A stretch of DNA of 64,000 nt, from NCBI GenBank assembly GCA_010015585.1, contig ML975153.1. One strand, 5' to 3'. The stretch comes from Eremomyces bilateralis CBS 781.70. Taxonomy: Eukaryota. The notes beneath the pieces were generated by a model. It was not told where the DNA came from and made no database searches. It saw nothing but the letters and a program-made list of their open reading frames with translations. Position numbers and translations under genes: made by a program. This document shows positions 1 through 64,000 of this stretch, piece after piece. Every line of letters begins with the position of its first letter. Positions within the stretch are counted from its first letter, which is position 1.

Positions 1-161
1 CACCTCCTCGTCCCACTTCCACCATCTCGTTCATTTTCACCCTCCATCTGCCTTTACTTAGTTTCTCCGACGAGACCAGAAGCTTAAGGTCTGTCGGAGG
101 AGAGTCTTGTCTTGCCATTGATTCCACATCCCCCGTTCCTTACCGCTTGGCAGCTCAGAAC

Positions 162-1380
162 ATGCTCTCGGGTCAGCACGTCTTCTCTCACCAACACCAG
201 TATCCAGACTGGCCGCAGTCGGGCCACCACCATCCGAACCAGCATCACGCTGCGCAGCAACATGCGGGAGCTGGACATTTTGGTCGGCCAGCAGCGAACA
301 GTGTCTCCAATTCTATAGTCCCAAGCCTGGCTGGCAGTGATCTTCCCACTGAGCACGCCAATATGAGCGACGAGAACCGCCGGGTCCTGGATTGGATCGC
401 GAACTTGATGAACCCTAACACGCGCGAGACGGCATTGCTGGAATTGAGCAAGAAGAGAGAACAAGTCCCAGAATTGGCCTTGATCCTCTGGCACTCTTTC
501 GGTACGTGTACCTGACCGGTCTGCGAAACCCTTATTGACACTTTGGAAAGGTGTGATGACTTCGCTCATGCAAGAGATCATTTCTGTGTACCCTCTTTTG
601 AATCCTTCGCAACTCACTGCTGCGGCATCGAACCGAGTTTGCAATGCGCTGGCTCTTCTTCAATGTGTTGCATCCCACACGGACACTCGGCAACTCTTCC
701 TGAATGGTAAGCGCTGGCCGCCACTGTAACATCCAGCACGACGCTGATCCTCATCCGTTGCAGCTCACATCCCACTATTCCTTTACCCATTCCTCAACAC
801 CACCTCGAAATCTCGACCGTTCGAATACCTACGACTTACCTCCCTTGGCGTCATCGGTGCTTTGGTCAAGAACGACTCGTCAGAGGTGATCAATTTCCTC
901 CTCACCACCGAAATCATTCCTCTTTGCCTTCGAATCATGGAGACAGGATCCGAATTGAGCAAAACTGTGGCGATCTTTATCGTCCAGAAGATCCTCCTTG
1001 ATGACATTGGCCTTGCGTACATCTGCCAGACATACGAGCGCTTCTACGCGGTTGGCACGGTTCTGAGCAACATGGTCCAGCAGCTGGTGGACCAGCAGAC
1101 TGTGAGGCTGTTGAAGCACGTTGTCCGTTGCTTCCTCCGGTATGTTCTACTTCAAGCATATCCGCCCAGCGCTCAAACTAACGTAGCCCACAGCCTGAGC
1201 GACAATGCTCGTGCACGAGAGGCTCTCCGTCAATGCCTCCCAGAACCGCTCCGTGACGCTACCTTCTCCGCCGTATTGCGAGACGACGCGGCTACCAAGA
1301 GATGCTTGGCCCAGCTCCTTATCAACCTCTCCGACAACGTCGACCACCCCGGGCCTCCGCTTCTTTCGCAACATCAGTGA
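162..1380 (+). CDS. RCD1: CCR4-NOT subunit Rcd1/Caf40/CNOT9, 4 exons (introns ~502-550, ~707-763, ~1140-1193)
   Basis: Joined exons give [76 protein letters not shown] and [18 protein letters not shown], characteristic of the Rcd1 family. Confidence 0.95.
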
Positions 1381-2872
1381 GCGGACTACGCCTGGATCGA
1401 GCGAGTGATGCACGAATATTCAAGAGATCAAAATCTGCAGTCCACGCACCTCTTGAATCGCAAAACGGAGGCTAGGAATTACGAGCCCATAGACGCTTCA
1501 AGCGGAGGTCTTATTAAGATATCCTGCATAAGTCCGGTGCTTTAGGTTGGTTTGATGCAGGTTGACTTCAACTGTACCATCATGATTTTATACCCCGGGT
1601 CTAACGGATTGCATAACTGGTTCATGGTCCATATCGGGCTGGCAGGAAGCCAATGGGAGTTACGGCTGGTGGGCGTCGCCAACTGCCTTGCATGAGACGC
1701 GGTCTAGGGGCTTGTTTGGCCATCAGAGCCAACCAGGATGGATAACCCCTTGGGAATGTCCCACTGGATTCAAGATATACTTGGAAGGTTCCTCGTGGCT
1801 GAATTGGCAACTACGATTGCTTTCAAATTTAAGTTCGCTCTTGTATTTCAATTTGAAAAGATGGTTTTTCCTGATTAGAGTCGGATTCTGAAATTCCGTG
1901 AAATCACACTACTTCATCTTGAACGAGGTAGTGTGTCCTGATCGAGAATTGCAAGAGTCCGGCGATACGGCTCTCCGAATTAAACTCGATATGATATTGG
2001 GATCACAGCAAGAATATGTCCTCAGTCCCCGAGATAATCAAAGTCGCCATGTATACCTTTTCATAACGCTAACCCCGATGCAGAACAGTAGACTATTTGA
2101 AAATATTTCCTCCTCTCCAGCTGTTCCCATCCAGAGTAGACGAATTGATGGCGCTAGATGCAGGATACACCCCAGCCCTGGTAAACGTGGAAGATATTAT
2201 AGTACACTTTCCGACTTGCCTCAAAGGAGTACCATACATGGCGTTTCTTCATACTACATATACGGTGTATGCAAAATATAACCAGGAATATAGCAATTGA
2301 GTTAAGCTCTAGAGATACGTATACTTCGGCGCCATTTTCGGCAGCCCTGGGTGATATCGCGTTTTTTATAATTCTGTCTCCTAGTAGCGTCGTCTCTCCA
2401 TTCACCTCCTCGACTTAGCATTAGCCATTATGTTACAATAAGGGGTAGTATACAGGACGGGATTTCGGCATGGCCAATTTCCATTCCCCGATATCGATAT
2501 CAACGCATCCCTGGCATGGGAAACCCAATATGTCCCACTTCAATACGTGGTTCTTGTATATCCTTCTGCGTCACAACAATGCTGCTATATGCGCCGCAAC
2601 CCTCTAGTGACGCTTCATAACTCGGTCCCCTGATATACCGCAATCGATCGTAGCGAGCAGTCCGTTCGGTTCTATTTATAGGTCCAATACCCTTCGCATC
2701 CCACTAGGCCATCTCTGCGCCTATCAAACGTAGGTGGAATATTCTATCATGGGAGAAACCAGGACTTTTCGGGATAGAGCCGGTTCGCAATATGCCTGTC
2801 CGGGCGGATGTGTCGGTCGTTTCGGAGAAGCGGTTTCCGAAAATTTAGTTTTCGAAGTAGACCGTATCATTT

Positions 2873-3983
2873 TCAAGTCGGAGGTGCGACGGAAGTCTCA
2901 TAGAACAATGCCCGACAACGAGCGCTATTCACTATATTCGCAGTGGCTACTTTGATTTTCTCGAATGCCTCATCAGGTTCCGAAATGCCTTTGTCATCTC
3001 CTTCTCGCACTGGACTGACGAAGCCAGTGCTGCTGGGGGCTTCGTAGTGATGCATTACCTCGGGGTTGACCAAGATGCACCGCAAGTTGCCCGTCAAGCA
3101 TTCATGTGCTAACTTGGCATCGAACGCTTCGTTTCCTCCGCTACCAGCATATAACAGGATCTTTTGCGCACTGCTTTTGGTGACACCATACCCGAATGTG
3201 AATACGGGCCGCACTGGCTTTTGAACTCGACGGTGACCGGACGTGATGTTCCCGATCCAATACTTTTCGACCAGTCATCATAGAGATTAGTGGGGATAAC
3301 AGTCCTATCCGCATATTCGAGGTACTTTGTCCCTGCCTCGTCCGACTGCTCCCCGCAATGTCAGATCCACAAAACGTCCCAGTGGCCACCGTACGGGCTC
3401 TTGTCTGTTGATGATGTATTTGTGAAATTGCGCACGTTCTGCGAAATTTAGATCATCTGGTGGCGGATATCCAGGTCCCAGTCGACATCATCCTCAAGGA
3501 CTAATGCGGTCTGAAACTGCGAGAAGACAACATATTTGAGCATGTCCAAGTGCGACAACCAGGTTGTAGCAGAGCCATGGGGTGGTTTTAGAGACCCCAA
3601 GTCCTCTTCTAGGTTCTCAAAGGCTGATATAAACTCCTTCGGGTTGCGAGGTAGAACCGGGATGTCGACTTGTAGACCGGTAAGCTGGGCTGCAGCTTGG
3701 ATGCCTTGTATACGCCATCCGCGGCGTGAAGAGAGTGCGAGAATCTTTTCGAACTAAATGGAAGACGGTCACTGGATGGTCGGTACTTCTGCGATGATTC
3801 ACTTACACCAAGCGTTTCGTTCGATGCGGAGTCTCTAAGATGAGGCCCATGTGTAAGTGCCGTTCCTAAACTGCTGGTCGTGCTTCGATGGAACCATAAT
3901 TCGGTGCAAAATAAGAGTAAAACGGCAGCACCAGTAAGGCAGTGTTTTAGCTTAACCAAAGCAACCGGGCTGAGTCTCATCAT
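2873..3983 (-). pseudogene. Disrupted glycosyltransferase family 25-like gene
   Basis: N-terminal signal anchor then NETLG/FEKILALS, SHLDMLKY, ALVLEDDVDWD and PYGGHWDVLWI*HCGE motifs. In-frame stops at 3448-3450 (TAA) and 3361-3363 (TGA), and a frameshift near 3230-3270. Confidence 0.7.
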
Positions 3984-6818
3984 GTTTGAAGAGACAATTA
4001 TTATGACTTGTTGGAAGATTGATAGGGACAGACGATATAGGTAGATCGAGAAGAATCCAAAACGAGAACGTGTAATTGACAACTTGGATAGTGAGAAGAT
4101 CTGCCAAAGACAAAAAATACTCAATTAATCACATTATGGATGTGACAATATGGGTGAATGACTGAACATAATAGCCAGAAAGTTGCATCATCATCACGGT
4201 GCTGATATATTTAACAGAACGAGGAAACCTGCAGAACCGAAGAGAGACGGACGTCCTTTGTGATATATAGCTTCCGAGCCCAATTGAGATATAGTAATGG
4301 ACCGATCAAGATTCGTGGAAATGCAGGAATACGACGTACATGGTTGATGATCCTCTTGGGCCTAGATTTAATCTAATATCATGAACTTTGCGACATCAGC
4401 ACTTACATATTGGCCAAGCCCTTGAAAATCCCATGTACGCTAATTAGTAAGTTCAACATAATAAACGGGCTGTATCACCCGATAATTAGAAGCCATTCCA
4501 TTTTAACTGTACCTGTAATCGGAAGGATTTCCATGACACAACCCTTCATCTAAGCAGTGATAAGGATGGAAGCAAGGGATGGACTCCTTCATAGTTAGAC
4601 AACTAGAATATCAAAGTTCAAAGTTCAAAAACATAATTAGGGGGCACCCAAAGGATTTGAGGATGCCCTCTTTGATTGCCTTTCCCAGTCCGTACAAGCC
4701 TACAGAGAAATAGAGAATCTTCTACTGCGCTTTCAAGGCAATTGTGGCATCATTCTTGCCGGTGTTGCTTGACCTTTCGTAACGAGTGAGCAGTGGAGGA
4801 TTTTGTTTCGCAGCTGTCCTGGTTCGGAGTCTCCTAGCGTTCTCATCGAACAGTCAGGACGACGTATCCGATGCAGCTATGTCATTTGGAGATTCAATGA
4901 TTCAAAAATACGACCATTGAGGCTTGACTAGCAATGCTAAGGAAGTTTAGAAATGGTGCCAGTTAATGGGATACCTGGATTCTGGTGGTCGTCGAACAGT
5001 CGAACTTATCTCTGCCGTATGGTATGGATATGACTCAGCAGTTTCTGACAGGTCGACAACCACTCTCGAATCTCTTATTTCAATTCCAACTCATCATTTC
5101 CATGATTTACTTTACTTGCGTAACCGCACTCTACGTCATCAATTCCATCATTTCACTATACCTAGAAATACTGGTAAGAGCAAGGAATCGGTAGAAGATC
5201 TAGAAGGAGGGGCAGTTCATACCTTCGGTTTCCCAATACAGTTAATCTTCCAGGGGAACTGTTTCGATCTGAGTTGATGGCAATAATCGATCTTCTTCCT
5301 ATCCGAAGTCACGCGCCATTCTTTTTCTCTACCATTCAATAAAAAACAGCATCTATATTGGCAACACCAGATCTGAGCCTGAATCGAAATCAGGCGGAGG
5401 CGTGAGTCCTTAGGCTCCAGGCTGCACTGCAGTGTGCCGTATCGACTACGCCGCTCTACGGTGTACGACATGGATGACCTCCAATCACCGCCTCACTCTA
5501 GGCTGTTATCTCCACAAATTCGGATAACGTCGTCCATCAACTGTGGGCGACATCGAGCTGGAGAGCGAAACGGTCCATAGGATGCGGTCTGTTCCTCGTT
5601 TTAGTTGTTCGTTACAACATGGCTGTCTGAGTGGTGTGTAGCATTGTCACCATGGCTGCAATGCGTCGATGTGCACCACTTAATCTTGGCAGCGTCAAGA
5701 TAGCATGAATCCAGCATTGAGAGGGGGCTGCGCAGTCTTGAAGATGTTCTACATTCCGAACCTGAACCTGAAATCATCTTCCTCTCTCAATCTTATTCTT
5801 ATATGTCATTAGTTTGCGATACGTGTATACCTCGTCTCATAGTTATTATGCGCAACGCGCCCGAAAAGTCTCCTTGAGTCCTGGATATTTGAGACCAGCC
5901 ATGAGCTTCACGAATGACATATATTGGCATCAGGCTCTAGCCGCGGTCGCAACTTCTCCGTCAATAACCCCAGCGCCTACTGCTTCTTTGTACCAACGTG
6001 AGCTTCCTGCTGAGCTCATCGGCTACACGATACAGGAGTCAACGTGTGTTTCGATTGATCTTCATCCTCTGGGAATGTTAATACTAAGATAATCCAGGGA
6101 CTCCTTTCTGGTGCAAGCTGAGCTCCACGCACGCGCTAACCTGCCACATTTGTATGAGACTCTTAGTTTGAAGTAACAGAAGAGCCGAGTGATCCAGTCA
6201 AGTGCGACTTGGTCCAATCAATACAGATATTTCAAGGATAAATTTCCAGAGTATCCTGGCCTTAAACAAGGAACGTTAACGGGGACAGGAGAGAGGCGAT
6301 ATCAGTGACAATAATACTCGATGAGAAATTTCCAAGTGGTGACATGGATTATCGCATTCAGGTGGAAGGCCACAAGGCAACATGGCATCAAGGCACCGAG
6401 GCAACAAATCGGTACATCTCCCCATGTCGATGGAGGTATCGAAATATGAAGACATAAGGTATTATCAAGAAATTGTCCTAGAATTTAACTACACCGCAGC
6501 GGATAATAATAATATCTTTGTCCCTTTGGAAAACTATGCCCGAGGATCGAGTTCCCCCTTCGGGATCTAACGTCAGCGCTGCTGCCACACCATAGGGACT
6601 GGTACTAACTCTCCGCTCCTGGACGATGTACCTCTGCCGTGCATTGCCTCGGATACCGGTATCGCGAAGGACGAGTAGGAGCTTGAGCTCTACAAACATA
6701 ATCCTCGCTGCTGGTTGCTTTCTACTTCGATATTGAAATATAAATTTTTACTCATTATTCAAGTTTGTGGTCTTGCTTCGCTGTACATTATTTCCAACTC
6801 GGTTCCACATCTTCCGAT

Positions 6819-8178
6819 ATGGCTTCTCAACGTAAGTCTCACCCCACCCCTGAATGCAGAGTTCAGTCTGGCGCCTTGGTTGCGAAATAGTTTGTCTCCA
6901 TTTGCATTGTCACTGCAGTATTTATATCACAATATTTCGATGTTTAAGGAAGCATGAAGCACTTCGAGGTTTTTGTTCAATAATATACTTCATTAAACGA
7001 CGGCTTGGAGAACCATGCTAACACGAAGCAGAACAATTGAAGACTCCTCTTACGGAGCTGCTCGGTATCAACCACCCCGTCCTTCTCGCCGGGATGGGTA
7101 CCGTAGCATCTCCTAAGCTCGCTGCTGCTGTCACCAATGCTGGCGGTTGCGGTGTCATCGGTGGTGTTGGCTACACCCCGTCCGGTCTCCGGGAGCAGAT
7201 TGCCGAAATTAAGGCCAATTTGATTGACAAGAACGCGCCATTCGGTGTGGATTTGTTGCTCCCCCAGGTCGGCGGTACTGCTCGCAAGACCAAGTATGAC
7301 ACCCAGCATCTGATAGTGCCATAGAGCGGTGCCGCTAACATGCCATCAGCTACGATTACACCAAGGGCAGCCTCGACGAACTAGTCACCATCATGATCGA
7401 GACCGGCGTCAAGATCTTCGTCTGCGCCATCGGCGTTCCCCCCGTGGCGATCGTCAAGCGCCTCCACGCCGCCGGCATCTTGTACATGAACATGATCGGC
7501 CACCCCAAGCACGTCGCCAAGTGCATCGCCGCCGGCGCCGACATCATTTGCGCCCAGGGCGGCGAGGGTGGCGGCCACACCGGAGACGTTCCCACGAGCG
7601 TGCTGATCCCGGCCGTGGTGGAGCTGGTGAAGGGGCACCGCAGCCCGCTGACGGGGGCGCAGGTGCAGGTGGTCGCGGCCGGTGGGATGTACTCCGGGCG
7701 GTCGCTGGCGGCAGCGTTGATGCTGGGCGCCACCGGGGTTTGGGTGGGGACGCGGTTCATCATGGCGACGGAGGCGGGGGCGTCGAAGTACCACCAAGAG
7801 GCAGTGAAGACGGCGAACCACGATGATTCGGTGCGGTCGATCATCTACACCGGGCGGCCGCTGCGAGCGAAGAGGAACGCGTACGTGGACGACTGGGAGG
7901 AAAACCGCGCGCAGGAGATCAAGGACCTGACAGCCAAGGGCACCTTGCCGGTGGGGAATGATTTGGAGAGGAAGGATCTAGATGCCAAGCATAAGGAGTG
8001 GGTGGAGGAGTACTGGAACCCGCAGTTGATGGGCAAGGTGGCGGCAGTGCTGGACAAGGTGCAGCCCGCAAAGGAAATCGTGGATGAGATTGTTGGGGAG
8101 GCTGTGAAGGTGATTGCGGAGGGCAATTCTCTGGTTGTCTATGCCAACCATCCGTTGAGGTTCAAGGCCCAGATGTAA
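6819..8178 (+). CDS. Nitronate monooxygenase / 2-nitropropane dioxygenase family flavoprotein (introns ~6832-7030, ~7294-7349)
   Basis: LKTPLTELLGINHPVLLAGM, AAVTNAGGCGVIGG, ICAQGGEGGGHTG, VVAAGG and LGATGVWVGTRF motifs. Confidence 0.92.
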
Positions 8179-8273
8179 TTTGGCGCTCTATCAAGATTGA
8201 ATAGCGACGTTTCAGCTACGGTATCTCCATATCGAATTGTTTGACAGCTGGCCCATTTGACATATAAAGCGGT

Positions 8274-9667
8274 TTACAGTTTTGGTACAGTTTCTACCTT
8301 CTTTCCCGACGCCTTCAGAGCGTACTCCGAAAGTGCCATCGTCGCCTCCGTCTCGAATAGGCAGAGGAAAAACGGCCCATCATCAACTTTCTCGGGTGCG
8401 GTGCTTCGCTCCCTGGCCTCTTCATGCCGTGCTGGATCCATTCCGTGAGGAACCATCGGATTGTTGAGCAGCCCACCGAAAGGCAGAAATCTTCTTCCCT
8501 GCGACAACGGATTCCCTGGGCTCTGGTCCCCCACCACGGGGAACGCGAACTCGCTCATGCAATTTCGGTGGAAATACGGTGCCCAGTACGTACCTTCCAT
8601 GACGGACCATCGAGGAGGGATGACCGCGAAATCGATTACCGCCGTTCCGGCTTGGCGATTCGACGGCGCGGTGAGGACGGTGAAGATCGAGGGGTCGGGA
8701 TGATCAAATAGGACCGAGCCGAGGACGCAGAACCGGGCAAAGTCAAACTTATAGGGATAGTAGGTGCCGTTCCAGCCCACCACATCGAACGGAGTGTGAG
8801 TTTGCTTGCAGGAGAAGAGGGTACCGGCGAATTTCGTGACAATGGTCCACTCTTGGTCCGGGTGGTTGATCACGGCGACGCCGTTCTCGATTTTGCCGTC
8901 GAAGTACGCCTTGGGAACCTGGAAGTCGCGTACACCGGCCAAGGACGATGATCCGATTGGGCCGAGTTCGGGGAGCTGGAAGTGCCCTTGATACAGCTCG
9001 ACGATGAGTCCCCGGGCGAGGCCAGTAGGAAGCGTGACTCGATATCGGATCCCGCGTGGAATTACGGCGAATTCGTTCTGGCGGACCAGCAACCGTCCGA
9101 GCTCGGTCTGGATGTCCAGTGTGCCGGCTTGGGGAACGATCAAATAATCACCATCCGATGAGAAGAACGCCTCATGCTCGGCCATGTCCTTGGTCGCGGA
9201 GAAAACTAAGTAGGCACATCCGGTCTTGGTGGTCGGATCGCCATTCTTCGCAATCAGTTGCTGGGACGAGACGAAGTCAGCGTCCGCGGGAACCGGGAAA
9301 TTTTGCCATAGGAAGGCATTCGGAGTCAGTTTGAGCTGCTTGTCTGCCACAGACTGCTCGTTCGGAACGCTATGCGTCCCAAAGTCGGCATGGTCCAGCG
9401 AAGGGACGACGCGATAGAGCCATGTCTGCTGGTTTTCCGCTCTGGGGGCGGTGAATGAACTCCCCGAAATTCGCTCGGTATTGAGGCCTAGCGGTGGTTT
9501 TTGAGGCGAATTGATCGCGACAGGATTTGCTCCTTTCACAGCCTCAGAGCTGGGAAGTGGTCAGTCGCATTTCGCGTTGAGGTCGGAATGTAGACTCACG
9601 AATGGTAGCAGCCAAATCCCTCCAAATACTCATACTTCTCCTCTACGGCAAACTGGGTCACTGGCAT
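8274..9667 (-). CDS. Homogentisate 1,2-dioxygenase family protein (hmgA-like), one intron near 9551-9600
   Basis: NSPQKPPLGL, SFTAPR, WLYR, DGDYLIVPQ, LPELGPIGS, FDHPDPSIFTVLT, PYFHRNCMSEF and PHG; the Fe-binding His/Glu/His are retained. First exon MPVTQF..YLEGFG. Confidence 0.92.
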
Positions 9668-10160
9668 AATGATGGCAGTGACTTGTATTTCCTAGGTTTG
9701 AAATTCACGTCCTACAAGGGGAGTTTCTTGGATGGGGATAGCTTCGAGAGCGCATTCAAATATGATGAATTGACCAAAAACCGGGACGACTAAACCGACC
9801 GGCACGGGATGTGGAGTATCCGACTCCGCATTCTACAGTTTCTACTTAACTTTACACCACTCCACAGTTAAGCGGACATCCTTGACTTGAACAGCCTGTT
9901 CAAGGCCCGAAAAGCATGTCGGGATAGGTAATGAGGGGACATACATCCGAACACCCCGCTTTTTGCGAATCAGCAGTCGCCGAGGGTTCACAAGCAATAC
10001 ATGTGCCCGAGGATGAGCGTGTCGTAACTCGCAACCGTGATATGTAAAGCGCAGAGGGGAAGTGTAGAGACGTTATAGAAACCTAGAAACGGTACTTGAT
10101 GTTGACTTGTTGAGTGACACGATTCAATTCCGAAATAATATCGCAATATATCGTCTCACA

Positions 10161-10908
10161 ATGGTTCTCGCCAAACCCACCTCCCGGTGCACGCAGATGA
10201 TCCTGCTTAAGGTCCCTGTTCAACATAACCTACGAGAGAAGACGCAAGGGACGGGTGCAATATGGTGGAAAGCACTTGCTGTGCTTCAGAAAAGCCCAGG
10301 CTTCGTACGTGTGTACTTTGGAAGACGAGTGGAGATACCCGACTCCGTTCATTTGCATGTCGGTATGCTGAGCCGCACTTGTCCGTTTCAATGTCCGATG
10401 CTGAATGATATCAGTCCGAGAGACGCTTGAGCAAAGCCAGGATTTCTTGAAATCGCCTCTATACCAAGAGTTCAAGTCAGCCATCGACCAGCTCACCAAT
10501 GTTGAACCGACCATTCGTCATGCATTCATCGGCGAATATAGCCCCGGATGCGAAAGCCTTGCAAAGGGAGCCCCGGTGACTGGAACGGCTATATACGTGG
10601 ATCTCCAGGATCTCTGGGACGAACGCTGGGATCAATGGACGGGTATTGTGCCGAAGGTCGAAGGGTTCATGGGGATCGCGGGCGGACCGCTGGTGGAGTC
10701 CGTCGCCGGCTTCAAAGATTGCTATATCGCTTTGGTAGGATGGAAGAACGTCGAAGTACACGATACATATCATCATACGGCGGACTTTGCGAGCAAGAGT
10801 CATATTCTATTGGATCCGGGAAGGAGCAAGAAGAAGTTCACCGAGTACGGACATATTGCGTTCGAGAGTGATCTGGTGGTAGAGGCCGATTCTGCTAGCA
10901 AGTTGTAA
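10161..10908 (+). CDS. Dimeric alpha-beta barrel / ABM-like protein ending in SKL (intron ~10363-10414)
   Basis: Two ABM-like halves (SPGFVRVYFGRRVE; YIALVGWKNVEVHDTYHHT). Divergent from the hmgA-like gene. Confidence 0.7.
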
Positions 10909-11377
10909 TTGATGAAATGAAGATATTGACTCGATGAATACGCTCTCCTAAACAAATATGATAGTTGGAACTGAAGAGAAGACCTTCCAAGCAGTTCGGA
11001 GAGGCATCTGAGGATGACTGAAATGAGTTGATTGTGCCAGACGCACATTGCTCAACTGTCCAGCTTCGAGTAGCAAATCACCTAGAAAAAACAAACCATC
11101 GACTCTGCAATCCCAATTGATGGTTTCAAATAAAGCATTTAATATGAAGTTGGAATGTCGAAAGTTGAAGATTGAACAGAAGAGTCAGAAGTATTTATTT
11201 CCCGTCCCAATTATTGTCGTATTCCCACCTCACTAATTATGACATCAAATGCTGGATGCTCCTTAGCCTGATTTGTTGTTCAGTTCACCAGACCTACGAC
11301 GGAGACCTGGATATGAACGGAAATATTAAAGGAACCCGACAACCACCAATTTCCTTCCTCCAACAGGATCAAACACC

Positions 11378-13585
11378 ATGGGGCTAGAAGATTTTGAGAA
11401 AGAGCTTGCCGAATCGCAAGCGAAGACTGAACGGCGAGATCGAGATCGCAGCCGCAGTCGAGATCGTCACGGCGAGAAATTAAAGGTACGGTCATTTCCG
11501 AGACCTCACAAACTATTGAAGATATATGTTATACGCGTTGGAATAATGAAACTGAGATCTATCTAGGAGGAAAAGAGAAAGCACAGTCGCCACCGCCATA
11601 AAGACCGCGAACGACACCGCCATCGATCACGCGGGCGCGACGATGACCGACGAGACCGAAATCGCGAGAAAAGGTCACGGCATGACAAAGATGACGAGGG
11701 ACGAGAGCCGAAACGGGATTCCAAACGTCGTCGAAAAGAGTCCAAGTCCCCATCCATTTCCTCGAACGATGCACCCCGGGAGCGCGATCCCGCCGTCCCT
11801 AGCGACAGGATTCTCGACAACGCGGTCGAGGAGTATCGCGATTCCGGAGTTAAGCGCGATGCATGGATGGAGGCACCGTCAGCGTTGGATGTAGACTACG
11901 TGAACCGGGCGAAGCCGCCAGCGGAGGAACCCCGGCGTGGGCACTCACTGCACGACGAATACAATCTCAAGATGCACAAGAACGAGCTGAATCGACATCT
12001 TGCCGATGTGAAAGGCAGCGAGGATGAAGGTGCCGTGGAGGACGAGTCAGCGCAACATGAGGTAGCCTACGAGTTCGGGGATGATGGTTCCGGATGGCGG
12101 ATGACGAAGCTGAGGGCCGTTTATCGCCAAGCGAAGGAGACGGGGAAGGCGGTTGAAGAGGTGGCGCTGGAGCGGTTTGGTGGGCTCCGGGAGTTTGACG
12201 ATGCTCGCGAGGAGGAGGTGGAATTGGACCGCCGCAAGATGTACGGGAAAGACTACGTTGGGAAGATCAAACCTAGCGGAGAGCTCTTCGAGGAGAGGAA
12301 GTTAAACATGGGCATCCACCGGCCAAGCTCCAGCCACAGTCGCCGTTCGAGCGAACTTCAAGAGGTTGAGGGGCTTCCTCAAGGGGAAATTATCCAGGAC
12401 AGCGGCCCGGTGCTAAGTCCGACCGAACTGAACAAGCTAAAAGCGCAGCTCATGAAGGCCAAGCTACGAGGCGGTCCTGAGGCCGCAAAGCTCGAGAAAG
12501 AGTACAACCGAGCATTCGAGGTATCCCAGCGCGAGCGTCCAAGTACAATCGTCATCGGCGGACGCGAATCTCGCCAACTGGCCGGAAGCCGCACCGAAGA
12601 AGTCAACGCCATCGACAGCAAACGCGGCCGGGAACGGGGCTTAGTCGAAGAGAACGAAGACATGTCAATCGAAGACATGGTCAAGGCCGAGCGACGCAGC
12701 AAAGGCGTCGGCTCGAGCAAGGACATGGCGGAGCGGATCGCGAAAGACGGCAAGTTCGACAACGACCTAGACTATATGGACGACAACGCGGCGAAGCTGG
12801 CGAAGCGGGTGGTGAAGAGCAACATGAACCTCAAGAACACCGCCGTGCACGAGCTGCAGAAGATGAGCCGCATCCTGGACGCCTGCCCGCTATGCCATCG
12901 CGAGGACACCCACACACCGCCCACCGCGCCCGTCGTGTCCCTCGCGACCCGCACCTTCCTCACGCTGCCCACCGAGCCCGAGATCGGCGACGGCGGCGCG
13001 GTCATCGTCCCCCTCGAGCATCGCCTCAACCTGATCGAGTGCGACGACGACGAGTGGGAGGAGATCCGCAATTTCATGAAGGCACTGACTCGAATGTACC
13101 ACGGCCAAGGGCGCGCGGTGCTGTTCTACGAGAACGCGGCGCACCGCGCGCGGAAGCGGCACGCGAGCCTGACCGCGGTGCCGATCCCATACGAGTTCGG
13201 GGAGACGGCGCCGGCGTTCTTCAAGGAGACGATGCTGGCGAGCGACGAGGAATGGGCGCAGCATCAGAAGGTGATCGATACGGGGAAGATGGCGGCCGAA
13301 GGGGCGGGGCGGTCGGCGTTTCGGCGGGCGATTGCGAAGGAGATGCCGTATTTCCATGTATGGTTCACGTTGGATGGGGGCCTGGGACATGTGGTGGAGG
13401 ATGAGAACCGGTGGCCGAAGGGGGATTTATTCGCGAGAGAGGTGATCGGTGGCATGCTAGACCTTGGTCCGGAGGTGATCAGGAGGCAAGGAAGGTGGGG
13501 GAAAGGGGATGGGAGGAGGGTGGAAGGGTTTAGGAAGAAGTGGAGGGAGTTTGACTGGACGAGGGTTTTGATTGAAGGGCAGTGA
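11378..13585 (+). CDS. CWF19: Spliceosome-associated Cwf19 / CWF19L2 (CwfJ C-terminal domains), intron ~11487-11566
   Basis: RS/RD-rich N-terminus, GDDGSGWRMTKL, CPLC, WEEIRNFMKAL, DEEWAQH and PYFHVWFTLDGGLGHVVED. Confidence 0.9.
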
Positions 13586-14118
13586 TGGAGATTAGTACAG
13601 ATATTAAGGCTGCTTCTAGAGACTATCTCATCATCATCGTGAATGATACCATTGTAAATGTCACTTCCACCCCGCTTTAACGTCGACAGCGCTCAAGAGC
13701 AACAAGAGTCCAAAAGAACATAAACGACGAGCTCAGAGACGTCGAAAACGATAATGACCAACAATAGGGGCATCTACGCATAAAAAGCACTGCACTTTGT
13801 CGGACGGAACCAATGCGATGAATTGCATGCCAAGTAGGACACACGCCAAGTTGGACACATCGTGATCGCTCATATACAAACGCGTTGTTTCCAAATTTGC
13901 CAATAAAAAAGAACAGGAGTGGGAAGGGCATACCACATGAATGGACGGGTCGTTCCAGTGCCTTCGCAAAAAAACGTGCAGAGAACCCAATGTCGACCGT
14001 TACCCCCGGCTGATTAAGGAATTCTCAACTGAAGGGAGAAAAAACCGCTCACGCTCCACGCTCTCCCCGCACTCAACGAAGACAACTCTTATGCACGCAC
14101 GCGCTGTATCCATCCCGC

Positions 14119-17100
14119 TCACAATCGCAACGCGTTCAATATCTCCTGCGCCAGATTCTTATACTGCATGATGTTCCCGTCCACCTTCTTGAACTGAATC
14201 CCGTAGAGCTGAAACAACGGCACCTTCACAACGAAGATCTCAAACCGCAGCGCCATCGCCCCCCGCCCCACGTCGTTCTGCACATGCGTCGTCGTCTCCC
14301 CCGCCGCCCGCTCACGCGGCTCCCGCCGCTTCCCTCCCCGTTCCCGCTCGCGCGCCGCCGCCCCCTCGGAGCCGTCTGAGTCGTCCGACCCCGTGAACGA
14401 TCGGTCGGTCACGTCACGCCGGGAGCCCGGGTTGCGGGGTGAGCGCTGCGGCTCGGCCGGGCGTTGGGTGTCGCGGAACTCGTCGCGGTCGCGATCGCGG
14501 TCGTTGCCGCGGAGGCCGCCGAAGCTGATTTTCCGGCGGTGGCCGGAGGGAGTGGGGGCGGCCAGGGAGGGGCTGCCTTCTTGTGAAGGGAGGGGGTCGA
14601 TGCTGGGCAAGTGCGTGCAGTTGAATCCGCCCTTGATTTCATTGTAGACGACGCCTTTTTGCTTCAGCACGCGGATGATGTCCGAGCGGATGACGGGGAG
14701 GGGTTTGCTGCTGGTCGTGCTTGCGCTAAACAGCCCTTTCAGGTAGACGGGCTTGAGGCTCTCGCCCGTCTGGCCGGAACGCGCGTCGGCCTCCGCCTCA
14801 ATCTCCGCGTCGGTCTCCTCGCGGAGATTATCTTCACGTGCCTGTTCCCGCTGAGCACGCCTGGCCTGAATGCTCTCGCGTCGTGCGTGGCCTAGTGATT
14901 TGGTTCGCGAAGTGGTTGCGGTGCGGGGACGTGCTGCGGGCTGCTGGTCGTCCGAGGCGGCATCTCCGGCTTTGAGACGGTTGTCAAGGCTGGACCGGTC
15001 CGACCCGCTAGTGGCAGGAGGTTCGGTGGTGTTGTCGTCAGAAGCTCCATGACGCCCTATCCGCCGTCTAATCTCTGCGGAGTTAACACTAGTCGACCGT
15101 CCAAGGCCTTTCAATCTTCGAGAGAAATCACCGCCAGCACTAGCAGGTGAAAGGAATTCGGGTTGCTGGTGCTGGGTCGTTCCTTGGAACGACGTGGCTG
15201 ATGCCGGAGCATCTAGCTTTCGATTCCTCCGGACACTGAAACTCTTCCTAGGAGTGCTCGGCTGCTCCGTGCTCGGCGGCTCACCAGGACTCGGGGCCAC
15301 CGACACAGACGGAGGGGGATTGGTGACTTTCTCCTTCTCGAGATCTTTTTCCCTGTCCCTGTCCCGATCTCGATGTCGTCGAGTGCTCAGCCGCCGCAAG
15401 ATCGCACCGGCCGTGCTCTCCTTCCGAGTAGGTTCGATAGGAGGTGTGACCAACGCGGGGGATACTGGTACATTCGCTGCACCGAGGTTCATGTTCTTCA
15501 CGCCCTCTTGAACTTCATCTTCTCCCTGGGTTCTAGCTCTTGGCCTTGATCGACCGCCAGTCGGCTTTTCTCCTTTCAGTTCATAGGTAGCTTGATTCGT
15601 GTACGCAGCTTCGGGTGCTTGAAGTTGTGGCATATCAAACGGCCCCTCACCTTCGGTCTTCGGCAAACCGAACGCGCCGGGATTCTTCTCCGTGCGCTCG
15701 CGGTCTTGCTTCTCGCGAACCAGGTAATAAATGGAAATGAGCGGGCTAAACGCATTGACTGGGTCGGCTCCCAGTTGGACTTCTTCTTTCGAGGGGTTGG
15801 TAAGGGTGTCACGACTAAGCGAATTGCGACGCTTGTAGAAATCAAACACCCCACGCTTACGTTCTGTCTCGGGAGTCTGCACCGGCTGTTTCCGGCTCAT
15901 GTTTCGAATGGCTGCCTGGTATTCCTCGGATTCGATAACTTTCGTGAGTTGGTTGGTGATAAATTCGGGTGGTCCAAAGTCGAAGCCAACCATCCCATCG
16001 ATCACCTCGGCATCCAAGGGTAGGCTCAGAGGCTCACGGTGAGGCAGGAAGTTATCGGGAGCGGAGTTGAAGCCTTTCGTCATCCAAGGATGGTTGATGA
16101 TCTCGGTTAACGTCGCGCGTTGTCGGGGGTCGGTGACGAGCATCCTGGAAATCAGATGCTTGCACTCTGGACGCTGAATGTCAGACATACGGGCCGTGTA
16201 AGTCGTGGGACCCAAACTTACCGGTCGATAACCATGGTGGATAATCGACGTATCCTTTTTTGATCTTGGCATGCAGCTGCGGCATGCTTTGGTCATCGAA
16301 CGGTACCTTCCCGCAAACGAGGACGTAAAGAACAATTCCAAAACTCCAGATGTCCACCTCGGGGCCGGTATACTGTCGGGCTTGAAGCAGCTCCGGTGCT
16401 GCGAAGTACAAGCTGCCACAGAATGTTTTCAGGTAATTTTGTGGCGCGAAGAGGTTCGACAATCCAAAATCAATGATCTTGATATCGCCCGTCTTGCTGA
16501 TCAGGATATTCTCGATCTTGAGGTCTCGGTGGACGATGCTATTTCGGTGACAATAGTCCAGAGCACTCGCAATCTGCCTTGCGAACTTCCGGGCCGGTTT
16601 CTCCTTCAACCGTCCATGAGAGATGATGTAATCTAGCATCTGTCCGCCATTGACATATTCGAAGAGCATATACCAATGGTAGTTGGTCCGAACAAAGTCT
16701 CGCATCCCACAGATATACGGGTGGCTGACCAGGCTGACGATCGCTGCCTCTCGTGCGGTTCGGACTTCTTTAGAGTGGTCTGCTCTTTCCTTTTCTTGGG
16801 GAGTTCGGTGATCATCGGTCGAGTGACGTGGAACTATCTTAACCGCAACCTATATACAATTAGAGGTGTGCCATATATCGATCCGATATAGGTATATACC
16901 TGTTCTCCCGTCTCCAGATGCTTCGCCAACTTGACCTTGCCCATACTCCCGGCGCCAATGGTCTTCCCGAGTGCCCATTGGCCGCTCGGGGTACCGATGG
17001 TGGTCCTCCGCCGTGTTCCACCAGTTTTATGCGAAGATCCAGGGTTATCCATGGCGATACCGTTGGTCGGCGGTTGTTGGGTATGGGATGGGACGTCGGA

Positions 17101-17469
17101 AGTCCTCCGAGTGTGCTGATGAGGATTTCTCGTCGGTTCGGCTCGATGCGACGTCGATGATGCATGCGAGCGATCCCGGTCCCGAGATTCGCTTCGGCGC
17201 GAGGAGGAAGAACGGGCTAGATTAGTCTGCTCCGCGTCCCGACGCGTATCGTATGCGACAGGTGGACCGGGACGGCCATGACCATGCGATTGAGACTGGG
17301 AGCGATGCGGTGTCGAAGAATGGTGCGAAACAGAAGGACGGACGGCAGTGGAGTGGGAACGGTGGGGTCGATCGGGAGGATTTGTGGTGGTATAAGATGC
17401 CTGTTGTTGACGGCGAGAGGTTGAGCTGCTTCTCGTGACAGTGGGGGAGGCTGGGGTGGCAGCCGACAT
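14119..17469 (-). CDS. KIN1: Kin1/PAR-1/MARK family Ser/Thr kinase with C-terminal KA1 domain
   Basis: [30 protein letters not shown] and [13 protein letters not shown]-terminal [23 protein letters not shown]1 region. Confidence 0.93.
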
Positions 17470-18667
17470 GACGGGATTCACAAGACGAACAGGAGTTGTG
17501 TCTCGTTAGTTGTCAGGATCCCAGGAGCCAGAACTCGTGACCGCCGAGGAAACCAGGAAAAGGAGCGAAAGCCGAAAGGCAACCAAAGCGTCCGTGAGTC
17601 CGAAGTCTCTCAAAGCAGGCAAAGGCCAAAGCACTTCCAAGTTCGAACTTGAAGCGTACTGCGGAGCTGCGTAGGTGAAATTAGGGACAAGCTAGTGAGG
17701 ATTGACCGATTGAGGAGGCGTTCTGCAGTCGAGTCCCAGCGAGTGGCGAGGATGTGTTGGACAGACCGCCTTGGGCGGCGGACGCCAGTTGGTGGGTTGG
17801 CGTTTCGGTGCTATCAGTGCGGGAAGACCCCAATGGCAAGGTGGATGCTGGTCGTCATGACATGGGAACGCTCCAGGGTGGTGGGACGACAGACCGTAAC
17901 CAGGTTATCGAGGAGATTAGTACACAAGGAACGAACCGGAGAAGGTAAGGTGAAATCCCGCAGTCATGAAAGAGGATATGCAAAGGAATGGGGTCTAGGG
18001 ATGGGGAAAACAAGGTGAAAAGGTCGGATGAGAGAGACGAGGGGGGGAGCGGAGCAGGGGGAGGAGGTGAGGACTGTGGAAACTGAAGCAGGGGAGTATT
18101 GACGATATCGGGGAATGGGAGAATTATTGTAATCTCCGCCAGAGAGTTCAGAGTTGTATGTGTGAAGTGACTGTGAAGGGGGAACAGTTCACTCACTTCA
18201 TTTCACTCTGAACTGTGATCAGATGTGTCATGTGTGATCTGATGTGTGTGATGACTTGTGTGTGTTGATGTCTGGTGAGAGAAGGGAGTCCTGCCTTGTT
18301 GCCTTGGGTTGGTGCCTGATGAATCTCCACCTGCACCGTCCTCCACTCCTGCTCCAGTCCTGCTTATCATCAGCCACATCTGGTCCTGTGCACCGCCACA
18401 GCATATCCAGGCACCTCAGGCACGCCAGGTCGCCAGGTCCACAGCCCACAGGGCATATCCAGGTCCGCTGTCCGCATCCACCAGTGGCACATTGACGGTT
18501 GACAACTGACAAGGACAGGACATTCCAATCTCCATCCTCTGATCCTCATGTCGAATTGAGTCGATTCATTCCCCTTGGCCGCCGTTATATCTTCGTCGCA
18601 TCTATCCTAGCCTAGTCATGGATGTACTCCGTCGATTTTCCCTCCGAGGACCACCATAATAGACACC

Positions 18668-20828
18668 ATGTCATTCAAGAGATCCAGAGAAGCGTTCGAG
18701 AATGACTCCGCTCCATATGTCATCTACGGGACGGCGCTTCCACAGTACGACCCAGAATCCCGCGACGATGGCTCCTATGTCCCTCTCTGGAAACAGGAGG
18801 TGCGCGACGAGAGGGGCCGGAAACGCCTTCATGGCGCATTTACCGGAGGTTTCAGTGCTGGGTAGGTTCCCAATCCAGAACATATCCCCCTATTCCTCTG
18901 CTAACCCGACGGTCAGATACTTCAATACGGTAGGCTCCAAGGAAGGATGGACTCCATCAACCTTCGTCTCCTCCCGCACCAACCGCGCCGCAAAACAACC
19001 CGTCCCGCAGCGCGCCGAAGATTTCATGGACGAGGAGGACCTGGCCGAAGCGGCCGAAGCGGAGAAGCTGATGACGGCCGAGAACTTCGCGGGGCTGGGG
19101 CTGACGGAAGAGGATGCCGGGAGGAAAGGGAAGAGTATTTTCACGGACTCCATCACGAGCAGCGGTGCGAGTATGGGCGTGAAGTTGCTCCAGAAAATGG
19201 GTTGGCGGTTGGGACAGGGACTTGGGCCACGGGTGCGGCGGAAAGCTCGAATGGACGATGAAGGGCGCGGCCAGACCAAAAACGGGGACGAGGAAACGCA
19301 CCTATTCGCTCCCGAGAACTCGAAAGTGATTACCTACCACAAGAAGTCCGACACAAAGGGGTTGGGATATAGCGGAGAAGCGAGGCGGCTTGATGAAACC
19401 TCGAAAGAGGATGAGAATGTCGAAGAGGACAACGAGGATCGCATTTTCCAATCCCGGAAATCAAAGATCACCCTAGGCAAGCCTTCGGCGAAAAAGTCAA
19501 GCTTTGGAGTCGGTGTTCTCAACGACACCGGCTCGGACGACGAAGATCCGTATGCCATCGGCCCTAAGATATCCTACAACCGGACCATCGGAGGCAGTAA
19601 GAAATCGAAGAAGGCCGAGAAAGTGAAAACCTCATCCACCACCGCCAACCCACTCCTCCGCGCCAAACCCGTCTTCCTCTCCAAGAAGATCCAAGACCGT
19701 ACCGCAGGCTTCCACAAATGCCATGATGGCCGACTCCCTCTCAAAGGCTTCATCCTCGCCACCCAACCATACGTGCAAGGTCAAACCTTCCCGCCACCAA
19801 AAGTCCCCGACGGCTGGACATCCTCGCGCGAGGGGGGTGACCAACCTTCCCAACCCGATCCGGAGACCTACCAATCGCTCCGCGACGTCGCCAAGGCCTC
19901 CACGCTCGACCCCCGCGCTCGCGCCGCCCTCCTCGGCGAGGCCGCCCTCCCAGGGAAATCGATCTTCGACTACATCTCCCCGGCCGCCCGCGCACGCCTC
20001 GCCGCGGCGTCCGGACGCGGCGACCTCCCCCTTGCAAAAGGTGAGGCGCCGCCGCCGGAGCATCGGAAGAGCGAGGCGGACAAGCGGAAAGATCTGCGGG
20101 ATGTGATCCCGGAATTGGATAGGGAGAGTGCGGTGGGGGCGCTGAGGAGGGGGGGGAGTGGGTGGATGCCGTACGCGGACGACGAGGCGAAGCGGGGGAG
20201 ATATAGGGCGTTTCTGGAGTTGTCGGCGGGGATAACGGAGACGATCCCGGAGAAGGCGGCGGGGGTGTCGAGGGATGACTATCTGAGGGAGATGCATGAA
20301 TTTCTTCGTGCCGCGCGCGTGTTCAAGCCAATGACGGGCATGATGGCGTCGAAGTTCACCTCCTCGTCACGCGCGTTCGAAGGGTCCAACGATTCAGGGG
20401 ACGACTCCGTGTTGCGGAAGCCGGAAGCGAAGCCGAGTGATCCCGCCGAGGAGGCCGCGAAGCTCGGAATGTTTGGGCCAATGACGAGAAGTGTACAGCA
20501 GTTCTATCCGACGCGGCTACTGTGCAAGCGGTTTGGCGTCCGACCGCCCGACCATGCGCAACAAGACCAAGAAGCCGGGCAGGAGGGCCCGATGTCCGAT
20601 TTCGTGCCAAACCAGCCCCTAGACGTCGTTTCCAAAGCGACTATGCAGGAGATGATGCGCGAGTCGGCGGCGAATCGAACCGGTGGTAACGCAGAGCAAG
20701 GCGTGGTGGATATTCCGGCCCCTGTGGTGGTCAATGTGGAGAGGAACGAAGCGCTAGAAGGAGATCGTCCGGGAGATGCAGTCTTCCGAGCCATATTCGG
20801 TGATGATGACGACGAAGACGAAGAATGA
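18668..20828 (+). CDS. G-patch domain protein, GPATCH1/DUF1604 family (intron ~18863-18916)
   Basis: QEVRDERGRKRLHGAFTGGFSAG/YFNTVGSKEGWTPSTFVSSR, the G-patch MGVKLLQKMGWRLGQGLG, and YPTRLLCKRF. Confidence 0.88.
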
Positions 20829-20884
20829 AATAACTTGCATTAAAGTCTGATCCTGTCCACATTCTCATCATCGTAAACTTGCCG

Positions 20885-21946
20885 CTACATGATCGGCGGT
20901 ATATCCCTCGCGACGTCCTCGCTTTCCAAAGGCACCATCGCAAGCCTCTCCGCCCAATCCCTCCGTCCAGTTTCCTTGATCAACTCCTTCGCCATGTCCC
21001 CCCTTCGCTCATAGTACTCCCTTCCCACCACACGCATCACCTTCCCCTTGATCACCAAATCCCCTGTCATCGCATTCCCCGCTTGAACCAAGAACGTCTC
21101 CAACACGAGCATCCCGACGAAGATTCCTTTACCCACAGGACTGATCATCCCTGACAGCACGATCGCCCCATACACCAACAAGAGCACCACGGCCATGAGC
21201 GCTTCCTCCACGAAACTCATCGCCCGAAGCCATGTCCCCGACGTCACCGCCTTCACATCATCCACCCACCCCCTGATCCGCACAAACCGATCCTGACTCA
21301 ACAGCACCAGCAAATCACTCCGCTTCCCCGGTTCCGCCGCCCCGTGCCAGCCCCGCCGACTCCGCGCTCGCAGCACCAACATATCCACCGTCCGCGCAAC
21401 AACCAACATCCCCAGCACCACCACCCCCCACCCGTCCCCCAGCTGCACAAACCCCGCAAACGCCCCCCCGGTGACCCCGATCGCCGCGCAATACGCCGCA
21501 TTCCCCACCACCGCTCCTCCTTTCTCCCCCGCCCTCCTCCCATCCACCTCCACCGTCGTCAACCACCCCGTGCGCCCCACGCGCTGCAGGAACGCGACGG
21601 TGGCGGGGTTCTCGATGCGGAACACGTAGCCGGTCGTCATGGCGGCGGTGGCGGGGTATTCGCCGGCGTGGAGGGAGGCGGCGGTGGAGTGGGGTTGGTA
21701 GAGGCCCGGGCAGAGGAGGAGGGGAGAGAGGAAGGGGGGTGGGGAGCGGAGGGAGAGGAGGCGGGGGAGGTAGGGGAGCGGGGGGAGGAGGAGGAGGCCG
21801 AGGGGGAGGGACTAGGATGGGTTAGTTCTGATGGCGAGGAGGGGAGGTGGTGAGTTTCTGAGGGGAAGGGGAGGGTAAGCGCATTGGGGACGGAACGCAA
21901 CCCTGTATGGGTAATACTGTACCGAGAAGTCTAGATCTATTGTCAT
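20885..21946 (-). CDS. Fungal hypothetical multi-pass membrane protein; 5' exon structure uncertain
   Basis: 251-aa ORF with about four hydrophobic segments and GEYPATAAMTTGYVFRIENPATV, DLLVLLSQDR. The frame stays open upstream to a CTAAC..TAG acceptor near 21812. Confidence 0.65.
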
Positions 21947-24900
21947 TCTAGGAGCTGTAATCATGCCGGCTTCGAGATTTGTCTGGGTGTCTGGAACAGG
22001 AGCTATACTACTTCTGGGTTTCACTTGCGGGTCATTACATCGTCAGATTCATGGTCCAGATCCGCTGCCAGTATTGAGGAGATGCGCTGGCAGCCTCGCA
22101 AGACTCGCGGTCGGATTCATCCGATGCATATCACGAATTCAAACGACACCGCAGCCTGCAAGGCGGTACCGGCCACACAGTTCACAATGCTGCCACTTCC
22201 CTTGCTGCATTTTAATTCCTAATTAGCTAGACAGGGCTAGAATACACACGGTACATGTATACCACATTAGGGGCAATGGTCGGATTGTCTACCCGGATGT
22301 TAGCACTTCCCCCATGGAGTGAATAGAAGGTTCCTAATAGACTATTGAACAACATCGAGTTCCAGTCAGTACAGATAAAGTCGTAGGTGGACTGATGTAG
22401 TCACGACTTGTTTCGGATGCGAATCAAGGGTTTGAACCTAATCCCTAGGACGATCCCAATGCATACTGTGCAGGCAGTTACCTACTTGGCACAGCGCAGT
22501 TTGACTTCTAATCCAGTCAATAAGGAGCCAATTCTCGTCGCATATATCGTGGCTCGTCCCAGGTTGATTGACGATGAACAATAACTTAAATTAGAAGCAC
22601 ACGTTTCCCCGGACTCCACGAGTCCACATCTTCAGGTTTCCGGGCCGGGCATAACTCACATATTGCGCCCTAGGGGCTGGCGCGTTTGAAAAACTGGAAG
22701 GCGGTCACGCCAGACTATAGGCAATATATACTCCGTAATTCAATGAATTATGCACGGAAGCCGTCACCGCATCATGGAATGCAATGCTCGGGCCTCGGGG
22801 TCATTTAGTACGTACAAACCTTCCCTTATGTCAGACGGCAGTGACTGAAGTCTAAATCTAGACGTTTGAAGTGTGAATCCGTCCCTCGTTCAGGCCGTCA
22901 AGGTGGATTCCGTTCCTATTGGGGAATCCTAGCTCAGCTAATGGAATGCGGCCTACCGTCAGATGAAGTATGAGGAAAGCGCAAGGATCGAGTTCTCGTC
23001 TTCTCGACGCTTCCATAATCCATACCGTTAACCGTAAACATGGGTGGAGGCTGAGGTGACGAGTTACGACATCGGCCGTGCAACTCGAGAACTCAATGAG
23101 TGACTGCATGTGGTGGCTCTCTTCGAGTACGCCACGATAATTGCCGCCCGAAACCGGTCCCAAAGGGACGCTTTTGGTTACCCCATCGCCTCGGTCGAGC
23201 TAGAAATTCCATCGTGACCGGAATACTGCAGGATGGAGTGACAGAAGACGTGACAGAAGGATCGAAGGGGTTTGGTTTCGGCGTGCTAAAGCGTCAGTCC
23301 GCTCCGAAAGTCCGTATTAATATTGTTAACTTCGGAAGAATTCTCTCATGAACGGCGTCGGGTAATCGGCATGAAGCCAATCCGATCGATGGAATCAAAC
23401 TCAGTCAATATTGGTGGCAAGGGAAATATTAAAGCCGCTATCACATTCTTGTCATCGTTGATTCGTCTCATCGCAATCCGAAAGTCTTGAGCCTGCCAGC
23501 CTGGCACCTCTGGTGGTCAAATGTGGTGTGCTTGGTTGTGCTCATCAGGCGCACAGCCCATGATGATCAGTCGGAAGTTTTCTTGAGCCCCCAGTCCATG
23601 CCACCAACCCGAAGCAAGGTTCGTATTTCGATGACTGATCTGAATTCTGATGAATTCTACTATGATCGTGGTCCTCGGATACACCGTGCCTAGGACCTAA
23701 TTCTCTCTCCCGAAGCCTCAAGGTCTTACTGTACCGACTAAGACCGAGTACTTACGCTGGTAGCCTAATGTGCGAGTACTGCGAGGTACACAGGGTGTAT
23801 TGTGCAATGCCATGGGAAGGAAGGAAAACAATGATAATTAACTCCATCTGTTGTCCAGTTGACCGAAAATTACGAAGGTATTATTAATTAAAGGGCTATA
23901 CTACTACCATAAACCCTCAAGGATGTTCCCGAGAGGTTGATCTGTCGTTGATGAGACGATCCGGATCTTGTCTTCATTGGGAAGCCAAGTCAGGATTCAG
24001 GAACAACAAGTCCAATCCCATCCCCAACAGCTGTGAACTCCTTGCCGGACAACGAAGGAGGCGTCGTCTGCTTCCTCACTTGATAGAATAGATGCGCCTG
24101 AAGCCCTGCACAGAACGGCTATCCTTGGAAACGGGGGGCGCCGCCACTGCCGGAATGGCGGGGTCGTGAAAATGAGCGAATGTAACAGAAACCCAGGTTG
24201 GAGATAACTTGCCAGGCTCCCCAGTCGACTCATCACCTCAAGGCTCAAATGCCAAGGCGAGAACCTCCAGCAATTCAAGTTTTGGCATCGTTTAAGTATG
24301 CGATTCACGATGATCAACCAATTGGAGCGGATCAATATGGCTGGGCAGGGAGCGTTTCGCTCTGGGCAACCGGCAGCATCTCCATGCGCCATCGAAAAGC
24401 TTTCTCTTCCATGTCCTGGACTCCCTGACGTCCCAGTTCTCAAACTTTCAATCCACGACTCTGTACTGGACAGCTGTGGCCCGGCGTACCACAGGGTGTT
24501 TCACAAACGCACGCCCCTTCGCTGGTCACTCGACCGCAATAGGGCCACGTTCTGCTTGACACTGTAGCCGATCGTTTTCCTGCGGCGCTCTTTCTGGCGT
24601 AAATACGGACGAAACTGGTGTATGTTGTGTTCTAAGTACCTTCTCGTTGGGACTCTGCGTAACCGACGAGAAGCTGGCACGACCTCCTTGACGCGGTAAT
24701 AGGGAGGTCGATGGCAAATGGCAATAACGATACCGTATCCCTTCCCTATTGTGGCATCCACTGTTTTCCACTTCAACCATGCGGCTGTCCCTTGGCCCAA
24801 CCCTTCCCCCAGTCCCTCGCATCACGACCGAAAGAAGGAGCGCCAGTTGCGTGATGGAGTGGGAAGTGGGAAGTGACTTGATGCCTGATGATGTGACGTC

Positions 24901-25066
24901 CGCCAGAGTCGCTCACGCCAGTGGATGGTCCGGGAGCGAAATTTTCCAAAGTTTGAACGAGATTGATTGACTGATGGCTGAAACTTTGCAAAAGCCTGGA
25001 CCGGATCATGGAAGCATGGAATCATCCCTAGACGCCAATGCGGAGGCTAACGATTTAACGAAACCC

Positions 25067-25091
25067 AAATGGCAAATGGCAAATGGCAAAT
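25067..25091 (+). repeat. Short tandem repeat (AAATGGC)x3.5
   Basis: aaatggcaaatggcaaatggcaaat read directly. Confidence 0.8.
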
Positions 25092-26299
25092 ATCTCCGTC
25101 GTCAGTGGTAACTGAAGGTAACATGAAGCAAAGTAAATTCATCACAAAAGTCCAGGCCTCCAGAGCATCCTCAACCTCAACCGGGCCACTATTCTATCCC
25201 GTCTGACTTAGAGATTTCATAATACCGCAATTCCACCGCATTGCCATATTCGCCTTCCGGCCAATCCGTTAAAGGTCGTATTTCGTTATTAAGATGATGC
25301 AGATCCATTGAATACCGTCGCGGCTAACCCAGGATGGATCGGCGTTGAGGAACTATTTCTGGATGGAGTGGATATCCCTCCTGGTCTCCCGGCGTCCTGC
25401 CGTCCAAGCGGGATTTTGCGCTGGAGGGGATTGGTCTGGAAGGAAGCCTTAGGATGAATCCACCTGAATACCCCAATTGAGCACTGTAATGAACACAGAG
25501 GGGATGGGACGGTGCCATGTTTTCTTTTCATCCCGTACTGCTGGCACTGCTGTGACACCCGACGGTTACGTTACTGGCATGCTTTCTTCCCGGATGTTAA
25601 AATCTACTGACTTCATGTTTCCTTAATTCCTTTCCCCACCAATTCGTCGTTCGCTCAAGAGCCGGGTCTCGATTTTGCCTTCGTTTAGACTCTTAAGTCT
25701 CTAATTAACGACGCTCGCTCAATATCTATTATGGTGTAATCCAAGTCCAACGTCTTCCTGTGATTCTGCGGTTCACTTGCTTCTTGGTCTCCCATCTTCA
25801 CTCGCAGATCGCCGTTAGTGCACCAAAGATTGCTCGCTGCGCCCTGTGCCGTCCGATTTTTCTCGAGAAAACCTCAAAGGTCCCCTCTCTTAAATCCTGA
25901 TTGATCCTCTCTGGGGAACCCCATCAGATCCGTGGAAGCCGGTGGGGAAAAGTCGATTTGCCGTTCGGTTGGGGATTGAAGACATCGCAGACCTGAGTTC
26001 CATATCCTCATCCAATTCACTTGTGCCGTCGTGCTTCATTGAATCCGGAGATTACCTGAACAAGCAAGCCGTGGGCTACATCAGTACAACCTGCGGAATC
26101 TCTCACTACCCCTCCATACACACTCGCTTTACAATTCGGACCCAGATCTCGAGCAATTCACATATTTATCGCCTCCATGGAATAACGACTCTCTCTTTTC
26201 TACGACTTCCCTCCGATCCGGTATCGCCTCCTTGCCTACATCACCTGTCGCTAAAGCTTTCACCTCCACGCTTTCTTTCTTGTACCATATATTCCCACG

Positions 26300-27874
26300 A
26301 TGAGCGGGGAGTTTTTTAACAGTTGGCCCTTGTGGGCGAAAATGACATTCGTAAGTGATCCAAGGCACAATATATGTAGCTCCCAACCTTCAGACCCAAA
26401 CTAACTCTCATCGCAGGTTTTAGGATGTGCTATAGTATGTCGTCACCTTCATATCACTCAACAATCGTTCTAACCAGTACCTACCCAGGTTATCACATTC
26501 GCTATGGGATGTTTCAAGTTATGGCACAGCCATCGCAAGTTGAAGAAGTACGTTCTAGCCGATGAGAAAGAAGCCACGCCGGCTATGGTAGAAGCACAGG
26601 TATCGCTGGACACCGAATCAGAGGTTCCATTCGGGGTCCGGGCCTTGGAGAAGGGCATCGAGGTGGATGGAGTATGGATATCGCGGACAAATACTCCGAA
26701 CTCAAGCGCGCCTGGTAGTCCAAGGATATCGTTCGCCAAAGGCTCGCCAGTTCTCCTTCCGAATCTCGATCTCCCGTCGGTCTCTTCGAACGATTTTACC
26801 CTACTTGGATCGAAGCCCAGCAGTCCGTCGAGCTCCCGAGCTCCGAGCTATGTATTCGAACGCGCGGTTGGCGCAGAGCGGTTACCATCAAACCCGTCCT
26901 CCTCGACTTTAGCAGTTAATGTACCGGGCGACGGCGGTCGACAGTATTCTTCGAGATACGAGCCAGTTCCGACGAGTACGGCATCAATGAGAGACGCCGA
27001 ATCATCCCCAGAATCCGGGTCACCCACCGAAGACGATACCCGGGACCGGACCTCCGGCGGCAGCTCCCTAGGATCCGTAGAAGGCTCAACCTCCCAGGAA
27101 GACGATGCAACAACAGGAAAGGGCAAAGTTAAGGCCCAAAGACGTCCAAGAAATGAGAGAGCCAATCTCGATCTTCTCCACAGTCACCGACTCTCCCATG
27201 TCGCCGAAACTGGCCAGCTGACCCCACGGGTAAAGCGACCCGCCCTCGGCTCCGATCTTACAGGTGTCTCCGCAGACGGCGCTCGATTTCAGACCGCCGA
27301 ATACACCATGAACCGCCGAAGTGCCCCTTTGCCTCCCATGCTCCAGCTTGCGAATCGCAACTCTCTCCCTGACCACGCCGAGTCCCCCAAAGCGGATCGC
27401 AACGCGCTGAGCACCATCCCCGATGACACCATCATACCAGGCAGCGGAGCCTTCCAACCTCACCGCAACACACTCGCTTTCCTTCCACATGCGCCCTCCG
27501 AATCCGGACATCCGGCCGCCATCCCCCCATTCCCAGAGTTCGACCCTCCTCGCCGCCCCGACCCGCTTCCTTCACTACCGTCACCGACACAGAAGCCTGG
27601 CCTTGTCCACTCACACACCGAACCCATCCTCCCCGAGCAAGCGCACGCAAGGCCTGAATCTCAGGTATGGCGGAAGGTGAACTCCGGATTCGAGGTGCTG
27701 GCGCCCGGCTCGAAGCCGCGGATGTCGATCAACGTGGACGATGCACGGCTGGAGGACGACAATTACGAACCCAAGGAGAAAAGGCAATCCAAGCGGTTAC
27801 AGAAGAAGCGCCAGTCGCCCCCAGCCGATGGCATAGCACGGGTATCAAAGTTCGTGGAGGGAGGGTTGATATAG
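26300..27874 (+). CDS. Fungal single-TM protein with long Ser/Pro-rich tail; two short 5' exons
   Basis: Spliced N-terminus MSGEFFNSWPLWAKMTF|VLGCAI|VITFAMGCFKLW with canonical GT-AG introns, then EVPFGVRALEKGIEVDGVWISR, LHSHRLSHVAETGQL and RKVNSGFEVL. Confidence 0.75.
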
Positions 27875-28285
27875 AGGATACTTCTGAACACTTGGATGTT
27901 AGAGGAGGCAATTTTCCATCCGCCGTCTCGGCACGGTCAGGATATGTATTGGTTGGAGCATACTGGCGCAGATAGACGGATCGGAACTGGGATGGACATT
28001 GGACACTTGGAAACTGGAAAATGGAAGGGTTCTGTTTATAGGCGGAATAGGTTAGGTCGTGATTCGAACGGAGTCAACCACGTCCGTGGACGAATATCAC
28101 GATTGAGCGATCAGTAATTAGACGTAACTTCATCTTGACTGAATCTACATGAGAGAACCATAGGAATGACTTGATACAGTATTGAGATTCGAGGCGCAGT
28201 GTTGATATCTCACAGTTCAGACTTCCAGGCGTAAATCCAGGTCAGGTGATCAGGCGTCTTAGGTGGTCAGTGCACGCGCCCAGCG

Positions 28286-28323
28286 ACGCGTCTCAGCAAG
28301 AAAGAACCGCCACTCCTACGCGT
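28286..28323 (+). promoter_or_regulatory. Two MCB (MluI cell-cycle box, ACGCGT) elements upstream of RAD51
   Basis: ACGCGT at 28286-28291 and 28318-28323, 140-175 bp upstream of the ATG. MCB pairs are a known feature of fungal RAD51 promoters. Confidence 0.65.
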
Positions 28324-28461
28324 TTCTGCCTTGTCTTGTCGTCTGCAGATTTCCAGATTTCGCATCTCGCATCGGCTCGCTATTGTTTTCCATCCGTTGT
28401 GTCACCAAATTCCATTTAATCTGACTCCTCATTCTCGTTGTGCCTCTCTCAATTCGCTAAG

Positions 28462-29716
28462 ATGAGCGCTGAAGATTCTGGTGCCGTTGATGAGGGTATG
28501 GGGGGCCCAGGCGCGCCCACTCCTCTTAGCTCTCTAGAGGTTGGTTGATACTTGATGGATGATGTGCGAGGGGACATGTAGCATTGACATGAGTTACAGG
28601 GAATGAACGGAATTACGGCCCGAGACATCAAACTCATGGTTGATGCTGGCTATCATACAGTGGAATCCGTGGCATATACGTACGATCAGATCTTCCACTA
28701 GAAAGACATGCCACTGACAATAGATCACAGTCCTACCAGGGCCCTCGAACAGATCAAAGGTGTCTCAGAGCAGAAGGCACGAAAGTTTCTCGATGAAGGT
28801 AAGGCATCCTGGACTTACTTCATGGCCAACCGCTGACGATTCACAGTCACCAAGCTCGTCCCCATGGGCTTCACCACGGCCACCGACATGCACCAACGAC
28901 GGAGCGAGCTGATCTCTATCACGACCGGCTCGAAACAACTGGATACGTTGCTGGCCGGCGGCGTGGAGACCGGGTCCATCACCGAGATTTTCGGCGAGTT
29001 CCGGACGGGAAAGAGCCAGATCTGCCATACGCTCGCGGTGACGTGCCAGCTGCCATTCGACATGGGAGGAGGTGAAGGCAAATGCTTATACATCGATACC
29101 GAGGGCACCTTCAGGTAAGTCGTGGAAGCTCCACGTTCTACTCTAACCAAATTCTAACTCTGTCCTTTCTAGACCCGTTCGCCTGCTTGCCGTAGCCGCT
29201 CGGTATGGCCTCTCCGGGGAAGAAGTCCTCGACAACGTCGCCTACGCCCGCGCATACAACTCCGACCACCAACTCCAACTCCTCAGCCAAGCTGCGCAGA
29301 TGATGACCGAGACGCGCTTCGCGCTTCTAATCGTGGACTCCGCCACCTCGCTCTACCGGACGGACTTCAGCGGCCGTGGCGAGCTGTCCGCACGGCAGAT
29401 GCACATCGCCAAGTTCATGCGGATGCTGCAGCGCCTTGCGGATGAGTTTGGCATCGCGGTCGTGATTACGAATCAGGTGGTGGCGCAGGTCGATGGCGGG
29501 CCGAGCGCGATGTTTAACCCGGATCCGAAGAAGCCCATTGGGGGGAACATCATTGCGCACGCGAGCACGACGAGGTTGAGTCTGAAGAAGGGGAGGGGGG
29601 AGACGCGGATCTGTAAGATCTATGACAGTCCTTGCTTACCAGAGAGTGACTGCTTGTTCGCGATCAACGAGGATGGTATTGGGGATCCGAGTCCGAAGGA
29701 TTTGGAGAAGGATTAG
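28462..29716 (+). CDS. RAD51: DNA repair recombinase Rad51, multi-exon
   Basis: [71 protein letters not shown] and [17 protein letters not shown]. Confidence 0.98.
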
Positions 29717-29980
29717 ATAGAGAGGGATAACGTTGTAACGTTCTCGATGGGTCAAGGCGTTTCAGTGGCATGGTGAAATGGTGTTATGGGAGCCAACCAC
29801 AGATCAATTTAACGAAAGCTCAGAAACGAGCTCTCGTGGATCGTGTATCATTTTATGCGAATATCAATAGGTGCAATCACATATTATCGAACCTATCGTA
29901 TTGATTGCGCACGTTTTGATTTCTATAATAGCGAAATACAACCGTTCTTCTGATTTTGGCCCAGTGCATCCACTTCCATT

Positions 29981-32497
29981 TCAGGCACCTGGCTTCTTCC
30001 CCCTTGTCCTCTGAATCTTCTCCAGCTCCTCATCAATCTTCTTAAAACTCCAGGAATCCCAAAACGAAGGGTAGAGGAACGGCCGCAGATCAAACCGATT
30101 GTCGTCTGGGGAATAGTCATTGCAGTGCAGTGCTGGCGTGAGCGTCGTCATCTTATGCCGATTGATGGCATAGTAATGGAAGAAACGCTTCACCTTCTCC
30201 GCCACCTGCTCCGGCTCGTACCGACCGCCCCATTCGTGGACCAGGCGCTGAAACATCCCGAAGGGACCGAGTTTGTGGACCTTTCGCAGGCGACCGAATT
30301 CGGTCAATTCACCGTACGTCATGCCCATGTCCGCCTCGTCTGACTGCACGTAGTTCTCTGTGATCGGCTCCAGTTCGGCGGTGGGTGTGGCTGTTAAGAA
30401 ATCATGCAGGACAGGAATGCCGAAGCTCGTCTCCGCCCATGCCATGAAGCGCTTGAGGTCACTCTTATCGATGCCACCGATCGGATTGATATCAGCGGAC
30501 GAGCAGTCGTACTTTGTGAGATACCCACGGAGCGACTCTCCAACGTTCGCACTCCCTAGGACGAGGAGACTACCCCCTCCAGGACGGTTCCGAGTGGTCG
30601 GGAGGATCTGAGCGAATTCGTATGCCGTTACCATCCGCGATCGGGCCTGGATATTTTGTAACATAATGTTCTCGGCGGATGATCCGCCCTCGACCTTGAA
30701 TTTCGGTTCGAAGTTGAGGGCGTTTACCACCAGGTTTCTTTGCGCTTCGTAGACTTGGTCGATGTCAAGATCGACGTGGTATGAGCCAATGGCATCGGAT
30801 AGATCCTTGGCTCTCTGTCTCGTCTCCCTATATAAGAAGTTAGCAAAAGTGAAAAGATGGGGACACCGGCTCGACATACTCCGAACTTTGCTTAGACATG
30901 CCCATATATACAGTGTGGAAGAGCTGATTGCACAGCTCTTGCGGTGTCTCAGGCAGTTTGTCGGAATATCTTGCAACTCGCTTGACGTCCGCAATAACTT
31001 GCTCTTCCCCAGCCCTGATCGCATCCATGACAAGACTACACATGCCATAGACCATCGTTGATGTAGAGGCTGAATCAATCCCGCCTACCTTAATTTAGTG
31101 AAATACTCCGAACCACTTAAGGGGCATTGCGTACCTGATAGAGGACAAAGGTATCCCGCCGCACCACATCTCCTCAAATAATCCCACAGATAGCACCCGC
31201 CGACATATGCAATCTCTTCTTCAGGAGCGTGAAACCTTGGTTCAATCGCCGGACTTGGTCCAAGGCTGACATCCAGATCCGCCTGCTCAGAACTGAGCTC
31301 GAAGGGCGTCTCGATTCTATGATACTTCCTAGTCGACGTCGCTGCCTGCATGGCACGGGAGATGGTTGCCCGATTTGCGCGGACATCCTCAAGCTCAACG
31401 GTAGCGGTGATGACTTCTACATCTTTAAGGGAGAATTGCGACGCCTGCGCAACAACGTCGCCGTTGATGAAGATCATGGCACATCCATCGTAATACAGAC
31501 GGTCTCCATCGCATCCTCTTTGGTTGGCGTACAGGTAGACTCCGCCGCTCTTCCTCGTGGCTTCTTGGATAAGCTGAAGTCTCTGGTTCAGCTTGCGGAG
31601 TGTGAAATGGGAGCCACTGCTGTTAGTGATGATCTCTACGCCATCCAAGCACATGGGAATGTGAGGAGCATCTGGAGTGAAGAGCTCCTCACAGGTCTCT
31701 GCACCGAAGCAGGTATCCTGGTAGGTCGGTGTCAGCAAGATGACTCCGTCTGCGCCTTCGAACTGAACATAGTCTTACTGGCGTTGAGATTACAGCGTCG
31801 CCGAAGAGGACATGAGTCTCTCCTTGTAGCTTCTGGATTCGCCGCGGCAAGTAATATTGCTCATACTCTTGGGGCCTGAGCCAAGGGGTAAAGTGCCGCA
31901 TCTCCCGATACTGAACAACCTAATTAATCTTTTTGGTCGTCAAACTCCCTGAATCAAGACCTACGTTTCCATCTGCATAGCAATCATTAGCAGGTATTTT
32001 CTGCTTCCATTCCAACACCTCTTCACATACCGTTTGCAAGGACCATCTTTGGCCGAATGAAGAGGATCTTTCCATTCAGACAGATGATTCGACAGTTATA
32101 CCGAACGTTCCGGTGCTGGACTGGCATGCCAATGTCGAGCAGGATATCGAAGCAAGACTTGTCCTGGAGGATACACTCCATCTGCTCCCAGCAATGCAGA
32201 TAGAGGTCCTGTTCCAACAGGTGGTCGAGGCAGCCATATCTGAAGGACATCAGTGGACGAATCTCCAGGCATGGAATCATTCAGCAAGTTGCCATACCCG
32301 CAGACCTCCAGCTCAGGTCCAACACGTAGCCTTGCATTCCTGCTTTTGGCCTCTTGAATACTCTGGATGATTCTTTGCCGATTCCCTTCAAAGTCAAGAG
32401 CCTATTTCTGATATGAGTGTGGTTGTAACGTGAAAGAAAGTGGCTTACACACCCATTGATTCAGATTGCAAGTCGCTACTGTCACAAGGTGGCCCAT
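29981..32497 (-). CDS. QNS1: Glutamine-dependent NAD+ synthetase, many introns
   Basis: [77 protein letters not shown] and [12 protein letters not shown]. Confidence 0.96.
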
Positions 32498-32805
32498 GAC
32501 GCTGAATGGTATGCTTCTTCAACAGGAATTTTATTTCTTTGTCAGTAGTGGTTTATGAAAAGGGTTGGAATCTTCATGATGAGCTCATGTAATCAGTTAT
32601 ATGAAATTAATAAGGGTGGTGTGTGACAAACGGAAGGGATGTACCCAGTTTGCACAGCTCGTATTCCACCCGAATCGGCCCGGACACACCGAATGGGTAG
32701 CAGGTATGGGGGTGTATATATAGCACTTCCCGCAAAACAATAGCAATTGCTCCCTCCCCTCCAAACCAGTCGCTCTAGTGAACTGGTAAATTGAATTATC
32801 GAGTA

Positions 32806-32978
32806 CAGTCAACCACCGCTATAACGATTACCGCTACAGCGATATTCGCGTTATAGCGATAAGATTCCCTGCACGGTTTCTCAATCAATGCTGCCAAGAA
32901 AATTCATTTTAGCGATATCCGCGATATAACGATTGGATTCGCCTGTACGGATTCAATCGTTATAGCGAAGGTTGACTG
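32806..32978. mobile_element. 173-bp MITE, Tc1/mariner-pogo superfamily type
   Basis: TA|CAGTCAACCACCGCTATAACGATT ... AATCGTTATAGCGAAGGTTGACTG|TA: 24-bp terminal inverted repeats matching 22/24, flanking TA dinucleotides at 32804-5 and 32979-80, no ORF. Confidence 0.88.
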
Positions 32979-34675
32979 TATTCCATACGGAGAAACCGTT
33001 TCAAAAATTAGATACATTCTAAGTTAACCTGTTCTGATTTCCAAGCTTATCTAAGTGCCGAAGTACCAGTAGGTGTGTCAATGTCATAGAGTCGGTCTTA
33101 GTGCCGAATCCTAGGCAGGGTGAATGGGCAAGTGCCCAACTATGGGCTGGCTCACATCACCGTGTCGGAACAAGCACCGAACGAGTCACAATTCTGTACG
33201 ATGGTCGTTGTAGCAACCGCGGAGCGCAACTTACAAGGCGCCACCAGTAAATGAACGATCTCGTACCTAGAAATCAATCGCCTTTCCCATGTTACTAGGC
33301 CGCCGCTGCCGGTACGGCAAGCGCCACCCTCACGAACAATGCCAACATTTTCAAACACCAAGAGTGTTATCCTCATGTCGGATTGACCATCCAAGGCCAG
33401 AATCATGCTCTCAAATTTGGTCTCCAAAATTTTTCATGATAAATTAGTGAATTTTACATTCCCCGTTAGCGGTGCAGGCTCGCTCTGCAAGTCCCTGGTC
33501 GGTTAACGCTGTCGAAATATTTACTTGGGAATTATAAGCGACGGAGCACTATCTAGACGCTTGTTCTGACTGAGGGTTGCATGCCCAGCTCCACCACTAT
33601 GCCTAGGCTTTGACTGCGACAACACCCGCAGGGCCCAGAGCACATCAACTTTGATTAGAAGAGCAATCAGTATAGGCACTATCCTTTCAACTATCGTCAG
33701 GTGCCTTGACAATAGTAACGGGTGCAGAATGCGAGCCCCCTTCCTGTAGAAGTTTTGACGTTGTTGATCCCAGCTGTATGCAGTTCCTGACCGTTCTTGG
33801 CATGCCCTGTGGGTGAGAAATTGCAATCGAGAGTACTTGCGAACAAAATGGCCATCGCGGAGGAACAAACCCTTTGGAACATGGGAAGTTTTGCAAGCTG
33901 AAATGATCGCCGTTTAAGACTCACACTGACTGTAAGGACAATATTGACCTAGCAAGGATGCTTTTTGTGATTTAATGGATATGGAGACGCTTCTACATAC
34001 GCGGACTCTCTCTCTCCATCTATAATTTATGACGGCACGAGGGTTCCACATCTTCTGTGAACATTGGTGCACGAAGGAAGGACATGCCAGGAGCAACAAC
34101 TCCAGCGGTTGCCCTCGAATCCCATGTCTGGTGGGACCTAATCTGGGTATTCTGGGCGGTGCCCATGTACTACTGGTTTCAAGTGTCATGAATTCATGAT
34201 GGAATTGTCGACTAATAGCACAATATGCTTAATATATACGTATACCGCAAGATCTAATCTGAGGATCGTTCAAAACTGGCGAAGTGAGATTACAACTTAC
34301 AAATAATAAACGGTCAGGAGTCAGAACTTGGTTTGTTTCCACCGGTTTTGAACAGCTTTCAGATCGTGCGGTATGAGATCAACCCAGACAGACTTTTACG
34401 GACGTGGAAGGTATTTTTCACTGGTAGAATGATATATCTTTGGACGAAAAGTAGGAGAATTGATCTATCATTGCGTAGAAAACTTAGGCTGCCTTGGCAA
34501 ACTGAACCAAATCGGGTTGACAAAAAAAGGTTGAAGATTAGAAAATGAAAAGTATTCGAGAGATTTTCTTCCATAAGTGATGATATAAGTCCTCAATTAA
34601 GTACATTTCATAATTCATTCAGGACAGTAAACCCCGCCATACCCCTCATGAGATCCATATACCCTGAAAAACGAT

Positions 34676-34691
34676 AAAAAAAAATAAAAAA
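34676..34691 (-). terminator. RNA polymerase III oligo-dT terminator of the tRNA gene
   Basis: TTTTTTATTTTTTTTT on the minus strand begins 5 nt after the discriminator base. Confidence 0.8.
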
Positions 34692-34696
34692 TTCAA

Positions 34697-34832
34697 TGCC
34701 TCAATTCGGAGTTGAACCGAAGACCTTTGCATTTCTAGAGATACTAGTCTGTGATGTTTATTAGTGTCCATTTTATTCGTCTGCAGCTTGGGAGGAACAT
34801 ACGCAACGCTCTACCAACTGAGCTATTGAGGC
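34697..34832 (-). tRNA. tRNA-Thr(AGT) gene with a canonical 9-nt 37/38 intron (34733-34741) and a 54-nt spliceosomal-type insertion (34749-34802)
   Basis: Acceptor stem GCCTCAA/TTGAGGC + A73, D arm GCTC-AGTTGGTA-GAGC, T arm TTCGG-TTCAACT-CCGAA. After removing both insertions the anticodon arm is TTGCA-CTAGTAA-TGCAA. Confidence 0.88.
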
Positions 34833-36259
34833 AGTTGTCGGAACGATTTCCGCCAATGACTCCAGGTTCCCATTTCGATAGGTTTTTGCGTGAGTGGGGG
34901 TTTAACGAGAGCATGGCTTTCAGTTAATGACCCACCCACCCCATGAGACCTGTGTCGTCCAGGTGTTTGCTAAATCAATCATGAACTGCCTGGGGCATAT
35001 TCCTCGGGCTTTGGAGTGTTTAAACTCCAGGAGTCGCCCCGCTCCGAAGATGGACCCCGAGCGATTTTCAGGAGAGAAATACGGAAAACCCTAAAGCCCT
35101 AATGGCCTTCTCGGGAAAAATTACGGAAACGCGGGTGTCTGCAGATGCCCCTATGTCTAAGTTAGGCCAATGCTAATGATGTATTCAACGAACGAATTCC
35201 GTATCACGGTGGTGGTATTCCGCCGGATTTGGATAGGCCATGCTTCGGGGAGCAGCTGCAATTGCGTCAGCGACCAGTAGTACCAGACAGGATTGTGATA
35301 TCAGCGTTCGATCCCCCTGTTGCAGCAACATGCACCTTTGAATTGGCACACTCCGGTCTCAGTAACGGGAGGCAGTTTGGTCCAGACCATCCTCAGGGTC
35401 GTCGTTGACTTCGACGATGAAGTACAGAGTAGTCCGTGGCCGAAAGCTGCGAAATCCGCCATTTCTTTCACATTCTACCCTTCTAGCTTGCTAGATGTGA
35501 TCAAGGTCTCAATGGCTTATTATCCAAAGATATTTTGCAGGCGCTTCTAGCCTCAGTCCTCAGAGCATGTTACAGGCTTACAGCTCTCTGATCCATCGGT
35601 GGTGTTTTGACGTGACTGTACTTGAAATGACTCGAAAAAACACCGTTGACAATAAGACAGCAAGTGACTTTGCAAAACCCGGTGGCATCACATAAGTTCG
35701 TCACCAGCAAGGTTGGCGGTTAAGGGACTTCGGGCAGTGGATTCAAGATAAATGCAGCTGAGTAGGTCATATTTGATATTATGTAGTTAAAAACATTGTG
35801 AAGGCTACGGGAGCTAACGCTTCGATAACTGAATCAATAATACGCTAGCTGATACATATCGATTATCAAACCCCCTGAAACTAAGCAAGCATCTGGTGGT
35901 GATGTGTTGAAATCACTAGCTTGAAAGCAACTTCACAAAGCGAACGTGACGGCAATCTGTGTACTGCTGATTTATGCGACAGAAATCAGAAATGCAGAAT
36001 AGAATATCCTAACGATCAGATGGTGCCCCCCAAAAGCTTGAGTGGCTGGTGTGCTGGTCTTGTCCAGTTCGAGTTTCTAGAAGTCCTTGATGGTGCGTTT
36101 AACGATCAGTAGAGAAGACCAAATTTGATTGGTGCAGGTACCAAAGTCTCCAACAGCACTCGGAGAATTTACTACAATGAATTTGCCCCGACACTTCTTC
36201 TTCTAGATGACATATTTCTAGTCGATGGAAAAACTGAGAAGCAATAATACAGAGTCACC

Positions 36260-37835
36260 ATGGAATATCTAATAAGGTCGGCTCAACAGCACGAAGACTT
36301 TCGTGAAGCAGAGATCAAGGCTCTTGCAACTCTTCATGGTTTCGACGTGGAGATTCTCTCCTATAGCAACGAGGTATGTGTTTGAAGTCTTTATGCCCCT
36401 CTATAAATGGTTTTTACCTGTCTAGTCGATTCGTTGATGCGGGTGAAAGTCCTTGAATGAATGAGACGCCGAATGTCCTTCCTAAACAAATATTTACAAG
36501 TCTCAAACAGTCACCCTACTGCGTCGTCCGCCTCCCATCAGACGATGCAGCGAAGCTCCTCATTGAAAGAAGCATCCTAGCATGTGCTATATACCGTCTC
36601 TGGGGCCAAGGCAGCGACTACGATAGTCTACACGAAGATCTCCGTTCCAGGACCGAGTCAGAATGGTCCAAGTACAAAGTCAGCTCCTTCTGGTTCCAAA
36701 TCAAAACCTTCCAATCCAAACGGTCGGCAACAGCCCGACAGGATATCGTGGAGTCATTCAGTTACTTGCCCTTTGATGGCCCAATAACGCCCCAGAACCC
36801 GGATGTGGAATTTTGCGTTTGCGAATACTTCGACAAGGGCACCTTGACTCCAAAACAGATATACATGGGCCGACTGATTGGCAACAGCTGTCGCGATGTC
36901 ATCAATGTATATGACCTCAAAAAGCGAAGTTATATCAGTACGACATCTATGGACGCAGAACTAGCCCTCGTCACGGCCAATCTTGCATTGGCTGGTCCAA
37001 ATAAGTTGATGTATGACCCCTTCGTCGGCACAGCCGGGTTCCCCATCGCCTGCGCACACTTTGGATGCATCGTCCTTGGTAGCGATATAGACGGTCGCTG
37101 CATCCGTGGCAAGGGTGAGAAGGATGTTCTATCCAACTTCCGACAGTATGGGATAGCCGGGCGGTGGTTGGATGGGTTCACAGCGGACCTAACCAACACT
37201 CCCTTACGAAAACGAAGATTCCTGGACGCAATCGTATGCGATCCGCCCTATGGTGTCCGCGAGGGTCTAAAAGTCCTGGGCTCGAAACGGGGGCCGGTAG
37301 AGGAGGTATATATCGACGGAAAGTCTGCTTACAAGTACGTATATCAGGGATACAGGGACCAGTCAAGGCTAACATGAATGAAGACAGGCGGATTACGTGC
37401 CACCGAAGAAGCAGTACAGCTTTACTGCGATGTTGAGAGACATTCTCCAGTTCGGAGCCGACACTCTCGTGGACAATGGGCGCGTAGTGCTCTGGATGCC
37501 CACTGCCAACGATGCGGACGTCGAGCTGCCGTTCCCCCAGAACCCATATCTCGAGCTCGTTAGCGTCAGTGTACAAGAATTCAACAAATGTAAGTCGAGT
37601 ACATAGAGATCTGTAATCCTTTATCTGACCTTCATAGGGTCCCGAAGATTATTAGTCTATCGCCGGTTGCCGAGCGTGGAGGTTGACGCCGCAGCCATTT
37701 CTGCTTACAACCATCAAGCTGGCCACACGGCAGATGAACTCAATGACTTTCGCCGCAAGGTATGCGCTGCATAGTTATTTATGGTTGCTCTATTATGCTA
37801 ATTGTAACTAGTACTTCCAGGGTTTCAAGTCTTGA
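36260..37835 (+). CDS. TRM11: tRNA m2G10 methyltransferase catalytic subunit Trm11
   Basis: MEYLIR..QQHEDFREAE, YDLKKRSYISTTSMDAELALVTAN, YDPFVGTAG, GSDIDGR and DAIVCDPPYGVREG. Confidence 0.93.
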
Positions 37836-38407
37836 ACCTGCCAGTGCCCATCAGCGAGATCTCTCTCACAAATTGGGGGACTGTCCAGAATGATGCCCAC
37901 CTATAGTGTTCTTTTCGAGAACTATTTAAAATTCCTCTCACTACTGCATCAATGCTATGAGGCCATACGGGTAGCCGGGCTTCTGACGATGGAGGCTAGG
38001 GGCAACTCTAGAGAGATAAGTCCGCGAGCACAAGGAGTGCGATAGGATGGAGCCATCTCAAATGACAAGTGTCAAGGAGTGCGATTGTGGGACTGTCGCA
38101 TCGGTCTCTGCACTTCGCCATGAGCTCCAGGTTGATAGGCAATCCTTATTCATCAGATGAGGATTTCCGTTCGCTCTAGGCATTTGGAAACGATGATCCA
38201 CTCGAAGAGACAGAAAGATTAGTTGTCTTTCATGTTAGATAGACATAGCTACTGGTACACTTCCCACGAAAAGAGTACCTAGTGATACCCGAGCAATCCC
38301 CACTATAGGGTCCAATATCAGTTTGTAAGATCACGGATGCCCTCACTGGCTCACGGGCTGACTCCCTTAATTTCTGGTTGGAAACTCGTACTGAAGCCTG
38401 AAAATGG

Positions 38408-38441
38408 TGTTGACTGTTGACTGTTGACTGTTGGCTGTTGA
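38408..38441 (+). repeat. Short tandem repeat of a 7-mer (CTGTTGA-like), ~4.5 copies
   Basis: gttgactgttgactgttgactgttggctgttga read directly. Confidence 0.75.
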
Positions 38442-38777
38442 GTGCTTGTTGACAAATGAAGAGATCTTTGTTGGTGCGGTCGTGCGGCCCTGGTTTCTTG
38501 GCAGACGTGTTGCTTGGACTTCATTTTAGACGGGGTCGAAAGCGGAGCTGGCTGGATGGAATTCAAGTTCTGTTACCACTATCCAATATACACTTCCACG
38601 GTATTCCGATGAATGATTTGGATGAGCCGATGAATTCGGATGTCGTGGACATCCTCGAGCCCGCAGTATCGTTCGTGCATTACGCCGAAACCCATCGTCA
38701 TCCTTTCCAGCCACTGCCCACATCGACAGCGGATTCGAGTTATGAATGTCCCAAGATAACAATCGTCGGTCAAGCCC

Positions 38778-41013
38778 ATGATGAGGAACGTAGAGTCTTC
38801 GAATGCACAAGATGCACGTCTGGAGAGATTGTGGGACTCACTGAATCCCAACGGTCGGAGCTCTCTTGACCTGGAAGGGTTGAGAATAGGTTTGAGGCGG
38901 ATTGATCACCGTACGTTTCGCACAATCCAATCTGTGGCGATTCGGCTAACCACGCAATTCCTCCTGTAGCTCTTAAAGATGCGGACCATGTCCTCGGAGA
39001 TGTTATGAAGGATGTCGACGCAGATGGCGACGGTCGAATCCAATATCCCGGTTCGTAAACAACCGCAGACGAAGACGATGCCTCGACGACTAATGCTCCT
39101 GGAACAGAATTCCACGCCTTCATGAAGCGGACGGAGAAAGATTTGTGGGATCTTTTCATAAGCATCGACCATAATTCGGACGGCAAGATCGATAAGAATG
39201 AATTGCGACAAGCCGCTGAAAGTGCCGGCTTGCATCTCTCGAATACCAAACTCGACCAATTCTTTCGAGAGGTTGACACAAACAGCGACGGAGTAATCAA
39301 CTTCCAGGAATGGCGGTAAGTGCCTGATTTCACGTTTCACTTCACTTGTGTCCCAATGTAGCGCATGGGGATCCATGTGGGTGCTGTTGATGACCGGACT
39401 GATCGTGATAATTCACAGAGACTTCCTATTATTTCTCCCCTCCGACTCACCGAACCTGCGCTCTGTTATGTCGTACTTCTCGTCCACCGTTAAAGTCAAC
39501 CCAGAAGGCGATGTACAAATCAGCGACTGGGCTATGCACTCTCTAGGTACTATATCTGCATTTCTTAAACCTGCTTTCGGTTCCCTTCTCCTCCTCGCCA
39601 ACGTCGGGCAAACCCATCTCTCCCGGACTGCCTCTGCCGCCACGCAACCCCACCACTTTGATCGATTATCACACGAAATCGACAGCGATATGGCCGCCCT
39701 AATCGAAGACGAAGTGCACAATCTCATCGTCGACCTGCCACCGGCTTTGGAGCACCCTAGCACGGCATCGTTGAAATCATGGCTGATCGCATGTGTGCCC
39801 ACTCCAGGCTACTTCGTGGCCGGTGGCATTGCAGGTATCGTCTCACGAACATCGACGGCTCCTCTCGATCGCTTGAAGGTCTATCTGATTGCTAAGACCA
39901 CGGTCTCCCCAACGATCGAAGCGGCCAAATCCGGATCACTCCGCGCGACGTTGCGCAACGCATGGAGGCCCCTTGCGGAGGCGTCGAAGGAGCTTTGGGC
40001 CGCTGGTGGAATTCGCAGTCTCTTCGCTGGTAGGTCATTATCCTGTGGCGCGCAATATGCCTTCTAACCCTAGTTCACTAGGCAATGGCATCAACGTGGT
40101 CAAGATCATGCCCGAGTCAGCCATCAAGTTTGGCGCATACGAGGTAAACATCAACAATGACGCTACATTTTCCGATGCTTACCTACTTAAAGGCCACGAA
40201 ACGTACTCTAGCGAGGTTGCAAGGTCTTCATGATCCCACTCAACTAGGATCAGGATCTCAATTCACAGCTGGTGGCATTGCTGGCATGGTTTCTCAGTAT
40301 GTTTACGTCTATCGTTATTTCACATCTTTACTTAGCAACCTAACAACCATAGATTTGCGATTTATCCACTGGATACTCTCAAATTGTAAGTACACTTCTT
40401 CCGCAAGTCCGAACACCCCTGATAATTCTCCCATAGCCGCATGCAGTGTGAGACCGTCGCCGGAGGACTTCGCGGGAACAAACTCATCTTCGCGACCGCG
40501 AAGAAGATGTGGGTGCAAAACGGGTTCCGCGCCTTCTATCGCGGTCTCCCGATGGGACTCGGTGGAATGTTCCCCTACGCCGCTATCGACCTCGGGACGT
40601 TCGAATACCTGAAGCGACGCATCATCGCACGAAATGCACGCGTGTATAAATGTTGTCGCACCGACAAAGCCGCGCAACCGGGCCCGTTCTCGACTGCGCT
40701 CATCGGGGGGGTCAGCGGAGCGAGCGGAGCGAGCATCGTCTACCCGCTCAATGTGCTTCGCACGCGGCTGCAAAGCCAGGGGACGGTGCTGCATCCGAGG
40801 ACATACAAAGGCATTGTCGACGTGACGCGGCAAACGATAGAGGGCGAAGGGCTGAGAGGGTTGTACCGAGGCCTCGCCCCAAATCTATTCAAAGTTGTCC
40901 CGGCAGTTTCGATTGTAAGTCCATGTCTATCATCCTTTGTATCCATTGTACTGACTTACCCTTAGACATATGTCGTATATGAGCAATCCAAAGTGATGCT
41001 CGATTTAGATTAA
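38778..41013 (+). CDS. SAL1: Calcium-binding mitochondrial ATP-Mg/Pi carrier (Sal1/SCaMC)
   Basis: EF hands (DADGDGRIQY, DHNSDGKIDKNE, DTNSDGVINFQEW) followed by carrier repeats (SRTSTAPLDRLKV, YPLDTLK, YPLNVLRTRLQ). Confidence 0.93.
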
Positions 41014-41403
41014 GGAAGGTTGAGGCCTTCCATAGAAGGCACAAGATCTTATGCCCCCGAGGCAAAGGAAGCACGCTCGATACAACTTGCCCCTTGACAC
41101 GAGGTCTTACATTAAGATACCACAGCAGGCATTGGGTTGGCGTTCTGGTTTGGATCCCGCCGGCTTTGGGATGTATAAGCTTAGCAAGGCGTACCGGTTT
41201 CGGAAGGGGACTACATGCGACATGCGTAGACATTACGAGCAACGCGAGATCAACCACAACGGCTCAATTTGCGATTAAAAAATCAAATGCTAAATCCTTT
41301 CGGCTCATTTCCATCACTAATAATCATGCCAAGATGAAACGCCTCCGATGGGCGTCCGTCTACGTAACCACAACGCCATGCAAATGCCATATGAAAAGGA
41401 TCA

Positions 41404-42247
41404 TCACTTCAGGATTACTATCAACAGAATGAGAATGACGATCAGCAGAATGATAATCGTCATGCTCCAGTTGTCCCGCGCCGCCCTCCCGATCTTGTTC
41501 ACCCGCGTTTTCGCTCGGTCCAGCTGCGATTGATGGCGGTCGGTCCGCTCGTCCACATCGTCGAGCAGCAGCGCCTGATTGTCGAGCTCATCGCCGATCT
41601 GGATGCTCAAGTCCCGCTGCCGACCGATCGACTCGCCTAACGCATCGAGCTGCGTATCCTGCTCGCGGAGGACTTGTGAATGATATTGGTGGATCTGCTG
41701 GTTGTTCAGGTGCGATTGATCCGGTGATTCGTCATCGGGGTCATCACGGTACGGGAATAAGGCGTTTCGATCCTCGTCTTCGGGGTTGTCGGTGAATCGG
41801 ACGGATTTGGACAGGGTGGCATTGCGCCCAGATTGTGGGACGGGGCTCTTTGATGCCCTCTGTGCGGCGGAGAAGTCGGATTGGAGAGAGGGGTCATTTG
41901 GGGTCGTCAGCGCCTTGTCGGAGCCGTCGCCGGTCTCGAATTGGGCCGATAAGTCCCTATACTGTGTTTGCAGTCGGAATAGTTGGTCGCGCAGATCTCT
42001 GGACACTCGATTAATACTCCGAAACAATTAATGCATCCGTAAATGTTGCGACTTACGAATCCTCGGACTCCGCCAGGTGTGTCTCGATCGCATCCAATCC
42101 CGCCTTGAGTGAATCTAAGGACCGGGATATCTGCCCATCCTGAGAGTTAGGTGATAGGTTCAGTGATACGGCTCTCTGTCTTTCTAGGAGTGATAGTTTT
42201 ATGTGATCCGCGAGGAGAAATAGTTGTGAGGGGTTGGAGGATGTCAT
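41404..42247 (-). CDS. SYN8: Qc-SNARE syntaxin-8-like protein, one intron
   Basis: QLFLLADHIKLSLLERQRA, SNARE motif EQDTQLDALGESIGRQRDLSIQIGDELD, and a C-terminal TM anchor. Confidence 0.88.
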
Positions 42248-42856
42248 TGTGACAGACTGTATGTGAGGGGAGAGGGTGACTGGAGGAGATAGGCGTCGCC
42301 GGCTCGCCGCGGTGGTCGAGATCTCAGGGTTATATCTAAATCATGAGGCGGTAATGCCGTTCTAGCCTTTCGAGGTTTGAGAACTGTGTAGACTTCGCTG
42401 TATCCTGTTTGATTCACCGGCTCATTGAATCCATACTGTACTGTAACTTGAAACGTTGCCTGCTGGTGGAGAGTCCCAACTGCTCCAGCGGATGATGAAG
42501 CAGGTGTGGCGCATGCAGATATTATCCACGTGACTATTGTCATGGATGTGAGATTAACATATATAGTATCACATGACTCTTCAACGATTGAAGCCAAAGG
42601 CCGGGCCTGGATGAAGTCGGGCTCAGCGCAAGTATAGCCGACGTCACGTGGTAGATGAGTTGGTGGGGGAGCCCATACAGTGGTCATTCCATCTCCACCT
42701 CCACCTCCACACCTCCATCTCTATCACCAGCTCGCTCTTAATCTCCCTTCCTCGCCCTTTTCATCAACTTGAGCGAATATCCGCCCATATAAGCCCATGG
42801 ACCACCCTCTCCGGAGCCAGAACTGAGAACCGACCATCCACGCGAAGAATCCGAAC

Positions 42857-44432
42857 ATGTCCGCCCATCAACCGCGGCGAGCCCGGTCCATTACCGCTCG
42901 TCGTCCCGCCGATCGGATGCGACCCAGCGCTGAGGAACATCTTGATGGAGCTCGGCCTCCTGTATCTCTGAACGACCTGATGAGAGAGACGCTAGGAGCC
43001 CCGCCACATGCTACAACAACTGAGCTCTTGTCACAATTCGCTCGAGATGCCGACCCTCCACCGCCGCCATCCAAGGTCGATTACGGCCTCCTCGAGTATG
43101 TTTCGCCGGTGGACAGCAATCTTATTTGCGCGATATGCCAGTGTCCTTTCAACCAGCCCATGCAACTGGTATGCGATCACACCTTCTGCAACGATTGTCT
43201 CAAACAATGTTTCAAGAATCAAGAAGGGACAACACGCATATGTCCGGCGTGTCGAGGACCGATTGAAATCCTGAATTTTAAATCGAAGACAAGGAAATCA
43301 CCGAGATATGTCATACAAATGCTGGACGATTTGTTAGTGAGGTGCCCCAACAGCAAAGCGGGCTGCGAAAGCCATGTCAAACGAGGCGAAATCGAAGATC
43401 ACGTCGACAAATACTGTGACTACAGTGTCCTGGAATGCTCGGATGACGAGTGTACTCAAGGGATATGGAGGAAATATTCGGAGCAGGGATGCTTGCATTT
43501 CATGACCATGTGCGAAGATTGCGGTGAATCAATGATGCAAAAGGACATCTTTGTATGGCTGATCGACAATCCCCGCCGACGTGGTTGCTAATGAGGAGTA
43601 GGAACATCAGGAAAAGACTTGCCTGAAGCGATTTATTCGTTGCCAGCATTGTTCCGATGAGCTAGCGAAGCCACACCTCAAGCAACATTTGGCATCGATT
43701 TGCCCTATGGTACCTGCACGATGCACAGGCCAGCCATTTGGGTGCCCATTCGAGGGGACTCGCGCCACCGTCAATGCGCATGTGATCTCATGTGTGATCG
43801 CAACCATGGCTCCATATCTTTCGACCCAGAAAGCTGCGTTCGAAGAACAAGACAAGGCCAACAAAGTGCTGCAAAGGAAGCTGGACCTGTTCGAAGGAGG
43901 CTTGACCGCGATGCAGAACATCCTCTACTCCGACAACCCGCCGACCGCGGCATCGTCTGCATCGCGAGCTGCCGAAACGTCCATCGATACCCCTATGACA
44001 GAGACCGGAGCCATGGCCGTCGACATTCCCAACCGCCATTCCCAACAAGGCATGTCTACCGGCACCCCTCCCTTCGATACCCCCATCTCCCACCTCCTCT
44101 CCCTCCACGAGTCCCTCCGCGAGGAACTGTCCCGGTTGGAAAACACCATCGCCGAACTCGACTCGCGCACCACGGTCATGATCCTAAACGAGGGCCAGCG
44201 CTCGAAAGACGAGATGACCCACGCGAACGCCGCCATCAACTCCATGCGGATGCAGCTGCATTGGCTCATGAGCACGCGGCTGCAACAGAACCAACGACAG
44301 CCGCCGGGAGGGGGAGGAGGGGGGCCGGCGGGAGAGGGATCGAGTAGGAATACGAGTAGTGGGTTAGCCCTGGACCCCGAAAGTGGTGAGCAGCCACGGT
44401 ATGAGTTTGGGCGGCAGGATACCAAACTGTGA
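42857..44432 (+). CDS. RING finger / TRAF-type zinc finger protein (intron ~43552-43601)
   Basis: LICAICQCPF..CDHTFCNDC..CPACR RING, TRAF-type Cys/His repeats and a coiled-coil C-terminus. Confidence 0.85.
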
Positions 44433-44634
44433 TCGGATGGCGGGAATCCGGATTTGTTTCACTCCGTGCTTTCCATAGCGACCAGGCGTCTCGGAGATAT
44501 TCGGAAGGGGATGGGACCGTTGGCAGTATCGGACTGGCACGGACATGGGATGCATTGATGACTTTTGATGAATGACCGGGAGGCGTACATCGCCTAAAAT
44601 ACCACTGATATCAAATCTGCACGGACGTGGCCTG

Positions 44635-46586
44635 CTATTGGCGTTGATTTGGTGTTCGCAGCGCAGAGACGATATCCGGATGTAGACTACGATATCGGAC
44701 CTCCCAATCCAACTCGCTCGCGAGACGCTGCAACTTGAGGTATAGCAACGTATCTCTTTCCGAGTTCGCCGGGTTTAACTTCGCCTTGTCCAACTTCCAG
44801 CCGATCGTGGGTAACGCTATAACAGCACAGTCCTCTGAATTTCCAGATATACCATCGTCTGGAATCGCGATGACCAGCAGTGTGAATCTCACCGACCCCG
44901 GCGCGTTCGCTTTGAGCATGTTCCGAAAGACACTTCGTGATTTTGCGTCAATCCGGGATTGGATGCTTGCGATGTCACTTTCAGTCAAATAACGTACTAC
45001 GACGGAGAGGCGATGACATGCATCATGAGGCGGCTCCTCCGCTGCGACACTCGAACTCCGAGAAACCTCCTCAGCGAGATCACGCTCGCGCCACATTCTA
45101 AGCCAGTAGCGAGAGTCGATGAGGTGAAAGTCCTGCTCGTGACCGCTAGCCGCATTCGGAGGGTCGAGTTCGAACCGTCTCAAAACTTTGGGCGTGACTT
45201 TGGGAGTGATTCGCCACGCCAGACCCGTCATCACCCTTTCCTGGCCCATCGTCGCAGCCCCCAGCGGCGCATGAATTCCTGCAGGTGCAAGCGGGCGCGT
45301 GGCAATAGGCATGAAAGCAGCTCCGGCTGCATGGAAGGCCTTCGAAGGTAACCCGGCTAAAGGAGACCGCTGAAAGATCTGTCGCGCAACGTCTTTGAGC
45401 CGGGTAAAACGTGGCTTGTCGGTAGATACCACAGATATGATCCGTTGCAGCATAACGACTAATCGATGTAAATGCTCCTCGCGTTCTGCTTCCGAGTGAA
45501 AGTCCAGATAGAAAAAGTCGGGAAACGTGACCGTCAGGGCCCCGGATTGGGGATTGAAGCCCATTGCAGCCTGAGAGATCAGTGTTGCGGCTGCTGCATC
45601 TAGATTTGTTGCAGTCTCACCGCAAGAATCCGACAGAGAAACCAGGGCGTCCGATCGAAGAGCTTGCGGCACATTCTCCGCCCGAAAGAGTTGCCGTATG
45701 GCATTTCTGACCGTCAGAGTCGGGTCGCGATTGGTCGCGTCTTCTCTATGCTCAATTTTCAGATCCCGGGCCGTCTTGGATAACACAGCCTTGGTGAAGC
45801 CCAACAATGGCCGCACGACGCTTACCCCACCCGTTTCAAACATAGAAACGGTGCCTTGAAGGGGTTGGTGACCGGTAGGAAATCGTACGCCTTCCCCGCT
45901 GGCATCCACTCCATAGATACTTTCGCACTCCGGGATAGCAGCGAAGGGCTTCAGTGCTCTTCCTAAACCGACAGTCCCATGGCCTTGGATGAGTCTTTGT
46001 AGCACCGATTCGGCCCGGTCGTCCTTATGGTGACCGACGAGAAGGTGATGTGCTCCAATCGAGGCGCACGTGCGCCCAAGCATCTGGTATCGAAGCCGTC
46101 TGGCGCGCGTCTCGAATCCATGTGGATCCGATGGGCTTAGATTTCCGGGCCATACAAGCGGCCTCCGGATGGTGGAAATGCCTATAGTTATCCCGTCTGT
46201 CAGTACTAGATCAACCTGCATAGAGACCCTGACATAACCCGTACCATGTACGGTCGACAGTTCGTGTTCCACCCAGCGGGCATCTTCGGCGCTCTCTGCA
46301 CGAGCACCATGGTCAATGGTGATGGCCGTTAACCTCCATCGCTCTTGCATGCAGAGCTTCCCCAGGAGCACTGCAAGCACCATGGAGTCAATGCCACCGC
46401 TGACGGCGACCGCTAAGGAACATGAGCAACCGTTCAGAGACCGAGAGGGTGGTGAACTATACCCAGGTGGCGCGGTTGGCTACGGGAGCCATGGTGCCCG
46501 ACGTCCAATGCCTTAGACAGGGCGCTATGGAGGTGTTCGAGCGTAATAGAGCCGCATCGAAGGGTCTGAGTTGGCGCCAGGCGCAT
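44635..46586 (-). CDS. PP-loop ATPase, TilS/MesJ (tRNA(Ile)-lysidine synthetase)-like
   Basis: Spliced VAVSGGIDS PP-loop, TIDHGARAES, ETRARRLRY, GHHKDDRAE, RPLL and EDATN..TVRNAIR. Confidence 0.85.
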
Positions 46587-46723
46587 CAGTGTATCCTCTG
46601 GACTGCAGCCATTCAGTCCGATGGAGCTTGACAGTGTTTACTGCGGTGCTATGCGGACTCGGGGGTTTCGAATCGTATCGACATGACTCCGGATGTTCAA
46701 GAGCTTCGATGGTCCGTGCACAC

Positions 46724-46738
46724 ATTCTCGAATTTTCT
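46724..46738 (+). promoter_or_regulatory. Perfect three-unit heat-shock element in the HSP10/TilS-like divergent promoter
   Basis: aTTCt-cGAAt-tTTCt matches nTTCn-nGAAn-nTTCn, ~130 bp upstream of the HSP10 ATG. Confidence 0.7.
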
Positions 46739-46864
46739 CCCCGACGCCGTTCTCATCTTTGATATCTCCTCGATTGCTTCCCGACTTCGCATTATTGACT
46801 TCGAATTGACCTTTTACATCTATTTACCAACCCTCTACAGACTTTATCCATCAAATCCAGGACC

Positions 46865-47384
46865 ATGGTACGTGTTCCGCAACCGCAACCGCAACCCAGC
46901 ATCTCCGCCATCGCATGCTTCCCATGCGCCGCAACCAGCACACCGGCTAACCATCCCCTCTCATCCAGGCCGCCTTCAAATCGATCAAATCCCTCGTCCC
47001 CCTCCTGGACCGCGTCCTCGTCCAGCGCGCCAAGGCCGAAACCAAAACCGCCACCGGCATCTTCCTGCCGGAGAGCTCCGTCAAGGAGCTGAACGAGGCG
47101 AAGGTCCTCGCCGTGGGACCGGGAGGGTTGGACCGCGATGGAAAGCGGACGCCTATGTCGGTGCAGACCGGTGACCGGGTGCTGATTCCTCAGGTACGTT
47201 GGCCGATGGGTTATGGGTGTGTCTGGTCTAACCTTCTGTTCGTAGTATGGAGGCAGCCCGATCAAAGTTGGCGAAGACGAGTTCTCCCTGTTCCGCGATC
47301 ATGAGTACGTGCTCTACCTGCCGAGTTGGATGAGATGGTCGGTACTAATGATGCATTAGGCTGTTGGCGAAGATCAAAGAGTAA
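46865..47384 (+). CDS. HSP10: Mitochondrial co-chaperonin Hsp10 (ATG-only first exon, 3 introns)
   Basis: SIKSLVPLLDRVLVQRAKAETKTATGIFLPE, VLAVGPG, GDRVLIPQYGG and LFRDHE..LLAKIKE. Confidence 0.95.
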
Positions 47385-47716
47385 ACACGCGACCGAAGTT
47401 CCTCCCGATGCGTCCAGTCCCATCCTCGTGATCTCGAACCGGCCGATCGAATTGTTCCTGTACCACCACCATGCATGGCTCGCGCCTTTCGGGCCGCTGG
47501 CGTTGCGGAATACCACAAATAACCTCCATTATCCGCATGGGAAAACTGATTGATCAGCGTTGTACAATTTTCTTCGATGTGTAAATAATGCTGTACAATC
47601 TCGACTCTTTGGAAGACTATTTGGAGTACTAGTTCTACGACTCGTGCCATTGTGTCTTTTATACAAGCTATACCGTATGCTATCGATGGAAATCAGTAGA
47701 CGGCTGTGATCATGCC

Positions 47717-50086
47717 TCAATACCCTGCCCCGCCATATCCTTGGCCGTATCCGCCATGCGGTGGAGGGTTTTGCTGGTACTGACCCGGAGGCCCCTGGCC
47801 AGGATACTGCCCTTCTTGCCCATAAGGTTGGTTCGACTGATATTGCTGCTCATATCCACCTTGATAAGGGGGCTGAGACGCGTACGGGCCAGGCGCCGTA
47901 TTCGACCCGGCCCCAAATGCCTCCGGCTGCTGCCAACTAGTCGAAGACCCCTGGTACCCTGATCCGCTCCCCCCAAGGTCGGCCTCTCGTTTCTTTGTGA
48001 ACAGATCGAAAGGTGAACCGCTGACTTTGCCTTGACTGGCGGATCCGTGACCGTGACCGTGACCATGGCCATCGCCGCCGACATGATTGTGCCCAGCACG
48101 CACGCTTTCGGAGCCGAGAAGCTGGTTCAAGGAGCGGCCGCCATCGGGTCGCGACCGCACCCAGATGTCGACCGCGCTGAACATCTTCTCGTGAATCTCG
48201 CATCCGGGTTGGCGCAGAGCCGGATGATGGAAGACCCGGACCACGTCATTGAGCACTTCTTGAACGGGGACACCGGGATTCTCCCATGAAAAGATAACGC
48301 GTGGCGCAACATATTGGAGGATCGTCGACGCTACCTGGCCCGCTGGTTCGTTCAAGATGTTGGAGAAGTGGTCTTTGGACAGGAATGAATGCGTGGGGTC
48401 GGTGCAGTTCGGATCGGTCCACGGCTCATATTGATGTTTCCCACTGGCGTCGATGACCGACGATGAGCCCTGCTTCAATTGAGCGGAGGCGGCTTTGATG
48501 ATCGGCTGGATGAACGGGGCGAGGAGAGACATGACGAAGATGGTAACTTTTTCCGAAATGGTGTCGATGAGAGACTCGAGTCCCGGGATCTTCGATATGA
48601 TGGCCGATATCGACCGCACGACTGCGATGGTTAGTGTCCGTCCGCAGGTCTCGCTGAGTAATTGCTTACCTTTGTCGCGGAACTGCAGAATTGGATAGAT
48701 CTTGGGGATGATGGTCGTCGGATCGAGGTTAGGATTCATGCCTGGTATGCCTGGGCCTGGCGGTCCTCCCGTAGATCCAGGAGGTCCGGCGAATGAGGTG
48801 GGAGCTCCGCCTGGGGGATGGGAGGCCCGAGAGGTCTCGTAGGGGTCATCAAATCCTCGTTGGCCAGAGTTGGCCGCCGCCTGCGAGTTCGACAGGTCTT
48901 GAAGCTTGTGGGCTTCCTGGATCAGACCCTGAGTCCCCGGCACTTTCCCCAAGAGATCGGCCAATCCACTGGCCCCTCCGGAGCCGCCTTTCTTTCCGTT
49001 GCTCGAGGCATCCCCGAGGGCGACGTTCATCTCATCGATCTCCGATTGAGTGAAGTGGTCGGTGGCCTCCCCAAGAACCGAGTGCAGGAAGTCGACGCCG
49101 CCGAACGTGCCGGTGACCAGGGGGAAGATGTGTTTCCCATGGACGTTCATTTGGGTTGCCGTGCCAGTATGCGGGAAAACGTCGTGGAACCCCAATTCCT
49201 TTAAGACGAGCTCGGTATAGTTCGTGTGCGCACCCCAATCCTCGAGACAATGCAACGCTTGACCGAGACATCGCAAGGCCTCGCAGAGATCCTCTTCCTT
49301 CCCGCTTGTCCCATGAGCACCGCTGGTGTACATCCGGCCGAAGTGTATACTCCTGGCAAGACTGTGTTTGACGTAGCCAGTACTGGTTGCCCAGCCGCCA
49401 CTTTCGTTTGCAATGTAGTTCTTCATACCTGCAATACGTATGAGCAAATGGAGACCGAGAAAGAGCAAACCACTTGCCTGTGTTGGGATCCACAGCAAGT
49501 TCTTGAGGATGTACCGGCCCTCTCAGGCGTTGGTCATACTGGCGAGCATCCTGATTGTCCGCATAATCTAGTTCCCGGCTTTCCGTTAGTATGAAAAAAC
49601 CCGTGTGTTGGACATTCCATACCCCGCGGATTATCTATATGCTCCTGCATGGTTTCAGTCGGAGCTGTCTTTCATACTACACAAGAGAGAACCCACCTCC
49701 GCTCGATAAACGCCCAACCTTTCTGGAGTGACTTCGAACTCCGCAGTGGCATATCCGAAGGACATGAAAGCCAAGATCCAGACGAGGACTCGTATCGTAT
49801 CGGCTTGGACGCCTTTCAATGTACCCACATCCAGCGCTTGAGAGTAGTCGCGAAGCCAGTTGCCAAAGTACACCCGCCTGATCATCAAGCTACTCCATTT
49901 GTGATGGCGGAGGCACGCCACTTTCTTGAGCATGTCTTCAATGTCTCCATGGCGCCAGTTTTTCCCCTCGACTTTCGATATCGAAGCGATGTTTCCGGCG
50001 CCGAACGCACTTACGGGAGTGCATAGGAGAAGGACTCCTAGGAATAGGAGAGCGACCTGGAAGCTAGATAACCCGAAGCGCTTCAT
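47717..50086 (-). CDS. HET-C domain protein with signal peptide and Gly/Gln/Tyr-rich tail
   Basis: AFGAGNIASIS..NWRHGDIED, VYFGNWLRDYSQ, HCLEDWGAHTNY, LVTGTFGGVDFLHS and DPTHSFLSKDHFSN. Confidence 0.92.
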
Positions 50087-52353
50087 TTTTAACAACAACG
50101 AGGAGTGAAGTCAAGGTGAACTGGATGTCAAAACTCAAAACGTCGATGCGGTGGATTTGCGCTAGACAAGTACTACTCCAGTTGTTCCGGTTGTTCCGTC
50201 ACCGCGACCCACGCAACTATTAGCAATTTAGCACCCTCGTAGCGTCAGCCAGGTAAACAATAATGAGCCAACAAAAACGATCGGAAACCGAATGTTCAGC
50301 TCAGTCTGACGGGCGATGGCGACTTTTCGCCTGACGCGTTGCATAGCTGCGTGCGATACGTAAGCCCTAAGGCGCCAACGAGGGGTATGAGGTAGCAAGG
50401 AAACTTAAGCGCCAGGGCGAAAATGTGGCGCAGTCGCGGATAGGCGGTTAACCGCGCTTGCTGGATTTAGCAGCAGAGCGGACTCCGCGCGGTAGCTGGC
50501 GCCTGGCGATTGCGGCAGTTGCGCTTGAGTTGTGCAAACCGCCCTGTGCAAGGCGCTGGATTCCAATGCCCTGTATCAAATCCGTCAATTCCATGCCCAT
50601 GAATTCCAACGACGTTATCTTTCAGCTTTTTGGGTCATTTGTTCAGTTGTAAATTTCAGACCTCCTGGATGGTTGATGTTGTATGAATATCAGAATATCA
50701 CGTATATAGAATTTCAATGTTCCTCTCTACTCCATAGCGCATATTGGCTGGGAGCATGTTGACCAGCACAAGAAGGAGTTTCTACTCTCCCAACTCCCAT
50801 TATCAAAAAACCGTGGCTGAGTGACGTATATTACAACCTTGGGAGCAAAGCACCATTTCAGTTGTTCTAAATACCGGTCACATTCACCCGTTTCATTTCA
50901 TTTCTTACCGCAAACGCACACCCTCCAGAACCCCCCCTCCGCCTTTGCAACCACAACCCGCCGGTGACTCAAGTTCCTGCAGCACCGTCACATTCCCCTC
51001 CATCCGTGCAGTCTCATCTACAGCGCTAAAGGGAGGCTGGAATCCGGTTCGCATGCCCTTTTTCCTGGTTCGAATGCCCCTCGCAGGGATCAAATGAGGG
51101 TGGTTGGGTTCCCAGCCTCCCGAATTATCCAACATCCCCCAGCTCCAAGGGCGGATGCGCGACGGGGCGAGTCAAGGATGGGGGACACGGTAGTGCGTCG
51201 TCCAGTCAGCGTGCGTGGAGCGTATCAAGGGGTTCCGGTGCCTTTTACGCAACAAGCGCCGAGCCATGAGGGGGGGCGGATGGGACCATCGGCTCGACAA
51301 GACTTGCCGTTCGGGAGGTTTGTAGGTGTAGTTCTGAGAACGTCGAGGGATCGCATCGACGTCGCCGGATATGAGCTGTCGGTGTGGAGTGGGTCGTTGC
51401 ATGCCGGGTTGTACTTCTACGCTTCATCGCGGTCTGATATTGGGGGGTTGAATCAGGGGCCGCTGGACGAGCCTGGGGATGGATGCTGCTTTAAGACCAG
51501 AGTGCCTAGGCAACGAGGCCGGTTGCTCAAGCAACTCTCACCTTTCATCTCTTCATCATGTTCGGCGCATATCGGTCCTGGATGAGACCGTTCATTGGCT
51601 CCCGCCCGAGGTCGGTCTGCCCGCGTTCCTTCCAAGGATGTACGGCGCGTCGACACTATCAACAGGGCCGCTCGGATGGGGATCAACAAACAAACGAAGG
51701 AGGATCAAGATGTGTGACGCCCTTGCGAGTGGGGTTAGCGGCCACGGCTGCGGTTGATGGTAAGTCGCTGGGAGTCCCCGAGAACAACCGACAGAGAACG
51801 CTGACTGAGATCTAGTGAAACATAAAATTGTAGTCGAAGAGAACATTGCGAGTGGGGGAGCATCGCTGCTACTCCTTGATCTACGTCCATGCAACTACAG
51901 ACGAAACGTGAGGACCCTTTCCTATATGACATTGACTGGCAGGACTGAACTGACTTACGCCTAGGGGTCCCTAACGGTTCGAAGAGCGCCATCCGCACCT
52001 GGCGATCAACTGGCCATTCTCATCTATTCAATCACACCGGCTACGATGTTGTTGTATTCAAGAAAGTGTTCGTCGACGGGGGTGGCTGGTTGGGGTTCAG
52101 ACATGGCACAAGAGCATAGGCGCAGTGGCGTTAGACGACATTGAAGACTCTGCTCGCGGTATATACCGGGCCTAATCCATTCCTCATTTTCCATGAGATC
52201 ATCTATTCGTACAAGCTGCGTGCCCATCGTGAGTCCGCGTACCATGAAGAAGAATCATCCAGTACCTCGACCCGTGGACCGCCCACCGATCGGCTGTCGG
52301 CGCCGACCTCACGCCTGCGGGAATGTTCCTCGACCGGGTTCCGAACAAGAACC

Positions 52354-54063
52354 TCATGCTTTGGCCGCACCGGCTTTGATGAGCAGGATGTCGCCGTCCT
52401 GGACCACGTAGTCCTTCCCTTTGGTCATGATCTTCCCCTTCGCCCGCACGGTGGCCTCGTCGCCCTCCTCTCGTAACGCGTCGTAGTTGTACGCGATGGC
52501 TTGAATGAACGTCTTCTCGAAGTCTGGTAGGCTGATTAGTAACCGCGCTGATGCAGCAGGTGAGGGGTCCACATACCTCCATGGATGACACCGGCCGCCT
52601 GAGGGGCCTTGGTGCCGTTTCTGATGGTCCATTGTCGCACTTCGTCCGTGCCAGTCGTGAAGAAACTTCCCAAATTCAAGGCTTTCCTCATCGTAATGAT
52701 GACCTTTGGTAGAGCAGACTTGACGTTCAGCTTCTTGCATTCTTCAGCGGCCTCCTCGTCGGAAATTGTCGTGAGGCGATCTTCGAAGCAGACGGAAATT
52801 GGGATGATCGGATCCCCTTCCGCGTGCTCCTTGACCCATTGGGCGATCTTCGGTAGATGCTTGTTCTTCTGCCTTAGATAGTCCTTCTCGCTCAGATTGA
52901 CTAGGTAGACGACAGGCTTGGCCGTGAGAAGGAAAAGCGGGTTGATTGTTTCGACCTGCCGATGTCAGTTCATTGTACATCAATTGTAGAATTACAAATT
53001 GTTGTGTGAGAATGAATCAGAATTAAAACGAATGTCATGAAGCCTAAGATCTTGTCTTGGCATTCAAAGAGCTGGGATTATAGAGCGGAATCGCTCTTGT
53101 CATCACCAAAAGGAGAGGGTGTAGGGTAACGGAGATGCATCTTACCTCCTTGGGAGCCCAGTCTCCGTGGCGAACATTCTTCCCCGCCTTAAGCATCTCG
53201 AGAACCTTCTCCACGGTGGCTTGCTCTTCCTTAAGTTTCCTCATCTCCAAGGACTGTCCGCCGCGGCGGGTCTGCTTGACGAGGTTCTCGTGGGCTTTCT
53301 CCACGAACTCGATGTCTTTGATCCGTAGCTCCTCGGAGACGATCTCCAGATCTCGCACCGGGTCGACGTCACCCTCGACGTGGATGATCTCCGCATCGTC
53401 GAAGCATCGGACCACCTGGAAGATGGCGTCGACGGCGCGGATGTGTGATAAGAACGCATTGCCTAACCCAGCACCGGTGGACGCACCGCGCGTCAAGCCT
53501 GCGATGTCGTAGACAGTGAGGTTGGCGGGTACTCGAGACTTTGGCTTGTAATGTTCACATAGCCAGTCGAATCTCTCGTCGGGGACAATCACCCGCGCCT
53601 CCTCGGGGTCGATGGTGGCATAGGGAAAGTTCTAAGCGTCGTTAGCACGATAATGTACTCGAGGAGTAAGGTGGAACCAACCGCGGGGTTTCCAAGTTTG
53701 CATTTTGTGATGGCTTGGAAGAGTGTGGATTTGCCGACGTTCGCTAAGCCCACCTGGTTGGTCGTCAATTGGCTAACTTGGGTGCGCGTTCAGCTGCAAG
53801 CTTACGATGCCGCTCTTTAGACTGTTGCCCGGCCGTCCGAGCAGAATCTTCTCCTGCTTGACTTCTTTCTTGGGAGGCATCCTGCGTTTCTTCGAATACG
53901 ACCTTGCGAAGATAGAGGAAGGTGATGTGATGCGGTTGTGAAGGGGGAGTTGAGTGACGGTGACAGTACTTGCTGCTCGCCGAGATGGAAAAATTAAGGT
54001 CGAAATGAAAGTGCGAGAAGTGGAGAGAGGTGAAATAGCTAAGCTATGGAGGGTGACGAGCAT
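52354..54063 (-). CDS. OLA1: Obg-like ATPase Ola1/YchF; conserved start at 53880, possible upstream in-frame start at 54063
   Basis: [63 protein letters not shown] and YVVQDGDI. Confidence 0.95.
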
Positions 54064-54686
54064 TCAAGGCGGGGGAGCCTGCTCCTCACAGCACTCAGGA
54101 AATGGGCGACGAAGGGAAGAAATTAAGGTATGAGGGTTCAATTGGGGGAATTGATGAAGTAGCGATTGCTCTTATTGATGTTGAGACGAGAAAGAGATTG
54201 TTACAGCTGCCGAATAGAAAGAATTCTCACCCAAGCGTCTCTTACGGACGACGTATTCTTCCGCTCCGAATCCCCGATACTCCGATGCGAAGCTGCCCCA
54301 CCGCTCCACCCCAGAAGCACCGAACCACATTCTCCGCTGTAGAAGGGCGGAATGCGGCGAGGAGCCTCACCCCAACCGCGGATGGGAACCGTGAAGTGAC
54401 CTATTCCCCGATCAGTTGGTAATTAATATGAGGGGCTCTTTCACGTTAACTTTACGACCTTATACTTGACTCCCTTGACCAGAGAGATTTACTGAGTATG
54501 ATTATTGAATCGGTGCATCCAAACGTCCATGCCATCATTCCCTTCTGACAAGTGACATCGGCTGTGCCGCATCGTCTGTATCACCGACATCACAGGCAGC
54601 AAGCAACGTGACGGTCTGCGATCGCAATTGCCCACCTTCCCCCACCCTGACCCCATCCGCGTCCAGAAGGAGAGAAGACCTCTAGG

Positions 54687-55614
54687 ATGCCATCGTCTAC
54701 CCGTCACGCTCGTTCAAGTTCAAATTCCCATCATGCAACCCCGTCCGCACAGAAAACAGAGGTGCGGATACATGTCTACGACCTGCTACCAGTAAGAAAG
54801 TACCCAACGTGTATCTTTCGCCCTAGCTAACCCTACCGCAGCCAGGCCGGCTTTCTTCGTTCCTCTGGTTTATCGGCGGGCCTCTGCTCCACACGGGCGT
54901 CGTCGTAAGAGACAAGGAGTATGCGTTTGGCGGGCATCAGAGGGAAGGCGCAACCGGCGTATATTGGACACGGTCAGTGGGAACGTGGGATGCGAATAAC
55001 TAAAAAAAATATTGACATTCGGCAGGCCGCGACTAGAACCGCCGGGTGGAACATTTCGGAGCGAGATACTACATGGATTCTGCCTATTGAACGAAGCGGA
55101 GACCGAGGAGGTCATTCGAAAGGTGAGACGCTTGAAGCTTCGTGGAATTTGTATTTCGCGGAACTAACGGCGCTGTCGCATCCAGGCGGCCCACCGATTC
55201 CTCGGCACCTCGTATACCCTACTAACCCAAAACTGCAACCACTTCACCTCGTACCTCTGCGAACGCCTCACCTCCCGCCCGGCCCCACGCTGGATCAACC
55301 GCGCCGCCGCCATCGGTGTCGCGCTGCCGTGCATGGTGCCGCGGGAATGGGTCGCGCCGCCGGACGTGGAGACCGCTGACGGGGAGCTGGTGGACGAGGA
55401 GGACGACGAGCGGGCGGTGATGCTGCGCACGGAATATCAGCGGAAGGTGCGGGCGGTGTCGGATGGGGAGCAGCGGAGTTGGGAGGTGGAGATGGATCGG
55501 ATCTCGCAGGGTGGTCGTACGGACTCGATAGCGTCGCTAGAAGGCCCCGTGAACGATGGCGTCAGGAGATATTTACCAGCCTCGGAGCGAGCGCCGGTTC
55601 CACATCGGAGGTAG
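54687..55614 (+). CDS. PPPDE/DeSI (DUF862) deubiquitinase/desumoylase-like peptidase
   Basis: VRIHVYDLLP, LLHTGVVV..EYAFG and YTLLTQNCNHFT (catalytic His and Cys motifs) across GT-AG introns. Confidence 0.88.
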
Positions 55615-55887
55615 TCGTTGAGTCTTGTAGTTGTTGTTTCCGCTTTAGCAGGCTAGGGATCTTTCGGTTTAGCGAATTGTACATTGTCCCAGATATCAAT
55701 ATAACCCATCTTGCGATCAAATCTCTCAGATAACTCCAATCCGCGCCATGCAATATGCTTCATGCTTCCACCAACCGGAAGAAATGCAGTATACAGTCCG
55801 CCGACTAGACAATGCTCGAAACCATCGCGCCACACTTCCAAGATAATAAAAAACCACAACGTTCCCAGCAGACGAACGTCCAACCGG

Positions 55888-56583
55888 TTACAGTCTCCTT
55901 GGCCTCTTACTTCTCGTCCCTCCGAACTTCAACCGCGTCGCATCCGTCACCCTCGTGATCTTCCCCCTGATATGCCTGCCCTCCTGCCCTAGCAGCGCCT
56001 TCGTGAAAGCCTCTCTCCCCTTCCCCCACCCCCGATACACGAGCTCGAGGTCCTCGATCTTCGGCAGCAACCCCGTCGTGTTGATCTTATTCATCACCCA
56101 CGCGGTGAGCTGATACCCGGCATCGTACGTGCCGCGCCCGGCTTTCCGGAACCCGATGTTCCCGCAGGACACGCTGATCAACGCGTTACGGTCCGGCTTC
56201 GTGAGCGTGATGTGGGTGTTGTGCTTGTGCGTGTAGACGTGCAGGTGGTACGGTTCGGTTTCGGCGGGATCAAAGGATGGGATTGCAGACTGTGGCGAGC
56301 CCCGCATGCCAGGCATGCCCGGCACCGTTGGGGTTCGAGGGGAGTTGAAGAGAGAGGAGTAGGTCTGCTGGGTCGAGGACGGGGTGGACTTGGACTTGTC
56401 TAGGGCGTCGGCGAAGGTTTTCTCCCACCAGCTATCTTGATCTCCTGATGGTTTTTCTGCCTTGAAGGAGGCGATTTGGGAGAATTTCCGGATCTGCTCT
56501 GGAGCGGTTCGTCTTGTGAGGGTGGACCGACATGAGTTGCAGATAGGAAGCCGGAGCCAATTGGACAAGACGTGACGAGACAT
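55888..56583 (-). CDS. Mitochondrial small-subunit ribosomal protein uS11m (yeast Mrps18-like)
   Basis: Arg/Ser-rich presequence; HKHNTHITLT, SCGNIGFRK, RGWGKGR and DATRLKFGGTRSKRPRRL. Confidence 0.9.
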   Translation of the reverse strand: MSRHVLSNWLRLPICNSCRSTLTRRTAPEQIRKFSQIASFKAEKPSGDQDSWWEKTFADALDKSKSTPSSTQQTYSSLFNSPRTPTVPGMPGMRGSPQSAIPSFDPAETEPYHLHVYTHKHNTHITLTKPDRNALISVSCGNIGFRKAGRGTYDAGYQLTAWVMNKINTTGLLPKIEDLELVYRGWGKGREAFTKALLGQEGRHIRGKITRVTDATRLKFGGTRSKRPRRL

Positions 56584-56947
56584 GGTTCAAATTATTATTA
56601 CCGGCACTCCTCCTGCAGACGATAATGGGAGGAGCAACAGGAGGGTGGGAATGTGGATGTGAGAGGATGAATAAATGTTGATATTGATGAGCTCCAAGCA
56701 GTAGGTGCGAGAATTGAGAATTGTCAGTTGTCCCTTCCTTATTTGGTCCCCCCCCTGTCCGCCCGGAAATTGCCGATCCAAAAGATTTCGATTTTCCATT
56801 CGTCGCCATTGGGAAGGAACCATCAATACCCTCATCCATCACCTTCCTCTTCAACCTTTATTCCCTACTCACCCTATCGCCTTTTTCTTCTACTTCTTTC
56901 TTGGGGAGAAGGGGATTTTGCGGGAGGCGGAACCGAAAAAGAAAATC

Positions 56948-58638
56948 ATGAGCGCCCTTGCTCGAGGTGCCGTGGGCACGCGATCGAGGTTGAAAGTGCC
57001 GCAGAGAACGTTCGCCTCCGCTCCGGCGTCCGCGTTCGGTCGAACAGCTGCATATCGAAGGATATCCTCGCAACCGGAATCCTCTCCATCATCGTCATTA
57101 CGGCCTGCGGTGTCTGCCCACTCGGCTTCTTCTCCCACCCGTCTCTATCTCCAACCATCTAGTCTACGTCTTCCCAGGTTCTCGGCGCGGACGTTCCATT
57201 CGCAGGCCAGCGTTTGGCAGCAGGCGAAGCCGAAAGAAGAGGCTACGAGTCGTGAGGAGTCCCGGGCGGCATCTGAGCAATCCGGACAAGAGGACCCGAG
57301 TGCTACTGGCAAGGAGGATGGACGAGTGAACGAAGAGGGAGCCAAGTCAGAAAAGGAGTCCGAGGGAGACAAGGAGGGGGAGAAGGACGGAGAAAAGGAT
57401 GGAGAGAAAAAGGCTCCTCCACCACCGCCACATGGAGATAAGACCCCGTGGCAAGTCTTCACCGAAACCCTGCAGACCGAGTTCAAAGCGTCGAAGGAAT
57501 GGAACGAATCCACCAAGGCCTTGGCGAGCGGCTACACCGAATTCACGCAGAACGAAAAGCTCCAGAAGGCGCGCAGCGTCTACAGCCAAGCGTCCGACGT
57601 CGCCTCGTCGTCCACCGCCACTGCTTTCAAGAAGACCGGCCGCGTGATCGGCTCGTCGTCCGCGTGGGTGTGGAATTTGACGGTCGTTCGATGGGCCCGG
57701 AAAGGGCTTGCCATCCTCGGAATTGGGTTGGAGAGGGTGACGCGGCCTTTGCGGGAGACGCAGGCTTACAAGAGCGTTAAGAACACCATTGACGATGGGA
57801 GCTCGTTTAGGTATGGTGGGTGGGTTGAGAAGGAGGAGCGGCGGCGACTTCGCGAGGAGCGGGAGCAGTTCAAGTCCACGCGGAGGACGGAGGTGCATGA
57901 GGAGGATATCAAGTACGTGTACTCCCAAAGCATGCTCTATGTTCGTAACTAATCTCTGACAGCGCCGGAACCAACGTGACGCTTCACAAGGATGCCAAGT
58001 GGAAAGAGTCGTGGCGCGATTTCCGCGACACCAGCCCCGTGATGCAGTCCATCTTCTCCATCAAATCCACCTACCAAGAATCCGAGAACCCCCTCATCAC
58101 CACGGCGCGCAGCATCTCCGACCGCGTGGCCGGCTTCTTCGCCGAGACCGAGACCGCCACCGTGATCAAGAAGTTCCGCGAGATGGACCCCAACTTCCAG
58201 TCCGAGCCGTTCCTGCAGGAGATGCGCGAGTACATCCTGCCCGAGGTGCTCGACGCCTACGTGAAGGGGGACGTGGAGACGCTGAAGCTGTGGCTGTCGG
58301 CCGCGCAGTTCTCGGTGTATTCCGCCTTAATGCAGCAGTATACCACCGCGGGCCTCAAGTCTGACGGCCGCATCCTCGACATCCGGAACGTGGACATCCT
58401 CTCCGCCCGGCTGCTCGATCCCGGTGAGATTCCGGTGTTCATCATCAGCTGCCGAACGCAGGAGGTCCACGTGTACAAGAACGCCAAGTCCGGGGAACTC
58501 ATGGCCGGCATGGACGACAAAGTGCAGCAGGTCACCTACGCCATCGGCATAACGAGGATCCCCGAAGATGTCAACAATCCCGAGACGAGGGGATGGAGGT
58601 TGATCGAATTGCAGAAGAGTGCGAGGGATTACCTGTGA
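56948..58638 (+). CDS. TIM44: Mitochondrial import motor component Tim44 (intron ~57914-57962)
   Basis: Presequence, TPWQVFTETLQTEF, RYGGWVEKEER, FFAETE, MDPNF..FLQEMREYILPEVLDAY and CRTQEV. Confidence 0.95.
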
Positions 58639-59777
58639 GGTGCGTGCAGGCGAAGACCGCGGCTTTTGCTTCCACTCGAAACTTGCGTGGCTTTTCACGG
58701 CGCCATTTGGCCAAAGCAAGCTTGAGAGACTTCTTTTTAGAACCACCAAGGCGCCCAGTCCACACGCCGGCGGAATTTTGGACACGGGGCGTTTGGATAT
58801 GGAGTCTTATCTTCTCCTCTCCAAAATCCACGGGATTGTAAGATATGTTGAGGGTTGTATGTATGAGTTATTTGACATGGGTGGAATACAGGGCGGCTTG
58901 GGGAGAAAGGAGAAGGGGATGCTCTGCTTCGCTGAGATGTCCGGTGGCTGCACATAACGGCTTCATTGAGTTCGAGCACTGTACGAATATGTGAAGGATA
59001 TTGGCCGCCTTGGTTGCCGGCAGCTCTATCTCTATGGGATGCTGTGTATCCAACTGTAATAAACCACAACTACGACCTCATCCGCTCGCCCAGCGGCGCA
59101 ATTCTCAGGCCAATAATCCCGCAAAGTGACAATCGTTAGAAATCATAACACTCCAGATGTCGGTGATGAATCCGACACCGGAGGCTCAGTAGAGATTTTG
59201 ATGTTTGGACATCCTTTTGATGTGTGCTGGTAGACCCACAATCCCGCCACGCACTAATATAATAGCTCTTCCGACGGAGCGAGTAACTGACCATCTCGTC
59301 GAATATGGCAGCCCGCCGCGTACGACGGTTTCTTTCGCGTACCAGAAAATCTCCCCGCAAGAAACAGGTCGCTCGTAGAAAAGTCGGGATCCGACTCTAC
59401 AGTGGAGCGCACTGTCGATGAGGCGACACGTTGGTTAGCCGCAAACCCTGGACTTCACGTTATTCGCCACTGATGCAGGGCCCACCTCGCCCATCGGTGC
59501 CGCAGAACGTCGAGGGAGCTGGGCGGGTTGCTACCTCGATGCGTCCTCGAGTGGATCGATCCCCGTTGCGGCTCACGGTTGTAGAGAGCTAGCAGAAGAC
59601 TCACCAGCGGGGAAGGCGTTCGATGGGGGTGAGCCACCGTTCGCGAGTTGTAAAGGGTCCCGGCCAGAGTCAATATCTTGCTCCGACGGTGGTATCCGGG
59701 ACTCTCGGGTCTATCCAAACAGGTCAAGTTAGAACGATGCACAAAGGTATTGGCGATGCTAAGTAAGGGCTATGGGG

Positions 59778-61076
59778 TCAAGGCGCGTGATATGTGCAAT
59801 GGGCGGAGCCATCACATCCTAACACCTTGCAAGCGACCGACTCAGGTTTATGGTTATGGAGGAGGTACGCGGGGTTGAGTCCCGACACGTCCATGCCATG
59901 GCCATCATACGAACCTGGCCGCGAAAGTGAGGATGACACGAGGCCCCACTCCAGAGACATCCCAGGGTCTGGGAAGGGGATGGGTGTGAACTCAGTTGAC
60001 GGGGTCTCAACTGTCGTTGTGCTTAGAGGAGACGAGGGCAGACTGACTTCGACCATGTGATCTCCCTCCACCTTGATCTCTTTGTCCCGGATCTTGCGCA
60101 TCAAGGCCAAAAAGTTGCTTTCCTGGAACTTTTGGCTCGTGTTATCGGATACACTCTGCAACAGCTGTCCGGCAGTCTGCGCGAGGGCGTCATCGTCAAT
60201 CACCTGGGGCTGCTGCTCCGCTACCCCCTGTCCCTTTTCTCTGTGCTCCCGCTCTATTCGTTGGAGCTCCTCGGGCGTGTATTGCGTGTAGTAGTCGGCC
60301 TCGGCGTCCAGGCCTTGGTTTTGCAAGTAGCTGATGGTGTCGTGTATCGACTCATCGTGCACTGGATCGTACGTTACATCTGGGTTTAGGAGTTCTCTCT
60401 CCACATTCTCTCCCAAAGAAATCTCTGCTCTGGCGTCGTCGAAGGCTCTCTCGAACGCTGCATCATCGAATAGGTTCTCCTCATAAAACTCGGCCCGCTG
60501 CTTTCCGGGCTGCTCGCTGACTTGATTCATCGGCGAATACATCGGCGCGTAGAGAGGCTGATGAGCCATCGGCGAAAATGACGGGCGTAATTGCGATGGT
60601 TGCATAGTCTGCGGCGACGGTCCGCTCTGCTGTTGCAGGAAGTCTTGGTGCCATGATGCCCCGCCTTGCCCCACGTGCGACTGCGCCTGGTGCGACGGAG
60701 CAAACTGAGGAGGGGCGGATCCTATGGTCAGGTTCTGGAAGTCTGAAGCCCAGCCAGGAAGAGACGACTGCGGAGCAGCATGGTGCTGAGGGGGTAGGTG
60801 ATGGTTGAAATGGCTGGCTTCGGAGAGGGTCTGTGGAGAGGCGCCGGCTTGGAAAGCCTCGAATTCCGGATCTAAAGTTCCCGCTGGTCCCGGTGATGAT
60901 CGAAAGCCCTGCTGCTATGCATAAATAGACGGTACAGATTCGGATAGCAAGAAATATCCTACCTGAGAAGGGGAGTGTCGTTGCACCAGTCTGTCTTGTT
61001 GCAGAGTCCGGTCTGTCGCAGCATGTTTCTGGAAGCTTTGCAGGGCGTTCGACGGACCGCACAATGCATCGGCCAT
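59778..61076 (-). CDS. PEX20: PTS2 co-receptor Pex20-like peroxin; C-terminal exon structure uncertain
   Basis: N-terminal MADALCGPSNALQSFQKH..DRTLQQDRL with conserved Cys, WxxxF motifs (WASDF, WHQDF), FERAF and the Pex7-binding-type KFQESNFLALMRKIRD. Confidence 0.8.
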
Positions 61077-61420
61077 TTTGGTCTCGTTCCTGTTGTCTCC
61101 AAATCTCTTACGCACAATACCTGTACATGAATATTACGAAGAGAACTAGGAAATATAAGAAACGTCGCCGGAGAGAACGAGAGGCGGAACTTCATATGAG
61201 AAACCGTCGGAGGCAACGGCGAATTCCGGCCTCGGTCGCTCTTGCCCAATGCCAATTGGTCATACCACGTGATCTATACCATGTGACCCGACTTTTCGAG
61301 AAGATTAGCTAAGCATGATTCTGATATGGCATACCGTAGCTGTAGAGCTGCTCCGTAAAGGCGTAAACATTATCGCAAATAGAAGAGAACGAGGCCCGCA
61401 TTGCCCACAAACACGCCATC

Positions 61421-62612
61421 ATGGTAAGCTGATCCTACACTCTTGGGTTTTCGGCCTGGATTGAAGCTAATCCTATCAATCTAGGCGCAAGTCATCTCAA
61501 ATACCGGTCACGATGACATGATTGTAAGCCAGCACAGCACCAACTTCGAAACCTGGCCACGGAAGTAACAGCCTGTCCTTAGCATGATGCCGTCCTCGAC
61601 TATTACGGGCGCCGCCTTGCGACATGCTCCTCTGACAAGACCATCAAGATCTACGAGATCGAGGGCGAAGCACACAGGCTGATAGAGACCCTGAAAGGCC
61701 ACGAAGGCGCAGTATGGTGTGTCTCATGGGTACGTGGACGTCGCATCGTGAGCGGACATGGCCAGTAACAATCTCCAGGCACATCCGAAGTACGGCAACA
61801 TCCTCGCATCCGCCAGCTATGACGGTAAAGTCCTCATCTGGCGAGAGCAGAACGGTCAATGGTATATTCAGGACACCCTGTCTCCCCCGCATGCACCCAA
61901 ACTAATGCAGGACAATCCAGGCAACGAATTTACGACTTCTCCCTCCACACCGCCTCCGTAAACCTCCTCTCATGGTCTCCCCACGACAGCGGATGTCTCC
62001 TTGCCTGCGCCTCCTCCGACGGCAATGTCTCCGTCCTAGAATTCAAAGACAACACCTGGGCCCACACAATATTCCAGGCGCATTCCCTCGGCGTGAACGC
62101 CGTCAGCTGGGCACCCAGCGTCGGCCCCGCCGGTGTCGCGAGCGCCATGCCATCGGCGAACGGATCAGCCACGCGTCGGTTCGTCACTGGTGGGAGCGAC
62201 TGCCTGGTGAAGATCTGGGAGTATAACGCGGCGGCGTCCCGCTACGAGAACACCACCACCCTCACTGGGCACCAGGACTGGGTGCGCGATGTCGCCTGGG
62301 CGCCGACGATCCTCGCGAAGAGCTATATCGCGTCGGCCTCGCAGGATAAGACGGTGCGGATCTGGAGTTCGTCGACCGCATCCGGAGGTATGTCACCGCC
62401 GTCGCCGCTCGTGCGCGCCTGCTGAGGAGTGTCGCTAACCGTTTGTAGGAGAATGGCAGCCGGAAGTCCTCACGTTCGAGACCGTGGCATGGCGGGTGAG
62501 CTGGAGCTTGAGTGGCAATGTTCTCGCTGTTAGCACCGGCGATAACCGGGTTAGCCTCTGGAAGGAACGGCTAAAGGGCGGTTGGGAATGTGTGAAGACG
62601 ATCGAGGAATGA
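61421..62612 (+). CDS. SEC13: COPII / nuclear pore WD40 protein Sec13
   Basis: [45 protein letters not shown] and [11 protein letters not shown]. Confidence 0.97.
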
Positions 62613-63234
62613 TTGCCGTCGAACTGTTTGAATCCTTGAATTAATAAAGCTATCCGTGACGGTCTGCTCCCTGAGAGCTCAAGGATCACTGGCTTTACGG
62701 ATGGCGGATCTCCATCCCAACGGTATTTGATGATCGCAAGTCGTTTGAAGTAGCAGGCGTACCTGCATACAGAGGCGTCCATGAAAACGGTTTGGATTGG
62801 AGGCAAGGGAATATTGATGGGGCGAGTGCGGCGCTGCGTAAACTCAAGACTTTCACGGAATGAAACGCTGAAACCCCGTTGATCTGAATCATGGACTGAA
62901 TTGTCCTTGTCGAATATATTTAACCGCCTCACTTACTAAATCACTTTTTGGCTGCCGTGGATAATCGCCCTCTCCATATCCCCCTCAAATGCACGCCACC
63001 TGCCTCCCCTCAAGACCTTGCCAACTTGCCAAAGGTCCAATTCCCTCTACCTCCGGGCCCTCGACTGATATGACCGAAAACGATAGCCATAGAAAATTTC
63101 AAATAAAACGCCTTTATGAACCCCTCCGTCAGGGTGCCATGTAGATTGAAATGCATGAACTGCGTGCGTAATGTCATGACCTTCGCAGAGCTAAATGCTG
63201 CGTAAAAGGTCTGTTGAGATCCGGCGAGCGTCGC

Positions 63235-64000
63235 CTACACATCGACGAAACCATCACGCTCGCGATCGTTTTGCCAGGACCAGTCATCCTGAGCATCATC
63301 CACTTCCCACATGATGAACGGCCCGCAGTACATCTAAAGATGGGGGTTCAAGTCAGCATGAGCCTGGTAAAGTGAACGGCAATACGAATGATACGAACAA
63401 AGTTCTCCGGCTCCTGGGGCTGATAGCTCCACCAACGGCCGACGATGATCTTCGACCCGGGCAAAACCACCCCTTCGTACGCCCAAAGGGCGTCTTCGAA
63501 GGGATTGCCATCCTCAAAATATTTCATCATAGTAATTCGCTGGAAACCGGGAACGCCATTCTGGGAAGGTAACGGATTGAGAAAGCCTTGAGAGAAGAAG
63601 TCCCTGGTGGTGGTGTTAGTATGAACTTAATTGCCGATGGAGAGGTGGTCCCCAGGACATCGATCGAGGGCGGGGAACTCACTCGTCATCGTAGCCAGTG
63701 CCGATGAAGCGACGAGAAGCCTCTCGCATGCTCTTCGTCTCCAATTCGGGGATTCCGCCACGGTGCTGGGCTCGGGTGCGGCGGGGACTCGGCTCGCGCA
63801 AGGAGTGCAGGATTTGTTCGAACCCTTCCGGCCAATCGGTCGCAAAGCTCTCCGGGAAGTCGATCACCAATTTCTATTCTTCAGTCAGTTCAGATAAATG
63901 AATCTCGGAATGACTGTGCTGTTACCTGGATCGATTTGTCCCCCTTGTCAAGGTTGCGGTCATCGAAGAGAGACCCAGAGTCGGGTCCCGCGCTACGGAT
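63235..64000 (-). CDS. 3' part of a fungal hypothetical protein, possibly an F-box-associated family; truncated by window edge
   Basis: Open frame ending ..WAYEGVVLPGSKIIVGRWW|..YCGPFIMWEVD..* with a GT-AG intron near 63334-63397. Confidence 0.6.

Follow-up and report, generated by a model that had tools for sequence, protein, structure and literature searches.

The 54-nt insert in the anticodon stem of a nuclear tRNA-Thr(AGU) gene is probably a genuine U2-type GT-AG spliceosomal intron with exact borders, and the gene is otherwise intact. It lies on the minus strand of a 64-kb window (the whole stretch of DNA that was analysed) and carries a second, 9-nt insert at the canonical position of tRNA introns. 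Our assessment of the 54-nt insert covers its intron nature and its exact borders, not a functional tRNA product. The layout of the gene is given in Table 1.

Table 1. Features of the tRNA-Thr(AGT) gene and its surroundings, in window coordinates
Feature	Position	Strand	Evidence
Whole tRNA-Thr(AGT) gene, 136 nt with both inserts	34697-34832	-	Rfam RF00005, direct reading
Exon 1, tRNA positions 1-30 (acceptor 5' strand, D arm, anticodon-stem TTGC, 4 nt)	34803-34832	-	Rfam alignment, ARAGORN drawing
A box TAGCTCAGTTGG, tRNA positions 8-19	34814-34825	-	Direct reading
54-nt GT-AG insert, separating tRNA positions 30 and 31	34749-34802	-	Splice signals, X3 joint
Predicted branch adenosine, 4th letter of CTAAT	34761	-	Direct count
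Exon 2, tRNA positions 31-37, ACTAGTA (A31, C32, U33, anticodon AGT, A37)	34742-34748	-	Direct reading, fold, ARAGORN
9-nt tRNA intron TCTCTAGAA of the canonical type, at 37/38	34733-34741	-	Fold of 82-nt form
Exon 3, positions 38-73 (anticodon-stem 3' strand TGCAA, variable loop, T arm, acceptor 3' strand, discriminator A)	34697-34732	-	Direct reading, Rfam alignment, ARAGORN drawing
B box GGTTCAACTCC	34708-34718	-	Direct reading
Oligo-T tracts 3' of the gene, Pol III terminator-like: T6 34686-34691, T9 34676-34684, T5 34667-34671	34667-34691	-	Direct reading

The gene was the sole match in the 64-kb window to reach the gathering score of the Rfam tRNA model, which is 29 (RF00005, 51.4 bits, E 4.1e-08, model positions 1-71 of 71). 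In the Rfam alignment its anticodon arm holds 72 unaligned letters against 9 in the model, that is, 63 extra bases. When both inserts were removed in silico, the remaining 73 nt formed a cloverleaf with a fold energy of -24.2 kcal/mol, which ARAGORN called tRNA-Thr(AGT). This body has U33, a short variable loop of 5 nt, internal A and B boxes and a downstream T tract, and in the drawing made by ARAGORN with introns allowed it pairs without mismatch throughout the acceptor (7 bp), D (4 bp) and T (5 bp) stems. The letters that the first-pass annotation had given for the minus strand of this interval proved identical one by one, and these results bear out its description of a tRNA of the Thr(AGT) type that is interrupted twice, with intact stems, A and B boxes and oligo-T tracts, and with a TTGCA/TGCAA stem that is restored by exact removal of the GT-AG insert.

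The A box was read directly against its consensus. Box A is described as beginning at +8 (PMC4937561). The distance from the end of the A box to the start of the B box is 95 nt, slightly beyond the 31-93 nt given for natural yeast genes in the same paper (PMC4937561), and this counts against the main reading. Folded freely, the 136-nt precursor reached -34.3 kcal/mol (z -1.82), which 8 of 200 shuffles matched, a result of little information. The gene is located between those for NAD synthase and Trm11, in about 4 kb (32400-36260) that contain no protein-like ORF.

The canonical site of eukaryotic tRNA introns is N37/N38 (PMC10275265). We found that the 9-nt insert resembles such introns in its position, in pairing between anticodon and intron and in a bulged 3' cut. 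In the fold of the 82-nt form, from which only the 54-nt insert has been removed, CTAG at positions 32-35 pairs with CTAG in the intron, C32 pairs with a G three bases before the 3' end of the intron, and the 3' cut falls inside a 3-nt bulge (AAA). This fold agrees with the earlier claim of a 37/38 site with an antepenultimate G that pairs with C32. Among the two inserts, all three of these canonical SEN/TSEN features are found in the 9-nt insert only; the 54-nt insert, at 30/31, breaks the position rule. Judged by this fold, the 82-nt form is predicted to be a canonical substrate of tRNA endonuclease. A paralogue from run X4 has its own intron, of 15 nt, at the same 37/38 site.

The 54-nt insert begins with GTATGT, ends with CAG and contains the branch motif CTAAT with 12 nt following the branch A. 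It thus has the sequence features of a U2-type intron, namely a 5' splice site of the GTRNGT class, CTRAY with YAG, and a fitting length. Twenty short introns that join ORFs in the window served for comparison; their median length is 52 nt (range 40-74), and the distance from the branch A to the 3' end varies from 3 to 23 nt. GTATGT starts 5 of these 20 and CAG closes 11. CTAAT is the rarest local branch variant, present in 1 of 20 compared with 10 of 20 for CTAAC, which counts against the main reading. One local intron (37335-37387, 53 nt, in the Trm11 gene) was confirmed by tblastn of five homologues. A scan for ORF-joining introns without signal filters returned 8,598 candidates and was too noisy. 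The splice signals that had been claimed for the insert from the sequence, with a branch motif 12 nt from its end, were found on direct reading, and its claimed match to local mRNA introns in length and signals held against the 20 introns compared.

These signals are rarely met by chance. In random 54-mers drawn from first-order Markov copies of the window, a loose signal set at fixed ends occurred in 37 of 5,115,680 (7e-6), and the set that includes GTATGT in 2 of 5,115,680 (4e-7). The insert has no second copy in the 64-kb window, and its likeness to the 20 local introns (best score 6) lies inside the background of those introns among themselves (mean -2.0, sd 5.5, max 10). We rejected the idea that the absence of a T-run in the insert reflects selection for Pol III passage; a T4 run is present in just 1 of the 20 local introns, making its absence uninformative.

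The borders of the 54-nt insert were also scanned for a BHB motif, defined as two 3-nt bulges with cut sites, a 4-bp helix between them and flanking helices. No such motif was found in 16 registers of our home-made scan geometry or in constrained folds. The best registers had either 4 of 4 central pairs with 0 outer pairs, or 3 of 4 central and 3 outer pairs with 0 inner pairs. The heterotetrameric tRNA endonuclease, the fungal type, is described as limited to introns at 37/38 (PMC10485636), and the insert departs from the N37/N38 rule in lying at 30/31.

Further evidence came from a contig of a public run, X3, that lacks the 54 nt. In this contig (contig 3, 300 nt), 34476-34748 is joined straight to 34803-34827, so that exactly 54 bases are skipped. 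The skipped segment ends CT..AC on the plus strand, which is GT..AG on the gene strand; no letters are shared at the joint and none are inserted, and the 9-nt intron is kept. The joint is either a precise excision or an intron-less allele. It comes from one contig in one run of one study, and the type of the run is a guess (RNA, possibly DNA). The contig is putatively RNA; if X3 is DNA, the joint marks an intron-less allele and not splicing. The first-pass annotation had predicted an intermediate from which the GT-AG intron is gone and in which the 9-nt intron is retained: the X3 contig has precisely this junction, and its standing as an RNA intermediate depends on the guessed run type. No X3 record covers 34465-34475, 34828-34956 or the 54 nt itself, and run X5 gave no match to the locus; neither is evidence, and the contig depths (2.7, 4.6 and 9.58) are not comparable. 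Among the matches listed, no Logan-sourced protein had near 100% identity to the Trm11 exon.

We consider it quite unlikely that X3 is DNA of another isolate without the 54 nt, in which case the joint would record a presence/absence polymorphism (a recent gain or a precise loss) and give no evidence at the RNA level. The guessed run type speaks for it, as do two further points. X3 comes from a different sample and study than X1, a second run, and X3 differs from the window in a homopolymer: T9 at 34676-34684 is read as T11 in X3, that is, with two extra A in the plus-strand A9 run. Homopolymer length is the commonest type of difference between strains. Against it, the three X3 records contain no other letter differences from the window, so that the other isolate would have to be near-identical. 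Furthermore, a deletion that runs exactly from GT to AG with no shared letters has the look of precise loss or gain of a spliceosomal intron. Because of these exact GT/AG borders, even an intron-less allele would speak for the insert being an intron.

The run X1 record crosses this whole region as one 14,805-nt piece. Contigs of this kind are built from 31-letter words, and such an unbroken piece argues that 31-letter words of the tRNA gene recur at no second locus of that genome. This bears on the possibility that the resemblance is due to chance or to assembly, with an unrelated 54-nt insertion and an X3 joint that is a chimera formed by way of an intron-less paralogue of the tRNA gene. In favour of this, the joint has only 25 letters on its shorter side, all conserved tRNA sequence, fewer than the 31 that the rule applied here asks for before a bridge is counted. 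We nevertheless regard this explanation as very improbable, given the frequencies of the signals in random 54-mers, a joint that falls exactly on the predicted borders and the suggestion from X1 that a second locus with shared words does not exist.

The paralogue in run X4 (DNA of organism B) was compared through the tRNA ends only, which are what the run covers. The matched parts of the body are the same, namely the 5' 27 nt, with one other letter, and the 3' end. The paralogue has the anticodon AGT and its 15-nt intron, and it has no 54-nt insert. In the anticodon stem, T28-A42 in our gene corresponds to C28-G42 in the paralogue, a change on both sides that keeps the pairing, and T27-A43 corresponds to T27-G43, a change on one side, as read from the letters. 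Among metagenome contigs, a search for a related gene with the insert at 30/31 (the exon end plus GT, 36-66 nt, and AG plus ACTAGTA) gave no matches. The uninterrupted 20-mer was present at two loci in these contigs, neither of them a relative of this gene. One (L001), on an AT-rich contig, is a tRNA-Thr(AGT) that shares the anticodon arm and has a different body; the other (L002) is unconvincing as a tRNA.

The paralogue and the X3 joint also bear on how the gene is parsed by software. Default ARAGORN reported no tRNA at 34697-34832, and ARAGORN with introns allowed gave tRNA-Ser(AGA) with one 63-nt intron. This parse would place a single non-canonical intron at positions 32/33, to be cut by tRNA endonuclease, and at its borders the BHB scan gave a 6-bp outer helix with 3 of 4 central pairs. 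We find it scarcely credible, since serine tRNAs have a long variable arm where this body has a 5-nt loop, since the X3 joint drops 54 nt and not 63, since the reading of the X4 paralogue as AGT is unambiguous, and since the fungal-type endonuclease, as noted, is limited to 37/38 introns (PMC10485636). The long arm is an identity element of serine tRNAs (PMC8450103). The AGA reading arises solely because CTAG is present twice, 9 nt apart.

If the 54-nt insert is a spliceosomal intron, the gene could be matured in the following way. The signals by which the spliceosome would recognize the transcript of the locus are GTATGT, the branch motif CTAAT and CAG. Exact excision would link C30 to A31 and complete the TTGCA/TGCAA stem. 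The result would be a standard intron-containing pre-tRNA with a C32-G pair and a 3' cut in a 3-nt bulge, and the tRNA splicing endonuclease and ligase would then complete maturation. In this order the nuclear spliceosome would act ahead of the endonuclease, which in budding and fission yeast is located on the cytoplasmic face of mitochondria. We put the chance that a mature, chargeable tRNA is made from the locus at nearly even, tilting slightly against. Our fuller reading is tentative and has somewhat less than an even chance: a working nuclear tRNA-Thr(AGU) gene that would need the spliceosome and then the endonuclease and ligase in series, and that would be the first with a spliceosomal intron and possibly the only gene in its genome for this body.

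The insert may instead be a real spliced intron only within a Pol II transcript, either non-coding or UTR, running across the gene. A recent gain would then have disabled the tRNA gene, or the route would yield no tRNA, leaving a very young, undecayed pseudogene. We judge this somewhat unlikely. The X3 contig, in which the 9-nt intron is still present, reads on across T6 and T9 to 221 nt past the tRNA 3' end, as would fit a long Pol II RNA; the roughly 4 kb around the gene could host a non-coding transcript, and the search of metagenome contigs turned up no relative that has the insert. An ordinary pre-tRNA made by Pol III would end before this 221-nt extension, and a contig need not equal a single transcript. 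The extension fits a Pol II transcript, Pol III read-through, or a pair of overlapping transcripts that the assembly joined. In principle, tRNAs can be released from longer transcripts by RNase P and RNase Z. Nor need a long RNA mean Pol II, as read-through of Pol III terminators in yeast gives long 3'-extended pre-tRNAs (PMC4937561). In addition, the gene retains each of its four stems intact, along with both boxes, A and B, and the terminator tracts, and the anticodon-stem pair that is changed on both sides relative to the X4 paralogue still pairs; both points argue against a disabled gene.

The closest known parallel is the sole U6 gene of S. pombe, which is transcribed by Pol III and whose intron the spliceosome takes out (Tani and Ohshima 1989, in the account of PMC5855946). 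Both are small structured ncRNA genes with a GT-AG intron that has mRNA-type signals, both have internal or A/B-block Pol III promoter elements, and in both the spliceosome would have to act before the RNA folds. They differ in that U6 occupies the spliceosome's active site, which explains why it was hit, whereas a tRNA does not, and in that the tRNA-Thr gene has a second, endonuclease-type intron 7 nt away. Introns in snRNA genes have been proposed to originate by reverse splicing followed by reverse transcription (PMC5855946). The list of ncRNAs with spliceosomal introns in the same review names U6, U2, U5, U1 and rRNA, and no tRNA (PMC5855946). In our search of the literature, which lay largely outside subscription journals, no nuclear tRNA gene was reported to contain a spliceosomal intron.

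Bhattacharya and colleagues reportedly described spliceosomal introns in ascomycete rDNA in 2000 (cited in PMC5855946). These are alike in being spliceosomal introns in an ascomycete gene that is not transcribed by Pol II, but they lie in Pol I rRNA genes and have no accompanying tRNA-type intron. Non-canonical tRNA introns of the BHB type, in archaea and C. merolae, resemble the present case in that a gene may carry two or more introns, with one outside 37/38 and a need for ordered removal. Unlike the 54-nt insert, which lacks a BHB and has spliceosomal signals, they are defined by the BHB and cut by tRNA endonuclease. The best protein match suggests that the host belongs to the Dothideomycetes, the fungal class whose introner-like elements are known to give rise to new spliceosomal introns (PMC4457414). 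Such elements differ from the insert in having many near-identical copies, whereas the 54-mer is single in the 64-kb window and its similarity to local introns is at background.

The three types of nuclear intron are described as mutually unrelated (PMC12530127), and eukaryotic tRNA introns are described as lying at 37/38 and as being removed independently of the spliceosome (PMC10275265). If our reading is true, no tRNA gene was previously known to depend on the two splicing machineries together, and tRNAs would join the short list of ncRNAs with spliceosomal introns. Standard tRNA finders overlook or misname genes of this kind. The eukaryotic mode of tRNAscan-SE is described as handling canonical introns only (PMC10485636), and together with the ARAGORN results (none, or Ser(AGA)) this suggests that further such genes may be hidden in annotations. 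The gene would also be a clean case of intron gain in an abundant structured RNA, for example by reverse splicing. Moreover, either the spliceosome could splice Pol III transcripts other than U6, or a cytoplasmic tRNA could be matured from a Pol II transcript, and this locus would provide a natural test of these two alternatives.

We found that the Rfam tRNA model matched the gene over its whole length (model positions 1-71 of 71, 51.4 bits, gathering score 29), and that tRNA was the sole Rfam family at gathering score in the whole 64-kb window. In this alignment the anticodon arm had 72 unaligned letters, compared with 9 in the model. Default ARAGORN called no tRNA anywhere in the window. When introns were allowed, it drew perfect acceptor, D and T stems and a single 63-nt intron after position 32, giving anticodon AGA (Ser). 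The first-pass annotation, whose sequence of the gene agreed exactly with the window letters, had instead parsed the extra bases as two inserts, 54 nt between positions 30 and 31 and 9 nt at 37/38. That parse yields a perfect TTGCA/TGCAA stem with C32, U33, AGT and A37; with both inserts removed in silico, ARAGORN called Thr(AGT) and the product folded as a cloverleaf.

Coordinates of the tRNA gene, its elements and its neighbours (window positions)
Feature	Position	Strand	Basis or detail
tRNA-Thr(AGT) gene	34697-34832	minus	Rfam tRNA model
54-nt insert	34749-34802	minus	two-insert parse
9-nt insert	34733-34741	minus	two-insert parse
CTAG twice, 9 nt apart	34733-34748	minus	
A box	34814-34825	minus	direct reading of sequence
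B box	34708-34718	minus	direct reading of sequence
T6 tract	34686-34691	minus	direct reading
T9 tract	34676-34684	minus	direct reading
T5 tract	34667-34671	minus	direct reading
ORF-poor stretch	32400-36260		NAD synthase 5' end (minus) to Trm11 first exon (plus)
Trm11 gene	36260-37800	plus	PF01170; exons defined by tblastn
Trm11 intron	~36383-36486	plus	tblastn
Trm11 intron	37335-37387	plus	tblastn
Trm11 candidate intron	37590-37637	plus	
KA1-domain kinase gene, overlapping GT-AG candidates	16145-16221	minus	46 nt and 48 nt
CwfJ-family gene	11567-13585	plus	PF04676, PF04677

Next, four (X1, X3, X4 and X5) of five public sequencing runs, none on record as RNA, were compared with 34400-35100. In X4, DNA from a second organism, a paralogous gene with different flanks matches the tRNA body at its 5' end (27 nt, one other letter) and at its 3' end. 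It has a 15-nt intron at 37/38. Read directly, pair 28-42 is T-A in the window gene and C-G in the paralogue, changed on both sides, and pair 27-43 is T-A and T-G, changed on one side. Because the paralogue reads AGT unambiguously and has no 54-nt insert, and given the perfect stem, the Thr(AGT) call and the cloverleaf, we accepted the two-insert parse and the identity of the gene as tRNA-Thr(AGU). The AGA reading arises only because CTAG occurs twice, which allows two placements of the 9-nt intron, 37/38 (AGT) and 33/34 (AGA); automatic finders choose the wrong register. The serine tRNA with one 63-nt intron that ARAGORN drew would have a variable loop of 5 nt, without the long arm of serine tRNAs, and would require a non-canonical intron position, which makes it extremely improbable.

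The window was then scanned for the intron pattern GT[AG]NG[TC]...CT[AG]A[CT]...YAG. There were 58 matches, 37 of them no longer than 75 nt (16.3 expected, from 50 copies of the window generated by a first-order Markov model), and 20 of these 37 link two open frames, each 30 codons or longer. One of the 20, the second Trm11 intron, was confirmed by tblastn, as the alignments of five homologues break and resume there. Compared with these 20 introns, which were selected by signal pattern and are not an unbiased sample, the features of the 54-nt insert are all typical save its rarer branch motif: its length (local median 52 nt, range 40-74), 5' site GTATGT (GTATGT in 5, GTAAGT in 5), branch motif CTAAT (CTAAC 10, CTGAC 6, CTGAT 3, CTAAT 1), 12 nt after the branch A (3-23) and 3' site CAG (CAG 11, TAG 9). 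The earlier claim that it shares length and signals with mRNA introns of the window is thus borne out. No bulge-helix-bulge was found at its borders in 16 registers tried or in constrained folds, and, as described in PMC10485636, introns at 37/38 are the only ones that the fungal-type heterotetrameric endonuclease removes. Judged by its letters, the 54-nt insert resembles the mRNA introns of the fungus rather than a tRNA intron.

In X1, a DNA run that may be where the window comes from, one 14,805-nt record spans the compared stretch with zero differences. X3, from another sample and study under the same organism label, is of kind 'RNA?', which is a guess and may be DNA, and gave three records. 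The third (300 nt) runs from 34476 to 34748 and then straight to 34803-34827, skipping the 54 bases and matching the proposed intron borders to the base. The joint ends are CT..AC on the plus strand, or GT..AG on the gene strand, with no letters common to both sides and none in between. This record keeps the 9-nt intron and reaches 221 nt past the tRNA 3' end. It has T11 for the T9 tract (two extra A in the A9 run), the only difference in the three X3 records; it could stem from strain variation, slippage of a polymerase or a sequencing error.

We consider the joint, which was seen in a single contig from a single run (contigs are no proof that one molecule existed) and has a shorter side of 25 letters, below the 31-letter rule for counting a bridge, to be probably spliced RNA. 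That short side also gives some room for a chimeric contig or a chance resemblance. However, only 37 of 5,115,680 random 54-mers carried the loose signal set at fixed ends, and 2 the set including GTATGT. A paralogue as source of the joint would need at least 30 letters shared with the locus downstream of it, and, given how contigs are built, the unbroken X1 record speaks against any 31-letter word of the gene recurring elsewhere in that genome; chance or chimera is therefore very improbable. It is also unlikely that X3 is DNA of a near-identical isolate and the joint an intron-less allele. Under both readings, the insert acts as a separate unit whose borders are spliceosomal.

The fold of the 82-nt form, the gene minus the 54 nt, agreed with the first-pass proposal of a canonical 37/38 intron with a C32-G pair. 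The anticodon-loop CTAG pairs with the intron CTAG, C32 with the G that stands three bases ahead of the 3' cut, and a 3-nt bulge holds that cut, the same layout as the bulge-helix-loop described for eukaryotic pre-tRNAs (PMC10485636). The position follows the N37/N38 rule for eukaryotic tRNA introns in reviews (PMC10275265). By this model, the 9-nt insert counts as an ordinary tRNA intron. We propose that the spliceosome would first act on the transcript, in the nucleus, rebuilding the anticodon stem and giving a standard intron-containing pre-tRNA, and that endonuclease and ligase would then take out the 9-nt intron. We infer this order from the sole contig with the junction, in which the 9-nt intron is retained, and from the position of the endonuclease on the cytoplasmic side of mitochondria in budding and fission yeast, which may hold in this fungus too.

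The A and B boxes lie 95 nt apart, compared with 31-93 nt in yeast genes (PMC4937561), and from its sequence the internal promoter looks usable. The S. pombe U6 RNA is a Pol III transcript spliced by the spliceosome (PMC5855946). The third X3 record passes through the T6 and T9 tracts, which fits a Pol II transcript, Pol III read-through, as documented in yeast (PMC4937561), or two overlapping transcripts merged by assembly. The intron nature and exact borders in the first-pass interpretation have direct but thin support, and transcription by Pol III and a working tRNA are left as a proposal; the chance that the gene yields mature tRNA seems to us slightly short of even. Alternatively, the intron may function in a non-coding Pol II transcript that crosses the locus, with the tRNA gene a very young casualty. 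The gene sits in some 4 kb that lack any convincing ORF, bounded by the NAD synthase and Trm11 genes, and this location favours the latter reading, which we regard as possible but doubtful.

That stretch is large for a gene-dense window and may hold unannotated non-coding transcripts; the other X3 records on it extend from below 34400 to 34464 and from 34957 to beyond 35100. The closest upstream neighbour of the tRNA gene is Trm11 (tRNA guanine-10 N2-methyltransferase), probably by coincidence. The Trm11 exon best matched an NCBI protein named for the dothideomycete Eremomyces bilateralis CBS 781.70 (98% identity; next matches at most 60%). Elsewhere in the window, both overlapping candidates in the kinase gene join long open frames and may reflect alternative 5'/3' splice-site use, or one may be false. 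The CwfJ-family gene belongs to a splicing/debranching-factor family, with no link to the tRNA implied.

Metagenome contigs were scanned for the exact pattern of exon end, GT, 36-66 nt, AG and ACTAGTA, in that order, with zero matches. The uninterrupted junction 20-mer occurred at two metagenome loci, neither related to the gene. One, L001 (260-330, minus strand, AT-rich contig), is an uninterrupted tRNA-Thr(AGT) with an anticodon arm identical to the predicted spliced arm and another body. The window holds no second copy of the 54-mer, which is no closer to local introns than those introns are to one another. Introner-like elements have been described from Dothideomycetes (PMC4457414); by sequence comparison, such an origin for the insert is neither supported nor excluded.

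In a full-text literature search, which took in text of the main tRNA review, of the reviews on the endonuclease and on U6, and of the tRNAscan-SE 2.0 paper, we met no report of a nuclear tRNA gene carrying a spliceosomal intron. The non-coding RNAs with spliceosomal introns named in the U6 review are U6, U2, U5, U1 and rRNA (PMC5855946), whereas here the host is a tRNA gene, with the added twist of a second, endonuclease-type intron 7 nt away from the spliceosomal-type one.
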